64,000 nucleotides of DNA, taken from a virus (lineage: Duplodnaviria > Heunggongvirae > Uroviricota > Caudoviricetes). Within the stretch, counting starts at the first letter, position 1. Each line of letters opens with the position of its first letter. Positions 1-64,000 of this stretch are shown here, piece after piece. The notes under the pieces were generated by a model. That model had not been told where the DNA came from and searched no databases. It saw nothing but the letters and a program-made list of their open reading frames with translations. Position numbers and translations under genes: made by a program. The stretch lies in IMG/VR virus record IMGVR_UViG_3300035210_000190, one strand, 5' to 3'.

Positions 1-399
1 GTGGTCACATTTGAAGTGACAGATTATGAGCAATGTAAAGCATTAGGCACAACCTCTTGGTGCATTGTTCGTGACGAAGATTATTTCGAACAGTATGTGA
101 CAGACAGAAAAAACAATCAATACATTATTTACGACTTCAATAAATTATCAACAGACATTGAGTCAATGGTTGGGTTTACGGTTGATAAAACTGGTAACAT
201 TTATGCTGAACATTGGAAGGATGATTCTTCGATAGGCCACTACAACAAAGCAGACAGCCTTGTTGCTATCCAAACAGACACTATTTACAAAAATCAAAAG
301 CGTCACTCGTTATCAGAAGAAACTATTGCTGATATGAAAGATATTCTTGGTATTAAGGATATCAAACAAACTAAACCTTTACAGATGAGATTTTCATGA
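1..399 (+). CDS. Partial (5'-truncated) protein with G-x-T-S-W-C-I motif; paralog of the C-terminus of 4409..6256 (module gene A)
   Basis: VVTFEVTDYEQCKALGTTSWCIVRDEDY aligns with VVTFAVKTYEQCEALGSTSWCIVRDQDY; overlaps next start (ATGA). Confidence 0.85.
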   Translation: MVTFEVTDYEQCKALGTTSWCIVRDEDYFEQYVTDRKNNQYIIYDFNKLSTDIESMVGFTVDKTGNIYAEHWKDDSSIGHYNKADSLVAIQTDTIYKNQKRHSLSEETIADMKDILGIKDIKQTKPLQMRFS

Positions 400-1781
400 A
401 AAAAGCAACTAGCGAAGAATTTATAGACTTATTAAATGAGTTCAAGTCAAAAAACAACATTGAAGATAACCGCTTTGATTATTACGCCACTTTCAAGTTC
501 TACAAATCAACATTCCTTGATGATTTTTATGACATCTCATTGATTAAAACTGATTATGATGAACATCCTGTCATGATTGGTTATTCTACTCGTAATTTAT
601 TAGTTAAGGATGATTTAATCAATAAATTTACTGAGTTGGACTCTCCCTCTAGACCAGATAGTGTTCCCATTATTAAAGATAAACATATTGAACAAATACA
701 GGAACTCAAGAAGATATTGGATGACAGTCATAGCTTTAAAGAATTCGTAGAACCTGCATTCAAATTTTTAGATGACCATAACAATGCTTCCAAGCTTACC
801 AAAGGTGTTCCATCTATCAAAATTATAGAACTGTTTGATGGTTTAAAAGAGGCATTGAGTAAAGAAGTTGTCAATGAAACATCCCTTCGTCATTACCTTG
901 ACGGATTAATTGATCAGTTATCCACTTCATTATACATTGAGAAGGAACTCAGCACTTATCAGTTGACGCATTTATTTAGAATTAGGACTACGGAAGATCC
1001 TGACACCATTATGAATACTTTCTATGAACGCTTTGATAAATACTTCGATTTATTTAAAGTGCAGCAATCTTTGATTATTGGCAGGCTGTTAAACGCTGAA
1101 ACAGAAGACGAAGTGCTAAACAAACCATTGCTTAATCAGTTCATAGAAGAAGCCAAGCTAAAGCACCCAGAATGGTTTAAAACGTTTGATGAATCGTTAA
1201 CCCACTGTATGACCGATGATAACGCTATCAGGTTCTCAGGTGTGCCTTTGGCTGACGCTACGCCTGACTTTGACCTTATAGAGCCTAAATCGTTTATGGC
1301 GACTGCCTACCCAAGCTATGCTGATGGATATTCTTATATATCTCCTAGATTTATTGAAGCTGAATTAAACTTTGTTCATTTGTATGGGGACAATGTTTTC
1401 TTTAAAGCTTACTATCATAATCTTCACATAGAGAAAGAGGCTGCACTTACTTATTGTAAAGGTGTTGATTCTGATGTGGCCTTTTGTATTAAGAACTCAG
1501 ACAGAAAAAACTTCATATTGCCGGTACTGGATTACTTGGATAAGAATAACATTATTATCGATCTCTCAAAAAACAGCACTCTTTATCATTACATTAACAG
1601 GGAGGACTTAGTGGAACTTGTTACATCTGAGTATCCTAATCTTATTTTAATCCATCATGATTTAGGGTTTAAAAAAATAGGAGCCATTACTCAATCTAAA
1701 TCATTTGAGGAAGCATTAGACAACTATCATAAAGATAAGCTAACATTGATTAAACCACTCAAAAACAAACCTACATTTTAA
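396..1781 (+). CDS. Hypothetical protein, paralog of 6253..7680 (module gene B)
   Basis: Shared MKKATSxEF start, FDYYAT, PEWFKxFDxSL, YGDNxFFKxYYHNL, YPNLIL blocks; coupled to gene A. Confidence 0.9.
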   Translation: MKKATSEEFIDLLNEFKSKNNIEDNRFDYYATFKFYKSTFLDDFYDISLIKTDYDEHPVMIGYSTRNLLVKDDLINKFTELDSPSRPDSVPIIKDKHIEQIQELKKILDDSHSFKEFVEPAFKFLDDHNNASKLTKGVPSIKIIELFDGLKEALSKEVVNETSLRHYLDGLIDQLSTSLYIEKELSTYQLTHLFRIRTTEDPDTIMNTFYERFDKYFDLFKVQQSLIIGRLLNAETEDEVLNKPLLNQFIEEAKLKHPEWFKTFDESLTHCMTDDNAIRFSGVPLADATPDFDLIEPKSFMATAYPSYADGYSYISPRFIEAELNFVHLYGDNVFFKAYYHNLHIEKEAALTYCKGVDSDVAFCIKNSDRKNFILPVLDYLDKNNIIIDLSKNSTLYHYINREDLVELVTSEYPNLILIHHDLGFKKIGAITQSKSFEEALDNYHKDKLTLIKPLKNKPTF

Positions 1782-1795
1782 TTTATTAAAATGAT

Positions 1796-1823
1796 TTGAC
1801 AATGTTAAATTTTAATCTATAAT
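1796..1823 (+). promoter_or_regulatory. Sigma70-type promoter for toxin-immunity pair 1
   Basis: TTGACA-16 nt-TATAAT upstream of 1873. Confidence 0.7.
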
Positions 1824-1872
1824 TTTCATTGTTTTATGAGAATAAAACAATTTATTATAGGATTATAATTAT

Positions 1873-2415
1873 ATGGATATATTATCAAAGAAAAGTTTTT
1901 TTCGTATGCTTTTGTGTTTTTTATTTCTCTTTCCTATTGTTGGAGAAGCTGGTATACTTAAAAGTGGTATAAAAAGTATTGTTGTTACTAAAATTGTAAA
2001 AAAAGCAGCTAAGAAAGTAGCAGCAAAGCAAGCAGCAAGAACAGTTTCACCCATAATAAAGAATGAGTTAAATGTCGTCAGATATGGATCTAAAAAGAAT
2101 TTTCGTACTAGAGGTTTAGATTATCATCATATTCCATCTGCTAAACAAATGGAAGCTTATGGTGTAAAGGCGAAAGATGGTGTATCTGTTGGTATGGAGC
2201 ATGGAAGACACACATTAACAAGAACTCATGGTCATCTTAATAAAGATATTTTAATTAAAGGAGAAAAGCCAAGAGAAGCATTAGCAAGAGATATAAAAAA
2301 TCAAAGATCTATATATAGAAATGATAATCTTTATGATAAAAGTGTAAGAGAATCATTGAAAGAAACGATAAAACTAAATAAAGAATTACATCCAACTTTG
2401 TTTAAAAAACCATAG
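1873..2415 (+). CDS. Putative secreted His-Me finger (HNH-like) nuclease toxin
   Basis: Basic/hydrophobic signal peptide ending GEA|GI, Lys/Ala-rich linker, GLDYHHIPS...GVSVGMEHGRHTLTRTHG...LARDI motif resembling Rhs-type C-terminal nuclease toxins. Confidence 0.65.
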   Translation: MDILSKKSFFRMLLCFLFLFPIVGEAGILKSGIKSIVVTKIVKKAAKKVAAKQAARTVSPIIKNELNVVRYGSKKNFRTRGLDYHHIPSAKQMEAYGVKAKDGVSVGMEHGRHTLTRTHGHLNKDILIKGEKPREALARDIKNQRSIYRNDNLYDKSVRESLKETIKLNKELHPTLFKKP

Positions 2416-2422
2416 GTGATAT

Positions 2423-2857
2423 ATGAAGAAACCAAATGAAAAACAAATTAAAAAATATTTATTAAATGTAGATGAGCATTTTCAGGAGTTAATTGATGCT
2501 ATTGTATATTATGATTCAAATGAGATGGATGACTGGGCTACTGATATTATTGGAGCAATTGAGGAAAAATCTCTTGTTGAAACATTTGAATTACTATTAA
2601 GTGATTTAAAAAATAGAAAAAAAAGTGATTTTGATGCTTATTTTTATTGTACTCTTTGGTTGGCACTCATTAATGAGCAAGACGAAGAAATTACAAACAT
2701 GTTTATTCATGAAATTAAAGAAGAAAAAAATAAAGATCTTCAATGGTTTTTAAGTTATTCTCTTGAAAAAATGGAAAAAGATCCTGACCCTGATGCTGAT
2801 TTTTTTGACGTTGACACCGTTGCTTACATAAAAAATATTTTAGATCAATCTATTTAA
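2423..2857 (+). CDS. Putative cognate immunity protein
   Basis: Small acidic helical protein 7 nt downstream of the toxin ORF with similar AT-rich composition; inferred from position. Confidence 0.55.
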   Translation: MKKPNEKQIKKYLLNVDEHFQELIDAIVYYDSNEMDDWATDIIGAIEEKSLVETFELLLSDLKNRKKSDFDAYFYCTLWLALINEQDEEITNMFIHEIKEEKNKDLQWFLSYSLEKMEKDPDPDADFFDVDTVAYIKNILDQSI

Positions 2858-2917
2858 AAGTTAATGATTTATCTAGTGATTCATGATATAATACCTTTTC
2901 TAATGAAGAGGTTTTTT

Positions 2918-3319
2918 ATGAAATTTGAGCTAACTCCTGTGGATCAAGACATTGCTCCACGTTTTGAAATCACTATTGAATACATTCATGGGGCTACTGA
3001 CTATACTGTCCGTCATGAAACAGCTATTGTTCCTAGTGGAGATTTAAATGATCTCGAAAAATACATCTCTCGCTTTAATGAACTTAGAGATATGGTTGAA
3101 GCAAACCGATCAGACGGAGTTGAATATCCAGTAGAGTACAGAGGCGACTTTGAAGATTACTTCTCCAGTTTTGATGTTGACGGTCTTGATAATGTTTCCA
3201 TTGATTTAATTAATGATGAAACCAATGATGACTTTGATTGTTTTGCCCGAATGGCTATCAATAAAATTGTTTACTACAATGAACATGGTGTTAAGTTTGA
3301 TGTGAAGCAGACAGATTGA
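2918..3319 (+). CDS. Acidic hypothetical protein, paralog of 7789..8193 (module gene C)
   Basis: GAGG RBS before ATG 2918; MxFEL...PRFEI.I.Y.HG..D and YxExGxKF shared; leader CCTTTTCTAAxGAAGAGG also shared. Confidence 0.85.
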   Translation: MKFELTPVDQDIAPRFEITIEYIHGATDYTVRHETAIVPSGDLNDLEKYISRFNELRDMVEANRSDGVEYPVEYRGDFEDYFSSFDVDGLDNVSIDLINDETNDDFDCFARMAINKIVYYNEHGVKFDVKQTD

Positions 3320-3386
3320 CTTAGCAACTCAATTCAGTCTATAATGCCAGCAGTATTTTTACTATTAAAATGAAGGTAACGACATA

Positions 3387-4355
3387 ATGTTTGCAGACTA
3401 TATCGAAAATATTCAATACGCATCTTCTGATTACAGGAAGCGTGATCGATTTCTGGCTAAAAATGTCGTTATCCGACTTCCTTATTTGTCTCCACAGCAT
3501 TTTGTTGACTACTCCAAAAACCCTTCAAAGGTTGTAGAAGAATTAGAAGAATTTATGAAGCCTATTATAGAATCTTCTGGTACGTGTCTATTCTTCTCAG
3601 ATTTTATAAGTAAAGATTCTGTTTACACTATTTATAAGATAAAAAGAGAAAATTCGAGTGCTGCCCTTACAGATTTTCTTGAGGAAAGCTTTCAAACAGC
3701 TAAGCAGGATGATCTGATCATTCGATCACAATTGTCAGATTCTTTCGAAAAGATTTTTGATGGTTTATTTGTTGGAGAAACGTTTAAACAACGATTTCTG
3801 ACTGACTTAAAGACGAAAAGCGTTTCTACTGATTTTTCTATTTCAGGGTCTTTGGCACCTGATCGATTAATCAAAAAATCTGGTCATTATTTTGTTAATA
3901 TAAATATCAGGTTTACCCCAGAACATGAAGCTTTTTTAAGAAAAGTTTTAAATATCACCACCAATGTTGAACTCTTATATAGGGGTTATGTATACTTTAA
4001 ATCTGACTTCACTGTAAAAGAGTTTAAATTTAAATTGTTTTCAGCCACTGATCTTCATCGTGAACATTTTGAGTATTCTCGATCATCACCTACATATGGG
4101 TTTATTACCACTGAAAAAAAAGCAAAACCTTATGCCTACGATCAAAAGCCTAAATTATTTTTCAAGCACTTTACTCCTGATGAGTATAAATCCATCTTAT
4201 ATCAACTTCTAAAATTTCTGAATGATTCAGAAACGCTTGCTAAATATTCAGAATTATTGCCTGAACTGTATAGGCCGTCAGCCTATGACTTTTCCAGTCT
4301 ATCTATGGATGAGTTGGATACTCGTTTGATACTTCAAGACATGATTGACATTTAA
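3387..4355 (+). CDS. Hypothetical protein with C-terminal LPEL..SAYDF...DMIDI motif
   Basis: 322-aa ORF, upstream TATAAT and GAAGG RBS; C-terminus matches 13641..14393 and 20042..20737. Confidence 0.85.
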   Translation: MFADYIENIQYASSDYRKRDRFLAKNVVIRLPYLSPQHFVDYSKNPSKVVEELEEFMKPIIESSGTCLFFSDFISKDSVYTIYKIKRENSSAALTDFLEESFQTAKQDDLIIRSQLSDSFEKIFDGLFVGETFKQRFLTDLKTKSVSTDFSISGSLAPDRLIKKSGHYFVNINIRFTPEHEAFLRKVLNITTNVELLYRGYVYFKSDFTVKEFKFKLFSATDLHREHFEYSRSSPTYGFITTEKKAKPYAYDQKPKLFFKHFTPDEYKSILYQLLKFLNDSETLAKYSELLPELYRPSAYDFSSLSMDELDTRLILQDMIDI

Positions 4356-4408
4356 TAATTATATTTTTATGGTATACTATTATTAATTAATTTATTGTTT
4401 ATATATAT

Positions 4409-6256
4409 ATGGATTTGAAAGAAAGTTTAAAACAGATTACACACTTAGCCACTAGACTTGCACCCGATGGTTGGGAAGCTGTAAATTCTTATAATTTTTT
4501 ACATTATAACGAAATGACATTTATACCAGAGTTGAAAAAAAATAAAGCCAATAGAATATTAACTAATGTTCCAACTATAAAAGATACAATTGCTAAATTG
4601 TCTGGCTATGTTGACACCATCCTATCCACGGATGTATCTTCTCTAACTAGCGAATTTGATGTTGACCTTTATGCTTCAAAGGTTACACCAGATTCTTTTG
4701 AAAAAAACCACATTATGTTAATGACGGCTCTTCAAGATGAGGTAAATTCCGTATGGTCTGATTTTTATTATTCACAAATGGCCGGGTCTTATGAATTTAA
4801 TGAGGATATGTCGGAGACACTTGCTCAGCAAATCCAATCAATAAAAGAAATTTCAAAAAGAATTGAAAAACAATATGTTGAAGTCAATAAATTTTTAATG
4901 TTTAACTACACATTAACTAATCAATTAGGGATTTCCTTGCTTCATAAAGATGACAAATCTTATGTTGTTGACTCTATCGAAAATTATATAAAAAACAATA
5001 CTCCTGACATGAACAACTTAACGAAGTTATATGACGAATATACCGTTGCTAATCAGACATTCTTAGATACTGTTAAAGTTGAACTTACTAAAATCAATCC
5101 TTCAATGTTTATTACGAATGCAGATTTGTTTATAGAGACTTTAAATAAAAATAATGATACATCATCTGTTGAAGGTTTTCTTATTGAAAAAATGTTAACT
5201 GATGATTCTGTTTATACGTCTGTTGATTTCACTGCAGCACAAAAAATTAATAAAGTTGTATTGTTTGACGACGCCAGTATTGCGTACAAAAGGGATGGTC
5301 AATATCACACATTCAAGGATACTACATCATTGAAAGAGTTTATCAGTGACCTTCACAATGATGCTCTCGCTTATTTGTTAAGAAAGAAACCGAAGACAAT
5401 CAGTTTCTTCCAAGATAAGTTAAAAGAAGATGTAAGCTATAACAACTCCATTACTGCAGCTACTTCATTTTTAGATAACCACTCAGTTCTAAAACAATAT
5501 AATGTTGATTTGAATGCTTGGAAGGATAAAACATTTGAATCAATAGATGACGATATTAACCACATAGTCAACAAAAATAAAATAAAACAATTTGCATTTA
5601 GTATTCTTAGTGCTAAATATAAACATTTATTTAATGATATCACAGAGCCTCATTTTAAAGCCTTATATGACAACAATGTAACAACTAGTCAATTACAAAC
5701 ATTTGTGGGCAAAAAACTGGCTGCACTTGATTCTAATGAAGATGTCATTTCTATGTTGAGTGGAATACTTAATCATTTTGATGGATTTACACAAGAAGCC
5801 TTATCTGAAAAATTAGCGGCATTGGGTATAAATAAACTTCATGATGATAATAATGTTGTTACTTTTGCGGTTAAGACTTATGAGCAATGTGAAGCATTAG
5901 GTTCAACGTCTTGGTGTATTGTCAGAGATCAAGATTACTATGATCAGTATGTTACTGACCATCGTAATATTCAGTATATTCTGTATGACTTCAACAAAGC
6001 TTCAACTGATATTAATTCCATGATTGGGTTTACTGTTGATAAATCGGGTTCAATTTATGCTGAACATCTTAAAAATGATGACACTATTAATTCATATGAT
6101 AAATCAGATGAGCTTGAACATATACAAACAAATACTATTTATACGAATAGAAAACAACACAAACTATCAGAAGAGAAACTTTTTGAAATGGAAGAATCTC
6201 TTAATTTTAGAGATGTTAAAAAAGTAACTAAACCTTTAAAAATGAGAAATATATGA
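4409..6256 (+). CDS. Large hypothetical protein with C-terminal GSTSWCI domain (module gene A')
   Basis: 615-aa ORF; last ~135 aa homologous to 1..399. Confidence 0.9.
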   Translation: MDLKESLKQITHLATRLAPDGWEAVNSYNFLHYNEMTFIPELKKNKANRILTNVPTIKDTIAKLSGYVDTILSTDVSSLTSEFDVDLYASKVTPDSFEKNHIMLMTALQDEVNSVWSDFYYSQMAGSYEFNEDMSETLAQQIQSIKEISKRIEKQYVEVNKFLMFNYTLTNQLGISLLHKDDKSYVVDSIENYIKNNTPDMNNLTKLYDEYTVANQTFLDTVKVELTKINPSMFITNADLFIETLNKNNDTSSVEGFLIEKMLTDDSVYTSVDFTAAQKINKVVLFDDASIAYKRDGQYHTFKDTTSLKEFISDLHNDALAYLLRKKPKTISFFQDKLKEDVSYNNSITAATSFLDNHSVLKQYNVDLNAWKDKTFESIDDDINHIVNKNKIKQFAFSILSAKYKHLFNDITEPHFKALYDNNVTTSQLQTFVGKKLAALDSNEDVISMLSGILNHFDGFTQEALSEKLAALGINKLHDDNNVVTFAVKTYEQCEALGSTSWCIVRDQDYYDQYVTDHRNIQYILYDFNKASTDINSMIGFTVDKSGSIYAEHLKNDDTINSYDKSDELEHIQTNTIYTNRKQHKLSEEKLFEMEESLNFRDVKKVTKPLKMRNI

Positions 6257-7680
6257 AAAAAGCTACATCACAAGAATTCTTATCTTCATTAACAGATTTT
6301 AAATCAACACATGCTATCACTGATAGTAACTTTGATTATTACGCCACGATTAAATTTTGCCAATCTACTTTTCTCAACGATTATTATAATTTGTCTATTG
6401 TGAAAACAGATTCTGCAAAGCATCCTATTTTATTACAATATCATAACAAAAATTTTGTTGTAAAGCTGGATGATTCTATATTTTTTGAGTTACATAAAGG
6501 AGAAATCAATAATTCTGTACCTGTATTAAGAAAAGAAGATCATTTAAATGCCGAAAAAATGTTAGCTATTTTAAAAGGAAGCCATTCTTTTAAATCTTTT
6601 GTTGAGAACTTCAAACAAGAATATAGTCAGAATATTGATTCCTCCGATACTGACCGAATATCATATAGACTGTTAGCTTTCAATATTGCCAATACCCTTG
6701 AAAATTTGGAAACAACGTTAAAGGAAGCTCGACCAAAAGAAAATACTGTTAAGCATCATTTTGAGCAATTAAAAGAACAGTTAGCTTCTGAAATATTATT
6801 GGGTTCCGATTTTAGTGTCTACCAAATGTCTCAGAAGTTTAGATCTTTTGTGGTTGTTACTGATGAAGGGTATTCTGGGCCATATGAAACAAGTTATGAT
6901 AAATTAATGGACAGTTACTATACGTCTCTTGATCAATATTTTGATTTATTTAAATTTCAGCAAGTTTTGAAAACAGGTCTATTACTTAATGCTAAAACAG
7001 AAGAAGAGTTATTAAACACACCAGTGTTAAACGAATTCATAGATAGTCTAAAATCAAGTTATCCAGAATGGTTTAAATCTTTTGATGATTCCTTGGTTCA
7101 TTCTGTAATAGATGATAATGGTATTAGAGCAATGGGTGTTTCTTTGTTAGAAGCTACTGCTGACTTCGATCTATTAAGTTCTAAATCTTTTGTAATATCC
7201 GCTTATCCTACCTATACGGATGGTTATACACACATCTCAGGCCACTTTATGCAATCTGAAACCAATAGTGTTCATATATATGGTGATAACATATTTTTCA
7301 AACCTTATTATCACAATTTAACTATTATTGATAAAGCTGATTTGAAAATTTGCACTTATATTCAATCTGATATTGCTTTTGCTATACCTGATGAAAAGAA
7401 AATTGATTATCTTTTACCTGTGTTAGATTACTTCGAAAAAAATCAAATTGTCCTTGATTTAGATGATAGTAATTGTTCATTCTTATATCATATAAGAAAA
7501 GATGAACTACATAAACTTGTTCAAGAACAATATCCTAATCTTATATTGTTGAATGGTGATATAGACATGAAAAAATCTATAGAAATCCACCATTCGAAAA
7601 ACTTTAAAGAAGCGTTTAAAATCTATAAACAAGATGACACCCCGACTCCAAAAAAGACAAAATCAAAAAACGCCTTGTAA
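6253..7680 (+). CDS. Hypothetical protein, paralog of 396..1781 (module gene B')
   Basis: Full-length similarity to 396..1781; overlapping start/stop; hairpin AAAAACGCC..GGTGTTTTT at the stop. Confidence 0.9.
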   Translation: MKKATSQEFLSSLTDFKSTHAITDSNFDYYATIKFCQSTFLNDYYNLSIVKTDSAKHPILLQYHNKNFVVKLDDSIFFELHKGEINNSVPVLRKEDHLNAEKMLAILKGSHSFKSFVENFKQEYSQNIDSSDTDRISYRLLAFNIANTLENLETTLKEARPKENTVKHHFEQLKEQLASEILLGSDFSVYQMSQKFRSFVVVTDEGYSGPYETSYDKLMDSYYTSLDQYFDLFKFQQVLKTGLLLNAKTEEELLNTPVLNEFIDSLKSSYPEWFKSFDDSLVHSVIDDNGIRAMGVSLLEATADFDLLSSKSFVISAYPTYTDGYTHISGHFMQSETNSVHIYGDNIFFKPYYHNLTIIDKADLKICTYIQSDIAFAIPDEKKIDYLLPVLDYFEKNQIVLDLDDSNCSFLYHIRKDELHKLVQEQYPNLILLNGDIDMKKSIEIHHSKNFKEAFKIYKQDDTPTPKKTKSKNAL

Positions 7681-7788
7681 GGTGTTTTTTTATAGATAAC
7701 ATTTTAATTTCAGCTATAAATGTTAACAATAACTTGTATTTTTGACTGTATTTTGGTATAATCCCTTTTCTAACGAAGAGGCTTTTTT

Positions 7789-8193
7789 ATGCAATTTGAA
7801 TTGAAATCCATTGTAAAAAATGTGCTACCACGCTTTGAAATTGAAGTTGATTATGAGCATGGTGATTCCGATCACAGCAATTCAAGCTGGACAGAAATTC
7901 GTAGTGGTGAATTGACGGATCTCGAAAAGTACATTCTTTTATTTGATGAACTCAAAACTGCCATTCGTGAAAACAGACAGCAAAGTTCTCCATTTCCCGA
8001 TAAATTTTTGGCTGATATCAACAACTGGGAATTTAACTTTCAGGTTGATATTGATGGTGATCCTGTCTATATTGAAATTGAACGTGATGCCACTGCTCAT
8101 GAATCCATGTTGTATTTTGCAGACATGACAATGATGCAAGTTTTATTTTATGATGAAAAAGGCGAAAAATTTCAAGTTTACTGGCGAGATTGA
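7789..8193 (+). CDS. Acidic hypothetical protein, paralog of 2918..3319 (module gene C')
   Basis: Own promoter (GGTATAAT) and GAGG RBS; shared motifs. Confidence 0.85.
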   Translation: MQFELKSIVKNVLPRFEIEVDYEHGDSDHSNSSWTEIRSGELTDLEKYILLFDELKTAIRENRQQSSPFPDKFLADINNWEFNFQVDIDGDPVYIEIERDATAHESMLYFADMTMMQVLFYDEKGEKFQVYWRD

Positions 8194-8213
8194 ATTTCAT
8201 TTTGAATTTCTTA

Positions 8214-8233
8214 AAGGTCACTTCGGTGGCCTT
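8214..8233 (+). terminator. Intrinsic terminator hairpin, identical to the copy at 33253..33272
   Basis: AAGGTCAC-TTCG-GTGGCCTT. Confidence 0.75.
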
Positions 8234-8336
8234 ATTTGTTTTTCAAATAAGATCAACGGTCGTTTTTTCTGCCTTATTTAATTGACCAAATTCCAGAATT
8301 TTGTTATCATCGAGCAAATTATTAGAGGTGTCAATT

Positions 8337-9113
8337 ATGCAAACAAACAAGAGAGCGTCATTTTATACTGATATTTCAAAGCAGCAGGAGTTCATAGCCC
8401 GGTTGAATGCCATTCTAAATGAACCTGACAGCAGTATTTCAAACTGTTACCTCGCACGTTCGACATCTGATCGTTATTGTTTGTTTATTACGCCTTTTAA
8501 TGCTCAGTATGACTTTACGACCATCACGTTTGATTTTTGCAATTTCTTTTCAAATTCTACGGTCAAAGATGACGACTTCTACAGTCGGTATGTGGATCAA
8601 GGTCTTTCAAAAACGGATGTTGATCGCCTCAGTGATTTGCTGGATGAATTCGCCTTTGAAAACTTCTATGAAGGTCTGTTCTTTGCTTCTAAGTTCTTTG
8701 AGCCTGAATTGAACCCTTTAAAGGTTAATAGCCTCTATTTCAAGTTTACTGCCAATGAAGAAGATCGCCTTGAATTGATTGATGGTAAGAAACTTGAAAA
8801 ACATTATTCTGTGACTACCCGTCAAAATCTGGCTTATGAATTGAGCCGAGATAAAAGTATTGATTTGAATGCTAACCTCATCAAGTGTAATACTTACAGT
8901 TTCTCACAATACAAAAAATTGGATTTCTGCCTCCGGGAAATCAAGAAAACTAATGGCAACTATCCAACTGTAGAAAAATTGGTTGTTGTTCAGTATCGTG
9001 ACCTTGAATACTACAACAGCTATATTCAGAGTGTTTTTGCACTTGTTGATGATGAGTTGGATGAAGTTGACATTAAAGATATTGTTAATACGGCAGAAGT
9101 AGAAGAAGACTAA
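8337..9113 (+). CDS. Hypothetical protein
   Basis: TTGACC-17-TATCAT promoter (8282..8310); GAGGTG RBS favours ATG 8337. Confidence 0.8.
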   Translation: MQTNKRASFYTDISKQQEFIARLNAILNEPDSSISNCYLARSTSDRYCLFITPFNAQYDFTTITFDFCNFFSNSTVKDDDFYSRYVDQGLSKTDVDRLSDLLDEFAFENFYEGLFFASKFFEPELNPLKVNSLYFKFTANEEDRLELIDGKKLEKHYSVTTRQNLAYELSRDKSIDLNANLIKCNTYSFSQYKKLDFCLREIKKTNGNYPTVEKLVVVQYRDLEYYNSYIQSVFALVDDELDEVDIKDIVNTAEVEED

Positions 9114-9159
9114 TATTACTTATAGGAGATACACATGATAACGAGAGGACTACTCAGAG

Positions 9160-9498
9160 ATGAACCTTAAAAATGATTTTTACTACACAGTGCTTAAAGA
9201 TACAGAAAATGACATTGTTCTTCATATGGTGACCAAAAAGACATGGGATACTGAAGCTCTTATGGATCATCCTGATGTCATGGAAGAATATTCTAGACAA
9301 TTTACGTTGCCGGGATACATTTTCGAAGTATCCGGTATGAATGGTGATGATTGTCTTGATACCATTGACCGTGTGGATGGAAAACCAGTCGATGGTCAGC
9401 AATTGTTGAATGATTTGAAATCGAATGGCTATACAGTCAATGATGATTTTGGTAAACATCTTGAACATTCATCCGATGGGTATTTTGTAAAGGTGTAA
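9160..9498 (+). CDS. Hypothetical acidic protein
   Basis: 112-aa ORF followed by a terminator. Confidence 0.75.
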   Translation: MNLKNDFYYTVLKDTENDIVLHMVTKKTWDTEALMDHPDVMEEYSRQFTLPGYIFEVSGMNGDDCLDTIDRVDGKPVDGQQLLNDLKSNGYTVNDDFGKHLEHSSDGYFVKV

Positions 9499-9522
9499 AA
9501 AAGAGGCTTCGGCCTCTTTTTT
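9497..9522. terminator. Bidirectional intrinsic terminator (recurrent GAGGC-TTCG-GCCTC family)
   Basis: AAAAAAGAGGC-TTCG-GCCTCTTTTTT between convergent genes. Confidence 0.9.
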
Positions 9523-9865
9523 AATGCCCACTTGTTTTTGAGAACATGTTGATGATGATGACACCCGTTACGATGAACGCTATACCCGTCATCGCTGGCA
9601 CATCTATTTTCTGGTTAAATACCACTAGTCCTATCAATGCAGTTGCCACAATACCTACACCAGCCCATATGGCGTAAGCAATGCCCAATGGAACGACTTT
9701 AAGTGATTGTGATAGACAATATAAGGAAGTCACAAAGAAGACTGCCATAAAGGCCGTAGGAATGAGTTTGCTGAACTGTTCGCTTTTGTTTAATAAGGTG
9801 GTTCCTATAAGTTCGCAGATAATTGCCGAAGTTAAATACAGGTATGCTACATAGATTGGGTTCAT
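9521..9865 (-). CDS. emrE: Small multidrug resistance (SMR) transporter, EmrE/QacE-like
   Basis: 114 aa, four hydrophobic segments, membrane Glu in AIICELIGT, PLGIAYAIWAGVG signature; own TTGACA-16-TATACT promoter on the minus strand. Confidence 0.9.
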   Translation of the reverse strand: MNPIYVAYLYLTSAIICELIGTTLLNKSEQFSKLIPTAFMAVFFVTSLYCLSQSLKVVPLGIAYAIWAGVGIVATALIGLVVFNQKIDVPAMTGIAFIVTGVIIINMFSKTSGH

Positions 9866-9980
9866 GATAATTTGTCTAAAGTTTAATCATAATAGTATAT
9901 ATTTTGCTAAAATATTGTCAAATACCACTTTACTTTTTATTTCATTTATGGTAAAATTATGAAACCTATTTGGAGGCTTT

Positions 9981-10788
9981 ATGTTAAGGAAAACAATATC
10001 TAAGTTTTTAGTTTTATTTTTATCTTTTACTTTATTATTTTCATGTTTTTCAGTAGAAGCTGGCATAGTATCGAGAGTTGTAACAATCAAGGTTGTTCAA
10101 AAAATTCTTCCAAGCTTAATTAAAAACTATGGAAAAAAAGTTGGTAGTCATGCGGAAGATGTTGTAATTAATTACATTAAGAAAAATCCAAAAAAACAAC
10201 AACAAGGTCTTTGATTCTATTGATAACTATGTAAAGAAAAATCCACTTTACGCTCAAAATGCAGCTATGTTAAAAAATAAAATAACTCAAATAACGCCTG
10301 CTTTGGCTAAACAAAAAATAACAATACCGAAAAATGGTAAATGGTCTGGTGATGCTGGTAATTCAAATTTTTGGCCTAATAAAGTTCCATCTAAATCTAA
10401 GCATAATTTAGATGATTTACAAAGATTAGTAGGTAAAGATGGAATTAAATTTGAAAAAGGTTATCCAGATTTTACTGCATATAGAAAAGGTCATGTTAAT
10501 GTTCCAAATATGACAGGGGAACATGCAAAAGATGTTTCAAAGGCGGCAAAAGAATTTGTTCAGAACAAACAATTTAAAAATAAAAAAGCTGCAAAAGATT
10601 ATGCAACTAAACATGATTTAGCATGGCACCATGAACCAGATGGGAAAACTATGTCTTTAGTTCCAAGGATTGTTCATGACAATGTTAAACATCATGGTGG
10701 TGCTGATGCTTTGAGATCAGCAGTAAAAGCCAAGAAAGCTGCAGCTAGAGCAGCAAAAAAAGCAGCAAAATTAAAAAAGGTGCCCTAA
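9981..10788 (+). pseudogene. Secreted WHH-family (HNH/EndoVII) nuclease toxin split by a one-base frameshift
   Basis: Signal peptide ending VEA|GI (ORF 9981..10214); frame open from 10168 encodes GKWSGDAGNS..GYPDF..LAWHHEPDGKTMSLVP..HDNVKHHGG; removing one A from the A7 run at 10190..10196 fuses them into 268 aa. Confidence 0.8.
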
Positions 10789-10789
10789 A

Positions 10790-11263
10790 ATGATTAAAAA
10801 ATATTTTGAGATTACAGTTAAAAATAAAGCTTTAGGTAAGTTGTCTTTTTATTTTTATTTACTAGATAAACCATATAAGAATGTTATCGCAGAAGATGAT
10901 TTTGGAAATAAAATAATAAATGACGATTCAGGTATTTTACTTTATGTTCATGATGCTGATGATGGCGTTGACTATATAAAATTATTTGATAATTTAGAAC
11001 TTTTCTATGAGAAAACTAAATTTCATGAGAACGATAAAAGATTTGAAGATGATGACGAACCATTAAAATATAATGAATATAATCCAGAAGATATTGAACC
11101 ATGTTCTATTTATATTAGTGAATTTATAAAGACACTAGGAATAAAAAGACTTGTAACAAAGTATAAAGAAGGATCTTATTACAATATATCACAAGCTTAT
11201 ATTGATGGTTCAATAACAAAGGATGAATTTATATTGTTGTCTAATTTAGATATCATAAGATAA
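10790..11263 (+). CDS. Putative SUKH/SMI1-KNR4-like immunity protein
   Basis: Starts 1 nt after the toxin stop; IAEDDFGN...SGILLYVHD resembles the SUKH core. Confidence 0.6.
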   Translation: MIKKYFEITVKNKALGKLSFYFYLLDKPYKNVIAEDDFGNKIINDDSGILLYVHDADDGVDYIKLFDNLELFYEKTKFHENDKRFEDDDEPLKYNEYNPEDIEPCSIYISEFIKTLGIKRLVTKYKEGSYYNISQAYIDGSITKDEFILLSNLDIIR

Positions 11264-11441
11264 CATGTAGTTTGTATTAAGGCGATGTTACTTGTCATCT
11301 TTTCTATTGCCTTAATTTTGTAGTTCCTGTTAAATATATCTTCAATTTATAGACAGGTGAAGACTAGTTAACCACTGCGAATGTAATTCAACAATGCCTT
11401 CAATGGCTCTGTTCATTATCAAAGATGCCGAAGCCTCTTTT

Positions 11442-11945
11442 TTATAAGTTTCCTAATTCTTTACTTGATTCAATTTCTATTTGTTCTTTTGTCCCCATCT
11501 CTTTTATGGAATCATCATCTAAATTTATTCTAATTGAATCGTCCAATAATCCACCACTGCAGGAAGTCGTTAAAAGTTTATCACCAGATTCTATTGTGTA
11601 ATAATCTTTCATAAGTCCATCTTCTTTTTTTAATTCACCATATTTCTTTGATAATATACCAGCAACAATATCTAGTTCGTCAGGACAATATTTATCTGTT
11701 TTTTTTGTTGTCGTTATGTTGTATATCTTTTTACTTGTTGGTGTATATTCAACTTCTGCTGTTTTGAAGCCTTTAAAATCTATTCCATAAATAGCTTTAT
11801 TTTCTTCTGGCATGTCTCGTATGAAATTTGATTGTTCTTTATTTACTACGCTACCAAGTTCTAATCCAAATATTTTATTTATATCCTCTGCATATGCAGT
11901 TTGTGTTAATATTATCATTGATGTCAAAACAATTCTTTTTATCAT
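11442..11945 (-). CDS. Secreted/periplasmic protein, paralog of 17871..18377
   Basis: Signal peptide ending AYA; IFxLELGS, GF....YTPT..KIYNI, AGILSKxYG and a two-Cys pattern shared. Confidence 0.85.
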   Translation of the reverse strand: MIKRIVLTSMIILTQTAYAEDINKIFGLELGSVVNKEQSNFIRDMPEENKAIYGIDFKGFKTAEVEYTPTSKKIYNITTTKKTDKYCPDELDIVAGILSKKYGELKKEDGLMKDYYTIESGDKLLTTSCSGGLLDDSIRINLDDDSIKEMGTKEQIEIESSKELGNL

Positions 11946-12049
11946 ATTATAAAATAAAGTTAATTAGACATATTTTAATATTTATACATTAAATGTCAAT
12001 TTTATTTATTTTAAGTTTTAAACCTATAGTAATTGAGGCAAAACAAACT

Positions 12050-12142
12050 ATGATGTTGCGTGGTGGGTTTGTGGTTTCAATGAGTTCATGGCTGGTTTTT
12101 GTAATCGTCACTACGATTTCTAAACTTCATCACCATGTTTAA
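12050..12142 (+). CDS. Possible 30-aa hydrophobic peptide MMLRGGFVVSMSSWLVFVIVTTISKLHHHV
   Basis: GAGG RBS 11 nt upstream; terminator GAGGC-TACG-GCCTC immediately after; below the ORF-track cutoff. Confidence 0.4.
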   Translation: MMLRGGFVVSMSSWLVFVIVTTISKLHHHV

Positions 12143-12263
12143 GAATAGAGGCTACGGCCTCTTTTTTGTTTTCTAAAATATAAGTTGCTTTATTTTTAGT
12201 TTTCATTTATACTCCGATTTTTCATGAATAATGAAAAAAAATTATAATAGGAATGTATCATAA

Positions 12264-13565
12264 ATGAATCAAGAACTTTTTGTTGAAAAAATTATTAAAA
12301 ATCCATTAATTTTATTGAATGACTTTTCTACATTAGGATTTAAACTTTATGATAATCGCTTAGGTCAATCTAATTATGACGAAGGATCTAATCGTGTAAA
12401 TTTTGAAGATCATAGAATTACTTCAGTTTTTGATTATGATAATGATCTGATTATAGCTATTTTTGAAAAAATATTTCCAGAGAAAGGGCTATATACTGTT
12501 AAAAATTTCTTTTCTATTCTTAACTTTTATCAAATAATTTTTTCTAAAAATTGTTATTACAATGAAGAATGTCACATTGTATTTTTAAAGAATTATTTTA
12601 GCTTTAAAAGTCCTTTATTCAGTTTTAGCTTTATTGATGGTGTTTTTGAAGAGATTGAATTAACTAATGAACTTTTTTTTAAATACAGGGATATTGAAAA
12701 AATAACAATAGACGCATTGTATGAATTAATTTTTAAAAACTTTAAATCTGCGTTTTACCAATATTTTAAAGATGACAACATTATTATTGATAATAATATT
12801 GTACATAAAATTATTAATGGAACTACATGGGAATATTATGAAAAAAAATTTTCTAATAAATCTTTTAAAATAATGGATGATTACACATTTAATGAAAGAC
12901 TTCGTAATTACGCTCATCCAATTAAAATAAACCACGCATCTGTAACAGTCGAAAATATCCCATTAAAAACTTTGCTTGTTGGTGCTTTTGATGAAGATTT
13001 TAAAGAAGGTGAATGCATAAATCAATTGGGGTTTTTCAAGGATTTTGATTACTTTATAGAAGAATATTACTTTTCTGATATAAGTTTTAATTCAAATGAT
13101 CATTTTTTTGTTAAATATATTTTAAAAGATGTCTTGGATGAAATAGAACTTTCTTATTTAACTTCTGTATTTTCTTTGCTTCAATTTTATGATGAACTTT
13201 TTATTAATAATTGTGCTACGAGAGATTTCAAAAGAAGATCAAATGCAAAATACTCTGATGATTTACAATACCTTATTGGTAAAAAAATTTCTATGCATAG
13301 GCGTAGTTATTCAGATATTGATCGATCTCCTAGAGAAGATGATCATGCTTACCTGTTTATACTATCTAGTTTTGCTTTGTATCTAGGAGATAAAAATTTA
13401 GAATTAAGTCTTCATGATAATGAAAAAATAATTAAGGATAGTTTCATTGATATTTATAATGAGTTATTAAAAATTGTCAATAAAAAAATAAACGAAGCAC
13501 TCAATGTTGAGTCTGATTTTGTAACCGTTGATGATCTTCGATTATTGGAAATTATGCTATATTGA
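12264..13565 (+). CDS. Hypothetical protein ending ...DDLRLLEIMLY
   Basis: 433-aa AT-rich ORF; bidirectional terminator at 13591..13616. Confidence 0.85.
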   Translation: MNQELFVEKIIKNPLILLNDFSTLGFKLYDNRLGQSNYDEGSNRVNFEDHRITSVFDYDNDLIIAIFEKIFPEKGLYTVKNFFSILNFYQIIFSKNCYYNEECHIVFLKNYFSFKSPLFSFSFIDGVFEEIELTNELFFKYRDIEKITIDALYELIFKNFKSAFYQYFKDDNIIIDNNIVHKIINGTTWEYYEKKFSNKSFKIMDDYTFNERLRNYAHPIKINHASVTVENIPLKTLLVGAFDEDFKEGECINQLGFFKDFDYFIEEYYFSDISFNSNDHFFVKYILKDVLDEIELSYLTSVFSLLQFYDELFINNCATRDFKRRSNAKYSDDLQYLIGKKISMHRRSYSDIDRSPREDDHAYLFILSSFALYLGDKNLELSLHDNEKIIKDSFIDIYNELLKIVNKKINEALNVESDFVTVDDLRLLEIMLY

Positions 13566-13640
13566 TCTAAATATCAGATTTCTACATGATAAAAAAGAGG
13601 CAGAAGCCTCTTTTTTGTTATTCAGTTTATTTTTTTGTTA

Positions 13641-14393
13641 TTACATCAAGAACATTTTGACTAGACACAAACGATCTTTAAACTCATCAGAATTAAAATC
13701 GTAGGCCGATTCAATATTTATTTCTGGTAAGGTTTCTGTTATCATTTCATTGTTTTTGTTGAAATAAAGTCCCATTAAAAAGAGTTCTTCTTCTTCAGTA
13801 CACACCATATCTTTATTCTTTTTGAGTTTTGTTGATTTAGAATCTTTTACTCTTAATCTAACAACAAAATCTTCTTCCAGATCACGTCCCATGAATTTGA
13901 ATTCTGAATCATATATCAATCTGATGATACCTCTATCAAATTTTGATCCATTTACAAAATACATTAATGAAAAATCAATATGGTCAATATTTTGCTTGCT
14001 ATCAAAATAGATTTCAAACTTACAACCATGAACACTTCTGTTACCACCAAAAACGAAGCTGAATGGGTTTGTCGTTTTTTTGAGCGTCATGACTGATGTT
14101 GGTAAGTCTTTGCCTTTCGGTGATCGTGTAAATTTAAATGTGAACTTATCATCGAATAAGGTATCTCTGCGAACAAGGCAGTCATGTAAATGTTCAATTA
14201 ATTTATAGTTAAGGTCGAAATGTTTAATCACTTTAACGGTTTGTTTAAATACTTTTTCTCGAACTGATTTAAGCTCGTCTTTTTCCTGATTTTCATCTAA
14301 ATCATCTTTACTTTTCTTCATGGTTTTAGACATTAAAAAAATCTCGTTAAATTTGTGAGCTTTAATATTATCATACTTATCCATCATTCGCAA
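13641..14393 (-). CDS. Hypothetical protein, paralog of 20042..20737, with C-terminal SAYDF motif
   Basis: CL...FDD/ERF, FD..QNI.H and LPE...SAYDFNS..F..R blocks shared. Confidence 0.85.
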   Translation of the reverse strand: MRMMDKYDNIKAHKFNEIFLMSKTMKKSKDDLDENQEKDELKSVREKVFKQTVKVIKHFDLNYKLIEHLHDCLVRRDTLFDDKFTFKFTRSPKGKDLPTSVMTLKKTTNPFSFVFGGNRSVHGCKFEIYFDSKQNIDHIDFSLMYFVNGSKFDRGIIRLIYDSEFKFMGRDLEEDFVVRLRVKDSKSTKLKKNKDMVCTEEEELFLMGLYFNKNNEMITETLPEINIESAYDFNSDEFKDRLCLVKMFLM

Positions 14394-14446
14394 GTTTTCA
14401 TTGACTATACAATGCTTTTAATGTATGTTAATGCTATCTAATAGGA

Positions 14447-15076
14447 GTGATTTGTATGTTTATTAACTTTGTGTTCAAGTTTTTTGAATTTTTACTTAAA
14501 CCTGTTTGTTGGTTTAAATATGCAATCTACTCGTTAGGTTCTCTGAAAAAAGAGTTGTGCTCATTTTTGAACAACTATTACCAAGTGGATACTTTCAAGC
14601 CAGAAGACTATAGTGTTCGTGTTTATATCTTTGGTGGTTTCTACATCTATAACAAAAAGACGAAAGAAATTATTGCTAGCAGCCCAGATATGAAATCTAA
14701 ATTTCTTGAAATCAAGTTGGATAAAATGCAATCCAAAGAATTCCCTAAGAGTCAGTTGTCCGAGCTTAATAAATTTTTCAAGGTTGATGAAAAGATCTCT
14801 CTTTGGCATGTTGATAGCAAAATAAATCAAATTAGACACACCATTACATTGAATCCACATAAAACAAAAGAATATAGTCTTGAAGATGATGAAACGGTTT
14901 ATACGGATGTTTGCATTATCAAACGAGGTGATGGTACCGTGACTAGTCTCTATAAAGAACTGTATGATTTTAGTTTTATGCATGGTAATCGCCTTAGCTT
15001 AGCGAATTATGCTAATAATTATAAGATTGAAGACATTTTTAATGACGTTCTACGAGAAAAGAACGCTATTATTTAA
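14447..15076 (+). CDS. Hypothetical protein
   Basis: 209-aa ORF with GGAG RBS; exact start uncertain (14447 or 14456). Confidence 0.75.
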   Translation: MICMFINFVFKFFEFLLKPVCWFKYAIYSLGSLKKELCSFLNNYYQVDTFKPEDYSVRVYIFGGFYIYNKKTKEIIASSPDMKSKFLEIKLDKMQSKEFPKSQLSELNKFFKVDEKISLWHVDSKINQIRHTITLNPHKTKEYSLEDDETVYTDVCIIKRGDGTVTSLYKELYDFSFMHGNRLSLANYANNYKIEDIFNDVLREKNAII

Positions 15077-15147
15077 TCAAACGATGCCTTGCATAAACAG
15101 CTCTTTGATGTTAAAATAAACGTTCATTTAACAGTCAGGTCATCACC

Positions 15148-15495
15148 ATGAGCATTAATATTAACTACCAAGATTGGAATTCAGCCGAAGAATGCCTTCA
15201 ATGGCTCTTTGCTAACCATTCTGATATGCATTGCTACGGTGGTTTGCATGTCTGGCAAGAATCCTTTGCAACACTGGGTGGTGGAATGTTGACGGGTGGT
15301 TTCCAACACCTTCATCCAGAAATGCTTGTTGATCGTGTTTATTCTGTCCGCTTCTCTGACCGTTCAGTTGCTGTTTGCTACCACGATGAAGTTTTTGCTG
15401 TAGAGATTCCTAATAGGATTAACACATTGAAAACACGGCGTGTCATTCTTCGTCTACCCACAATTACACAAGAAATCGAAACGCCACTTGAATAA
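15148..15495 (+). CDS. Hypothetical protein, paralog of 15549..15860
   Basis: Shared WNSAEECL, GG..G, GRVY.V.F.D, NRI motifs; own promoter. Confidence 0.85.
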   Translation: MSININYQDWNSAEECLQWLFANHSDMHCYGGLHVWQESFATLGGGMLTGGFQHLHPEMLVDRVYSVRFSDRSVAVCYHDEVFAVEIPNRINTLKTRRVILRLPTITQEIETPLE

Positions 15496-15548
15496 AAAGG
15501 TGTTTTTTGATATAATCACAGCCTACCAAACAGATTAGGTGTTAAGAC

Positions 15549-15860
15549 ATGTCGAAGTTCAACGTTTACCCACGCGAATGGAACTCAGCCGAAGAATGTC
15601 TTGACCATTTCTTTAAAGATAATAACAGCGTACACCTTTACAAAGAGTATCATGCTCTGGGTGGTGGTAAAGCAGGTAGTTATGGCTTTATCTCTCAGAA
15701 ACAGCTTGAAGGACGTGTGTACACAGTTTTCTTTCTCGATAGCTACCTTGCAATTCATTTCCATGACACCGTTTTCATTCGGGATGTTAAAAACAGAATT
15801 CCCCACAACACCTTGAATTCGCATTGTGTTCATGTTCGGATTACACTGCCCAACAACTGA
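15549..15860 (+). CDS. Hypothetical protein, paralog of 15148..15495
   Basis: Same shared motifs; own TATAAT and AGGTG RBS. Confidence 0.85.
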   Translation: MSKFNVYPREWNSAEECLDHFFKDNNSVHLYKEYHALGGGKAGSYGFISQKQLEGRVYTVFFLDSYLAIHFHDTVFIRDVKNRIPHNTLNSHCVHVRITLPNN

Positions 15861-15980
15861 AAAACACTTGAAATTGTGGTTGTCTTTTGGTATAATGAAT
15901 CTAACACGGCCATCATTTGGATTAGTTTTTAACTTGTTCAACTTGATGGTTTTTTATTTCTACTTCATAGGAATCATTCC

Positions 15981-16298
15981 ATGACCTCTAAAATCGTTCT
16001 CGCCATCGGTTATGCTTGCCCATCCAACAGCAACCTCGCTCAATTCGCACCAGACAGCGTTAAGGTTTGGCATCAAGGCGACACCGCTTTTGTGGGCATG
16101 ACTGTCGTTAATGATCTGACAGATCTTCTTGATGTCTCCAATCTCGATAAGGACGCTATCAAGTCTCAGTTTGACAGCTACCGTAAAATCGTTCAATCGG
16201 TGGCAGGTGAAGGTAAATGGAAGTCTTTGGATGACCGCCATGATTGGTTTGAGTTGTTCACATCTGGTGAGCCACAGATTGTTGCGTTGGCAGTTTAA
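15981..16298 (+). CDS. Hypothetical protein
   Basis: AGGA RBS; followed by TTCG terminator at 16314..16338. Confidence 0.75.
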   Translation: MTSKIVLAIGYACPSNSNLAQFAPDSVKVWHQGDTAFVGMTVVNDLTDLLDVSNLDKDAIKSQFDSYRKIVQSVAGEGKWKSLDDRHDWFELFTSGEPQIVALAV

Positions 16299-16398
16299 TG
16301 CTTTTCTTCCATTAAAAAGGGGCTTCGGCCTCTTTTTTGTTGTTGTTTTTGTGTTTTTTTGATATACTAATCATCTGTTAAATTCTTGGAGTTCATGT

Positions 16399-16935
16399 AT
16401 GACACATATTAAAATTGTTGAAAAACTTGATGAAGCCACTGTTCGACGTGTACTTGATGGTTCTGCTACTTTGGCAGAATTCAACAGTTTGGAGCCGCTT
16501 ATTGTAGATCGCTTGAACTATGTGGTTCGCAAAATTGTTGAACTCAGCAACCTGACCTTGGACTGGTGGGATTTTGATAACTTGGGTGAAGGCAAGGAAG
16601 ATGATGGCTTCTTTGACCGTAATGCCTACTCACATTCTGTTGGCATTGTGAGAGTGTGTCATGGAAGTTCTTATAAAAACATTTGTTTTGATAAGTATGC
16701 AGAGTCTATTCCAGTTGAATTTATTTGGAGTGACTTTGAAGACCAAGTTTCCAAAGAATTTGAAGACTTCAAAAATCACATTGATGTCAATGCTATTCAT
16801 GCCGCCAATAAAGCAGTTGAAGCCAAACAAGCATTTGACTGTATGGTTGCTTCTATTAAAGCCAAGTTGACGCCAGAAGAATTGGCTTACATTGAATTCA
16901 GATCTCCAAAACGCTCAGATAAACGTCGAAAATAA
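16399..16935 (+). CDS. Hypothetical protein
   Basis: GGAG RBS, upstream TATACT, terminator at 16955..16976. Confidence 0.8.
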   Translation: MTHIKIVEKLDEATVRRVLDGSATLAEFNSLEPLIVDRLNYVVRKIVELSNLTLDWWDFDNLGEGKEDDGFFDRNAYSHSVGIVRVCHGSSYKNICFDKYAESIPVEFIWSDFEDQVSKEFEDFKNHIDVNAIHAANKAVEAKQAFDCMVASIKAKLTPEELAYIEFRSPKRSDKRRK

Positions 16936-16954
16936 ATATACTGTTCGTTAAAAC

Positions 16955-16976
16955 AAGAGGCTTCGGCCTCTTTTTT
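16955..16976 (+). terminator. Intrinsic terminator (GAGGC-TTCG-GCCTC family)
   Basis: AAGAGGC-TTCG-GCCTCTTTTTT, identical to 23602..23623. Confidence 0.9.
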
Positions 16977-17043
16977 GTTAATTTTTTGTAGTTGTATCTC
17001 TTTAAATAATGAGTATAATAATACTATAAATATTAGAGTTGAT

Positions 17044-17844
17044 ATGTTAAAAGTTTCTTTCTTAATTCCCGCTTATAATGCCCAAGATACACTTCCAATA
17101 TTGGTTCATAAACTTTTAAAACAAGCTGGTGATATTTATCCTCTTGAATTGGTTATCAGTGAAGATGATGGCTTCTCATATAGAACGATATTACCAGAAG
17201 ATAAACGTATTGTTTATGCTGTTAAAGGTTTGAAATCAAGACCGGGGCCAGCCAGAACAAGAGCACTTGAAGCTGCTACTGGTTCACATATTTCTGTTTT
17301 GGACGCAGATGATGATGTTTCCGATGATTATTTGATGAAAATTTACACTACTTTAAAAACCTACAACGTGTTTGCGATTCAAACCGTCTACAAAAAAGAT
17401 GGTCTGGTTATTCGTTCGTTTGATGAAAAAATGTTAACCGTTGATAATTTTATTAACTTCTATGGCAGTATTCATACGATTGCACCCAGACATTGGACAA
17501 CTAAATACGTCAATATCACGGCTCAGGATGTGTTAGCGACATTGAATGTCATAGTAAGAAACAATGGACTTGTTCCAGTGATAGATGCTCAATATATTCT
17601 TAATATTCATGATGGTTCTTATTGTTCACTTAATATCTCAATCTTTAATAATACCTATCAACAAGGTATCAATGAAAGTGTTAAGATTGCAAAAGAGTTA
17701 AAAAATGAAAAACTAGCTCCGTTGATTAAACGTATGTATCAAGCTAGGTTGGATATGGGGATATTGTTTGATAAGGAAGTTAAAAACCATGAGTACACTA
17801 ATTACCATCAATACATTCTTAATGTTTTAAAAAATAACAATTAA
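17044..17844 (+). CDS. Family 2 glycosyltransferase (GT-A fold)
   Basis: VSFLIPAYNA, SEDDG, GPARTRALEAATG and VLDADD (DxD) are classic GT2 motifs; ATG 17044 preferred. Confidence 0.85.
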   Translation: MLKVSFLIPAYNAQDTLPILVHKLLKQAGDIYPLELVISEDDGFSYRTILPEDKRIVYAVKGLKSRPGPARTRALEAATGSHISVLDADDDVSDDYLMKIYTTLKTYNVFAIQTVYKKDGLVIRSFDEKMLTVDNFINFYGSIHTIAPRHWTTKYVNITAQDVLATLNVIVRNNGLVPVIDAQYILNIHDGSYCSLNISIFNNTYQQGINESVKIAKELKNEKLAPLIKRMYQARLDMGILFDKEVKNHEYTNYHQYILNVLKNNN

Positions 17845-17870
17845 AGAAAGAGGCGGTAGCCTCTTTTTAA

Positions 17871-18377
17871 TTAAAAATTATTAGATTCTTTTACAGCTTC
17901 TATTTCTATTATTTCTTGTTTATTTATTTTTTCTAAATCTTTATCTGTCAACATTATGATAATATCTTTATCTACAAATCCATTACATCCAATTAAAAGA
18001 CTTTTATTACCTGATATTATTTCATAATATATATTACGAGAACTTTTTGAAACTTCAAAGTTACCATATCTTTTTGATAATATACCAGCAATAAGCTCAG
18101 CTTCTGCATTGCAATTGGTTTCTGCTGGTTTTAATGTTGCAATATTATATATTTTATTTGTTGTTGGGGTGTAGTTCGCCATAACTTTTGTAAAGCCTTT
18201 AAAATCAATTCGATAGTATGCTTTATATTTATCTTTTTCATTATTTATAATATTTTCTTTATTTTCATCTATTTTACTGCCAAGTTCAAGATCAAATATT
18301 TTACTTAGATTGTCAGCATAAACTTGTGAGCTTAACAACAACATTGAACTTAAAATTATTTTTTTTAACATTTTCAT
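17871..18377 (-). CDS. Secreted/periplasmic protein, paralog of 11442..11945
   Basis: Signal peptide ending VYA; shared motifs. Confidence 0.85.
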   Translation of the reverse strand: MKMLKKIILSSMLLLSSQVYADNLSKIFDLELGSKIDENKENIINNEKDKYKAYYRIDFKGFTKVMANYTPTTNKIYNIATLKPAETNCNAEAELIAGILSKRYGNFEVSKSSRNIYYEIISGNKSLLIGCNGFVDKDIIIMLTDKDLEKINKQEIIEIEAVKESNNF

Positions 18378-18519
18378 TCTTCTTGTTTATTATTTATATT
18401 TTAGTATTTTATTGATTTATTGTCAAACCATGTTCAATTTTACTAATATTTTCATAAGGTTATTGCTATTTTCATTTTCCTTTGCTACGATTGTCTAACT
18501 ATTAGGAGATTGACCATAC

Positions 18520-19920
18520 ATGAGCAAACATAACTATAATTTTTCAGAAGTTTCTGCTGTTAATGAAATTCCAAAGGGCACCGAAGTCGTAGTAAGCACT
18601 TATCAATCCTCAGAAGATGGCCCGATTATCCATGAATCCATTCCTGTTGATATTCATCGTTACCTTGATGAAGAAAATTTTAGCGTTCAACATGGGTCTG
18701 TATTCTATGTCATGCTGCATGTCAAAGCTGATGACAAATCAGTTGCTAAAAAAGTGACCACTGCCATTGCTGCCTTGCCAAAACATCTCACTAAGGTATC
18801 TGTTCTTGCTACTGTCGGTTGTTTGAAACAGTTTACTGCAGCTCTGCTGGTGGCGACTGCTCAACATTGGACAGCGAAATCCGAACAAAAAGCAAAACAA
18901 CCAAAAGACGTGACTATTGTCTATGAAGGTGATGAACCTCTTGGTGAATTGAACGACCAAATTCAGTTAGGTAAAGCACTGGCATTGGCTCAGGCAACCA
19001 AGATTCGTCTTATTGAAATGCCTTCCAATTATCTTACGCCTACTGCTTTGCTTCAAGAAGCCAAGAACGTCATGGAATCGAGCCAAAAGGTCACGCTTTC
19101 TGTTGTCAGTGGTAAAGACTTGGAAGAAGAAGGATACGGCTCGCTTTACGCAGTTTCGAAAGGTTCTGTTGAAGAAGGGCATTTGATCACTCTTGAGTAT
19201 AATGGCGGTGTCAAAGGTGAGGCTCCTATTGTTCTGGTGGGTAAAGGTCTGACGTTTGACTCAGGTGGTATTTCTATTAAGCCATCCCGTGGCATGGGCC
19301 GCATGAAAGGTGATATGGGTGGTGCAGCTACCGTTCTCGCTTCCTTGATTTATGCGATTGAAGCCAATGTGAAGAAAAACATTGTGGCGATCATTGCAAC
19401 GTGTGAAAACATGCCAGATGCTGCTGCTCTAAAACCGGGTGATGTGATTACTGCCAAAAACGGTAAGACGATTGAAGTGGAAGATACAGACGCCGAAGGC
19501 CGTTTGGTGTTGGCTGACGCCTTGTGCCATGCACAAACCTTTAATGGTGCTGTAACCATCGACTTTGCGACACTAACAGGTGCTGTGATTGCGGCTATCG
19601 GCCATGTTCACACTGGCTTGTTCACTGAAAGTGATGAGTGGGCTGAAACCCTTCTGGCTGCTGGTAAAGCTTCTGGTGATACAGCGTGGCGTTTGCCGAT
19701 GGGTGATGAGTATAATCATTTCCTTGAAAGCTCTGTTGCCGATCTGAACAACCTTTGCTTGGGTCAGGGTGCAGGAGCCACCAACGGTGCTATCTTCTTG
19801 CGTGAGTTCGCTCCAAAAGAAAACTGGATTCACCTTGATATTGCAGGCACTAGCGATCACAACGGCGGTACCGGACGACCTGTTGGGTTGATGTCTCATT
19901 TCTTGGACAGCTTCCGTTAA
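18520..19920 (+). CDS. pepA: Leucyl aminopeptidase, peptidase family M17 (PepA/PepB-like)
   Basis: VGKGLTFDSGG, MKGDMGGAA, TDAEGRLVLADAL and WIHLDIAG; metal-ligand and catalytic residues present. Confidence 0.95.
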   Translation: MSKHNYNFSEVSAVNEIPKGTEVVVSTYQSSEDGPIIHESIPVDIHRYLDEENFSVQHGSVFYVMLHVKADDKSVAKKVTTAIAALPKHLTKVSVLATVGCLKQFTAALLVATAQHWTAKSEQKAKQPKDVTIVYEGDEPLGELNDQIQLGKALALAQATKIRLIEMPSNYLTPTALLQEAKNVMESSQKVTLSVVSGKDLEEEGYGSLYAVSKGSVEEGHLITLEYNGGVKGEAPIVLVGKGLTFDSGGISIKPSRGMGRMKGDMGGAATVLASLIYAIEANVKKNIVAIIATCENMPDAAALKPGDVITAKNGKTIEVEDTDAEGRLVLADALCHAQTFNGAVTIDFATLTGAVIAAIGHVHTGLFTESDEWAETLLAAGKASGDTAWRLPMGDEYNHFLESSVADLNNLCLGQGAGATNGAIFLREFAPKENWIHLDIAGTSDHNGGTGRPVGLMSHFLDSFR

Positions 19921-20041
19921 TCGACATTGATGTATTAAAAAGAGCCTTCATGGCTCTTTTTTCTTTTCCACTCTTATAAAATTGATTAATATTGTTTTTT
20001 GTGATATTATCACAATCCATTAAATTAAAAGGTGTTCTCAT

Positions 20042-20737
20042 ATGTTAAATTCCTGTATTCAAGAACTTGCAATAGAACCAAAAGATAGTGTTGGGCCTGC
20101 ACAGCTACAAATTCAGAAATTAAAAATTGTTGAAAATGCTATTAAAGTCATTGAAACCTTTAAAGTTTCATCAACGCTTTCGGAACATCTTTCTTTTTGT
20201 CTTATTGATAACAATTCTTATTTTGATGAAAGATTTGCATTGCTTGTTGATTACTCAAAAGATGAAGGGATAAAAGGGGAGTCTGCATTGATTTTGAAAA
20301 ATGTTGGCAATGTTTTTAACTTAAAATTAGGTTATATTCAAGAAGCTAAAAAAGGATCTAGCATTAAAATTGAATTCGACAACAATCAGAATATTAAACA
20401 TGTTATTTTCTTCACTCATTTAAATGTCAGAAACAATAGATTTGATGCCACAGAAATTCAATTAACTTGTGATGGCTCATTGAAGTTGTTTGATTATCAA
20501 TACACATCGATCCTTGTTGACCCGACAACAAAATCATTGGTTAGACATCAGATTGTTAAAGACGACAAAACTTTACTTGACCTATCGGATGAAGTTTTCT
20601 TTATTAACATGAAGATCAATAATAAAAATGAGGTGCTTGCTGATTTGTTGCCAGAACTTTTCATATCGTCTGCGTATGATTTCAATAGTTTTGATTTTCA
20701 ATCTCGTTTTGAAATGATTGATATGGTTCTTTATTGA
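20042..20737 (+). CDS. Hypothetical protein, paralog of 13641..14393, ending LPELFISSAYDF..DMVLY
   Basis: AAGGTG RBS; shared blocks. Confidence 0.85.
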   Translation: MLNSCIQELAIEPKDSVGPAQLQIQKLKIVENAIKVIETFKVSSTLSEHLSFCLIDNNSYFDERFALLVDYSKDEGIKGESALILKNVGNVFNLKLGYIQEAKKGSSIKIEFDNNQNIKHVIFFTHLNVRNNRFDATEIQLTCDGSLKLFDYQYTSILVDPTTKSLVRHQIVKDDKTLLDLSDEVFFINMKINNKNEVLADLLPELFISSAYDFNSFDFQSRFEMIDMVLY

Positions 20738-20764
20738 TTGAACTTTTGATGACCAAAAGAGCCT

Positions 20765-21178
20765 TTATAGGCTCTTTTTGTTTCTAGGTTGAAATATTTG
20801 TGTGTCATTTGATGTGTTTGTTATTCGCGTTAAAATAAGTTCTTCTGGATTGCTGTCATCAGTAATAACCCAATCAAAAAATAACAGTATTGCTAAACGC
20901 TCTCTATCTTCTGGCTCATAGTTTAAATTAGGATGGTTGGTGTTCAGATAGTCATAGACGGCTTGATAATCTTTATATTTCCAACTCGCTTTTATTTGTG
21001 CAGGTGTTTTGTCTCGAGTCGGTTTGATTAAGAATAAAAAAATTATTGTGAAGAATATACAGGCACCTAATAATTTAAAATTAATTTGATGATTATTTAT
21101 AGCGTCAAACATCATTGTACAAAATGTAATTATTGCAAATATGAAAGTGTAAACTATCATTAAAAATTCGAACATCAT
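20765..21178 (-). CDS. Two-TM membrane protein
   Basis: Two N-terminal hydrophobic segments; shares bidirectional terminator 20755..20780. Confidence 0.7.
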   Translation of the reverse strand: MMFEFLMIVYTFIFAIITFCTMMFDAINNHQINFKLLGACIFFTIIFLFLIKPTRDKTPAQIKASWKYKDYQAVYDYLNTNHPNLNYEPEDRERLAILLFFDWVITDDSNPEELILTRITNTSNDTQIFQPRNKKSL

Positions 21179-21310
21179 GCTTCTTATCTCTTATTTATAT
21201 TAATAAAATACATTAAATTAAAAAATAAAACAACAATTTCTTTTGACTTTTATTTGCATTTAAATTATAATCGGGTCGCCTTGATAAGTATTTATTATTT
21301 GGAGATTGTT

Positions 21311-22087
21311 ATGGATGTCAAACTTTTAACACGTAAAACAATTACCTTTGCTCATAATGTTTTTTTTAATTATATTGGGTTGCTGAGCTTTGTATTTTTT
21401 GCGATCAGCTATTTTTCTTTCACTTATTTCCAAAATGAAAAAGTTGGCTTTATTTATTATGCTTTATTACTAGTTCCCTTATTTCATGGTTTTGCTTTTA
21501 TTTATCAATTAACACGATTTGTAAAAAATAAAATAACGCTTGAAGGTCATGTCTTTAATAATCTATTGAAGAATCTGCATACGACAAGAGATAAAGCTTT
21601 TTATGATAATTTTTTTCCACTTTTTAGCATTGTATTTATAGCATCTTTTTATAGTATGGGTTTAATTTATGTTCCAAAATTTGTTGACACTATTTATCTT
21701 TTTTATAATGATCCTTCATATTTTCCTGCAACAATTATTTTTCTTTTTTTATCTGGGTTTTATGTCTTTGCTTCTTTTCTTTCTTTATATATCTTTCAGC
21801 AAGGTAATGAGTTGTTGAACAATTCGATTGCTATTAAAAATGAATACTGTTTAAAGAATGATATTTCTGTCAAAGATACTTCCAGTATGATGTTCACTCT
21901 TTACGATGGTCATGTTATTAATCTGTTGTTTGATGATTTGATTGTGAATGTTAAAAAGAATGAGGCCATCTACAAAAATAAAAAATATAACTACACTGCT
22001 TTAAATAATTACCTTAACGAAACAGGATTATCCATTAAAGAATTATCAACACCAGACTGGTCAGTTGTGGCTTTTATGTCAATTTGA
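21311..22087 (+). CDS. Multi-pass membrane protein ending ...DWSVVAFMSI
   Basis: GGAG RBS before ATG 21311; about four hydrophobic segments. Confidence 0.8.
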   Translation: MDVKLLTRKTITFAHNVFFNYIGLLSFVFFAISYFSFTYFQNEKVGFIYYALLLVPLFHGFAFIYQLTRFVKNKITLEGHVFNNLLKNLHTTRDKAFYDNFFPLFSIVFIASFYSMGLIYVPKFVDTIYLFYNDPSYFPATIIFLFLSGFYVFASFLSLYIFQQGNELLNNSIAIKNEYCLKNDISVKDTSSMMFTLYDGHVINLLFDDLIVNVKKNEAIYKNKKYNYTALNNYLNETGLSIKELSTPDWSVVAFMSI

Positions 22088-22119
22088 TGGTATAATCCAT
22101 TCACACATTTGAGGTGACT

Positions 22120-22818
22120 ATGTTTAGACTACCCAACTTGATGAAGGAAAAAGAACGAGAAATCGACTATCTCAGTCGGCTGTCCGTTCATCCACGTTGC
22201 ACGCTGAAAACCACGACCGAAGTCCAGCGTATTCTGGTCGATTTTATCATGCGGAATCAACTTGACCTCAATGGTCAAACAGGACGGCGTTATGTGACGT
22301 TCAGGGAACATGGTTTTGAGGAATCGTTCATTGGTGGTTTTGGTTCTCGCCATCAAATTGCCCACATTATTATTGATAAAGACTTCAATATCAAAGAACA
22401 CACCGAGACAAATTTTGTAAACATCATCAAGCTTTATGAGAAGATTGATTTTGATGTTCAATTAACACAAGAATGTGTCACCTTTTCTTTGAAAGAAGGT
22501 TATACAAAACTTGAAGATATTGAATACGTTGAGTTTGTCTATAATGCTTGTATTGCTACCGATAAAGGCTTTTATCCAGAATCAAAGATCCTTGTTCGCC
22601 ATTACCTTGATGGAGCCGAACCTTCCTTCTCAATGGTAGACCGTGAAGACATTGATATGGACCTGCTTATTACCTTAACAACTTCTCTCACCAGATTTAA
22701 TGACATCCTCCCGCCATTCATTGAAAATCATAAAGAAGCTTTTTGTGCCAAATTCGGGATTGATAGCACTGATTTTAGTGATGACACGAATATGCTTATT
22801 CAGATGATGGATGTTTGA
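22120..22818 (+). CDS. Hypothetical protein ending ...MLIQMMDV
   Basis: GGTATAAT promoter, GAGGTG RBS. Confidence 0.85.
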   Translation: MFRLPNLMKEKEREIDYLSRLSVHPRCTLKTTTEVQRILVDFIMRNQLDLNGQTGRRYVTFREHGFEESFIGGFGSRHQIAHIIIDKDFNIKEHTETNFVNIIKLYEKIDFDVQLTQECVTFSLKEGYTKLEDIEYVEFVYNACIATDKGFYPESKILVRHYLDGAEPSFSMVDREDIDMDLLITLTTSLTRFNDILPPFIENHKEAFCAKFGIDSTDFSDDTNMLIQMMDV

Positions 22819-22868
22819 TTTTTATTCAATAATCTGTTAAAATGCAGGATATTTAAGGAGATTAAACT

Positions 22869-23099
22869 ATGTTGAATTCTGTTGCAGATGTCGCCGCTTT
22901 TGCGGAATCAATGGGTAAAGATTATCATTACAATGGTGTTCTTGCTTTGATGGAAAAAGATCGCATTCTTCCATTTTACGAACGTAAAACACTGGAAGTC
23001 TACAAAGGTGTGGGTAAGGGCTATGGTTGGTCGGAAGCTCTTTGCGAAATCTTTGACGCTTATGTTGAAAAACATGGCGAACAAGAACTGACTGATTAA
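22869..23099 (+). CDS. Hypothetical protein
   Basis: AAGGAG RBS; first gene of a 3-gene unit. Confidence 0.8.
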   Translation: MLNSVADVAAFAESMGKDYHYNGVLALMEKDRILPFYERKTLEVYKGVGKGYGWSEALCEIFDAYVEKHGEQELTD

Positions 23100-23114
23100 T
23101 TTATTGGAGGTTGT

Positions 23115-23333
23115 ATGCATATTTCTATCAAGTTAACTAAGACAAGTGAAGCCACTCCTAATGATAGCGAAGCTTGTCTTTTTGTGACCAAAGAGTCTCC
23201 AAATGTCTTGTTGTCTGGTGTTTATTATTACAATGCTGATAATTTTCATTCTAATAATTACAACTACGATGCGACTAAGGTTCTGGGTTGGGCGTCGAAT
23301 AACGTGACTGTTGAAGAAGAGAGTAAGCAATGA
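23115..23333 (+). CDS. Hypothetical protein
   Basis: GGAGG RBS. Confidence 0.8.
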   Translation: MHISIKLTKTSEATPNDSEACLFVTKESPNVLLSGVYYYNADNFHSNNYNYDATKVLGWASNNVTVEEESKQ

Positions 23334-23587
23334 AAAGATCTTTCGTAGATTTGCTAAAACATCATCAGGCTATGATTGGTAAAAAAGTTACAGTTGTTTC
23401 AAAAGCTGCTGGTACTGTGGGGCATTTGAAAAGTGTTGATCAGATTGTATATGGTATTCAACCAACCTACAATCTCGTTTTGGAAAATGATACAGTTGTT
23501 AAGATTTCAGGTATCCTTGTGCCTTATTATTCAGAAGATGGTGATAATGTCATAGAACATTACATTTTTGAACCTTATTCATTCTAA
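23330..23587 (+). CDS. Hypothetical protein
   Basis: ATGA overlap; followed by terminator 23602..23623. Confidence 0.75.
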   Translation: MKRSFVDLLKHHQAMIGKKVTVVSKAAGTVGHLKSVDQIVYGIQPTYNLVLENDTVVKISGILVPYYSEDGDNVIEHYIFEPYSF

Positions 23588-23688
23588 AGATGTTGTTAAA
23601 TAAGAGGCTTCGGCCTCTTTTTTGTTGCCTAAAATTCTTATTTTTGCTATAATGGCTTCAATAATTTTTAACTTGATGAGTAATTCAA

Positions 23689-24264
23689 ATGTTCAAAAAT
23701 ATCATTGCTATTGCCTTGTTGACCATTACGGCTACGTTGGTTGGTTGTTCGGGTAATCCACAATATGGCCCACTTACTTCCATCAATGCTGATAAATCAG
23801 TAGATATTGGCTCCTATGTCCAGTGGAATGATGAGTATGCTGTTACAGCTAAGCATGTTAAAAATGTAAAGAACGTGGCATATGTCTCGAAAAATTATGA
23901 CTTGGTATTCTTCAAGCATAAATCGACAGCACCTTTGAAATGGGCTGATACGAAAGTCAATGAACCACTGGTTTCAAAGGGCTTTCCTTTCTTTCCACAA
24001 CGATTGAAAGAAAATGTTGTTTCTGCTAACAATGTCAATGTCAATCTCACTTTGGATAACATGCCACATTATTTTTTGATGGACGCTCAACTCATTGGTG
24101 GTATGTCGGGTGGCCCAGTCTTTAACCAGTATAACGAAGTTGTTGGTATTAATATTGGTTACACAAACAAACGCTATAATATCGACCATAAAGAACAAGT
24201 TTACTCGATTTACCTCTCTCACCAAGGCATTCAGCAAGAATGGAATAAATTTGTTTCACAATAA
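23689..24264 (+). CDS. Trypsin-like serine protease (S1) lipoprotein
   Basis: Lipobox LVGC; triad motifs VTAKHV, YDLVF and GGMSGGPV. Confidence 0.85.
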   Translation: MFKNIIAIALLTITATLVGCSGNPQYGPLTSINADKSVDIGSYVQWNDEYAVTAKHVKNVKNVAYVSKNYDLVFFKHKSTAPLKWADTKVNEPLVSKGFPFFPQRLKENVVSANNVNVNLTLDNMPHYFLMDAQLIGGMSGGPVFNQYNEVVGINIGYTNKRYNIDHKEQVYSIYLSHQGIQQEWNKFVSQ

Positions 24265-24369
24265 TTAATATCGATCTCATTAATCATTTATAAACCTCTT
24301 TATTGAGGTTTTTGTGTTGCTATTTTTTAATAAACCTATATAATCCTTTTATTAATTTGGAGGTGCTTA

Positions 24370-24639
24370 ATGCATTTAACAGAAAATGATTATCTACGAT
24401 TGAACTACCGTGGCAATGTGGAACCTGCTAAAAGAGTTCCAAAAAATCTACCGCGTAGTGATAGAGGCCGTAATCCATTGCCTAGTGAAGTTCCTTTGCC
24501 ACCTCCTGATGCACCTGTGGCACATTCTAAAAAAAGTCCATCTTTTTCAACGTTGAAAAATATCGTTATGGACACCGAAAGTCTCACCGCCGAACAAAAA
24601 CTTGATCTGATTGACAAAATCAGTGATTTGTATGCTTAA
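24370..24639 (+). CDS. Pro-rich small protein, paralog of 24660..24944
   Basis: GGAGG RBS; KSPxFxTLKNIxMDxESLxAEQKLxLIDKISxLY shared. Confidence 0.85.
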   Translation: MHLTENDYLRLNYRGNVEPAKRVPKNLPRSDRGRNPLPSEVPLPPPDAPVAHSKKSPSFSTLKNIVMDTESLTAEQKLDLIDKISDLYA

Positions 24640-24659
24640 TTATTAAATTGGAGAACTCT

Positions 24660-24944
24660 ATGTCAAGTAAAGATAACATTACACATACTGACTATCTCAG
24701 AAGATACGGCGATACTCGACCAGACCATGAACGGTTTACCAACGTTAATCCACCACCTACTGATGGACAGATTGCTCATATTAAAGCAGCACGACCGAGT
24801 ACGCCGCCACCAGCACCACCAAGATATCAATCTACAAAATCACCTACCTTTTTGACATTGAAAAATATCATTATGGATGACGAAAGTCTTTCTGCCGAAC
24901 AGAAGCTTGGGTTGATCGATAAAATCAGTGAATTGTATTCATAA
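24660..24944 (+). CDS. Pro-rich small protein, paralog of 24370..24639
   Basis: GGAG RBS before ATG 24660; shared C-terminal helix. Confidence 0.85.
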   Translation: MSSKDNITHTDYLRRYGDTRPDHERFTNVNPPPTDGQIAHIKAARPSTPPPAPPRYQSTKSPTFLTLKNIIMDDESLSAEQKLGLIDKISELYS

Positions 24945-25004
24945 GGTTGCTAAACATTTTCAGTTAAGCTATACTATTAGCTATTAAATCTTTGAGGCTT
25001 CATC

Positions 25005-25496
25005 ATGGAACAGTTAGCTTATTTGAAAAAAAGCATTATTGTTTTTACGCTTTTATTTTTGGCGTGTCTTGCATTAATGTACGGCTCCTACCGTTTGCAT
25101 GCCTATGGTGAATACCGCACTCACAAAGAAACTCGACATGCTCGAATGATTGATGTTTTTGATCGGCATTCTCATAGCAAGGGACATGATTATTACTACA
25201 CATACGGCTATTTTGTTGATCGAGAAACTGGCAATCATTTCACTGACCAGATTAGCGAAATTACTTTCAAGTCCTTTAAAAACAATGGCAACAAAGGGAT
25301 TGAAACCAGTTGGCCTTACAGCATCGACAAAATAGAGCAAACATCAAAAGGTGATTTTGCGTTGATATTTGGGTTCCTTGGCATGGTCTTTTTTACCTGC
25401 TTTGGTGTTTTCAATGCTTCTCAACTAATTATGGCTCTCCATCGGTATAGCGAGCAGAAACAACAATTAACCATGTTTGACAAAAAAAGCCCTTGA
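25005..25496 (+). CDS. Two-TM membrane protein with extracytoplasmic domain (family with 27605 and 28095)
   Basis: TM - GxFxDxxTxxxFTxxI - TM pattern. Confidence 0.8.
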   Translation: MEQLAYLKKSIIVFTLLFLACLALMYGSYRLHAYGEYRTHKETRHARMIDVFDRHSHSKGHDYYYTYGYFVDRETGNHFTDQISEITFKSFKNNGNKGIETSWPYSIDKIEQTSKGDFALIFGFLGMVFFTCFGVFNASQLIMALHRYSEQKQQLTMFDKKSP

Positions 25497-25522
25497 TGGG
25501 CTTTTTTGTTTTGTAAACTATT

Positions 25523-27385
25523 TTAAGGAACTACGTTAACTGTTATAGTCCTTGTGGCTATCACTGACAATGATTCCGTTGAATAAGCCGTTAACGTATA
25601 GGTTTGAAGACCTGTCAATTGTGGAGCAATAGTGGCTTCTCCCATGTAGTTTGGTATAGCGTTTGCACCTGATCCCGCTAATGTGAAATAGACAGCATTG
25701 GTACCACTCCAACTTAATGTCATTGGAACAAATTGTTTTTTTGTCGCTGGACCTGTAAATGATGTGATTACTGGCATTACTGCCACAGTGATTGTTACTG
25801 TTCTTGTCGCTGATCGTGTCACTCCATTTAATGTTTTAGCATTTGTGATTGTATATACATAGCTTCCACTTGTTGATGGTGCTGTTACAACTGTTGAACT
25901 TCCTGATACGACACCCACAGATCGATCTATACTGACTATTTCAGCGTTACTAACACTCCACGATAATGTAAACGTACTACTTGGTCCAACACCTGTTGCT
26001 GATGTTGTGAAACTGCTTACCGTTGGATCAGCCACCACTGTAACATCTATTTTTCTAGTTACTGTTGTTCCAGATGCATTTTTTGCAGTGATGGTATAGC
26101 TGTAATCACCTGCAGATGTGGGTGTGATATTTCGACTGGTGTTTGTACCCATATCAATAGTTCCACTGATACCTGACCCAGAACCACCACTGCTTTTAAT
26201 GGTGTAGTTAGTGGCTCCGGTTGCCGTAAATGACAAGGTGAAAGCAGCATTTCTAAATACTGTATTAGGGGCTGTCAACGTCACGATCACAGGGGCTGGC
26301 AGTAGGACGGATACTGCAATTCCTTTGGTCACAGAGCGGCCAGCAGGGTTTGTTGCTACCATTATATAGTTTGTGGTGCTGGCTGTTGCATTGCTCGTTA
26401 TGGTCATAGCCCCTCCTGTTTTGGGGGCACCATTGATGACATACGTTGATACGCCATCATCTATCCATGTAAAATCTAATTGTGTGTTAGGGGCCACAGT
26501 GAGTCCACAGCAAATATTATTTGCATAAAAGGCATCTAGTGAGGGTATGGTATAAACATCGACAGTTCTTTCTTGGCTAATGACTAAGCCATTAAAGCTG
26601 GTGACTTCTAATTTATAGTTAAAATTTCCAGCAGCCGCAAATGGAACCGCCCGAGATCCAACAGCAGATTCAGTTCCACCATTTAATTTTACAATCGTAG
26701 AATCACTAACATTCCAATTAAAGTTGGCTACATCGCCCACACTGAATTTTGTTTTATCTACAGTGAAACTATTAATAACAGCAGTGGGTTCAACTTCGAT
26801 TGTCACCGTCTTGGTAATGTTAGGTTGACCAGCATAACCATAAGCAATCAGGGTGTACGTTGCTGTTTGAGTAGGTGTTATACTGTAACTTGTATTGGTG
26901 TAATCTGTTTTGCTCAGTAAACCTACGATTTCTATAAATTCTACGTTTTCGGTATTCCATATTAAATTAACAGTATCGCCTTTACCTATTTTTAATGAAC
27001 TCGCACTGAAATCAGCAGTAGGTGGCGGTTGATTAACGGTGATGGTCATTTGTTGGGTTGTTGTTTCACCGCCATGTTTGATTATAACCGTGTAGGTGGT
27101 TGTTACGTTAGGGGATAGGAGGAACGCCCCTGATTTGTTGCTTGATGTATAGATTGGTTGCCCCTGAATGCTTATATCTTCTAAATCATTGTAATTCCAG
27201 TTTAACAAAGCTGAATTTCCACGATTTATAATGTTTGGTGTTACTTTTAAATCTCTTACTATTTGTGTTGGCCCTTCTGTTTTGTCTGCGAATCCATCTT
27301 GAGGTAATGGTATCATGACTGTATATTCTGCGGAAGCTATTCCAGTTGACATCATCATCAATAAGGCTATTATTTTTCTATCCAT
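25523..27385 (-). CDS. Secreted Thr/Ser-rich protein with about seven tandem Ig/PKD-like beta-sandwich repeats
   Basis: Signal peptide ending ASA|EYTVMIPL; repeated P.I..F......G...TL.W...NA...I units. Confidence 0.85.
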   Translation of the reverse strand: MDRKIIALLMMMSTGIASAEYTVMIPLPQDGFADKTEGPTQIVRDLKVTPNIINRGNSALLNWNYNDLEDISIQGQPIYTSSNKSGAFLLSPNVTTTYTVIIKHGGETTTQQMTITVNQPPPTADFSASSLKIGKGDTVNLIWNTENVEFIEIVGLLSKTDYTNTSYSITPTQTATYTLIAYGYAGQPNITKTVTIEVEPTAVINSFTVDKTKFSVGDVANFNWNVSDSTIVKLNGGTESAVGSRAVPFAAAGNFNYKLEVTSFNGLVISQERTVDVYTIPSLDAFYANNICCGLTVAPNTQLDFTWIDDGVSTYVINGAPKTGGAMTITSNATASTTNYIMVATNPAGRSVTKGIAVSVLLPAPVIVTLTAPNTVFRNAAFTLSFTATGATNYTIKSSGGSGSGISGTIDMGTNTSRNITPTSAGDYSYTITAKNASGTTVTRKIDVTVVADPTVSSFTTSATGVGPSSTFTLSWSVSNAEIVSIDRSVGVVSGSSTVVTAPSTSGSYVYTITNAKTLNGVTRSATRTVTITVAVMPVITSFTGPATKKQFVPMTLSWSGTNAVYFTLAGSGANAIPNYMGEATIAPQLTGLQTYTLTAYSTESLSVIATRTITVNVVP

Positions 27386-27604
27386 GATATATAAAAGATG
27401 TTATACTTATTATATATATTATAGTATAAAGATCCGATATCAATGACTATTTTATATTTATTTTCTTAAATTATCCTCTTAAAATAGGAAAAATAGCTTG
27501 TGAACCTTCCATAAAAACATAATCCTCATACAACAGAGAAATTGATTTTGAGTTGTTTTTGATGTATAATCGCTACTCAATATTCTTCAAACAGGTTGGC
27601 TAAA

Positions 27605-28036
27605 ATGAACCAAACAAAACCACTTACTTTGACGTTTTTCATCGTTGCATTGTTTGCTTTGAGCTACTTTGGATTAGGTCAAGCAAACAAACGCCAGCTT
27701 GAAAGTGTTCGTAGTCTTGTCCTTTTTGATGTGACCACTGTTGAAAAGAGACATAATGATATGCCTTATACCATTAAAGAAGGTGTGTTTTTTGATATCA
27801 TTACTAATCGACGTTTTACTGCTGAGATTGAGTCAACCTTGTATGCCTCTTTTTTGATTGGCAACCAAAAATCTATACATATGCAACGTTCTTTTAATTT
27901 GGACACCATTGAAAGTACGCCTTCTATTGGTAGTGCTTATCGAATTGTTAGTGCTGTTCTGTTTTGGCTGGCACTTATGGTTTTGGTTGATGGTTTGATT
28001 GTTAATCGAAAACCAGTGATTCACGCTACGCAATGA
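27605..28036 (+). CDS. Two-TM membrane protein (family with 25005 and 28095)
   Basis: GVFFDIITNRRFTAEI...LY..F...FNLDTIES. Confidence 0.8.
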   Translation: MNQTKPLTLTFFIVALFALSYFGLGQANKRQLESVRSLVLFDVTTVEKRHNDMPYTIKEGVFFDIITNRRFTAEIESTLYASFLIGNQKSIHMQRSFNLDTIESTPSIGSAYRIVSAVLFWLALMVLVDGLIVNRKPVIHATQ

Positions 28037-28094
28037 TTGACTGTTTTATGATTTTCAAGTATACTTAATACATGTTTTAAATAGGCGAAATATA

Positions 28095-28520
28095 ATGAAA
28101 ATTAATAAAATTTTGGCTTTTTTGGTTGGCGGCGTTATTCTCTGTACGTTGGCATCCAGCTACTTGATGTTTCAAGAATCCTTTAAACGAACCGAATTGA
28201 AACTGCGTGATGTTACGCTTTATGATACTGCGGTCACTTCTTATAAGGTGAAAAACAACACAGTTGTCAATACAAAAGGTTACTTCTTGGATAAAGAAAC
28301 CAACCTGACCTTTACTGCTCCTATTCAAGACAAGTTGTATCGTGAATTTCAAGAAGGCAAAAATAAACAAATTGCCATTCAACAAGAATTTAACCTTGAT
28401 ACGATTGAAAACAAATCTGATGGCCCACTGTTGAAATTTCTAGGATCTGTTTTAATTATTTTGCTTGTAGGATCTGCTGGTTCCGTGATTATCATTAATC
28501 GCATGCCTAAATCTGTTTAA
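28095..28520 (+). CDS. Two-TM membrane protein (family with 25005 and 27605)
   Basis: GYFLDKETNLTFTAPI...LY..F...FNLDTIEN. Confidence 0.85.
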   Translation: MKINKILAFLVGGVILCTLASSYLMFQESFKRTELKLRDVTLYDTAVTSYKVKNNTVVNTKGYFLDKETNLTFTAPIQDKLYREFQEGKNKQIAIQQEFNLDTIENKSDGPLLKFLGSVLIILLVGSAGSVIIINRMPKSV

Positions 28521-28586
28521 ATGCTTTACATTAAATCTCTTTTTTGATAGAATAGTGTCATCTAATCAATAGCAAGGAACATCAAC

Positions 28587-28775
28587 ATGACGACCAAGAC
28601 CATCACCGAAAAAGCAAAGCTTCTGTTGGTTGAATCCATTCAACGTGATTTAGCCAGTGAGCATGATGAACAGCATAGCTTTGCTGCTTATGGTTTTGTG
28701 GGTGTCTATAACATGAATGAAGACCAGCTTTTGAATTTGTTTACTGTTCATGGCATCAACCCTTACGAGGTTTAA
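28587..28775 (+). CDS. Hypothetical protein
   Basis: TTTACA-17-TAGAAT promoter, AAGGA RBS. Confidence 0.75.
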   Translation: MTTKTITEKAKLLLVESIQRDLASEHDEQHSFAAYGFVGVYNMNEDQLLNLFTVHGINPYEV

Positions 28776-28778
28776 ACG

Positions 28779-29060
28779 ATGATTTCCACTCTTACTTTGC
28801 GTGATTCCACAGGCCGAATCAAAACGTTTTCCAAGAACCAAGATTTTTCAGCGTATGAAAAACATAACTGGAAGCTGGGTAAAGGCTTGAACGGTGAGAT
28901 GGTGACTTACCTTGAAGTACCGACTAATTCGCATATTAAGCTTGGTTTTGGCGATGACCCAAGTAGTTTCATGATTATCCATGTGTTTGCGGGTGATTTT
29001 TTCACGTTGGAAGATGAATACGCTCCGGCTGTGAATCCATTGACACCGTTGGGTCTTTAA
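28779..29060 (+). CDS. Hypothetical protein
   Basis: Co-oriented, 3-nt gap. Confidence 0.7.
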   Translation: MISTLTLRDSTGRIKTFSKNQDFSAYEKHNWKLGKGLNGEMVTYLEVPTNSHIKLGFGDDPSSFMIIHVFAGDFFTLEDEYAPAVNPLTPLGL

Positions 29061-29062
29061 AT

Positions 29063-29209
29063 ATGACTACAAGCTCAGTGACAGTGCCTAATCACTCATC
29101 ACAGTCTGAATGGGCGTTTTTGATGAATTTGCGGTTTAGCGAAGTTTGTATTGTGGCAGCAAAAGTATCGCTGTATCATCAGTTGTGCAAACAATACAAT
29201 ATCAAATAA
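29063..29209 (+). CDS. Possible 48-aa protein MTTSSVTVPNH...CKQYNIK
   Basis: Read manually; 2 nt after previous stop and just before terminator CAGTCAAC-TTCG-GTTGGCT. Confidence 0.45.
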   Translation: MTTSSVTVPNHSSQSEWAFLMNLRFSEVCIVAAKVSLYHQLCKQYNIK

Positions 29210-29302
29210 GTCTTTTGTTTAAATCAGTCAACTTCGGTTGGCTTTTTTTTTGACTAACTTTAAATAAATTCTATAATAATAGTATTAACCTTCTATTTAA
29301 AT

Positions 29303-29902
29303 ATGCAGATAACCAGACAAGAACTTTTGGAAAAAGTTAAACAAGCTGTCATTAAACTTAATGATGTTAACTTTATCAATCACGTTATCAGCCATCAACC
29401 AGCCACATTTACCAATATGTTCTGGTCAAAAAATATGGGATATTCATTAGTTCCGTTTGGATTAGAAATGATGGGCGTTAAAGGGTCTAAATACCTCAGA
29501 AAAAGGCCGCTAATGTTTACTTACCTCTATCAATACAACTTAATCAATGACGACATCACTCAAGTTATAGAACACACTAAGAGTGGAACACCCAATAATA
29601 TTCAATACATTTATAAGGATGGTTATTCTACTATTGGTTTAAAAGTTGACAGTCATAACATAGGTATTAGTTTAACTGAGGTTATTTCTGATAACGGTGG
29701 TTGTGTGTCTGCTTTGAGAGTGGATAACTATAATCGTTTTTGGTATAACGAATATGTCTATGTTGATGGAAAAGTTAAACATATTTTGTGTGATGCCTAC
29801 AACTGTTCTACTGACACTCTTGAATTGGAATATGTAGACAACACGGTTAGCCGTATCTATGTTGTTAATAATGGGATAACTCGCAACTTCTACGAAATCT
29901 AA
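29303..29902 (+). CDS. Hypothetical protein
   Basis: 199-aa ORF with own promoter. Confidence 0.75.
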   Translation: MQITRQELLEKVKQAVIKLNDVNFINHVISHQPATFTNMFWSKNMGYSLVPFGLEMMGVKGSKYLRKRPLMFTYLYQYNLINDDITQVIEHTKSGTPNNIQYIYKDGYSTIGLKVDSHNIGISLTEVISDNGGCVSALRVDNYNRFWYNEYVYVDGKVKHILCDAYNCSTDTLELEYVDNTVSRIYVVNNGITRNFYEI

Positions 29903-29981
29903 TAATCTCATTTTTGTTGAGCTGTTTTTTCTTGCCAACACTCTGTTTTTTTGTTATAATCTATGCAATTAAACAGAGATC

Positions 29982-30407
29982 ATGATCATGAAATCCACCC
30001 GACTACTCAATGCCCTTGATAGCTTCCAATCGTATCAATCACTCAAAAAAGACATGGAAGATATTTTTACCCAAGTCACACTTGACCCAGTGAAAGACAA
30101 AGTTGAAATCGCTTATATCAACCGAGAAATCGCTTGCTTTGTCAGCTCTATGGAAATAGAACAAGAAGATTTCAATAAAGTTTGTGGTTTTGATGTTGAT
30201 TTGGAGGTTATTGACCAACGTGACCTCTATGACATCTTAAAAGAACTTCAAGAAGAAGAAAAATACCTTTCCGGTATGGCTGCTGCTTGGGAATCTGGTG
30301 ATGCTTGTGAAATGGCGTGCAATGATCCCGGCCTGCAGTATGAGCAAGGTGAAAAAGTTGAACAGCTTTGGGCTGACTTTGACAATGCTTACAACAAAAG
30401 TAATTGA
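29982..30407 (+). CDS. Acidic hypothetical protein
   Basis: Own promoter; terminator 30423..30446. Confidence 0.8.
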   Translation: MIMKSTRLLNALDSFQSYQSLKKDMEDIFTQVTLDPVKDKVEIAYINREIACFVSSMEIEQEDFNKVCGFDVDLEVIDQRDLYDILKELQEEEKYLSGMAAAWESGDACEMACNDPGLQYEQGEKVEQLWADFDNAYNKSN

Positions 30408-30422
30408 TATTTTGATAGTTAT

Positions 30423-30446
30423 AAAAGGAGCTTCGGCTCCTTTTTT
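30423..30446 (+). terminator. Intrinsic terminator; core identical to 62514..62535
   Basis: AAGGAGC-TTCG-GCTCCTTTTTT. Confidence 0.9.
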
Positions 30447-30647
30447 GTTTTAAAATTTTATCAAATATTGTTTGATTTGACTTTGTATGTCTGAATGTTA
30501 ATCTATTTAAGAGGTTATTATACCCTTGCCATGTAGACTAGAAGGCGAAGCGACAGCAATAATTTAAAATCACTTAAACTCAATTTTCTTTAACGATCAT
30601 TGATGTCATCTACAGCCATTTTACGATCATAATTAAGGAATATTACT

Positions 30648-31439
30648 ATGAAATCAAATGACATAATATTAAACAGTCAAAATTTAACTGTTTCCAAAAA
30701 AAACCTCAAAAAATCCTTAGCCGCTATGGGCATTGATATCACATTATCTAATTCTGCTAATGTGTTAGCTCAAACTTTTGGCTTTAAACATGAGCATGAA
30801 TTACAAGAGAACTTAAAAAAAACTATTTTTGAACAAGATGATTATGAACTACTGTCATTTTATTTTGATGAACTTTTAGAACTCTTTGAGCTTGGTGTTA
30901 ATTTAATAGCAAAATATAAAAACAATGCTTTTAATATTTTTGATTCAGTCAATTCTGGCATTACATCTTTTGATCGTTTTACTGTACAGAAGATGGATGA
31001 AATTAGAGATCTATTTAAAACAAATAAAGATATTATTATTCATTCTGGCATGAATTTGCCATACTTTAGAGTTGTTAGACGATTATTTAATACAGTAAGT
31101 CTTAGAAACCTAGGAAAAGATAACCATGATTTCTATTTATTTTATCAATTCTATAATTATCATAATATTGAACCATACTTTCTAATGAAGAATGAACATA
31201 GGAAAGATTTTTATTTTCAACCAAAATCATTTGAACATGACATTAACTGCTACCATTCGGATTATGCTGGATCATTTTCACCTACAAAACCAGTAAATCG
31301 GTCAGTTGAAAGTTATGACAAGCTTTCTGGTATTCTTATTAAGCGAGATATTTACTCGATAGGTTGCGAAAAAATAGATGTAGGTCAATCGTTTCATACT
31401 CATTCTTATGCCGTAATAAACTATAAACAATCTCAATAG
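30648..31439 (+). CDS. Hypothetical protein; N-terminus resembles a small helical (Glyoxalase_8-like) domain
   Basis: LKKSLAAMGIDITLSNSANVLAQTFGFKHEHEL pattern; recognised by eye only. Confidence 0.6.
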   Translation: MKSNDIILNSQNLTVSKKNLKKSLAAMGIDITLSNSANVLAQTFGFKHEHELQENLKKTIFEQDDYELLSFYFDELLELFELGVNLIAKYKNNAFNIFDSVNSGITSFDRFTVQKMDEIRDLFKTNKDIIIHSGMNLPYFRVVRRLFNTVSLRNLGKDNHDFYLFYQFYNYHNIEPYFLMKNEHRKDFYFQPKSFEHDINCYHSDYAGSFSPTKPVNRSVESYDKLSGILIKRDIYSIGCEKIDVGQSFHTHSYAVINYKQSQ

Positions 31440-31500
31440 AGGTTGTTTTTTTATGGTTTTAATGTTAATATAACACATCAATTTCTAGGAGTAATCTATT

Positions 31501-31764
31501 ATGCGTCCAGTCACTAAGTTTTGGGTTAACGATAAAACTCGTATGTGCTCCATGACTATGGGTGCAAAAGAAGACGCTGATAATGTCAAGGCTGGCTTCC
31601 GCGAAGTCACTGCAGAAGAACAAGATGCTTTCCGTGCTGAAACCAAAGTATTGAAAGAAGCTAAGAAAACACCAAAAGGGAAAGGTAAAAAAGCTGATTC
31701 TGGTTTGGTGATCAATGCGACAGCAGCAGAACTTGCAAAATTGGTTGAAGACTTTAATAAATAA
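31501..31764 (+). CDS. Hypothetical protein
   Basis: AGGAG RBS, host-like codon usage. Confidence 0.8.
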   Translation: MRPVTKFWVNDKTRMCSMTMGAKEDADNVKAGFREVTAEEQDAFRAETKVLKEAKKTPKGKGKKADSGLVINATAAELAKLVEDFNK

Positions 31765-31794
31765 TTGAAACTTTGATAGACGGAGTATAAACAA

Positions 31795-32007
31795 TTGTCA
31801 GAATATCAAGATAGTGGACTTACCAAGCCTGAACGATATAGCATGTCTCGAAATCAGGTTAATCAAGACTTTGATAAAAAGATTGAAAACAAATCATTTT
31901 TCACTTCTAAAACTTCTATTCAAGAAGAACGTGAAATAGCACTTAAAAAAGTTCATGATCAATATTGGGGCAGTGGCAATCGTGGTGGAAGCTTCTGCAC
32001 TGAATAA
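31795..32007 (+). CDS. Small protein, paralog of 32041..32250 (TTG start)
   Basis: GGAG RBS; YxMS..VNQxFDKK..NKSFF.SK.SI..R..ALK.VHDQYWG shared. Confidence 0.8.
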   Translation: MSEYQDSGLTKPERYSMSRNQVNQDFDKKIENKSFFTSKTSIQEEREIALKKVHDQYWGSGNRGGSFCTE

Positions 32008-32040
32008 TTACAATATACAAATTCATAAGAGGATAATTAA

Positions 32041-32250
32041 ATGGCAGAATCACATCCAGAATTAGGTTTGAGTAAACAGGATTTTTATCGTATGTCGAAA
32101 CATGAAGTTAATCAAGAATTTGATAAAAAACTTGCAAATAAATCATTTTTTGATTCCAAAAAGTCAATTGAAGCTGACCGTGAGAAAGCCTTGAAAGGTG
32201 TCCATGATCAATATTGGGGTGGTGGCAGTGGTGGTGGTTTCTGCGACTAA
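32041..32250 (+). CDS. Small protein, paralog of 31795..32007
   Basis: GAGG RBS; shared motif; Gly-rich Cys-containing tail. Confidence 0.85.
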   Translation: MAESHPELGLSKQDFYRMSKHEVNQEFDKKLANKSFFDSKKSIEADREKALKGVHDQYWGGGSGGGFCD

Positions 32251-32350
32251 ACTAGTTTAACACTTTCAAAATAAAGACACTTCGGTGTCTTTTTTATTGA
32301 CTATGACTTTATTTGTGTTAATTTTAAAAGTTACATAAACAGGAGTTCAC

Positions 32351-32743
32351 ATGTCAAAAGAACAGGATAAAAATACACCGTTTCAACATACATTTTATAA
32401 TAAATCTGTTTTATTGATCAACCGTCATTATGATAATGAGTTGTTGAAAAAATCTTTTTTCACATCAAAAAAATCTATTGAAAGATCACGTTCACTTGAA
32501 TTGCAGGCTCTTCAACAAAACCTAGACAGTCTAAAAAAGTCATCAACGACAGCACCTCTTATAGATATTGCTTCTGGTCGTGAGGACACATATCAAGCCT
32601 CAGTTAAAATTATAAATGATTATTTTGACAAAAAACTGTTGAAAAAATCTCTATTTTCGTCTACAATAGCTATTCAAATGGCTCGTAAGATAGAGCTAGA
32701 AAAGATTGAAAATAAGTTTTTTAATAAACAACTTCGCAGCTAG
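32351..32743 (+). CDS. Protein with two copies of the same FDKK..KSFF.S..I unit
   Basis: AGGAG RBS; internal duplication. Confidence 0.8.
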   Translation: MSKEQDKNTPFQHTFYNKSVLLINRHYDNELLKKSFFTSKKSIERSRSLELQALQQNLDSLKKSSTTAPLIDIASGREDTYQASVKIINDYFDKKLLKKSLFSSTIAIQMARKIELEKIENKFFNKQLRS

Positions 32744-32771
32744 CCTAAAAGCCAACCATATAGGTGTATTG

Positions 32772-33236
32772 ATGAACCATTATGTTATCTCTCAGCATGA
32801 GTCCTACGAATACGAAGGCACTAATAGTGTTCCAGTGGCTATTCGTCATTGCGATGAGTTGGATGTGATTGCAGAGGTGGCTATGCTTAACGCTAACGTG
32901 ACCACTGAACAGGATGATTTGGTCAGTCATTATTACACTTATCATGAAGTTCCGTTGGCTGGATTCGGAACTACGTTTGATCTGCCTTCAAAAAAGGCTG
33001 AGTACAATTTGGTATCCTTGCGTAACCAGATGGAATTCAACATTGAGCGTGCTCATGTGTTTTACAATCATGGCAAAGAAAACATCTTCTGTAGCCGCCA
33101 TGATACATTTAAAGCCTACTTTTTGGAAGATCATCGTTGCCGTGAGCGTGCGGTTGGTATTCCATATGAACAAGTGGAAGAAATGTTTGATGAAGTGTTT
33201 TTGGCTTATGTCAAACGCGGTATTCGCCTCGTATAA
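32772..33236 (+). CDS. Hypothetical protein
   Basis: AGGTG RBS before ATG 32772; terminator follows. Confidence 0.8.
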   Translation: MNHYVISQHESYEYEGTNSVPVAIRHCDELDVIAEVAMLNANVTTEQDDLVSHYYTYHEVPLAGFGTTFDLPSKKAEYNLVSLRNQMEFNIERAHVFYNHGKENIFCSRHDTFKAYFLEDHRCRERAVGIPYEQVEEMFDEVFLAYVKRGIRLV

Positions 33237-33340
33237 CCTCAATTTCATGAATAAGGTCACTTCGGTGGCCTTTTTTCGTTGTTAAACAGCGTTTCTTGGT
33301 GTATAATAAGCTCCTATTCATTAATTCAAGGTAAGTAGCA

Positions 33341-33703
33341 ATGTCCAGCAAAACGAAAGCAGGAAAAGGCCATTCTATTCCAAACCCAGTGATGTTTTCT
33401 GTCACTATTGATACCGATGATGATTTCACGGTTGATGGTGAAACTCATGTAAAACGCAATATCACTGTGACCGGCAATGGTGATGTAACCGCCAATTTGT
33501 CGAAACACTTGTTGGATCTCCATTATGACTGCCATGCTCGCAGTGCATTCAAGGTAGACGACTTCAAAAAAATGATTCGTAGCCGTGACTTCAAGGACGC
33601 AATCCATAAACTGACGTTGCCAAAAGATCATTTTGATTACAGCCCGCGTGTTTCTGCTGGTGGCAATCACACGATTGTTATCACACTGGCCGACTCTATC
33701 TAA
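33341..33703 (+). CDS. Hypothetical protein
   Basis: Own promoter, AAGG RBS. Confidence 0.8.
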   Translation: MSSKTKAGKGHSIPNPVMFSVTIDTDDDFTVDGETHVKRNITVTGNGDVTANLSKHLLDLHYDCHARSAFKVDDFKKMIRSRDFKDAIHKLTLPKDHFDYSPRVSAGGNHTIVITLADSI

Positions 33704-33733
33704 CCAACACTCTACCTATTAGGAATTGAATTT

Positions 33734-34252
33734 ATGACCACTAAACGCACATTGCTGATCAATATGTTTGACGGCGAGCATCACCATCCTTATATGTATA
33801 AAACGGGTTTTGATTTTCTTCGCCAATGTTCGGATGTTGAAATTATTCAGCACATGCACAGTCATTTGGCAAAAGTAGATTTGAGCAGCTACACCGATCA
33901 TGGAGCAAAATCTTATCTTCAAATGCTCTATGTTATCTTTAAAGATATTGAAGAGTCGTTTTTTATTGCCAAAGAAAATGACATTACTCACCTTAAATCG
34001 GTTTTTGTTCAATATTTTAAAAAGACAGGTGAGTTTGATGATGAACATATCAAACATGTGTTTAATGCAGACCTTGAAAAGATGGCTGAAACTGCCAATA
34101 AAGCTTTGAACATGAAGGATCAACCATACAAAATTGTTCTGGATAAAGTCTTGGAATCAATTGACGAAATTAATGGTTGCTTTGTTCTCGACAATCGACC
34201 TGTTGTGGCCCTTGAACAAATCTTTATTGATCGAATCAACGCCGTCTCGTAA
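33734..34252 (+). CDS. Hypothetical protein
   Basis: AGGA RBS, 172 aa. Confidence 0.8.
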   Translation: MTTKRTLLINMFDGEHHHPYMYKTGFDFLRQCSDVEIIQHMHSHLAKVDLSSYTDHGAKSYLQMLYVIFKDIEESFFIAKENDITHLKSVFVQYFKKTGEFDDEHIKHVFNADLEKMAETANKALNMKDQPYKIVLDKVLESIDEINGCFVLDNRPVVALEQIFIDRINAVS

Positions 34253-34270
34253 AAAAAATACAAAAAAGTG

Positions 34271-34299
34271 TTGACGTTGTAGGTGAAAGTCACTATAAT
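34271..34299 (+). promoter_or_regulatory. Sigma70-type promoter of the tRNA-like operon
   Basis: TTGACG-17-TATAAT; unit ends at terminator 34604..34631. Confidence 0.85.
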
Positions 34300-34418
34300 A
34301 ATCGTCATCAAGAAGGGAAATACATTCTTGATTTTCGTTAAAAAGATGTGGATTATTTTAAGTTTCTCATAATCTGTATCGAGGGCGTGAAAGCAATTTT
34401 AGGCTTCGTCTGTTCCAC

Positions 34419-34491
34419 AGAGGTGTATATCAGTTGGTAGATAGTCTCCCTCGCAGGGAGAAGGTCGCGGGTTCAAGTCCCGTCACTGATG
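34419..34491 (+). tRNA. Degenerate tRNA-like element, nominal anticodon CGC (Ala)
   Basis: D arm TATC-AGTTGGTA-GATA, anticodon arm TCTCC-CTCGCAG-GGAGA, T arm GCGGG-TTCAAGT-CCCGT; two acceptor mismatches, no CCA. Confidence 0.6.
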
Positions 34492-34519
34492 TGGATTTAG
34501 GCCGAGAGGTCAGGACAAA

Positions 34520-34593
34520 TACGGTGTATATCAGCGGCCTAGATAATCTCTCTAACCGAGAGAAGGACGTAGGTTCAAATCCTACCACTGTAT
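34520..34593 (+). tRNA. tRNA-like element, nominal anticodon AAC (Val), atypical loop
   Basis: Full acceptor TACGGTG/CACTGTA, D arm TATC/GATA, anticodon arm TCTCT-CTAACCG-AGAGA, T arm GTAGG-TTCAAAT-CCTAC; no encoded CCA. Confidence 0.7.
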
Positions 34594-34603
34594 TGCAAGA
34601 ACC

Positions 34604-34631
34604 AAAAAGACTTCTTCGGAAGTCTTTTTTT
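34604..34631 (+). terminator. Intrinsic terminator
   Basis: AAAAAGACTTC-TTCG-GAAGTCTTTTTTT. Confidence 0.9.
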
Positions 34632-34767
34632 TGCTTAAAAGATCGTGATGTTGATAAGGATTACATGACTTTTTAAAAAGCAAACATCGGTGAGGCGTCA
34701 CTTCATTGTTGTCTTCGCTCCTATAATTTGCTATAATTGTTCATCAAATAAACGAATGAGATAGAAC

Positions 34768-35352
34768 ATGAGCCAATCGTTAGCTTATTTCATGCATGAC
34801 ATGCTTAATGTTGACCGGGATCAATCCATTCAAGTGATTGGTCAGCTTGCACCTATTGATTTGGCTCAAATGACTGATTATTTTCCAGAGTGTGAGGCGA
34901 TTGGTTGGGATTTCACCGAACGCATGAAAAACGTTGGTGTATCAAAAGCGGCGGGTATTGATGAAACTATCTTTGCTCATGAGGATTTTTTGTCGTTCAA
35001 TGTCGATGAAGACTGTCCAGAATTTGAAAATTTCTTGAATGAACACTATCCAGTGCTAGCAGATGTTAGTAGCACTTACATGTTTTGTTCCGCTTCTTAT
35101 GCTCAGATGCATGATGACTCCAATTTGTCTTCTCGGGGGCAATTGATGTTCATTGTCAGCAACCTGTCGAAGCATTCGTTTATTTCTATTGATGTGGATG
35201 GTGTAAAGCACGAAGTCATTCCAGAAGCCGGGGATATTCTGTTTATGGACATTGCTTGCAGACATGCTCTGTTTCCAAAACAAGTTGATGTCAACAACCT
35301 AGATGCTATTCAACCGCTTAAAATGGCAATGATTTCAATCAATGGGTTCTAG
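34768..35352 (+). CDS. Possible 2OG-Fe(II) oxygenase / cupin-fold protein
   Basis: HxD in AQMHDD; distal His in GDILFMDIACRHAL. Confidence 0.55.
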   Translation: MSQSLAYFMHDMLNVDRDQSIQVIGQLAPIDLAQMTDYFPECEAIGWDFTERMKNVGVSKAAGIDETIFAHEDFLSFNVDEDCPEFENFLNEHYPVLADVSSTYMFCSASYAQMHDDSNLSSRGQLMFIVSNLSKHSFISIDVDGVKHEVIPEAGDILFMDIACRHALFPKQVDVNNLDAIQPLKMAMISINGF

Positions 35353-35434
35353 CATTTTTGAGTTTTCAAACTGTAGCATTTTCAAAATCTATATGGTATA
35401 ATCATTTCGTCAAACACATAAAGGATATGAGATT

Positions 35435-35620
35435 ATGAAAGCTTATGGTCACTCCCGTCATGACAAAATCGAATGCCGCTATGGCTGCTGCACCACCAAA
35501 TCCGGCAAAGCCAAAAACTGCCGTGGTGTTGTAGACCGTGCTAACCGTAAAACTGCCCGTCAGTCCGGCATCAAAGAAATCGCTGTAACCATCCGTGAAG
35601 CCTCGGTGGTTGAGGATTAA
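35435..35620 (+). CDS. Small basic Cys-rich protein
   Basis: AAGGA RBS; CRYGCC...C motif, Arg/Lys-rich. Confidence 0.75.
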   Translation: MKAYGHSRHDKIECRYGCCTTKSGKAKNCRGVVDRANRKTARQSGIKEIAVTIREASVVED

Positions 35621-35622
35621 TC

Positions 35623-35994
35623 ATGGATCTCGACTTCATCGTTAGCCATATTGAAAAAACGCTGACAGATGATTTGTTGAAGCCTGTCTATCGTAAGATG
35701 AATGACAGGCATTTGACCACTGGTCATTGCTATGCCGCTTCTGAGGCAGTTTTTCATCTCTTGGGTGGTGGTGAACAATGGATGTCTTGTTGTGGTCGTG
35801 ATGAGACTGGTGGAACTCATTGGTGGCTGAAAAACAAAGCATCTGGTCAAATTGTTGATGTAACTTCTTCACAGTTTACCCACTTCGGCAAGTCCCCGCC
35901 TTATGCCAATGGCCGTCCTGTAGGTTTTCTTACTAAACTCCCCAGCAAACGAGCTGTTGTTATCATTGAGCGTCTAAAATCATTGAAAAATTAG
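35623..35994 (+). CDS. Hypothetical protein with putative Cys-His-Asp triad (transglutaminase/papain-like)
   Basis: GHCYAASEA, THWWL and DVTSSQF in triad order; GAGG RBS. Confidence 0.55.
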   Translation: MDLDFIVSHIEKTLTDDLLKPVYRKMNDRHLTTGHCYAASEAVFHLLGGGEQWMSCCGRDETGGTHWWLKNKASGQIVDVTSSQFTHFGKSPPYANGRPVGFLTKLPSKRAVVIIERLKSLKN

Positions 35995-36012
35995 CTTTTT
36001 AGTGGTATAATC

Positions 36013-36318
36013 ATGGCCTACTCAATAGAGATAATGACCATGAAAATTATCGAACGCATTCAAAAAGTCATCCACAATTACAAAAATCCTTCGGATGAGA
36101 AGCTTTTCGCAAAAGCCTACAAACTTTATCACTTGTTCGCCAGTTATCATCACCTGCAACATACTCGGGGTGGCTATATCGCGGCTGTTAAAAATAAAAA
36201 TGATATGTATTCGCGGCTTGAAGCCATTCGTGACATGGATGCGAATGATGCTCGCACTCAAGAAATCAAAGACACCATTGAAGCTTTCAAAAAACTCAAT
36301 AAAATTGGCTTTCGCTGA
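36013..36318 (+). CDS. Hypothetical protein, paralog of 36327..36611
   Basis: IH.YKNPSD.KLF.KA..LY shared; start may be 36040. Confidence 0.8.
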   Translation: MAYSIEIMTMKIIERIQKVIHNYKNPSDEKLFAKAYKLYHLFASYHHLQHTRGGYIAAVKNKNDMYSRLEAIRDMDANDARTQEIKDTIEAFKKLNKIGFR

Positions 36319-36326
36319 TAGGTGAG

Positions 36327-36611
36327 TTGATGAATATTATCAAACTGATTAAAAAAGCCATTCATGACTACAAAAATCCTTCGGATTCTAAGCTTTTTAA
36401 TAAAGCTCTAAGTCTTTACAGTTTGTATGTCAGCAATAATATTCGTTATCATGTAGTCTACAAGCATAAGATGTATGGAACTCAACAAGCTATTGTCATC
36501 AGAGACAAGATGTTCAATATGCTTTGTTCGATTCCTGATATGCCAGTAGGTGCGGAACGCCGTAAGAAAATAGTCGAAATGGTGGCGTTGTTTAAGCAAT
36601 ATAACCGCTAG
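36327..36611 (+). CDS. Hypothetical protein, paralog of 36013..36318
   Basis: AGGTG RBS; shared motif. Confidence 0.8.
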   Translation: MMNIIKLIKKAIHDYKNPSDSKLFNKALSLYSLYVSNNIRYHVVYKHKMYGTQQAIVIRDKMFNMLCSIPDMPVGAERRKKIVEMVALFKQYNR

Positions 36612-36677
36612 TAAAACTAGACATTTCTAAGTTTTTTCGGTATAATTACCTCACTTAATCAATAGGAAGAACCTTCA

Positions 36678-37118
36678 ATGACTACTCAAATTAACCCTGA
36701 AATCTTGAAATCTCTGGCTCTGAATGCAATCGAACGCCTTGAAAAAGATAAACGGATTATCTGCAGTATGCCCAGCTTGATGTCTGCTGTTGATATGGAA
36801 ATTTTTTACGACAACAAAATTGAATCCATTCAGAAATTCCTGAAAGCGTTGTCGTTCACCAACGAAGTTGATGTTGAACTGTGTGAACTGCTTGAAAAAG
36901 AAGATTATTTGGTGGTCGCACAAGCCTTTGATAATGAAGTTAAAGTTTTTTCGGAAGCCATGACACTTCTTCACCGTCATATGCTGACTACTCCGGTTAA
37001 CCCTGAGAACACCGAAGCTGAAAATGAAAAAATGAAACCTTACTTTGATCAGCAATGGGCAATGGTTGAAGCGAAGCATGAGTTCTACCATCTTTACAAC
37101 CAAGTTCGGTATAACTAA
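36678..37118 (+). CDS. Hypothetical helical protein
   Basis: Own promoter; terminator ~37140..37168. Confidence 0.8.
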   Translation: MTTQINPEILKSLALNAIERLEKDKRIICSMPSLMSAVDMEIFYDNKIESIQKFLKALSFTNEVDVELCELLEKEDYLVVAQAFDNEVKVFSEAMTLLHRHMLTTPVNPENTEAENEKMKPYFDQQWAMVEAKHEFYHLYNQVRYN

Positions 37119-37185
37119 GTTAGCTAAACACTAGACAAAAAAAGACCACCTTCGGGTGGTTTTTTTTATCTTTAATAGTCGATTA

Positions 37186-38013
37186 TTAAATTTCAATCAT
37201 GTCATGAATTAAAACAATATCTCTTGCAGTTGTATAATCAGTGTCATGTTCTTTGTTATACCATTCTACAAAACTGGCTTCTAATTCTTTTGTATTCATT
37301 TTCTTTGTACTATGCACACTGACTATGCCATATTTCTTTTCTGATATTTTTCGTTTTATTTTAATATCACTTTTGGAAATTGAGAAGAATAGTTTACCAA
37401 AGTTGAAAAATATGTAATAGCCTGCATCACTGGTATAGATGTTTGCTTCGACATGACCTAATTTCTGGGTTTCATATTGATCTTTTTCATAAATAGAATC
37501 CAAATACGAAAATGTTTTTACCAATCTATTATTTTCAAATAACAAGTTGTCCATTATTTTTAAATTGGCATACAGACTTTGTTTTTCTTTAACATCCGAA
37601 TACCTTTCCAAAAAATATTGATTGTTTTGGAATTTCTCATTAATTAGTTTATTGATTATATTATGAACAGTGTTGTCATCAATACATTCACTGATAATAA
37701 ATTCGTGATCTAAATTTTTAACAAGTCCCTCAAACGCAGATGTTTGATAATAGAATGGATATCCTTGATTAAAACTAATCGTCAAGGTTTCTCTGGACAT
37801 GCTTAAATGAAACTCAGTGGTATAATCGCCTTCATAAATGTTGATAAGGTCATCAGCAAGTATAGATAAAATCCTTTTTACCTTTTCGGGCCTATCTGGT
37901 AGGTAGATAATGCCTTCTATCTGCGATGTGTCTACATTCTTTAATTGGCTTACTTGAATTTCTTGATCCATCCATGCATTCAGCACTAATGGTGTATTCT
38001 TGATTGTTTCCAT
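37186..38013 (-). CDS. Hypothetical protein, paralog of 38015..38833, ending HDMIEI
   Basis: LADDLINI..GDY.T, F..YPF, FSYL..IYE blocks shared. Confidence 0.9.
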   Translation of the reverse strand: METIKNTPLVLNAWMDQEIQVSQLKNVDTSQIEGIIYLPDRPEKVKRILSILADDLINIYEGDYTTEFHLSMSRETLTISFNQGYPFYYQTSAFEGLVKNLDHEFIISECIDDNTVHNIINKLINEKFQNNQYFLERYSDVKEKQSLYANLKIMDNLLFENNRLVKTFSYLDSIYEKDQYETQKLGHVEANIYTSDAGYYIFFNFGKLFFSISKSDIKIKRKISEKKYGIVSVHSTKKMNTKELEASFVEWYNKEHDTDYTTARDIVLIHDMIEI

Positions 38014-38014
38014 T

Positions 38015-38833
38015 TTAAATCTCCATCATGTCATGAACGATTCGAAGATCTTTAACATCAGTGTATTCAGTCTCATAAATCTGATTATAGCTTCTTAAAA
38101 AGCTTTGCTCTACTGCATCAAATTTAAGATTATCTTTGACAAAAAAGACTGCTCGACACGTACTTTCTTCTTCTTTTGTTTTAGATGAGCGAATTAATAT
38201 CCCCATGTCTGTGACAGCCATATAAATCCAGCCAAACGAAATTTTTATCATTGGGCCATCAGAACTTGTAATCAGATTAGCTGTTATATTCCCAATTGTG
38301 TGTGTTTTAATGGGATCTTCGTATATTGTTCTTAGATAAGAAAACTTTTTAACCAGTGTAGGTTCATCAAACAATAGTTTGTCTGCATACCCTAAATATT
38401 TATAAAAATTTTGCTTTCTGGGCAGAGCTGAGAAGTTCTTTTCGTATAACCAACTTTGGGAAGTTTCTTCAAGTGTATACCTGATTTTAGCATCAATAGA
38501 TTGATGAATGTCTTTATCATCTGTGTATTCATACAGCGAAAAATTATAAGTGATATTCTTAACAGGACCACTACCTTGTTCAAAGATAAATGGATAACTT
38601 TTTTCAAAACCAATGTCGAGACTGCGATCATCCAAGGCAAAATAAATACCTGTTTCATAATCACCGCCATTGATGTTGATCAAGTCATCTGCTAATAAAT
38701 CAAGTAAACGAACCAAATAGGTTTTATAGGCTTCGCTTAAAAATCGACCAACAAATTCCACATCAACATTTTTTAGTCGGCTGATGGCGTAAGTTTCGTT
38801 CAATCTTGTTTGCAGAACCAATGGCTCATTCAT
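38015..38833 (-). CDS. Hypothetical protein, paralog of 37186..38013, ending HDMMEI
   Basis: Tandem paralog, 1-nt gap. Confidence 0.9.
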   Translation of the reverse strand: MNEPLVLQTRLNETYAISRLKNVDVEFVGRFLSEAYKTYLVRLLDLLADDLININGGDYETGIYFALDDRSLDIGFEKSYPFIFEQGSGPVKNITYNFSLYEYTDDKDIHQSIDAKIRYTLEETSQSWLYEKNFSALPRKQNFYKYLGYADKLLFDEPTLVKKFSYLRTIYEDPIKTHTIGNITANLITSSDGPMIKISFGWIYMAVTDMGILIRSSKTKEEESTCRAVFFVKDNLKFDAVEQSFLRSYNQIYETEYTDVKDLRIVHDMMEI

Positions 38834-38978
38834 TATCTTTTTACCACCTATAAAAAACAGTTAGACATTTGTTCAGATTATATCATTTGTTCATTGTTTT
38901 TACCATCTGTTTTTTAGCTTTCGTTTCTACTGTTGTTGTGGTATAATGCAGCTTCAAAACACAGCATTCAGGTGACCT

Positions 38979-39371
38979 ATGCTTAAAACAATGCGAATGA
39001 TAGCCATCCATGTTGCAATGGTTTCAATTATTTTGTCTATTGCGTCTTTTGTCAACTATTACCTGCTGGATGACAGTATGGGAAAAGGTGTGTATGCCGC
39101 TACTCTGGCAGCTTCGCTGTTTCTGCAAGCTGTTCTAGCCGTTAACATGTTTTGCATGTTGGATAATGTGGATATGCCACTGAATGAGGTGGTCGATCTT
39201 AATGCGGCTAACATGTATCTGATTGGCTTCATTCTTGTGAGCATGATAACGCTTGCTATCACGTTTAATGCTAATTTTCTGGTGATGTTTCTTTGCATGG
39301 CGGGCAATGGCATATTGAGCCACCTTCTTTGTAAAAAGGCTAAGGAATTGGCACAGAGCAAGACAAAATAG
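38979..39371 (+). CDS. Four-TM membrane protein
   Basis: Four hydrophobic stretches; own promoter, AGGTG RBS. Confidence 0.75.
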   Translation: MLKTMRMIAIHVAMVSIILSIASFVNYYLLDDSMGKGVYAATLAASLFLQAVLAVNMFCMLDNVDMPLNEVVDLNAANMYLIGFILVSMITLAITFNANFLVMFLCMAGNGILSHLLCKKAKELAQSKTK

Positions 39372-39450
39372 CAGTATTAAAATGTTAAATTGGTTTACAA
39401 AAGCCTTGATTTTTGGTATAATTAAACCATCTTAAAAGGGTGTAATCGTT

Positions 39451-40176
39451 ATGTCTAAAATCAACAGTAGCAAAAGTAATGGCACATTGTTTGAGCAAAT
39501 CGGCTTGGCGTTCATCGCTACTGCCGGTCAGCCTTACTTTGCCAATAACGGCTACATCGCCACCTCCGACGCAGACATTGCCCGTTGGGTTGAGAACGAC
39601 TATGACCTTTTCACCAAATATCTTAAACCAGATGGCTTTCGTCGTGGTTGGGGTGTTCAAGGTAAAATTCATATCGGCAACATTCGTATTGACCCAGACT
39701 TCTTTGATATGGAGACAGGTAGCCTTTACGAATTCAAATATCAGGAAAGCAGTGGTTCGATGATTGAAAAGCTTTACAAAAACTTTTTGACCTATCAAGC
39801 CATTAAAGATCCTTCGTTCATTGTCCATCATGGCGTTGGTTTCAGCGAACGGTTCTTTTCTTGCTTGAATGAACATCGCCAGTTCATGAAACACCCTGAC
39901 TTGACCCAGTTCATTACGTTTAATCAGTTTGTTCAAGAAAAACTTGGTTTGTCGATTGATGTGAGTGAATCGCATATGTCGATTGCTACCGATAAGACTG
40001 CAACAGCGGCTGTTCGTCGCAAACATGTTAAGTTAAAGGATTACGTTGAACGTGTTGTTTACGACACAAAAAGCAACAAGGAAATTGCTCGCTTTAAAAC
40101 ACTGCAACTGCTTGAAGACGCATCGAATGATGGCTTCAAGGATGACAATTTCTTTAAAAAATGCTCTTTCAACTAA
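39451..40176 (+). CDS. PD-(D/E)XK-fold nuclease-like protein
   Basis: IDPDFF..GSLYEFKYQ.SSGS..EKL matches a PD..ExK arrangement; possible small DNA-binding tail. Confidence 0.6.
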   Translation: MSKINSSKSNGTLFEQIGLAFIATAGQPYFANNGYIATSDADIARWVENDYDLFTKYLKPDGFRRGWGVQGKIHIGNIRIDPDFFDMETGSLYEFKYQESSGSMIEKLYKNFLTYQAIKDPSFIVHHGVGFSERFFSCLNEHRQFMKHPDLTQFITFNQFVQEKLGLSIDVSESHMSIATDKTATAAVRRKHVKLKDYVERVVYDTKSNKEIARFKTLQLLEDASNDGFKDDNFFKKCSFN

Positions 40177-40189
40177 TTAGGAACTTTTT

Positions 40190-40480
40190 ATGACTGCCTT
40201 ACAAACTGCTGAATTGATTGAATCACCGTTTATGAAAGTGAACAAAGGTCTGGAAATTGTGGGTAATTGGCCTAAGCATATTCGTGCATTGGCTGATGGC
40301 ACTGTGCAAGAAGAACTTCGCTGTGCTTGCTTCTATTACATTCACAAGAAAACACCTAAGCTGCAGTCTGAAATCATGACTGATGATATTACAGCCGGTG
40401 TTATAAATGTTGTTCATATCATTCAAGCATTGGTTAATGAAATTACAGGTACCACTCAGCATACAATTGTGGTAGAATAA
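40190..40480 (+). CDS. Hypothetical protein
   Basis: AGGA RBS, co-oriented. Confidence 0.7.
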   Translation: MTALQTAELIESPFMKVNKGLEIVGNWPKHIRALADGTVQEELRCACFYYIHKKTPKLQSEIMTDDITAGVINVVHIIQALVNEITGTTQHTIVVE

Positions 40481-40512
40481 CCTATCTTAAACAAACCAGC
40501 GAGATTAAAAAA

Positions 40513-40896
40513 ATGGAACTCACTTTGAAAGCCATTCAAATTGCAAAAGAAGCACATGAGTCTGTTGTCACTGCACAGAAGACTTACAAAAGAACTCAAG
40601 GGCTTATTCGTGAAGCTATCTCCGCTGAATACCCGCTCAGTTCTTTGGTTGGTAAAGACTACATTTATACGCGAGCTATGTGGGGCACACCCAACAAAGG
40701 CGTTACTGATGCTGACTACCTTAAACAACACGAGCATATGCAAGCTTACAAGCTTGAGTTCGGTGATAATCCAGAAAGCCATTTAGGTTTTGAACCGGGA
40801 GCCATTTATGCTTGTTATGTGTGTCTGGAACATGATTCGAGCTGGAACGATGAACATCCAGAATTTTGGGAACTCTTGTTCGTCAAAGTAAACTAA
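40513..40896 (+). CDS. Hypothetical protein
   Basis: 127 aa; terminator AAGGCATCC-TTCA-GGGTGCCTT follows. Confidence 0.8.
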   Translation: MELTLKAIQIAKEAHESVVTAQKTYKRTQGLIREAISAEYPLSSLVGKDYIYTRAMWGTPNKGVTDADYLKQHEHMQAYKLEFGDNPESHLGFEPGAIYACYVCLEHDSSWNDEHPEFWELLFVKVN

Positions 40897-41001
40897 CACT
40901 GACACATCTTATAAGGCATCCTTCAGGGTGCCTTTTTTATTGATGGTATAAATTTTTTAATTGTGGTATAATAGTCCATCTTAACGAAAAGAGTATTTGC
41001 C

Positions 41002-41517
41002 ATGCATAATGACAGCACGCTCATGTATTGCTTATTGCTACTTGCTGTGTTTGCTTTTGTGATTTACCACGTAGGCATGCATAAAATTAATAACGAATTC
41101 AAGAATCCTCCCGATACAGGTGATTGGGTCAATTTCTTTGATGAATACAAAGACATGATGTCTTCTGTTGTTCAAGGGCCACTTCAGTATGCTGATAGCT
41201 GGCTTGGCCGACACGTCATTTATAAATACCTCGATGACAAAGCAACCGTTAATGGTCGTAAAATTGATTGTTGTTCAGTTAAAATCAAGTTTATGTTGAA
41301 AACCTATAAAGATGGTCGCCGTGAAATCCATGCTGACACTGAAAGTCATTATGGAAAACCTGAGTTTTACAATGGTGAAATGCATGAGAATTATGATGTC
41401 GGTGGTAAAAGCTTTGTCGCTGATGTGAACAATTTCCAGCAGATGTGGAAAGAAATCCTTGAATATCACTTTTCTGTTAAGCTGGATGGGAAGACTGACA
41501 AAATCAAGATGGTTTAA
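41002..41517 (+). CDS. N-terminally anchored membrane protein
   Basis: Single hydrophobic N-terminal segment; own promoter and terminator. Confidence 0.8.
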   Translation: MHNDSTLMYCLLLLAVFAFVIYHVGMHKINNEFKNPPDTGDWVNFFDEYKDMMSSVVQGPLQYADSWLGRHVIYKYLDDKATVNGRKIDCCSVKIKFMLKTYKDGRREIHADTESHYGKPEFYNGEMHENYDVGGKSFVADVNNFQQMWKEILEYHFSVKLDGKTDKIKMV

Positions 41518-41604
41518 ACCGATCATTTGAAAGCATCCTTCGGGATGTTTTTTTTGCTTATTTTTTTATGATGTGTTATTATCAGGCATTATTGGAGAAA
41601 TCAT

Positions 41605-41826
41605 ATGTCAGTATTAACGTTACGAGTGGTTAAAGGTGGCTCAATCGGTTCAATAGATACATTCAAAGTTCAACAGAAGAAGTTTATTTTCTGGGTAGAT
41701 TATAAAGAGGCGGGTGTTGTTCGCACATTCGACAGTCTCGTTTTGGCGAATATGTATGCTCAATTAAAAGCCCGGTCAATGAAAGGTAAGTTTATTGATA
41801 GTAAAATAAAAAGTAATGTGGTATAA
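41605..41826 (+). CDS. Hypothetical protein
   Basis: GGAG RBS. Confidence 0.7.
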   Translation: MSVLTLRVVKGGSIGSIDTFKVQQKKFIFWVDYKEAGVVRTFDSLVLANMYAQLKARSMKGKFIDSKIKSNVV

Positions 41827-41853
41827 TAGGCCATTATTTACGGAGCCAGAGAC

Positions 41854-42351
41854 ATGAAATACATCAAAATTAAAGACACTGTTGTTCTTTTTGACGAAGT
41901 GACCAATCACGGTTTTATGGCTCGCTTGTTGGGCGATGAAGAAGATGTTCAGTCAGCCGGTTTTGTTAAAATGTTCCCTACTTCGGGCAATGCCATCCGT
42001 CTCAGTGTGGGTGGGCGAAGCAATACCTTGAAAATCGACTCAAATCCTGCTGACAAAGCCATTGTTGAAGAACACTTTAAAATGTCGGTAGACAGCCCTG
42101 TCAACTTTATAAGCACAGAAGACACGTTCATTCTTTTTCCAATGAATGCACCATTTGATGTGGTTGATGCCATGAAGAACATCTGGCCCGGTTCTGTATT
42201 TGTTCATGGGCAACTGTCTTTTGAAACCGTTGAAAGTGATGACTTCCGTTATCAATCGGGCTACAAGGCTGTTCCAAAGTTTTCGAATGTCGTAGGCACT
42301 GTCAGCAATGACCTGATGTTTACTATTGATTTCAATATTCGGGCCGATTGA
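41854..42351 (+). CDS. Hypothetical protein
   Basis: GGTATAAT promoter, GGAG RBS. Confidence 0.8.
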   Translation: MKYIKIKDTVVLFDEVTNHGFMARLLGDEEDVQSAGFVKMFPTSGNAIRLSVGGRSNTLKIDSNPADKAIVEEHFKMSVDSPVNFISTEDTFILFPMNAPFDVVDAMKNIWPGSVFVHGQLSFETVESDDFRYQSGYKAVPKFSNVVGTVSNDLMFTIDFNIRAD

Positions 42352-42424
42352 TCGGCCTTTTTCTATACATCCATCTCAGTTCATGGTATAATTGAGCCAT
42401 CTTAAATAACATAGGTATTTCTAT

Positions 42425-42700
42425 ATGGCGTTTCTCAATGTTATCCAGCGAATTGAATTTAAAACGATTCAAGACTTTCTTAAATCGGAACCGTTTCATG
42501 TTCGTCCTAAACATGAACATGGTGAAATTGTTCTTGTTATGTATTATGAAGATGCTTATAAAGATCTCATTGAAGTAGGTCGAATCAACAAACCAGTAGA
42601 CTTCTTTTCTACTGAAAATTTTGGCAATAAATCAATTGAGGATTGGGTTGAATCTCATGTTGATGAGGTTATTCCATCGGGCATTTTCAAAAATAATTAA
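42425..42700 (+). CDS. Hypothetical protein
   Basis: Own promoter; terminator AACCAGC-TTCG-GCTGGTT. Confidence 0.75.
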   Translation: MAFLNVIQRIEFKTIQDFLKSEPFHVRPKHEHGEIVLVMYYEDAYKDLIEVGRINKPVDFFSTENFGNKSIEDWVESHVDEVIPSGIFKNN

Positions 42701-42901
42701 AAAAAATATAAGTTTCCACCTTACATCAACCAGCTTCGGCTGGTTTTTTACTGGTCAAAGAAAAAGTTTTGGTTTTGCCTATCACTTTAAATAAAATTAA
42801 TCACCTCATTTTTGCTTACAAATGCTTTTTGAGAACGATTACCATTATTGACAAATACAAATGTTATGATAGTATATGACCAACAAACAGAGGGTATGTC
42901 T

Positions 42902-43255
42902 ATGAAAAATAACAATTTATTAATCGCTGCAGTTTTACCAATTGTTTATGGTGCTTACAAGTATTACACTGACAAAGACTTTAAAGCTAAAGTAACAACC
43001 AATTTAGATAAGCTTTGTAATTCAGTTGATAATGGGGCACAGAAGTTAAAAAGACGTGTAGGTCACGCAGAAATAGAGCTTAAATCATTTTTCAATGACG
43101 CCTATGATGAATTAAAGCTTACAGATGAACAAATCGAAGACATTCACGAGGTCTTGAACAATAAAACTTCTGGTCTTGTGAATCGTGTCAAAAAGCTTCT
43201 TAACGAAGAGCAGAGAAAAATTTATGAATCTTCATTACACACATTGAAAAAGTGA
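42902..43255 (+). CDS. Small membrane-anchored coiled-coil protein
   Basis: GAGGG RBS; hydrophobic N-terminus then charged helices. Confidence 0.7.
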   Translation: MKNNNLLIAAVLPIVYGAYKYYTDKDFKAKVTTNLDKLCNSVDNGAQKLKRRVGHAEIELKSFFNDAYDELKLTDEQIEDIHEVLNNKTSGLVNRVKKLLNEEQRKIYESSLHTLKK

Positions 43256-43367
43256 ATATTCATATATAACAGAGGTCGTAATAACCTTTTGAACGGCTGT
43301 TCATAAACGATTGTATCCATCTACAATTGATTACAAAAAATAAACTTTCCTTTGGAGGCAAAATTCT

Positions 43368-43511
43368 ATGAATACACAACAGAATCAATCTCAAAACAAA
43401 AATGAACAAGGTAAGCAAAATCTGAAACAACCGCAGCAACAAACTGGCACCAAGCAAACACAGGCAAAACCTGCCGAGAAGGCACAAAGTCCTACTCAAA
43501 AACACAAGTAG
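43368..43511 (+). CDS. 47-aa Gln/Lys/Thr-rich disordered protein MNTQQNQSQNKNEQGKQ...PTQKHK
   Basis: GGAGG RBS; read manually, below the ORF-track cutoff. Confidence 0.6.
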   Translation: MNTQQNQSQNKNEQGKQNLKQPQQQTGTKQTQAKPAEKAQSPTQKHK

Positions 43512-43857
43512 GACATAAATAAGCGTTAACCCTATGACCTTCGGGCCACATTGACAGCCTAACAATGATTAGGCATTGCAATAAAATACTATTTGAAATT
43601 TCAAATACATAAAAACCCATTAATTTGGGTTTTTGTGTATTTGCGTATCAACAATCTGAATTCGAACATTTTTATACTTGTATTTAAAAAATTATTTTTG
43701 ATTATAATTTTTATATTACTTGATAAATAAATTTAAAAATTTTAATTATTAATCTTTTAACAATAGTGTTTAATGATAATTTTTTTTATTACTATATATA
43801 TTAATAATATTATGTGTGGTATTATAATATTAATACAACAACAATTAATATAAAGAT

Positions 43858-44991
43858 ATGAAAAAAACAATAATACTTTCATTATCAGTCTTAGCAGTGA
43901 GTATTTCACAAGCGGCGTATATGGTAAAAGTTAACTTGGGTGATGAAGTCACCTTTTATCAGTGGACGGCTGAACAACCAATTTTAGGGCCGTGGGTTGA
44001 TACTGGACCCGTTTATGACTGCTCAAATTGGACACCAGACCCTTCAACTATTACTGTTAACATGCCTTTCACACAAACAGCAACTGATTGTAAACAGAAT
44101 CAAGAACAAACGGCTCAAGATAGGGAAGTTGATTCTGTTTCAGGTACTGTGCGTGATAGTGGCGATCCTTATGTCAATACTCAATATATTACAGTAGGCA
44201 ATACTCGTGCTGCAGTGGGCTTATTAGAATCGTGGGTTGCTGCATTACCTGAATTTACATCATGGGTTAATAATGGCGGCGTTACTAATTGTACAAATTG
44301 GTCACCAGCCACTTCAACAGTGACTATTAATCAAGATTTCACTCAAACGGCGACTGACTGTACACAAGCTCAAACTCGTTCCAAACAAGATCGTGAACAA
44401 GAAACAACGACTGGTTCTTTTAGAAATGTTGGTCCATCCGTAATTGAGTCACAAAACCTTGTGGCATCTTCTACTCGATTAGCGAAAGGAACAAAAGAAA
44501 CATGGGTATCCATTCCATCCACGTATACAGCTTGGGTTAATAATGGTGCTCTTAACAGTTGTTCTAACTGGTCGCCAGCAACATCCACTGTCCCTAATGG
44601 TCAAGGATTTACTCAGACGGCTACAGATTGTAAACAGCCACAAACTCGTTCTAGACAAGATCTTGAACAAGAGACAACAACGAACGTTACCAGAAATAAA
44701 GGTGTTGCTGTTACTGAGAACCAAAACATTACCACAACATCTACTAGAGCCGCTACTGGTACTAAAGTAATGACTGATTGTCGTTTTAATGAAGTAACAG
44801 ACAATGTAACGAGTTATGGCTCTATTGCTAGCTACTCATTCACATGGAATGGCGAGTATTTTTGGATGGGCGATGGTTCTCCAGTGTTAAATTATAATGG
44901 TTATAGATATACTATTTCATCCTTTGTAAAAACTGTATATTCTACTTATCTTCAAACTCATTACTATACTATATGTAGAACACCTCTATAA
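43858..44991 (+). CDS. Secreted protein with three 90-aa Cys/Trp repeats and a C-terminal aromatic-rich domain
   Basis: Signal peptide ending SQA|AYMVKVNL; Trp codons at 43963, 44233 and 44503 give an exact 270-nt period. Confidence 0.9.
   Translation: MKKTIILSLSVLAVSISQAAYMVKVNLGDEVTFYQWTAEQPILGPWVDTGPVYDCSNWTPDPSTITVNMPFTQTATDCKQNQEQTAQDREVDSVSGTVRDSGDPYVNTQYITVGNTRAAVGLLESWVAALPEFTSWVNNGGVTNCTNWSPATSTVTINQDFTQTATDCTQAQTRSKQDREQETTTGSFRNVGPSVIESQNLVASSTRLAKGTKETWVSIPSTYTAWVNNGALNSCSNWSPATSTVPNGQGFTQTATDCKQPQTRSRQDLEQETTTNVTRNKGVAVTENQNITTTSTRAATGTKVMTDCRFNEVTDNVTSYGSIASYSFTWNGEYFWMGDGSPVLNYNGYRYTISSFVKTVYSTYLQTHYYTICRTPL
43963..44772 (+). repeat. Three tandem 270-nt coding repeats
   Basis: W......WV..G....C.NW.P..ST......FTQTATDC.Q.Q....QD.E unit repeated three times. 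Confidence 0.9.
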
Positions 44992-45304
44992 TTGAACTAA
45001 AAAGAAACAAAGCCCGAGAGGGCTTTTTCTTTGTTTTTAACTATATTTTATGATGTTATATAAAACGGATTCTTAGTAATAACGATACATATACAAGAAC
45101 GGATTAATACACACAAAAAAGTGCCTAAAAAAACACGTTCATTATTTTTCGTATAACTCTAATATTAATATTTACTTAATTTAAGTTGTTATTTATAAAA
45201 AAAAATAAAACAATAAAAATATTCAAGAAAGAAGAAAAAATCATTGTGAAAACAGTGATTTTTGTGTATAATAGGCCATCATAATTTAAGATTGGTGACT
45301 AATC

Positions 45305-46015
45305 ATGCGTAACTCAACTGTTTACTTGAATATTCCCATGCAAGCTCGTTGGGCTTGGCTGGAAGCTGAAAAAGCAGAATACAATGACTTGATGAAGCAA
45401 CCGGGCAAGGCTTACCATGACCACATCTATAACACCATTCAGAACGACTTTTCCAATAAGCTGAAAGTATCGAACGTGGCTGTTCTGATTCGTCTTGTTA
45501 AATCTCTCTCTACCACCACTTTCCGTAAAGATTCACCTGATGACTGGTCGATTGCTTTTACTGAAATTCATCGGGCGATTAAAAGGTTCTCGCTGACCAA
45601 AGATGAAATTACTGAACTCTCTCAGTATATTGAAGTCCCACGCACCATTGAAAAAGACTTTTTTGCGACTGAATGGCGAGTGGTAACTGGTGTTTCTTCG
45701 GGGCTGCAAACTGATGTTTTGGGCCGTGAAAAAAGTTTTATCTTTCTAGATATGGACGCAGAAACGAACCGAAAAAGAGCACCCACAGCTTCATGCTTAA
45801 AGCTCTGGGAAGGTTTTCCAGATGCTAATGGAGATCTTCCGGGTGTTAAGCCTGCTTTGGCAGATGCGTTGGCAATGGCCGCTTCAAAAGACATGTATCA
45901 AGCTCTTGTAGCAGTAATGAATTCAGGTGTAAAACTGCCTGATGACGTTCAAGAGCAACTGGGTAAAGCGTTTGATAAGGCCAATGGCGATTATTTCTAC
46001 AAAACAACGAATTAA
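45305..46015 (+). CDS. Hypothetical protein
   Basis: GTGTATAAT promoter; 236 aa; host-like codon usage. Confidence 0.85.
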   Translation: MRNSTVYLNIPMQARWAWLEAEKAEYNDLMKQPGKAYHDHIYNTIQNDFSNKLKVSNVAVLIRLVKSLSTTTFRKDSPDDWSIAFTEIHRAIKRFSLTKDEITELSQYIEVPRTIEKDFFATEWRVVTGVSSGLQTDVLGREKSFIFLDMDAETNRKRAPTASCLKLWEGFPDANGDLPGVKPALADALAMAASKDMYQALVAVMNSGVKLPDDVQEQLGKAFDKANGDYFYKTTN

Positions 46016-46028
46016 TTGAAAAAAGTGC

Positions 46029-46273
46029 TTTACACAAAACCCAATTTTCGATATACTCATCCCACACAAACAGAAAGCAACGGAGAAACACCATGACACA
46101 AGCAGCACTGACCAAAGAACAAGAAATCGAACAAGCCTACGCTCAACTGCAGGCTCAAGAAAAACAAGCCAAAGAAGCAGCTTGGCGTCAAGCTGACAAA
46201 GAACTGGAACATCAGAAACCATCGTCGGTTTAAACTGACCACAAAATAAAAGCGGCCTTCGGGTCGCTTTTTT
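46029..46273 (+). repeat. Promoter-microprotein-terminator cassette, copy 1
   Basis: TTTACA-17-TATACT, CACACAAACAG leader, CGGAGAAACACCATG, TTCG terminator; homologous to 48790..49032 and 52225..52468. Confidence 0.9.
46093..46233 (+). CDS. 46-aa helical microprotein MTQAALTKEQEIEQAYAQLQAQEKQAKEAAWRQADKELEHQKPSSV
   Basis: GGAG RBS; conserved in three copies with mostly synonymous or conservative changes. Confidence 0.9.
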   Translation: MTQAALTKEQEIEQAYAQLQAQEKQAKEAAWRQADKELEHQKPSSV

Positions 46274-46328
46274 CATTTCTTTATTTTATTTATTTGATAT
46301 ACTATAATTAATTAACATTCAATCTTAT

Positions 46329-47216
46329 ATGAAAATAGTTCATAATAAAAATACAAAAGTTACGGAAAATGTCGATAAAATAAAATATGAGCATGAACTC
46401 ACCACATTGGAAAAATATGTAGAAATAACAGCAGAACTATCATCTATTGAAAATAAAAAAGAATTACTTACTTCTTGGCTTATTGTTTCATCCGCTATTT
46501 TAGGTGGAATGGTTTTTATAAATATTCTTTTAGCTTTTCTTACTAATAATAATTCGCTAGTGCTGGAAACATCTCTCTTGATTTATGGCTGTTTTTGTAT
46601 TCTGGCTTATACAGCTAAAGATTTCTTGTATCTTCTATTAGTTTTAAATATTACAAAATCAAGTCTAACAATGAAAGATAAATTGAATAAGATTGAAAAT
46701 CATCACCTTGTTTCTGGTCGATATTTGATTTTAACAAAAATTATTATTTTTATTTTAAGTTCACTATTATTATTTAGTTTTGTGGCTTATTTTACAACTT
46801 ATCTTACTCATCCACTATTATTATCTTTATTTATTTATTTATTATTACTTACGGTTATTAATGTTGTTAGAAAAAATATTCATTTTATTTTTCACGTCTC
46901 TTTTGCTGTTCTTATAGCTTTATTATGCGTTTATAATATGTTTTTACTCGCAGATCTAAGGCATGAAGAAGAAAATCAATATAATGAATCTCAAAATCAG
47001 TCTGATTTCGAAAACGATGATGAGAGTGTTCAAGAGATTATTGATAATGGGATGTCTGAAATCATGCAAGAAAGAGAGCGTATAAATGATTTGGTATATA
47101 AACCTGATCAACCAGAACCAGAACCAGAACCAAAAATAAAGATAGATGATACGATACAACGTGGACCTGTTGACCCTAATGAAAAGATTGATTTTGAGCA
47201 GTACATTAAAAAATAA
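46329..47216 (+). CDS. Multi-pass membrane protein with acidic Pro-Glu tail
   Basis: Several hydrophobic segments; PDQPEPEPEPK; AT-rich; terminator follows. Confidence 0.8.
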   Translation: MKIVHNKNTKVTENVDKIKYEHELTTLEKYVEITAELSSIENKKELLTSWLIVSSAILGGMVFINILLAFLTNNNSLVLETSLLIYGCFCILAYTAKDFLYLLLVLNITKSSLTMKDKLNKIENHHLVSGRYLILTKIIIFILSSLLLFSFVAYFTTYLTHPLLLSLFIYLLLLTVINVVRKNIHFIFHVSFAVLIALLCVYNMFLLADLRHEEENQYNESQNQSDFENDDESVQEIIDNGMSEIMQERERINDLVYKPDQPEPEPEPKIKIDDTIQRGPVDPNEKIDFEQYIKK

Positions 47217-47307
47217 AAACAAAATAAACATAAAGACCTTCGGGTCTTTTTTTCTTGCTTAAAATCTGTGGATTTGGTATAATAGTGTTCTAATTCAGGA
47301 GATTGTT

Positions 47308-48042
47308 ATGATTATCGACCCAGTTGTTAAAAGTGATTATTCCGACAATCTGTTGAAAATGTCGTACACGTTTTCGATGGAGGGCCATTCCTCGGTCATT
47401 TCCTTGCGTGAAGGTGATTTGATAGCCTTCATGAAGAAATACACACCAGAAATTGATGTGGATGCTTATCAGTCCGCTTCCTTGAAAAAAATGATCAATG
47501 ATCAGCGTTATCATCTGCAGGTGAAAATTCGCTACATGCTGGATAAGGTGATGGAACCTGTGTTTTGTGTCTCTCTTTACGACATGTCATTTTCTGATGA
47601 TGATTTTTACTCGGTTGATGGGTTTAAAGATTTCGTAGAAGCGAACGCATTTCCAGAATTCTTTGAAATGGCTGAAAGTATTGTTGACACCCTTTACAAA
47701 GATGGTGCTCACTACATCACCCGCCATATTGATTTTAAAGACCGCTTCTGGTCGTTTGAGACTGGTGCCGTGGTCGAGACTGAATACCACTCGTTTATGT
47801 TGAAAGAAAAGGCTATTGAAGCGATTGCTGCTCACATTCGTCAAGATGTTGAATTGAATGGTGAAGCAACCTTGCAGAAAGCTGAGAAATCCGCACAAGT
47901 GGATTACATGCCAATGTCGTTTGATAGCTTTAAAATTCAGTGGCCGATGGATTTAGAGCTTTTAAAACAAAGCGATTTGAGTTATACTACACTCAGTAAA
48001 TTTCTTCATAAATACAATCTTCCAAAAAAACGAGAGGACTAA
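47308..48042 (+). CDS. Hypothetical protein, paralog of 48044..48784
   Basis: V..L..GDLI.FM....PEID, F...LYD.SF and Q..K.FE patterns shared. Confidence 0.85.
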   Translation: MIIDPVVKSDYSDNLLKMSYTFSMEGHSSVISLREGDLIAFMKKYTPEIDVDAYQSASLKKMINDQRYHLQVKIRYMLDKVMEPVFCVSLYDMSFSDDDFYSVDGFKDFVEANAFPEFFEMAESIVDTLYKDGAHYITRHIDFKDRFWSFETGAVVETEYHSFMLKEKAIEAIAAHIRQDVELNGEATLQKAEKSAQVDYMPMSFDSFKIQWPMDLELLKQSDLSYTTLSKFLHKYNLPKKRED

Positions 48043-48043
48043 C

Positions 48044-48784
48044 ATGCACATCAGTAAACAGCTTCAAGTTCCTTATGTAGTCGAGATTGCTTCGCTTTGC
48101 TATTCGATTACATTGAACAACCGTTCTGTTGTGGTGCTGAAAGGTGCTGACCTTATTAACTTCATGGAGATCCATGTTCCAGAAATTGACATGGAGCCTT
48201 ATGCTGCTTTTGCGACAGAATACCTTAAACGCCGTCAGTCTAGCGAACTTCATAGTGCGTTGCGTTATGCCATTAACCCAATAACCGAAGAACATTTCTA
48301 TTCAGCGTTGTATGACCTGTCTTTTGATATGTCGGAACACAGTAGTGATGCCCCTCGTTTTGTTGAGTTCAAAGAAGAGAGCATGGATAGCTTCTTGGGA
48401 GCTGTATCGAGTCTTTATGAGAATGTAAAGAGCCAATCTAAACCGTGTTTCAAGCCTGTTGAACCTGTTTCTGGTGCGGTGGGTGGCAAATGGTCTTTTG
48501 ACAATGGCACTATGACATTGGCTGATGATGAATTGGTTATGACCCTGACTGAACAGACTGTTCAGCAAATGGCCGAGCATTTTAAGCGTGACTTCGTGGT
48601 GAATGGTCAAGAAAACTTGAAATCATTTGAAAATGGCTGCATTAAGCGTGATGAATATATTTCTTTGGAATATTTTCTTGAACATTTTGAGCAGGATGTC
48701 GAAAAATTCAAAGCTGATGGTATGACTTTTGAAGGTTTTGTTGACTTGATGACCAGTTATAAGATTTGCGATAAATATGAATAA
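48044..48784 (+). CDS. Hypothetical protein, paralog of 47308..48042
   Basis: GAGGA RBS; shared blocks. Confidence 0.85.
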   Translation: MHISKQLQVPYVVEIASLCYSITLNNRSVVVLKGADLINFMEIHVPEIDMEPYAAFATEYLKRRQSSELHSALRYAINPITEEHFYSALYDLSFDMSEHSSDAPRFVEFKEESMDSFLGAVSSLYENVKSQSKPCFKPVEPVSGAVGGKWSFDNGTMTLADDELVMTLTEQTVQQMAEHFKRDFVVNGQENLKSFENGCIKRDEYISLEYFLEHFEQDVEKFKADGMTFEGFVDLMTSYKICDKYE

Positions 48785-48789
48785 ATAGC

Positions 48790-49032
48790 TTTACACAAAA
48801 CTTGTTTTTAGCTATAATAACCCTACACAAACAGTAATATCGGAGAAACACCATGACCCAAGTAGTATTGACCAAAGAGCAAGAAGTCGAACAAGCCTAC
48901 GCTCAACTTCAGGCTCAGGAAAAACAAGTCAAAGAAGCTGCTTGGAAACAAGCGGAATCCGACCAAAACAAAGGCAAAGATCTGTAACAAGATTTAGCCC
49001 ACAAACTAAAAGCCCTTTCGAGGGCTTTTTTC
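48790..49032 (+). repeat. Promoter-microprotein-terminator cassette, copy 2
   Basis: TTTACA-17-TATAAT, TACACAAACAG leader, AAAAGCCC-TTTCGA-GGGCTTTTTT. Confidence 0.9.
48853..48987 (+). CDS. 44-aa helical microprotein MTQVVLTKEQEVEQAYAQLQAQEKQVKEAAWKQAESDQNKGKDL
   Basis: GGAG RBS; paralog of 46093 and 52288. Confidence 0.9.
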   Translation: MTQVVLTKEQEVEQAYAQLQAQEKQVKEAAWKQAESDQNKGKDL

Positions 49033-49111
49033 GTTTCCGATATTGATTAAAACTACCATTTTTTGATATATTATGCTATAATTGATGTTCATTTAAAGAG
49101 AGTGATTAAAA

Positions 49112-49393
49112 ATGACCACAAAAAAGACATTTATTGTTGTAGATAATGATGAGCATTTGGATGATTTTGATGAAAGATCTCTCAATTTTAACCATGAACG
49201 TGACGTTAATAAAGTGTCTGGTGTCATTTTACGGGATACTCGTAAAGCTCTTGGTTATCTGCCTGTATTCTTCTATGACCGTGAAGGTTACATCACAGGT
49301 TTTGAAGGTTGGGGTGGACATGAACGTGAAGTCGCCGTTGTTCCTGATGACGTGGACTTGTCAGAAACGTTTGTCATTCTTGAATCCGTTTAA
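49112..49393 (+). CDS. Hypothetical protein
   Basis: Own promoter, 93 aa. Confidence 0.75.
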   Translation: MTTKKTFIVVDNDEHLDDFDERSLNFNHERDVNKVSGVILRDTRKALGYLPVFFYDREGYITGFEGWGGHEREVAVVPDDVDLSETFVILESV

Positions 49394-49402
49394 GAATTGA
49401 AT

Positions 49403-49738
49403 ATGCCCAAGTATCGTTATAGTGCCAAAGCTGGTCAAGAACATGGTCAAGGTGGTCTTGTGGTCAAACTTTACACAAATGAACTCGATACAGATCCTGT
49501 TATCAGTGTAAAAGCCTTTGTCACTCAACTTGAACAAAAAGATGTCACGCCTATTTTGGATCTTAAATTCTCTATTTTGAAGGATTCAGATGACCCAAGT
49601 TATCCGATTATGCACAAGGAAGCTCTCATACTGGTCGAATCTATTGATAAAGCATTTCAAGCAGGGAAACACAACCCTACTTCGCTTATTATGTTAGTTC
49701 ATCCTGCATTAGTTAATGGTGTTGCTGGTGCTATTTAA
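49403..49738 (+). CDS. Hypothetical protein
   Basis: Co-oriented; terminator follows. Confidence 0.7.
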   Translation: MPKYRYSAKAGQEHGQGGLVVKLYTNELDTDPVISVKAFVTQLEQKDVTPILDLKFSILKDSDDPSYPIMHKEALILVESIDKAFQAGKHNPTSLIMLVHPALVNGVAGAI

Positions 49739-49838
49739 TTCTGTATTCTAATAAATGGCCTTCGGGCCTTTTTTTATGTTTATTGATAATCTTTCATTTA
49801 TTGTTATTCTAATAAGTATTAACATCTAAAAATAAACG

Positions 49839-50021
49839 ATGAAAACAAAAACATCCTTAATAATCATTGCGTCCATACTTTGTTTCTTTACAGCCGTCTA
49901 TTCTTACTTATATTTTACGGGTGAGTTTTCTCAGATAGGTGATTTTGATGACTGTAATTATCCTAGTTATTCAAGATATTCACACAGTTCAGACACTTTA
50001 TTTTGTCCATATAAATATTAA
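49839..50021 (+). CDS. Small single-TM protein with an extracytoplasmic Cys pair
   Basis: Hydrophobic N-terminus, CNYP...FCPY; AT-rich. Confidence 0.6.
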   Translation: MKTKTSLIIIASILCFFTAVYSYLYFTGEFSQIGDFDDCNYPSYSRYSHSSDTLFCPYKY

Positions 50022-50085
50022 ATTGAATTGCATTTTTTATCATTTATTGGTATAATCCTTTTATCTTATATAAAGGTAATAAACC

Positions 50086-50523
50086 ATGCCTAATCCAGAA
50101 TTGCGGTTCACCGGCTTTAAAGACCCTACCGGGCTTGATATTTTTGAAGGCGACTACCTTGTCATTAAACTCAGTGATCTATCATCAGAACAGATTGAAA
50201 AGCGTCAACTTGGTAAGTTGATGGAACAGTATGACATTCAATACATGCAGGCATATATTAAGCCTACTGGTCAACTTCGTTATGATATTGAAATTACCTT
50301 TGTTGATTCAAACCATCAAGCATTGACTGACGTAAAATATTATTTCTCTCGGGAAAAAGGTGACATGTCCGAAGAAGAGTTTTTTGCTGACTATGGAAAA
50401 TCGTCTTCTCTCGATGAAGTCTACACTGTTTTGGTTATGGCACAATTTCAAATGTTTAAAGGCATTATCAAAGACAACCTTTGGTTTAAAGTTCCCGCAC
50501 TGCATGTCATGGAGTCAAAATAA
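50086..50523 (+). CDS. Protein with YopX-like N-terminal motif
   Basis: FTGFKDPTGLDIFEGDYL resembles the YopX consensus xTGLKDKNGxEIxEGDIL. Confidence 0.6.
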   Translation: MPNPELRFTGFKDPTGLDIFEGDYLVIKLSDLSSEQIEKRQLGKLMEQYDIQYMQAYIKPTGQLRYDIEITFVDSNHQALTDVKYYFSREKGDMSEEEFFADYGKSSSLDEVYTVLVMAQFQMFKGIIKDNLWFKVPALHVMESK

Positions 50524-50987
50524 TGATTGAATCAGGTTTGTTCGATAATAATCAAAATCCTATTTGTCAGGGGCAGCACTTTCTGTTCACTATTCCTGAT
50601 GAAGTCTTGAATGGTAATTTCAGCACGTTTTATGGAAGCAACCTTGGGCAGCACATGCAGAAAATCGCTGTTCGCCATTACCTTATTTATGTTATTCCAA
50701 CGGAATTTCTGTCTATTCGTTTGATGACTTGCTTCCTGAAAGATGATATGACGCCTGTTACCATTGCCGAAGATGAAAAAACTTTTGAGCGTGACGCTGC
50801 CTATTATGCTCATGATGGCATTGACATTGATACTGTGGACAAAAATGAAGTGTGTGTTTCGTATGCCGAAGATGCGTTCAGTTTTGTGCGTTATCTTGTA
50901 GCAAAAGGATGGCTGTCTTATGAACCTAATCCAGCGGTTGACATGTCAAAAATTAAAGTTGGTTACAAACACTTCTATTCAGCATAA
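50523..50987 (+). CDS. Divergent paralog of 50086..50523
   Basis: ESGLFDNNQNPICQGQHF is a degenerate form of the same motif; overlapping start/stop. Confidence 0.6.
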   Translation: MIESGLFDNNQNPICQGQHFLFTIPDEVLNGNFSTFYGSNLGQHMQKIAVRHYLIYVIPTEFLSIRLMTCFLKDDMTPVTIAEDEKTFERDAAYYAHDGIDIDTVDKNEVCVSYAEDAFSFVRYLVAKGWLSYEPNPAVDMSKIKVGYKHFYSA

Positions 50988-51004
50988 ACACAGGAGATAA
51001 TTTA

Positions 51005-51259
51005 ATGCAACTTAGATATTTGCAAACGTATACAGATGGATGTAATCGTATTGAGCATGTTTTGGTTGCTCTTGATAAAATCACTCAGACAGAACCTGTG
51101 TTTCAAGAGCGAATTAACGTTTCTGTTAATAGGGCATTACAAATCAAACCTTTGCTTAAAGTCACACTGGTCGATGGTTCGAAACATAATGTGTCGGCTA
51201 AGGAGTTGTTAAGTTTGATCACATTTGAATCCATTGGTTGGCTAAAAGATGATGATTAG
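51005..51259 (+). CDS. Hypothetical protein
   Basis: AGGAG RBS. Confidence 0.75.
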   Translation: MQLRYLQTYTDGCNRIEHVLVALDKITQTEPVFQERINVSVNRALQIKPLLKVTLVDGSKHNVSAKELLSLITFESIGWLKDDD

Positions 51260-51332
51260 TTTCAAGTAAAGATTGCTTAAAAATCATTTTTTTGATAAAA
51301 TAGGCACATCAAATACGAATGGAACCTTCATC

Positions 51333-51761
51333 ATGACTACGAAACAAGAACACATCTGGACCAACGAAGACGTTGAAAGACTGCTGAGCGGTTTTAAAGA
51401 GTCTTTGGAGATGATGGATGGCTATTACAGCACCAGTGAGTCTGGTCAAGACCTTCGTGATCTTTACAACAGTTTTAAACAACGCCGGGAAGATTTGAAA
51501 CCTGTTGTTGTCTCCACTTTGCACAATGCTAAATGCAAAATCTGTGACAAAGAATTTATCCGTTCTGGTCATGGTAAGTTGTTGAATGCTACTGAGCAAA
51601 ATTCAGCCGTGATGAGCCATATCATGAATGTTCATAAAATTCAGGATTATGATACTCGCAAAAAGAACTTGCAAAAAGCCAGCGTAACCCGCGTAACCTA
51701 TGCTAATCGTAATGATTGCAATCGTGGGATTGTTCAAAGCCAACGTAAAGATAAACAGTAA
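51333..51761 (+). CDS. Protein with C2H2-like zinc finger
   Basis: CKICDKEF...HIMNVH; ATG 51333 preferred. Confidence 0.65.
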   Translation: MTTKQEHIWTNEDVERLLSGFKESLEMMDGYYSTSESGQDLRDLYNSFKQRREDLKPVVVSTLHNAKCKICDKEFIRSGHGKLLNATEQNSAVMSHIMNVHKIQDYDTRKKNLQKASVTRVTYANRNDCNRGIVQSQRKDKQ

Positions 51762-51794
51762 ATCAATCATTCAAGTTTAAATAGGTGATAAGCA

Positions 51795-52217
51795 ATGGAA
51801 GTTCGACTTCAGGAAAACATTGAGTTTAACACTGCTGCTGATTTCAATAAGGTGTTGACTAACTTTGAAACTTTGGCTGGCATGTTGGGTAAACGTATGC
51901 CACCGACGACGCTTTTCATGATTCCGTTCTATGCCATAAACGATGAAATTATTTTTGCGGCTACCATCATGGGTGAACGCGAATATATCCGTCATCAACG
52001 CGGCAATCGCAACTTCAAGAATAAAGAAGTGTTGGACTGCTATGCGATGGTTCATGACTTGTTGGAAAATGATTTGGATACCATTATCAAGAATCTTTCC
52101 AAGCCTGAATTAGTGGCTTATGCGTTGGACATCAGCACTGACATGATTACTGGTGTGGTAAAACTGCATAAAGATGGCGTCCCGTATGTGACAGTAACAC
52201 GACAGTTTTTAGGTTAA
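51795..52217 (+). CDS. Hypothetical protein
   Basis: AGGTG RBS. Confidence 0.8.
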   Translation: MEVRLQENIEFNTAADFNKVLTNFETLAGMLGKRMPPTTLFMIPFYAINDEIIFAATIMGEREYIRHQRGNRNFKNKEVLDCYAMVHDLLENDLDTIIKNLSKPELVAYALDISTDMITGVVKLHKDGVPYVTVTRQFLG

Positions 52218-52224
52218 AAAAAGC

Positions 52225-52468
52225 TTTACAGATAATCCACTTTTAGATATAATAACCCCACACAAACAGCAATATCGGAGAAATACCATGACCCAAGCTA
52301 CTATGACCAAACAACAACAAATTGACGCTGCTTATGCTGAGGCGAAAGCTCAGGAGCAAAAAGATAAGGACGCCGCATGGGAACGTGCGGAATCGGAACT
52401 GAACAAAGGCAAAGACCTGTAACACAGGTTAAGCCAACAAACAAAAAGCCCTTTCGAGGGCTTTTTTC
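52225..52468 (+). repeat. Promoter-microprotein-terminator cassette, copy 3
   Basis: TTTACA-17-TATAAT, CACACAAACAG leader; terminator identical to copy 2. Confidence 0.9.
52288..52422 (+). CDS. 44-aa helical microprotein MTQATMTKQQQIDAAYAEAKAQEQKDKDAAWERAESELNKGKDL
   Basis: GGAG RBS; paralog of 46093 and 48853. Confidence 0.9.
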   Translation: MTQATMTKQQQIDAAYAEAKAQEQKDKDAAWERAESELNKGKDL

Positions 52469-52540
52469 ATGTCTTCATTTTTTATATTTACAAAATTTAT
52501 GTCTTCTGCTATAATCAGATTTCTATTAAAGGTGCCCATT

Positions 52541-52744
52541 ATGACAACTAAAAAATCATTGCTTGCAGAAAATCCTGAACTGGTAAAGTCGTTTGACTTG
52601 ATTGCTCAAGAATGTTTGGATATTGATACGTTGGAAACCCGCAACAGCGATTCGCTTGATTTTTACGACTGCTCTGTTTGGAGTATTCGCAATGCTTTGA
52701 CACAGGCTTATGAGTTGGGTAAAGCTGCAGGAAAAGCTAAATAA
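52541..52744 (+). CDS. DUF6900-like small protein
   Basis: IA...L.I.TLETRNSDSLDF.D..VW.I..AL..AY..G pattern recognised from memory; AAGGTG RBS. Confidence 0.7.
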   Translation: MTTKKSLLAENPELVKSFDLIAQECLDIDTLETRNSDSLDFYDCSVWSIRNALTQAYELGKAAGKAK

Positions 52745-52836
52745 TCTGTAAAAAAGGTTGCGACGTGAGCTGTTTTTTGCTATAATACCTTCATTGAAAA
52801 AGGCAATAAATACACTCGTTTAATAGAGGGTTTCTT

Positions 52837-53064
52837 ATGTGCAGTAAAACAGATGCTGATGGTTTTCTGCCTTGCCCATTTTGTGGTGGCACTGAAATTC
52901 ACATGGAAACATGGAGCCGTCAACGAGGTGAGTGGCAAGGAAAAGTAACCAATGAGTGCTGTGGATATACGTTCATTGTCTTGAATGTCTATGGATCTAC
53001 CAAGAAAGAAGTTATCGAATTCTACAAAAAAATGTGGAACAAAAGACCAGAAAAAGCTTGCTAA
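52837..53064 (+). CDS. lar: Lar-like restriction alleviation protein (Zn ribbon)
   Basis: LPCPFCGG...ECCGY...EVIEFYKKMWNKR matches the Lar family layout. Confidence 0.7.
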   Translation: MCSKTDADGFLPCPFCGGTEIHMETWSRQRGEWQGKVTNECCGYTFIVLNVYGSTKKEVIEFYKKMWNKRPEKAC

Positions 53065-53086
53065 GTGGTTCGAAGTTTGATAGAAT
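53058..53086 (+). promoter_or_regulatory. Sigma70-type promoter of the ncRNA + tRNA operon
   Basis: TTGCTA-17-TAGAAT. Confidence 0.75.
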
Positions 53087-53111
53087 AGCCACATTGAAAC
53101 AGAGCAACAAA

Positions 53112-53268
53112 CAGAATTCGGAGCCTGCGTAAAAGTGGGTTGGGTGGCAGCGGTGTCGCGGGCAAGCCACTAACGAGACATGAGAGCAATCTCTGTCTCA
53201 CGGTAGAGAGGGGAATTAAAGTGTGGTTTGCTTTGATTAAAACGGCTGGGTGAGTCGGCTCCTTTCTG
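53112..53268 (+). ncRNA. Unknown structured RNA
   Basis: GC-rich non-coding island closed by CAGAA/TTCTG and GGAGCC/GGCTCC; internal GTGGC/GCCAC and GAGACA/TGTCTC stems; GCAA tetraloop. Confidence 0.65.
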
Positions 53269-53290
53269 CTAACCTAATTTAAAAGTTTAT

Positions 53291-53446
53291 ACAGTAGTAG
53301 CTCAACGGTGGTTAAAGTAGGCCGCGACTTGCAAGGAGATTCTAGACTCTTTTCTTGACGGTTTGGCTGATGATAAACCGGCTTTCGACAGCAGAGCGTG
53401 CCCTAATAAGGCAAGGTGTTTGGTTCGACTCCAGCCTATTGTACCA
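53291..53446 (+). tRNA. tRNA-Ile(AAT)-like gene with 79-nt structured D-loop insertion and encoded CCA
   Basis: Acceptor ACAGTAG/CTATTGT-A-CCA; TAGCTCAACGGTGGTT...AGAGCG; anticodon arm TGCC-CTAATAA-GGCA; T loop TTCGACT. Confidence 0.75.
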
Positions 53447-53454
53447 ACAACCGA

Positions 53455-53488
53455 AAACAACTTGTTGAAAGACAGGTTGTTTTTTTTT
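53455..53488 (+). terminator. Intrinsic terminator of the ncRNA-tRNA unit
   Basis: AAACAACTTGT-TGAAAG-ACAGGTTGTTT followed by a T run. Confidence 0.8.
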
Positions 53489-53588
53489 GCCTAAAAGATA
53501 TGAAAAATCATAAATTACTTCAAAAAACACTTTCTTTGAGTGTTCATATTTGGTATACTAGACCTTCAATATTTGGAGATACCCGAAA

Positions 53589-53786
53589 ATGATGACTAAC
53601 ACGACTTCTCAAATCAAAGTGGTTAAAAACGAAGGCGACTTCAAACGTGCAATGGAAGCTGGCTTTGCTATTAACCTGTTCGAATGTTCGGAAACAGAAA
53701 TGTGGATTGTCTTGCCAATGGAAAAGGCTGACATGAAAATGTACGCAGAACATCACGGCTTCACTCCAGTCGCTGTTGCTCAATAA
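53589..53786 (+). CDS. Hypothetical protein
   Basis: GGAG RBS, upstream TATACT. Confidence 0.75.
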   Translation: MMTNTTSQIKVVKNEGDFKRAMEAGFAINLFECSETEMWIVLPMEKADMKMYAEHHGFTPVAVAQ

Positions 53787-53811
53787 TTTAAAGACACAAG
53801 GATATAAGCAA

Positions 53812-54021
53812 ATGGTTGATATTGTGAGCTTGGCCGAAAAGAAACTTTGCACTTGTGGCAAATGCAAAGCCACCTTGTCTTTCTCGGATGATGAGGTGAC
53901 TTCTTTTGTTGAGCGAAAATACATTGGACAAGCTCAAAAAAAATATTCCCTGTTGTGCCCGAACTGTAACCATAAGATCGTTTCCGCCCTGCCTTGGTTT
54001 CCTGTTGGGCTTTGCGATTAA
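53812..54021 (+). CDS. Zinc-ribbon protein
   Basis: CGKC...CPNC; AAGGA RBS before ATG 53812. Confidence 0.75.
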   Translation: MVDIVSLAEKKLCTCGKCKATLSFSDDEVTSFVERKYIGQAQKKYSLLCPNCNHKIVSALPWFPVGLCD

Positions 54022-54126
54022 TCAATAAAACAAAATATTTTTTGTGAATGTTTGCTCAATAAATGTTGTTTTTGTCAGCAACATTTGCTATAATCCTAAC
54101 ACTTAATCAGAACAGAGAGTAAAGCC

Positions 54127-54555
54127 ATGAACCCAGTTATCATTAACAGCCCATTGAACTCTTACGATGTTGGTCAGCGTGACGCGGCAATTTCTGTCAT
54201 CAACACCAACCTCACTGCACCCGAATTCGACGCGGTTTTCCGTGACGCTATAAACGATTATCTGGAAGGTTGGTTGTCGTTTGAACCTGCTGTTCAACGC
54301 ACTCTGGCAGCAGTGCAGGCTGTTGAAGAAGATACTCCAGAGCATGAGGCTGCTCTTTTGCTGTTCAATGATGAGTTTGTGAAACAGCATGAGTTTGGTG
54401 AGGCTAACCAAGTCTTTGAACATGAAGGACAGAAACTTTTGCTGACCCACTTTATTGAAAACGAAAAGCTGCCAGCAGATTTCTCTGTTATGAGCTTGGC
54501 AGAATGGTTGGAAATGAAGACCGAAGAAACGACCACTGGTTTTACCGCAGAATAA
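54127..54555 (+). CDS. Acidic hypothetical protein
   Basis: Own promoter and terminator. Confidence 0.8.
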   Translation: MNPVIINSPLNSYDVGQRDAAISVINTNLTAPEFDAVFRDAINDYLEGWLSFEPAVQRTLAAVQAVEEDTPEHEAALLLFNDEFVKQHEFGEANQVFEHEGQKLLLTHFIENEKLPADFSVMSLAEWLEMKTEETTTGFTAE

Positions 54556-54693
54556 ACAGCTTCAAACCCATCATCAAAGCCTTAGATTCGCGGATCTAGG
54601 GCTTTTTTGTTTCTACACAACACCTTATTTTGTTGACTAAATACTGAAAAATCTGTAAAATAACCCTATTAAATTACTCAAAGGTTTTCCGAT

Positions 54694-55368
54694 ATGTCCA
54701 CTATGATTGAACTCGTTAAAGAAAAATTTGAAAACGCTCGACTCTTTAACAACGAGGAAAACGACGCTATTGTCCCTATCAATTTCGATATTGATGACAA
54801 CTCTAAAATTCTGTTTGTTGTTGGCTCTAATGCCAGTGGCAAAAGCCTTGTGGGCCGCATCGTGGAATTGGTTTCGTCGGAAGCGGGGTTTCCAAAACGT
54901 TCGTGTTCTATGCGTAACCGCACTTCTGGTGAATTTGGTCAACGCCTTGTCTTTGGTTCCGAGGATGACAGCAGCACAGGTGAAAACAGCGTCCATGCCA
55001 GCATTATCGGTCTGAAATCGACCGTTGATTCTGCAAAAACTGCTGTGCTTGTTTTGGATGAGCCTGATCTTGGACTGGCTGATGAATATTCGGCTGCACT
55101 GGGTCAACATATTGCCCAAACCGTCAATGAACACCATGAGAAGCTTGGTCTTATTGTTGTCATCACACACTCTCATCCACTGATTGACGCTGCTATCAAC
55201 GCACTCACTGTTCCTTTTTCCAAAATGCATGTAGGTGATGCCAACATTTCGTTTGATGAATGGCGATCACGTCCGTTTCAAGCGGCCACCATTGAAGAAT
55301 TGATGAATTTGAAACATAAAAGTCGTGACACTTGGTGTCGCGTCCAAAAACTTCTTGACGAAAAGTGA
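54694..55368 (+). CDS. Stand-alone ABC-type ATPase
   Basis: Walker A VVGSNASGKS, Walker B VLVLDEPD, H-switch VITHS. Confidence 0.8.
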   Translation: MSTMIELVKEKFENARLFNNEENDAIVPINFDIDDNSKILFVVGSNASGKSLVGRIVELVSSEAGFPKRSCSMRNRTSGEFGQRLVFGSEDDSSTGENSVHASIIGLKSTVDSAKTAVLVLDEPDLGLADEYSAALGQHIAQTVNEHHEKLGLIVVITHSHPLIDAAINALTVPFSKMHVGDANISFDEWRSRPFQAATIEELMNLKHKSRDTWCRVQKLLDEK

Positions 55369-55449
55369 GTGTTGAAAACCTCATTTTTGCTTGATTTAAA
55401 ATAGGATCTATCGTATAATACCCTATATCGTAAAACGGAGTTATTACAG

Positions 55450-55743
55450 ATGATTACTAAACAAACAGGCTTCATTATTCTTGGTTCAACTGATTGCTAT
55501 GATTCTCGTAGTGAAAACTTTGTCCAAGGCATTTTCAAGGATGAAGAATCGGCAAAAGCTACTGTTGAACATCATCGCCGTCAAAAAACTGTAGCATCAA
55601 AGTTCTCAGAAACAGGCAAGTATACAGTCAAACCAGTTGACTATGAACTCATCAATGATGGTCGTATTCTCATCGCTGGCCGTGTTCTGGATAACGATAT
55701 ATTCCTGTTGCGTGGCGAAGACGAATATTTTTCGTTTGCCTAA
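55450..55743 (+). CDS. Hypothetical protein
   Basis: GGAG RBS, own promoter. Confidence 0.75.
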   Translation: MITKQTGFIILGSTDCYDSRSENFVQGIFKDEESAKATVEHHRRQKTVASKFSETGKYTVKPVDYELINDGRILIAGRVLDNDIFLLRGEDEYFSFA

Positions 55744-55769
55744 TTCAGTTTGCTTTTGGAGATTTTTAG

Positions 55770-55952
55770 ATGATTACCAACACTGCTGACATCAAAAAAC
55801 ATCGTCGTATTGGCTGGACACTGTGGACGGCTCAGGCAGTTTCTCTGTTTGTTGCCTTTGTGATGGGCCATGCACCTGCTTTGATTGCCTGTCTAATCTT
55901 GGCTGTGTGGATTGGGTTGCGTAGTGGCAGTCGTTTTGGTGATGAGTACTAA
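55770..55952 (+). CDS. Small two-TM membrane protein
   Basis: GGAG RBS; two hydrophobic segments. Confidence 0.7.
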   Translation: MITNTADIKKHRRIGWTLWTAQAVSLFVAFVMGHAPALIACLILAVWIGLRSGSRFGDEY

Positions 55953-55993
55953 AAATCGTTGACAAAGTTTGTCGTTTGCATTAACATAGTCTC

Positions 55994-56092
55994 AACAGCG
56001 TTACATCCTATCATGATGATTTCGATCATTGACGGTGTAGCCATTATGCTTCAAACACCTAAACCCTTATTGGACGCTCTAAGGGTTTTTTT
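55994..56092 (+). ncRNA. Candidate small RNA 1
   Basis: TTGACA-17-TAACAT promoter (55959..55987); TACATC/GGTGTA stem; terminator AAACCCTTA-TTGGACGCTC-TAAGGGTTT; no RBS-led ORF. Confidence 0.5.
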
Positions 56093-56150
56093 GTATCTAA
56101 AATTCAACAAAAGTGTTGCCTTCTTCGATTGATTTGTGTATAATGTATCT

Positions 56151-56250
56151 TAATCGAGCCATATCCCATGTTGTTAACTTGATTTTCAATACGTTATGGC
56201 CTTCAGCGACAGCAAACCAAACCCTTCTAGGACGCTTTAAGGGTTTTTTT
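56151..56250 (+). ncRNA. Candidate small RNA 2
   Basis: TTGCCT-17-TATAAT promoter (56116..56144); GCCATA/TATGGC stem; terminator AAACCCTT-CTAGGACGCTTT-AAGGGTTT. Confidence 0.5.
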
Positions 56251-56342
56251 GTGCCTGAAATTTGAGAAAACAATTGTGAGTTTTTTCCATTTGTTGTATA
56301 ATAGCTTTAATCTAATCCATACTTGTATTGAGGAATTTATTC

Positions 56343-56750
56343 ATGGCATTCGCCTACTCAGCCGCTTATCTCGCTCACGGTTCGAATAAACTTTTCGAAG
56401 ATCTTGGTGTGGAAAAAGGTAAACTTCACATGACCACTTGCTTCGACACCACAGCTACCATCAAGCCATCTGACAATATTGATATTGTCTACAAATCGGC
56501 GGTTATCTCCAAAATTACTGAACGTTTAACACCGTATGGCGTTTATGTGATTGCTGAGTTGTCTGATTGTGGGTGGAGCATGGTGCTGAATGCTCATTTC
56601 AAATCCAAAGGTGCCGTTGAAGACTTGCCGCATTTCCCTCACATCACCCTGTTGAAAGCTTCGTCACCTGAGTTGGTCGAGAACCTTCAATCGCTCGTTG
56701 GCACAGAAATTTATTTTGACAGCCATGTCGTTAAGGTCAAAGGACTTTAA
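56343..56750 (+). CDS. acb1: 2H phosphoesterase resembling anti-CBASS nuclease Acb1 (T4 gp57B)
   Basis: Two HxT motifs in KLHMTTCF and GAVEDLPHFPHITL, paralleling my recollection of T4 57B KIHSTICY and GATHDFDDYTPHITL; GAGGA RBS before ATG 56343. Confidence 0.7.
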   Translation: MAFAYSAAYLAHGSNKLFEDLGVEKGKLHMTTCFDTTATIKPSDNIDIVYKSAVISKITERLTPYGVYVIAELSDCGWSMVLNAHFKSKGAVEDLPHFPHITLLKASSPELVENLQSLVGTEIYFDSHVVKVKGL

Positions 56751-56800
56751 TTCCAGAAGCGGTTGTGTTATAATGCTTCATCAAAATTGAGGTTTTAGCC

Positions 56801-57322
56801 ATGACCGAAAAAACAGTTCGCTTTGTCCATATCTACCATCCAGCCTATTTGGGTGGTGATGTTTATGCGATTAGTCAACCCCATTTGCATGACACAGCAG
56901 AAAAGTCTATTACTATGGGCAGCAGTGGCATGAAAGAAGGTAGACTGATGCATGATTGCGTTCAAGTTGAGTGGACGGCGGATGATAATGAAACGGTTTA
57001 TACAATCCCAAAAGATTATTTTGTTCCAGAAGGGTGTATTGTTCGTTTTATGAACGTGGAGCGGCCCAACCACATTCAACCTGATAGTTTTGTGGCGGGT
57101 CAAGTGGGTTTGTATGCCACAGCAGAAGCCGCTAAAGCACAAGCAGATCGTATTAGTCTTGGCTTTTGGATGGAACGTCACTATGTCGCTGTTGCAGTTC
57201 CTGTTATCTTTAAAGGGCTGCCGATGGCTGATGGTTGGGTAAAACATGACCGTGTAAATTACACCGCCGTTCACCGTGAAGAATTGCGTGTAGTTGATAT
57301 GACACCTACACCGAGCTATTAA
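56801..57322 (+). CDS. Hypothetical protein
   Basis: GTGTTATAAT promoter, GAGG RBS. Confidence 0.8.
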   Translation: MTEKTVRFVHIYHPAYLGGDVYAISQPHLHDTAEKSITMGSSGMKEGRLMHDCVQVEWTADDNETVYTIPKDYFVPEGCIVRFMNVERPNHIQPDSFVAGQVGLYATAEAAKAQADRISLGFWMERHYVAVAVPVIFKGLPMADGWVKHDRVNYTAVHREELRVVDMTPTPSY

Positions 57323-57438
57323 AATCCGATAAAAGGAAATTTTTATAGCCTAATTCCGTATTGGTTTTGGGCTTTTTTCTTTACAATTTTTGCATTCTTT
57401 GGTATAATAGACCTCACAAACCAACGATGAGGTGCAAC

Positions 57439-57555
57439 ATGAAAAATCTTAACGCAACGATTGTTCGTCTTGTTAAAACCTGTAAGTCGGTCAAAAAAGC
57501 TCTCACCCCTGTCCAAGACAGTAGCTACAAATTCAGCCAAAATTATTTCGAGTAA
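57439..57555 (+). CDS. 38-aa basic small protein
   Basis: GAGGTG RBS, TTTACA-17-TATAAT promoter. Confidence 0.55.
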   Translation: MKNLNATIVRLVKTCKSVKKALTPVQDSSYKFSQNYFE

Positions 57556-57561
57556 TCATTG

Positions 57562-57720
57562 ATGACTATTTCTACACATGCAGAAGCCGTGACCTTATTG
57601 AAATCGTTGCAAGAACAACTCAATGATCCTGTCAATTTTGTTTATCTGTCAGAAAATCCTGAGTATTTGGCTCGCATTAATTCAATGGTCAGTGAACTCC
57701 GTTCCAAACTTAAAAAATAG
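57562..57720 (+). CDS. 52-aa small protein MTISTHAEAVTLL...RSKLKK
   Basis: Read manually; fills the operon gap. Confidence 0.55.
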   Translation: MTISTHAEAVTLLKSLQEQLNDPVNFVYLSENPEYLARINSMVSELRSKLKK

Positions 57721-57733
57721 GATTATTTTTTCA

Positions 57734-57934
57734 ATGAAAACAAAACCATTATTTATCCGTACAATTGATCCAGAACACCTCAATGACCTTGATTTTGATG
57801 TGAGTGTTATCCATATTTCTAGTCGTCAAAAATACAGCAGTGACATCTCAATGATTACTGTTGATGGCCGTCAGCATTATGTGTTCACTGCAGAACTTAA
57901 AGAGGTTGTATCTCTTCCCGGTTCTCGTATCTGA
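57734..57934 (+). CDS. Hypothetical protein
   Basis: AGGA RBS before ATG 57734. Confidence 0.65.
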   Translation: MKTKPLFIRTIDPEHLNDLDFDVSVIHISSRQKYSSDISMITVDGRQHYVFTAELKEVVSLPGSRI

Positions 57935-57935
57935 C

Positions 57936-58751
57936 ATGACTGAAAATCAGAAATCCCTCACAGACGCCTATCGTGAGTTTGGTGAAGAATTGAATAGCTC
58001 TGCCGCTGTGGTAGAGCTTCGTCGTATGCGTAATATTAATGCTGACACTATGTTCTACAACTCAACTCGCGTTAGTCACCCTTGTCTTGAAAATGAATTC
58101 ACTGCCATCACCCCTGTTGCTTATCTGAATCGTACTGAGCTTTATTTGCCTGCCATTCAGCTTTTCAACGACATTCAAAAAACAGATTTTTCAAACATTC
58201 ACAATGTTCTGGATGTGGTGCTTACCTCGGGTATTGAATGCTGCATTTTTTCGGAAGGTGATCATCAGTTCAAAAGCTATTTGACGATGAAGGATTCATT
58301 TTTTTCAGGTATTAAATCTTGCTATGACTTTTCGATAAAGCATTATGGCCTTCTTCGCATTCAAGAGCATGAGAAACGTAAACGAATGCTGAGTATGCAT
58401 TTGAATTTTGAATTGGGTGTGTGTCGTGAAGGGGCTTTTGTGCAAGCAAAATTTACAGTGCCTACTCGTTACAAGCCTTTTGACATTATGCTTTATGAGC
58501 TGAACCAAAGGTTCTACCTTTCGGTACCGAAAGAATCAAAAGAAGTTCAACACCCAGAGAATGAAACGTTTATTTTTGAAGGTGAACAGGCACAAGCTGA
58601 TATCTATAAACTCATTCATGAACGGTATAGACATCGGGTCTTTTATTCCAATTTCAAAAAGCAATTTGACCGATATTATGATGATGATATTCAACTGGAT
58701 GGTCTTGATTTGTGGTCAACTGTTCAGCTTATGGACGCAATTAAAATGTAG
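57936..58751 (+). CDS. Hypothetical protein ending ...VQLMDAIKM
   Basis: ATG 1 nt after previous stop. Confidence 0.8.
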   Translation: MTENQKSLTDAYREFGEELNSSAAVVELRRMRNINADTMFYNSTRVSHPCLENEFTAITPVAYLNRTELYLPAIQLFNDIQKTDFSNIHNVLDVVLTSGIECCIFSEGDHQFKSYLTMKDSFFSGIKSCYDFSIKHYGLLRIQEHEKRKRMLSMHLNFELGVCREGAFVQAKFTVPTRYKPFDIMLYELNQRFYLSVPKESKEVQHPENETFIFEGEQAQADIYKLIHERYRHRVFYSNFKKQFDRYYDDDIQLDGLDLWSTVQLMDAIKM

Positions 58752-58810
58752 TCACCATTGACGAAAACAACATTTTGATCTATAATTGTCGGACACATTA
58801 GGAGTATAGA

Positions 58811-59293
58811 ATGCAAGAATTGGCCTCAGTCATTAAAGAATTCATGTTGAAACGAGGTGAAACCATCTCGGTTGCTGAAAGCCTCACCAGTGGCTATCTG
58901 CAGGCCCACATGTCCGCAGTTGCAGGATCTTCTAAGTATTTTGCGGGTGGTATTACCGCCTACAACATCGACATGAAAGTTAAGTTTTTGAATGTTGATC
59001 GAGCGAATGCTGAAACATGTGATTGCGTCAGTGAACAAACCGCCATCGAAATGGCAAAAGGCGTTGTTGAGCTTTTTGATACTGATTATGGTGTTGCTAC
59101 CACGGGTTATGTGGATAAAGAGAACTCGAAAGGAATGGCCCATGCTTATTTTGCCATCTACTCACGCAGAGATCGCAAATTGCATAGTTTCTTTATGTCT
59201 TGCACCCATTTGGAAGAAAGAACTGCAATTCAGGCATATTTTGCTAGACTTGCGACCGAAAAGTTGGTAAAATTCTTAACAGTTGACCTCTAA
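58811..59293 (+). CDS. pncC: CinA C-terminal domain protein / NMN deamidase (PncC-like)
   Basis: ISVAESLTSG, GSSKYFAGGITAY...K, VSEQTAIEMAKG and VATTG signatures; catalytic Ser and Lys positions present. Confidence 0.88.
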   Translation: MQELASVIKEFMLKRGETISVAESLTSGYLQAHMSAVAGSSKYFAGGITAYNIDMKVKFLNVDRANAETCDCVSEQTAIEMAKGVVELFDTDYGVATTGYVDKENSKGMAHAYFAIYSRRDRKLHSFFMSCTHLEERTAIQAYFARLATEKLVKFLTVDL

Positions 59294-59319
59294 ACACTTT
59301 TAAAAAGGCTCTCTTAATC

Positions 59320-59766
59320 ATGCAAACTATCAAAGCAGCAACCAATCAAGAACTTGTTTTGGTACGTGGTCACTCGGGCAGTGGTAAATCCACTTTCGCG
59401 GGTTCTTTTGTTCCTTTCGGCTACAAGCATTTTGAAAACGACAGTTTCTTTGTCGGTGAAGATGGCGTTTACAAATTCGACTTTGCTTTCCATCAGGTTG
59501 CCAAAGACGAGTGTGTCAAAAAAGCGGTTCAAGCTTTGCTGGATGGGGAATCGGTCGTGGTGAGTAACACCTTCACCAAAGTGGTTGAAATGGACTCGCT
59601 GGTTTCTTTCGCTAAAGAGTTGGGCATTGATATTCGAATTTTTGAGATGGAAAACGATTACGCCAATACCCACAACGTGCCAGAAGCTGTGATTATCGAA
59701 AAGAAGGCTGCTTTTGAGCCGATTGAGACGGCTTTGAAGGTTAAAGGTGATTATGTAGTCGTTTGA
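59320..59766 (+). CDS. P-loop kinase (AAA_33 / polynucleotide-kinase-like)
   Basis: LVRGHSGSGKSTFA, VVVSNTF, HNVPE. Confidence 0.85.
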   Translation: MQTIKAATNQELVLVRGHSGSGKSTFAGSFVPFGYKHFENDSFFVGEDGVYKFDFAFHQVAKDECVKKAVQALLDGESVVVSNTFTKVVEMDSLVSFAKELGIDIRIFEMENDYANTHNVPEAVIIEKKAAFEPIETALKVKGDYVVV

Positions 59767-59826
59767 AAAGATACGCCTTAAAAAGCCTCACAGATGTGGG
59801 GCTTTTTTATTTCTTAATTAAAACAA

Positions 59827-60510
59827 TTATTGAGCGATAGCTTTTCTACATATTTTAGAATAATCATACAAATCGATCCAAGTGTAGGAATGCGAAGTTT
59901 GGTAATCACCGGAACGATATTCATAGCCGTTAACTACAAATGAAGCGGCTGGGGAACCTGTAAATACTAAATCACCCGCCCAGTAAATTTTTACCACTGT
60001 AGGTGCATCATTTGGACCAAAGTAGGCAACATACGCACTGTCTACAGTGGTTGTACTTTCACTACTGGTTAAGTTAACTACATATTCACATTCAAGAGCG
60101 GCGGCTGTTCCAATGGCTGTTCTTTGTTGCATACCGAGTGGGGTACTTCTTTCTTCAACCGTTGGACTTCCTACATTTCTTATGGCATTACTACCTTGTT
60201 CAATCTCTCGTTCTTGTTTGTTCCGAGATTCATCTTGAACACAACCAATTCCTGATTGTGTAAAGCTGACACCCGCATCATAGTTATCTGTTGATGGCAA
60301 CCATGTACAGTTTCTTAAACTTCCAGATGGTATCCAGCTAGTATATTCTGGGGTATAGCTTACCCATGAATTGCTTTGACCGCCTAAGTTAATTGAACCG
60401 TTTGGTAAACTTCCACCTTGAGCAATCTCAAGTGGCACATAAACGTTGTACTCAGCATATGTGATTTGTAATGTAAAAGCGAGAAATGAGCCTATAATTA
60501 TCTTTTTCAT
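59827..60510 (-). CDS. Secreted protein with one 90-aa-type repeat plus the C-terminal domain of 43858..44991
   Basis: Signal peptide ending TYA|EYNVYVPL; W..W...C.W.P......FTQ....C.Q...R..QERE; C...NGY.Y...ICR tail. Confidence 0.88.
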   Translation of the reverse strand: MKKIIIGSFLAFTLQITYAEYNVYVPLEIAQGGSLPNGSINLGGQSNSWVSYTPEYTSWIPSGSLRNCTWLPSTDNYDAGVSFTQSGIGCVQDESRNKQEREIEQGSNAIRNVGSPTVEERSTPLGMQQRTAIGTAAALECEYVVNLTSSESTTTVDSAYVAYFGPNDAPTVVKIYWAGDLVFTGSPAASFVVNGYEYRSGDYQTSHSYTWIDLYDYSKICRKAIAQ

Positions 60511-60713
60511 AATAAAATTATTGTTATTATATCTATTTTAATATTTTTATATATTTAGTCAATATATCACAACATATATCTGACATGCGACATTAGTGCA
60601 TTTTTAATGCCGAAAAAATAACCTTAAAAAATAAAAAATCTTGTCAAAAACCTTATTTTTGTGTATAATTAATCCATACCTAAATCGTCTGCTCACCTCA
60701 GTGATTATAAAAC

Positions 60714-61163
60714 ATGGCTAAGAAGACAAAACCTAAGTTCATATTACCAGAACCTCCAAGCGTTGAAGTTCTTCGATTGGAAACGGTTGATGGTTGTGGC
60801 ATTTATAAGAGTAATTCCAAAAATTCATCGGCTTTTTGTGTAAACATGACCACCAGTGAAGAATCTCTTTGGTGCCAAGTCACGAATAATTTTCAGGATT
60901 CATCCGTGCATCCGAATCCCTGTCAAGAATTCGGAATTGAACTTGACTACTGGCAGGAACTTTTTTGTGGGTTTGCCAATTTGGAACAATATCGTAACTG
61001 GCTGTTCAATCCTTACTGGCGTCGGTCCTTTGCAGAACGTGGCGTAAAAATGGTTACTTACAAAGTTCCTCGGGATGAAGTTCGGTTTGGTCGTAAACAA
61101 ATACTATTTAATAAAAGTATGGCGACGAAAATCAAAGAAGAATCTTTATCTAATTATTTTTAA
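60714..61163 (+). CDS. Hypothetical phage-type protein (possible ADP-ribosyltransferase-like fold)
   Basis: VLRLE, HPNP, FCGF..LEQY..W, GRKQILF; fold assignment tentative. Confidence 0.6.
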   Translation: MAKKTKPKFILPEPPSVEVLRLETVDGCGIYKSNSKNSSAFCVNMTTSEESLWCQVTNNFQDSSVHPNPCQEFGIELDYWQELFCGFANLEQYRNWLFNPYWRRSFAERGVKMVTYKVPRDEVRFGRKQILFNKSMATKIKEESLSNYF

Positions 61164-61181
61164 AATTAAGGATTGAAAAAA

Positions 61182-61931
61182 ATGTCAACAATTCATGAGT
61201 ATTTATCATATGCATTCAAATCAACATTAGTTCACGACTACGAACAAGATATCAAATTAAAACTGACAACTCTTTTTACTCAATTGGGTTTAGAATTTTC
61301 TATCAATCCATCTAGTTTTATCAAACAAGATGTTGATTTTTCTAATGATCAATTAGAAGCCTATCACAAATATCATTTTAACTATGGCACTGTTATCATT
61401 CATCCTAATGAGAGTGGATTTTTTATTGAGTGCATATTCAATGATGAAATTAAACCAAACATACCGTTCAAATGTGATAATTGTTTTGTTGATTTAGATA
61501 AAAATATGACCTTAAATCAGGCTTCTTTTGAATGGTTTATTGATTTTTGCGACCCTACTAAAAAAGATTCTTTTTATCCATTCAATGGATTAAAGTTTTC
61601 TTATGTTATTAATGGTAATCTTGATGTTACAAGAGAAATATTTTATAAAATTATTTCAGCCTCATTCACTTCAATGACTGATGTAAATTTAAAAAAAGAA
61701 CTATTTAATTACGAGCAATCATTTAATTTGGTCTTAGTTCCATTTTTGAAAAATTTAACCAAGTCGCCAGAGTTATTCTATTCTATTTTTAGTGAATATC
61801 CAAATTATAATGCTATGATGAGTGATGTTAATGAGGCTAAATATTTTCTTGAACTGTTGTGGTCACAATATAATGAAAATGTAGAATTGTTAAAATCAAA
61901 ACTTTTGTTGCTTGATATGGGACACATTTAA
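61182..61931 (+). CDS. Hypothetical protein ending ...LLLLDMGHI; distantly like the 13641/20042 family
   Basis: AAGGA RBS; SPELF and terminal DMxxI. Confidence 0.8.
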   Translation: MSTIHEYLSYAFKSTLVHDYEQDIKLKLTTLFTQLGLEFSINPSSFIKQDVDFSNDQLEAYHKYHFNYGTVIIHPNESGFFIECIFNDEIKPNIPFKCDNCFVDLDKNMTLNQASFEWFIDFCDPTKKDSFYPFNGLKFSYVINGNLDVTREIFYKIISASFTSMTDVNLKKELFNYEQSFNLVLVPFLKNLTKSPELFYSIFSEYPNYNAMMSDVNEAKYFLELLWSQYNENVELLKSKLLLLDMGHI

Positions 61932-61999
61932 GGATCAGAAAAACCAACACAAATGTATCTTTTGTGGTATAATCATTCAAATTATTGAGGAATGTCAGC

Positions 62000-62488
62000 A
62001 TGCCAAATTTTGAAGTAGGTGATGTGGTTATCAACCTGAATCAAGTCCACCTTTGGAACAACACTTATCACTCCAAGCGTTTTATTGAATCCATGCGTGA
62101 AACCGTGACGGCAGTGAATGGCGATCTTTTTACCACTGATCCTCGGCAATCTTTGGCTGAGCATGTTTCTGATAAAAGCATGGACGCTCAACGCATTTTC
62201 CGTCAAGAAGATGGCCGTTGCATTGCGGATTCCAGCAGCTTTCGCTATAACCTTACAAAACATCCAGAACTCGTACTTTATCGGCTGAACGCTTGTTTTG
62301 ATGCAGGTTACGAAAAACTTAAGGCAGGCGACAAAGAAGCAATTGATGATCTTGAAGATCAAATTGCAGTGCTTCAACAAAAATTGAATGACCTGTATTC
62401 TGGTAAGCGACCTTTGACATCCAATCAAACAGTTCGTGAACACCATGACGAATGTGTAAAAGCTGTTCTGGCTAAATTGAAGGTTTAA
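62000..62488 (+). CDS. Hypothetical protein
   Basis: GAGGA RBS before ATG 62000; terminator 62514..62535. Confidence 0.8.
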   Translation: MPNFEVGDVVINLNQVHLWNNTYHSKRFIESMRETVTAVNGDLFTTDPRQSLAEHVSDKSMDAQRIFRQEDGRCIADSSSFRYNLTKHPELVLYRLNACFDAGYEKLKAGDKEAIDDLEDQIAVLQQKLNDLYSGKRPLTSNQTVREHHDECVKAVLAKLKV

Positions 62489-62547
62489 AACTTTTAAAGA
62501 AATATCTGTTACCAAGGAGCTTCGGCTCCTTTTTTGTTAAAAAAACT

Positions 62548-62576
62548 TTGACATAGACATCTAATTATCGTATAAT
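62548..62576 (+). promoter_or_regulatory. Perfect sigma70 consensus promoter
   Basis: TTGACA-17-TATAAT with no substantial + strand ORF before the next terminator. Confidence 0.9.
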
Positions 62577-62582
62577 TGTGGC

Positions 62583-62905
62583 ATCCAATACGAAATACAT
62601 TTATGTTTTCGTAAGGCACACACTGTTGTCATTTTTTGACATTCGGATAATTGGGAGGTCTTGGTGCAGACACTCATTCTGATGGGATTTACCTCGACCA
62701 TTGGGGACTGCAAGGGGAAAACGCTATTAACTTTCTTAGCAGAAAGGATCGAAAGATTATGGCACATGAGCTAGGTAGCGACTGCTCTGCAATCTGACTC
62801 GCTCAGATTGTATTAGAGAGATCCTTCGATGAAGTTTTCTTTAATACAATTTCAATGAATCACAATCAACATAAGCCCTTTTGGTGTAAGCCATTAGGGT
62901 TTTTT
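62583..62905 (+). ncRNA. Unknown ~320-nt structured RNA
   Basis: Multiple nested stems (TACGAAA/TTTCGTA, GAGGT/ACCTC, GAAAAC/GTTTTC, AAGGATC/GATCCTT, GCAATCTGA/TCAGATTGT); ends in CCCT..AGGG-T-run terminator. Confidence 0.65.
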
Positions 62906-63101
62906 ATTTATCTTTTTTCGCTAAATCGTCTAAATACCTATTCTGGTGGATTTACAAGACTGGACTTTTTTGCTAAAATAGAGGATCAAATTTCAGTTAT
63001 GATATTTTTGAAAAAACTTAGAAATGATTGAAAAAAATCTTGTCATTGATTGACTTCGTTGGTATAATTACCCCACACAAACAGATACGGAGTTACACAA
63101 G

Positions 63102-63452
63102 ATGAGCACTTCCCAAGTAGCAGTTGCAAACGCCGAACGCACTACCGAAGAATTGACCGAAGGTCTTGAAAAGCTTCGTCAGCTCATGATTGCGGACTAT
63201 GATCGCACAGGCTTCAACATGGGGTATGACATTGAGTTTGAATTTGGCTCGAAATACATCCGGGTTATTCACAATAATGGCCGTGGTAGCCGTAGCTGTT
63301 CAGGTTTTGTATGCTGCGACCGTAACCACAAAAAGTTCGAATTTGGTGCCTTGCTGAAAGACGCGGGTTGGAAAGCTCCTGCAATGAACAAAGCTCGCGG
63401 TAGTGTGTTTGCACTCGAAGGCAAAACCATTGCATGGACTGGCATCCAATAA
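63102..63452 (+). CDS. Conserved phage-type protein (GSKY.R...AGWKAPA..RG), paralog of 63672..64000
   Basis: TTGTCA-17-TATAAT promoter, CACACAAACAG leader, GGAG RBS, terminator follows. Confidence 0.85.
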   Translation: MSTSQVAVANAERTTEELTEGLEKLRQLMIADYDRTGFNMGYDIEFEFGSKYIRVIHNNGRGSRSCSGFVCCDRNHKKFEFGALLKDAGWKAPAMNKARGSVFALEGKTIAWTGIQ

Positions 63453-63671
63453 CACTGACCACAGAAAAGGGGCTTCGGCCCTTTTTTTTTATCTTTTATT
63501 TTCATTAATTGGATCTGATGGCTTGCGTGGCTCTCTTTTTTTATGATAAAATGAAGGATCTTTTCTAAATATCCGTTCATAAAATATTTTAAAATTAGGA
63601 CGAATAATGTTGTTTTTGATGATTTACTTTGTTATAATTATCACACACAAAGAAAGATGGAGTTACCAGCG

Positions 63672-64000
63672 ATGACCACTTCCCAAGCCGTTGCACAAGT
63701 AGTTACTCACGCTGACACTGAGAACAAAACTGTAGAAGATCTTCTTGACGCAATGGAAAATCTTCGTCAGATGATGGTAGAAAACTACGGTGTGCAATCA
63801 GGTCGGAATGAATATGATGTCTATTTCGAAGCCGGTTCCAAATATACCCGCCTCTACTACAAAACCAGTTGCCAACGTATGTGCCTTGGCTTTATCGTAA
63901 ACACCAAAAACCACAAGAAGTTCCCATTTGGCACGCTGTTGATGTCAGCCGGTTGGAAAGCACCAGCAGTCAACAAGGGCCGTGGAAACATCTTCAATCT
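63672..64000 (+). CDS. Paralog of 63102..63452, 3'-truncated by the window end
   Basis: MTTSQAVAQ...AGSKYTRL...KKFPFGTLLMSAGWKAPAVNKGRGNIFN; absent from the ORF track because no stop is in the window. Confidence 0.85.
   Translation, partial: MTTSQAVAQVVTHADTENKTVEDLLDAMENLRQMMVENYGVQSGRNEYDVYFEAGSKYTRLYYKTSCQRMCLGFIVNTKNHKKFPFGTLLMSAGWKAPAVNKGRGNIFN

What the first reader, a model, noticed from the sequence alone, without database searches (positions are those of the whole stretch)
53291..53446. tRNA-Ile(AAT)-like gene with a 79-nt structured domain inserted in the D-loop
Seen: removing 53314..53392 leaves TAGCTCAACGGTGGTT|AGAGCG-TGCC-CTAATAA-GGCA...GGTTCGACTCC...A-CCA, close to the bacterial tRNA-Ile pattern (UAGCUCAGGUGGUUAGAGCG...CUGAUAA), with a fully paired acceptor stem and encoded CCA. 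The insert folds (AGGC/GCTT closure, CAAG..CTTG and CGGTTT/AAACCG hairpins). Known: bacterial tRNA introns are self-splicing and sit in the anticodon loop; D-loop introns are archaeal/eukaryal and need a splicing endonuclease; A34 is rare in bacteria outside tRNA-Arg(ACG). Inference: either a new kind of spliced tRNA or a tRNA-scaffolded chimeric RNA (aptamer or decoy). Caveat: the anticodon stem has only 4 bp and the T stem has a bulge.
Basis: partly seen in the sequence, partly recalled or inferred. Interest (0 to 1): 0.85.

Follow-up and report, generated by a model that had tools for sequence, protein, structure and literature searches.

The report
Non-decoding phage tRNA carrying extra arm
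A huge uncultured phage keeps a 156-base RNA gene with the body of a tRNA and a conserved ~83-base extra arm in its D-loop; because the anticodon loop varies freely between relatives, it is most likely a tRNA-shaped carrier RNA and neither a spliced nor a decoding tRNA.

Summary
Positions 53291-53446 (+) have a 7-bp acceptor stem, A73, an encoded CCA, D stem, T arm, a 4-bp anticodon stem and the usual tRNA tertiary nucleotides. About 83 nt are inserted between D-loop nucleotide 20 and A21. ARAGORN and Rfam call nothing natively; ARAGORN calls tRNA-Ile(AAT) once the insert is deleted.

I found 11 distinct variants on about 27 metagenomic contigs of related huge phages. Stem substitutions keep pairing (99% of cells), and promoter and terminator are conserved. 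The core of the insert (53321-53367) is invariant in 9 of 11 variants. The anticodon loop is the most variable part, with five versions of 5, 6 or 7 nt, some lacking U33 or a purine at 37. After insert removal, 4 of 10 variants tested are not callable as a standard tRNA.

I found no bulge-helix-bulge motif at the insert borders. Rfam gave no intron or ribozyme match.

Best reading: a tRNA-derived, non-decoding scaffold RNA that keeps its D-loop arm and is co-transcribed behind a second, covarying structured RNA in a counter-defence-like island. This scan had already noted the same family on other DNA (e1-5419792, e1-5432620, e1-1859317).

The parts
53058..53086 (+). Sigma-70-type promoter (TTGCTA, 17 nt, TG-n-TAGAAT) of the non-coding unit
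   Evidence: Promoter scan. The extended -10 TGATAGAAT is conserved in all loci, including L018, where the upstream gene differs.
53112..53268 (+). Upstream structured RNA, co-transcribed; a separate family that also precedes an ordinary tRNA in a related phage
   Evidence: RNAalifold gives 48 pairs, 10 with compensatory changes. Shorter copies precede tRNA-Cys in G001 (L003:463-754, tRNA-Cys 769-842). No Rfam match.
53291..53446 (+). The tRNA-shaped RNA (156 nt): acceptor 53291-53297/53436-53442, A73 53443, CCA 53444-53446
   Evidence: The acceptor helix is 100% paired in 11 variants, with A-U to G-C at 6:67 and G.U/G-C at 4:69.
53300..53309 (+). D stem 5' strand (53300-53303) and the 5' part of the D-loop with A14, A15 and the G18 G19 pair (53307-53308)
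   Evidence: Read from the sequence. GG, A14 and A15 are invariant in all variants.
53310..53392 (+). About 83 nt inserted between D-loop nucleotide 20 and A21 (53393); flanking linkers 53310-53320 and 53368-53380 are variable
   Evidence: Alignments; per-region variability.
53321..53367 (+). Core hairpin of the insert: helices 53321-53324/53364-53367, 53326-53329/53360-53363 and 53332-53338/53351-53357, with apical loop 53339-53350 containing the palindrome TCTAGA
   Evidence: Invariant in 9 of 11 variants. Compensatory C-G to U-A at 53322:53366 in L039. A-U to G-C plus two G.U to A-U changes in the upper helix of L018. It is the minimum-energy fold in 7 of 8 variants when the tRNA body is fixed.
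53381..53392 (+). Mini-hairpin GCT-TTCGAC-AGC with a T-loop-like loop, directly before A21
   Evidence: Invariant. L022, L020 and L039 carry a paired T...A insertion that lengthens the stem by one base pair.
53399..53413 (+). Anticodon arm: 4-bp stem and 7-nt loop CTAATAA (the nominal anticodon AAT is 53405-53407)
   Evidence: The stem covaries (C-G / U.G / U-A). The loop is the most variable region, 1.57 changes per column against 0.13-0.69 elsewhere, with five versions.
53418..53435 (+). T arm (loop 53424-53430, TTCGACT)
   Evidence: Pair 51:63 varies U-A / U.G / C-G. The bulged T is absent in L006, L022, L020 and L039, which gives a perfect 5-bp stem.
53453..53493 (+). Intrinsic terminator (14-bp stem, T run)
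   Evidence: conserved in all complete loci.

Best explanation
This is a real, conserved RNA gene of a lineage of huge phages. It is a tRNA-derived RNA that no longer decodes. The tRNA body is kept as a scaffold: acceptor stem with encoded CCA, D stem, 4-bp anticodon stem, T arm and elbow nucleotides. A conserved arm of about 83 nt is grafted into the solvent-exposed part of the D-loop, between nucleotide 20 and A21. The arm stays in the mature RNA and is the functional cargo.

The unit is transcribed from its own promoter, behind a second structured RNA, and ends at its own terminator.

Inferred steps: host RNase P cuts at 53291, which also frees the upstream RNA. The 3' end is trimmed to the encoded CCA. 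The L-shape gives stability and possibly docking to tRNA-binding factors. The arm (a rod-like hairpin with a conserved 11-12-nt loop, plus a T-loop-like mini-hairpin) binds a protein or RNA partner during phage-host conflict.

Shown here: existence, conservation, tRNA-likeness, the insert position, the degenerate anticodon loop and the lack of intron signals. Not shown: expression, processing, retention of the arm and the partner.
For: - tRNA body: ARAGORN calls a tRNA once the insert is deleted, and model R1 aligns real tRNAs over its whole length with the insert skipped. U8, A9, A14, A15, G18 G19, A21, G26, A44, G46, T54-Psi55-C56 and A58 are all present and invariant across variants; G45 and U48 each vary in some variants.
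- Selection on structure: across 11 distinct variants, 99.0% of pair cells are paired, against 30-50% when partners are slid. Three pairs have compensatory double changes. The covariation score is reached by 2 of 500 shuffles.
- Insert conserved: 53321-53367 is invariant in 9 of 11 variants whose tRNA parts differ by up to about 14%. The insert has its own compensatory changes.
- Not decoding: there are five anticodon-loop versions, CTAATAA, CTAATCG (C37, C32-G38), TCACAAG (no U33), CACAA (5 nt) and TGATAA (6 nt). After insert deletion ARAGORN finds no tRNA in L025, L022 and L020, and only a 2-base 'anticodon' in L018.
- Not an intron: no bulge-helix-bulge motif at the borders, and no Rfam intron or ribozyme match at E<=10.
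- Not coding: variants differ by several 1- and 2-nt indels.
- Autonomous unit: promoter and terminator are conserved.
- Context: Lar-like gene upstream. An Acb1-type gene lies a few genes downstream in related loci. In L039/L040 a T4 Rnl1-type RNA ligase gene comes directly after the unit.
Against:
- All homologs are close (81-99% identity), so covariation is thin and rests on a few events.
- The relative invariance of the insert comes from a shallow tree. In the most distant variant (L018) the insert core has changed as much as the rest (8 of 47 positions).
- The fold of the arm is not settled. A three-way-junction alternative also pairs 98.7% of cells.
- A degenerate anticodon loop would also be expected in a gene on its way to loss.
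- No partner for the arm is identified.
Confidence: 0.6

Rival explanations
1. It is an intron-bearing tRNA. The D-loop insert is cut out by an unknown phage or host endonuclease and ligase, or by self-splicing, to give a working tRNA-Ile(AAU/IAU).
For: Deleting the insert gives a sequence that ARAGORN accepts as tRNA-Ile in 6 of 10 variants. Related phages carry a T4 Rnl1-type RNA ligase beside the locus.
Against: The anticodon loop is 5 or 6 nt, or lacks U33 or a purine at 37, in several variants that are otherwise well conserved. The anticodon stem has 4 bp. There is no bulge-helix-bulge motif at the borders and no group I/II or small-ribozyme match. The insert core is sequence-invariant where the 'exons' vary, the opposite of a passive intron. 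Rnl1 is absent from the 64-kb window.
Confidence: 0.06
2. The tRNA-like part is mainly a processing handle, like mascRNA behind MALAT1. Its job is to recruit RNase P so that the upstream structured RNA gets a defined 3' end, and the arm has no function of its own.
For: The upstream RNA family is followed by an ordinary tRNA-Cys in G001. The association 'structured RNA then tRNA' is therefore older than the insert. The upstream RNA has strong covariation.
Against: A plain tRNA would do that job. It does not explain an invariant 47-nt insert core with compensatory changes, the encoded CCA, or the kept anticodon stem. In L001 the upstream RNA is followed by a non-tRNA sequence, so a tRNA is not required.
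Confidence: 0.12
3. It is an aminoacylated tRNA-like RNA that acts outside normal decoding, either as an amino-acid donor for a transferase or as a tmRNA-like ribosome ligand.
For: Intact 7-bp acceptor stem, A73, encoded CCA and a canonical T loop are all conserved. These are the parts that aminoacyl-tRNA synthetases, EF-Tu and transferases read.
Against: No known anticodon-independent identity set is present: no G3:U70, no long variable arm and no G-1. ARAGORN finds no tmRNA or tag reading frame. No synthetase or transferase gene was seen among the neighbours scanned.
Confidence: 0.08
4. It is a decaying tRNA pseudogene that picked up junk DNA in the D-loop.
For: The anticodon loop is degenerate, the anticodon stem is short, and the window copy has a T-stem bulge.
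Against: The gene is conserved with its promoter and terminator in about 27 contigs. Every stem substitution but three keeps pairing, and there are compensatory double changes in both body and insert. The insert is among the best-conserved parts.
Confidence: 0.03

Closest known systems
Canonical class I elongator tRNA (Rfam RF00005), e.g. phage or bacterial tRNA-Ile and tRNA-Thr
   Same: Cloverleaf body with a 7-bp acceptor stem, A73-CCA, 4-bp D stem, T arm with a TTCRA loop and the full set of tertiary nucleotides. The locus model aligns T4 tRNA-Thr (32 bits), T4 tRNA-Ile (20 bits) and G001 tRNA-Thr (27 bits) end to end.
   Different: The D-loop has about 90 nt instead of 7-11. The anticodon stem has 4 bp. 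The anticodon loop is not conserved in length or sequence. Neither ARAGORN nor Rfam detects it natively.
YrlA-type bacterial and phage Y RNAs (Rfam RF02553; Chen et al. 2014, PMC4201824)
   Same: [quoted passage not shown] Some members are cut by RNase P and receive CCA, and the family also occurs in phages. The authors proposed that the tRNA module gives nuclease protection.
   Different: YrlA carries a Ro60-binding stem where the anticodon arm would be and lies beside rsr. Here the anticodon stem is kept, the extra domain sits in the D-loop, no RF02553 match appears at E<=10, and no Ro60 gene was seen among the proteins scanned.
tmRNA
   Same: A tRNA-like acceptor/T-arm module with a CCA end, joined to a large non-tRNA domain.
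   Different: In tmRNA the large domain replaces the anticodon arm and carries a tag reading frame and pseudoknots. Here the anticodon stem persists, the insert is 83 nt in the D-loop, there is no tag, and ARAGORN gives no tmRNA call.
Archaeal non-canonical tRNA introns (bulge-helix-bulge, including D-loop positions) and bacterial group I introns in tRNA
   Same: Extra sequence interrupts a tRNA gene at a non-anticodon position, as in some archaeal cases.
   Different: No bulge-helix-bulge motif at the borders. Transcription signals are bacterial in type. At 83 nt the insert is too short for a group I core, and Rfam gives no match. The insert is conserved as sequence.
Phage T4 stable RNAs rnaC and rnaD (species 1 and 2 RNAs of the T4 tRNA cluster), and mascRNA/MALAT1-type tRNA-like processing modules
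   Same: Small stable non-coding RNAs of unknown function encoded with phage tRNAs. As read from the T4 record, rnaC carries a T-arm-like hairpin near its 3' end and rnaD ends in CCA. In mascRNA/MALAT1 a tRNA-like element downstream of another RNA can define that RNA's 3' end (from established knowledge).
   Different: No sequence or structure homology: model R1 does not match rnaC or rnaD at E<=10. Neither T4 RNA has a full cloverleaf with a D-loop arm.
Engineered 'tRNA scaffold' for expressing recombinant RNAs (from my own knowledge; not checked in a paper here)
   Same: A tRNA body is used to get processing and stability for a grafted RNA.
   Different: The engineered graft replaces the anticodon stem-loop. 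Here the graft is natural and sits in the D-loop.

Membership tests
Canonical decoding tRNA (RF00005) | 7-bp acceptor stem, discriminator base, CCA or a CCA-addable end, T arm with T54-Psi55-C56...A58 | tested here: met
   acceptor 100% paired in 11 variants; the T loop TTCRAnT is conserved.
Canonical decoding tRNA (RF00005) | D-loop of about 7-11 nt | tested here: not met
   About 90 nt lie between the D-stem strands (53304-53393).
Canonical decoding tRNA (RF00005) | 5-bp anticodon stem and 7-nt loop with U33 and a purine at 37, conserved among orthologs | tested here: not met
   The stem has 4 bp. Loops have 5, 6 or 7 nt, and some have C33 or C37.
Canonical decoding tRNA (RF00005) | Detected by standard tRNA finders | tested here: not met
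   ARAGORN and Rfam at the gathering threshold and at E<=10 give no call. It is detected only after in-silico deletion of the insert.
Archaeal-type spliced tRNA (bulge-helix-bulge intron) | 3-nt bulge, 4-bp helix, 3-nt bulge spanning both exon-intron borders | tested here: not met
   A script scan of 8 variants found no such motif at positions 19-25 / 99-104. The few matches lie elsewhere and are not conserved.
Archaeal-type spliced tRNA (bulge-helix-bulge intron) | A splicing endonuclease and ligase available in the host or virus | not tested
   Only 64 kb of the genome is available. An Rnl1-type ligase is not in the window but is present in relatives.
Group I / group II intron or small self-cleaving ribozyme in a tRNA | Match to the catalytic core model | tested here: not met
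   No Rfam match at E<=10 in 52900-53700. A CUGAUGA string in the window copy is not conserved in homologs.
tmRNA | tRNA-like domain plus a tag reading frame and pseudoknots | tested here: not met
   ARAGORN finds no tmRNA, and Rfam gives no match.
YrlA / bacterial Y RNA (RF02553) | Covariance-model match; Ro60-binding stem; rsr gene nearby | tested here: not met
   No RF02553 match at E<=10. No TROVE/Ro60 hit among the 18 window proteins scanned with Pfam. The rest of the genome was not seen.
Phage tRNA-scaffold RNAs noted earlier in this scan (e1-5419792 and relatives) | The same 156-nt RNA with a D-loop arm in related huge phages | tested here: met
   The scan's index reports shared short words with e1-5432620 and e1-5419792. 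My own homolog set shows the same architecture.

The most novel reading that the evidence does not exclude
The RNA is a counter-defence tRNA decoy. The intact tRNA body and the conserved D-loop arm would clamp a host factor that senses or cleaves tRNA, such as an anticodon nuclease. The shortened or scrambled anticodon loop would make the decoy uncleavable. On this reading the loop's exceptional variability (five versions among near-identical RNAs) records an arms race and not neutral decay. The location in an island with Lar-like and Acb1-like genes, and in some relatives next to a T4 Rnl1-type tRNA-repair ligase, would fit.
Probability: 0.15. Interest if true: 0.85.

Novelty: new variant of a known kind. 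Interest (0 to 1): 0.55.

Why it matters
Natural tRNAs, and the tRNA mimics described so far, enlarge or replace the variable arm or the anticodon arm. I found no description of a conserved, folded domain of about 83 nt in the D-loop of an otherwise complete tRNA body (four literature searches, and a review of non-canonical tRNAs).

If the RNA is stable, it would be a natural counterpart of the engineered tRNA scaffold. It would show that huge phages reuse the tRNA shape as a chassis for other RNA modules. Its place in a counter-defence-like island, and beside a tRNA-repair ligase in some relatives, makes it a candidate RNA player in conflicts over tRNA.

In practice, such genes are invisible to tRNA finders and to Rfam. 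They would otherwise be mis-annotated, after 'intron' removal, as tRNA-Ile with a rare A34.

Tried and rejected
- **Exact and degenerate DNA pattern scans.** Eight scans of viral contigs, two of metagenome contigs and two of genome contigs. None found a homolog of the tRNA-like RNA. One 20-nt match (L017) was chance. All homologs came from neighbouring proteins via the look-up of encoding contigs.
- **BLAST of the locus against GenBank phages.** No match.
- **The 437-kb relative G001.** It has no copy, by BLAST or by the covariance model. Its syntenic site keeps the upstream RNA but is followed by about 300 nt of unrelated non-coding sequence.
- **Whole records of L010 and L018.** Not searchable.
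- **The look-up of sequencing runs.** There is no expression or splice-junction evidence either way.
- **Kissing between the upstream RNA loop and the insert.** The loop GTCGCGG (53155-53161) is complementary to CCGCGAC in the insert (53322-53328). The same loop is conserved in G001 copies that precede a plain tRNA-Cys, where no partner exists. In L039 the insert changes C to T without any change in the loop, while its intramolecular partner G76 changes to A. Rejected as unsupported.
It remains possible (98.7% paired). It is 1.3-8 kcal/mol less stable than the rod-plus-mini-hairpin fold in all 8 variants tested and has one fewer compensatory pair.
- **P0002 (65 aa, downstream) as an obligatory protein partner.** All six homolog clusters found have the RNA upstream. 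However, L039/L040 carry the RNA without P0002. P0002 has no Pfam family. The AlphaFold model is weak (pLDDT 62, beta-alpha-beta-beta-alpha-beta) and has no significant PDB match.
- **'Rnl1 replaces the RNA in the same slot' (L010-L015).** Only the Lar-like gene is shared between those loci and the window, so this is not a clean cassette swap.
- **Segment-by-segment identity to flanking DNA (second half).** It used crude coordinate offsets, and I do not rely on it.

Full report
**What is there.** The window is part of an uncultured huge phage. Most large reading frames have no Pfam or PHROG family. One matches virion structural protein PHROGs, and earlier notes of this scan describe the same genome as a large phage.

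Between a Lar-like gene (52837-53064; PF14354 at E 1e-4, below its cut-off) and a 65-aa gene (53589-53786) lies a 524-nt stretch with no credible reading frame. It contains:
- a sigma-70-type promoter with an extended -10 (53058-53086);
- a structured RNA (53112-53268);
- a 22-nt spacer;
- the flagged element (53291-53446);
- a strong intrinsic terminator (53453-53493).

**Checking the observation.**
- acceptor stem ACAGTAG/CTATTGT, 7 of 7 paired, then A73 and an encoded CCA;
- U8 and A9;
- D stem GCTC/GAGC;
- anticodon stem TGCC/GGCA (4 bp) with loop CTAATAA;
- a 4-5-nt variable loop;
- a T arm with loop TTCGACT and one extra T in the stem.

The nucleotides that build the tRNA L-shape are all in place: A14, A15, G18 G19 at 53307-53308, A21 at 53393, G26, A44, G45, G46, U48, T54-Psi55-C56 and A58.

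ARAGORN and Rfam do not call a tRNA here. The extra material lies between D-loop nucleotide 20 and A21. In ordinary tRNAs this is the length-variable, solvent-exposed part of the D-loop (established tRNA knowledge). The exact borders cannot be read from the sequence.

**Homologs.** Pattern scans of the public collections found nothing. Fetching contigs that encode relatives of the flanking proteins worked.

A covariance model of the element (R1) then found full-length copies at 136-202 bits on about 27 contigs from Logan, ENA and JGI assemblies. These give 11 distinct sequences that are 81-99% identical. The same model aligns ordinary 75-nt tRNAs end to end with the insert skipped: G001 tRNA-Thr and tRNA-Pro, and T4 tRNA-Thr and tRNA-Ile, at 20-32 bits. 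The tRNA likeness is therefore not a chance pattern.

Promoter, upstream RNA, spacer motif and terminator are conserved with the element. This holds even in L018, where the upstream gene is different.

**What is conserved and what is not.** On the 11 variants, 99.0% of base-pair cells are paired, against 30-50% when partners are slid by 1-3 columns.
- The acceptor helix shows A-U to G-C at 6:67 and G.U/G-C at 4:69.
- The anticodon stem shows C-G, U.G and U-A at its last pair.
- The T stem shows U-A, U.G and C-G at 51:63.
- The covariation score is reached by 2 of 500 shuffles.

The tree is shallow, so this support is real but thin.

Per column, the insert core (positions 31-77, 53321-53367) has 0.17 changes, all of them in the most distant variant in the 10-variant set scored (L039, added later, changes two more core positions). 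The mini-hairpin has 0.13 and the acceptor strands 0.14-0.29. The anticodon loop has 1.57, and all seven of its columns vary.

The loop exists in five versions:
- CTAATAA;
- CTAATCG, with a pyrimidine at 37 and a pairable C32-G38;
- TCACAAG, with no U33 and a broken first stem pair;
- CACAA, 5 nt;
- TGATAA, 6 nt.

After insert deletion ARAGORN finds no tRNA in three of the ten variants tested and a two-base 'anticodon' in a fourth. Several 1- and 2-nt indels between variants rule out a protein-coding explanation on either strand.

**The insert.** With the tRNA body held fixed, the minimum-energy fold in 7 of 8 variants is the same, and in the window copy that fold is within 0.3 kcal/mol of the minimum. 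It consists of a rod-like hairpin spanning 53321-53367 and a small hairpin GCT-TTCGAC-AGC (53381-53392) directly before A21. The rod's apical loop is 11-12 nt (ATTCTAGAC...) and contains the palindrome TCTAGA.

Comparative support is as follows.
- In L039, C32 to T is matched by G76 to A, so a C-G pair becomes U-A.
- In L018 the upper helix changes from CAAGGAG/TTTTCTTG to AGGAAA/TTTCCT. That is one A-U to G-C change and two G.U to A-U changes.
- In L022, L020 and L039 a T and an A inserted on either side of TCGAC lengthen the mini-hairpin by one pair.

The loop TTCGAC has the sequence of a T-loop. Whether it makes a T-loop-type tertiary contact is inference. The linkers on either side of the rod (53310-53320, 53368-53380) are variable and can pair in variant-specific registers. 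I could not settle that part.

**Intron tests.**
- No bulge-helix-bulge motif is present at the insert borders in any of eight variants.
- Rfam gives no group I/II or small-ribozyme match at E<=10.
- A CUGAUGA string in the window copy is not conserved.
- Transcription signals are bacterial in type.
- No Rnl1-type ligase is encoded in the window.

Together with the degenerate anticodon loop, the 4-bp anticodon stem and the sequence conservation of the insert, this makes a spliced decoding tRNA unlikely.

**Surroundings.** The upstream RNA is a structured RNA in its own right: 48 predicted pairs, 10 with compensatory changes, and no Rfam match. Two shorter copies of it precede a normal tRNA-Cys in the 437-kb relative G001. 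At the syntenic site of G001 it is followed by about 300 nt of unrelated non-coding sequence. The pattern 'structured RNA then tRNA' is therefore older than this element. RNase P cleavage at the tRNA 5' end would also release the upstream RNA; this is inference.

A 7-nt complementarity between the upstream RNA's apical loop and the insert gets no comparative support and is probably incidental.

Gene order varies around the unit:
- Lar-like, unit, 65-aa, 69-aa, 142-aa genes (window and most loci);
- the same without the Lar-like gene (L018);
- Lar-like, unit, T4 Rnl1-type RNA ligase, 142-aa homolog (L039/L040);
- Lar-like followed directly by Rnl1 with no RNA unit (L010-L015).

An Acb1-type gene lies a few genes downstream in L018, L019 and L039. 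This looks like a variable counter-defence island, and the link to a tRNA-repair ligase is suggestive only. The 65-aa neighbour is not an obligatory partner, and its fold prediction was uninformative.

**Most likely mechanism.** I commit to the following, with about 0.6 confidence overall. The gene makes a stable RNA of about 156 nt that uses a tRNA body as chassis. RNase P sets its 5' end, the encoded CCA its 3' end, and the L-shape gives nuclease resistance and possibly access to tRNA-binding proteins. The conserved D-loop arm projects from the elbow and carries the function, most likely binding of a protein or RNA in phage-host conflict. The anticodon stem is kept as a structural strut, and its loop is free to vary.

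Conservation, tRNA mimicry, insert site, loop degeneracy and lack of intron signatures are shown. Expression, processing, retention of the arm and the partner are inferred.

**Comparison with known systems.** It works like the tRNA-like modules of YrlA Y RNAs, which are processed by RNase P and CCA-adding enzyme and were proposed to protect the RNA (PMC4201824). It also works like the engineered tRNA scaffold. It fails the membership tests for YrlA (no model match, no Ro-binding stem), tmRNA, intron-bearing tRNAs and canonical tRNA. T4 rnaC and rnaD are analogous orphan stable RNAs in a phage tRNA cluster but are not homologous.

Neither a review of non-canonical tRNAs (PMC7609411) nor four literature searches turned up a tRNA with a folded D-loop domain. 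The library is limited to open-access papers, so this is absence in what I searched and not proof of novelty.

**Earlier notes of this scan.** The same RNA was flagged on other DNA (e1-5432620, e1-5419792). One follow-up reached the same broad verdict, a tRNA look-alike kept and not spliced. This report adds:
- the five loop versions;
- the localisation of the insert between nucleotide 20 and A21;
- the rod-plus-mini-hairpin fold with its compensatory changes;
- the negative bulge-helix-bulge test;
- the weakening of the kissing-loop idea and of the G4:U69 idea (G4:U69 occurs in only 5 of 11 variants);
- the Rnl1 neighbour.

**Verdict.** The 'tRNA-Ile(AAT) with an intron' reading is unlikely, and the 'tRNA-scaffolded RNA' reading is favoured. 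It is a new variant of the known kind 'tRNA-derived non-decoding RNA'. Interest is moderate to high for RNA and phage biologists. It is limited by the unknown function, the narrow phylogenetic spread seen so far and the lack of expression data.

Noticed in passing
window 53112-53268; L003:463-754; L001:3276-3436: The upstream structured RNA is a family of its own: 48 pairs, 10 with compensatory changes. It has a conserved core (GGAGCC...GGTGTCGCGGGC hairpin ... TTGATTAAAACG hairpin) and a variable middle domain. It precedes this tRNA-like RNA, a plain tRNA-Cys (two tandem short copies in G001), or an unrelated ~300-nt non-coding stretch. No Rfam match.
   Followed up: partly
L001:3440-3765: In the 437-kb relative G001, the place of the tRNA-like RNA is taken by about 300 nt of different, ORF-free sequence that ends in its own terminator. 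It may be another cargo RNA.
   Followed up: no
L039:1270-2391, L040 likewise; L010:3340-4482 and L011-L015: A T4 Rnl1-type RNA ligase gene (PF09511) sits directly after the RNA unit in L039/L040, and directly after the Lar-like gene (with no RNA unit) in L010-L015. The island is mosaic.
   Followed up: partly
window 34419-34594: Two adjacent tRNA-like genes: ARAGORN calls Ala(cgc) and Val(aac), and only the first passes Rfam. The second has the anticodon loop CTAACCG, with a pyrimidine at 37 and a pairable C32-G38, like some variants of the element studied here. It has no encoded CCA. The first has tandem G.A/A.G mismatches in its acceptor stem.
   Followed up: no
L003:7866-7941 (G001): ARAGORN reports a tRNA with a four-base anticodon (agaa) next to tRNA-Thr in the related phage.
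   Followed up: no
window 53589-53786 (P0002), 53812-54021, 54127-54555 (P0003): Three small genes (65, 69 and 142 aa) follow the RNA unit in most loci. None has a significant Pfam family. The 69-aa protein gives only weak zinc-ribbon-type hits. The 142-aa protein is the most widely conserved neighbour (17 clusters, down to 61% identity).
   Followed up: partly
anticodon-loop columns of alignment A5/A8: The loop versions CTAATAA and CTAATCG are each found in both main sequence clades (window clade and L004 clade). This suggests recombination between phage variants or recurrent change at these two positions.
   Followed up: no
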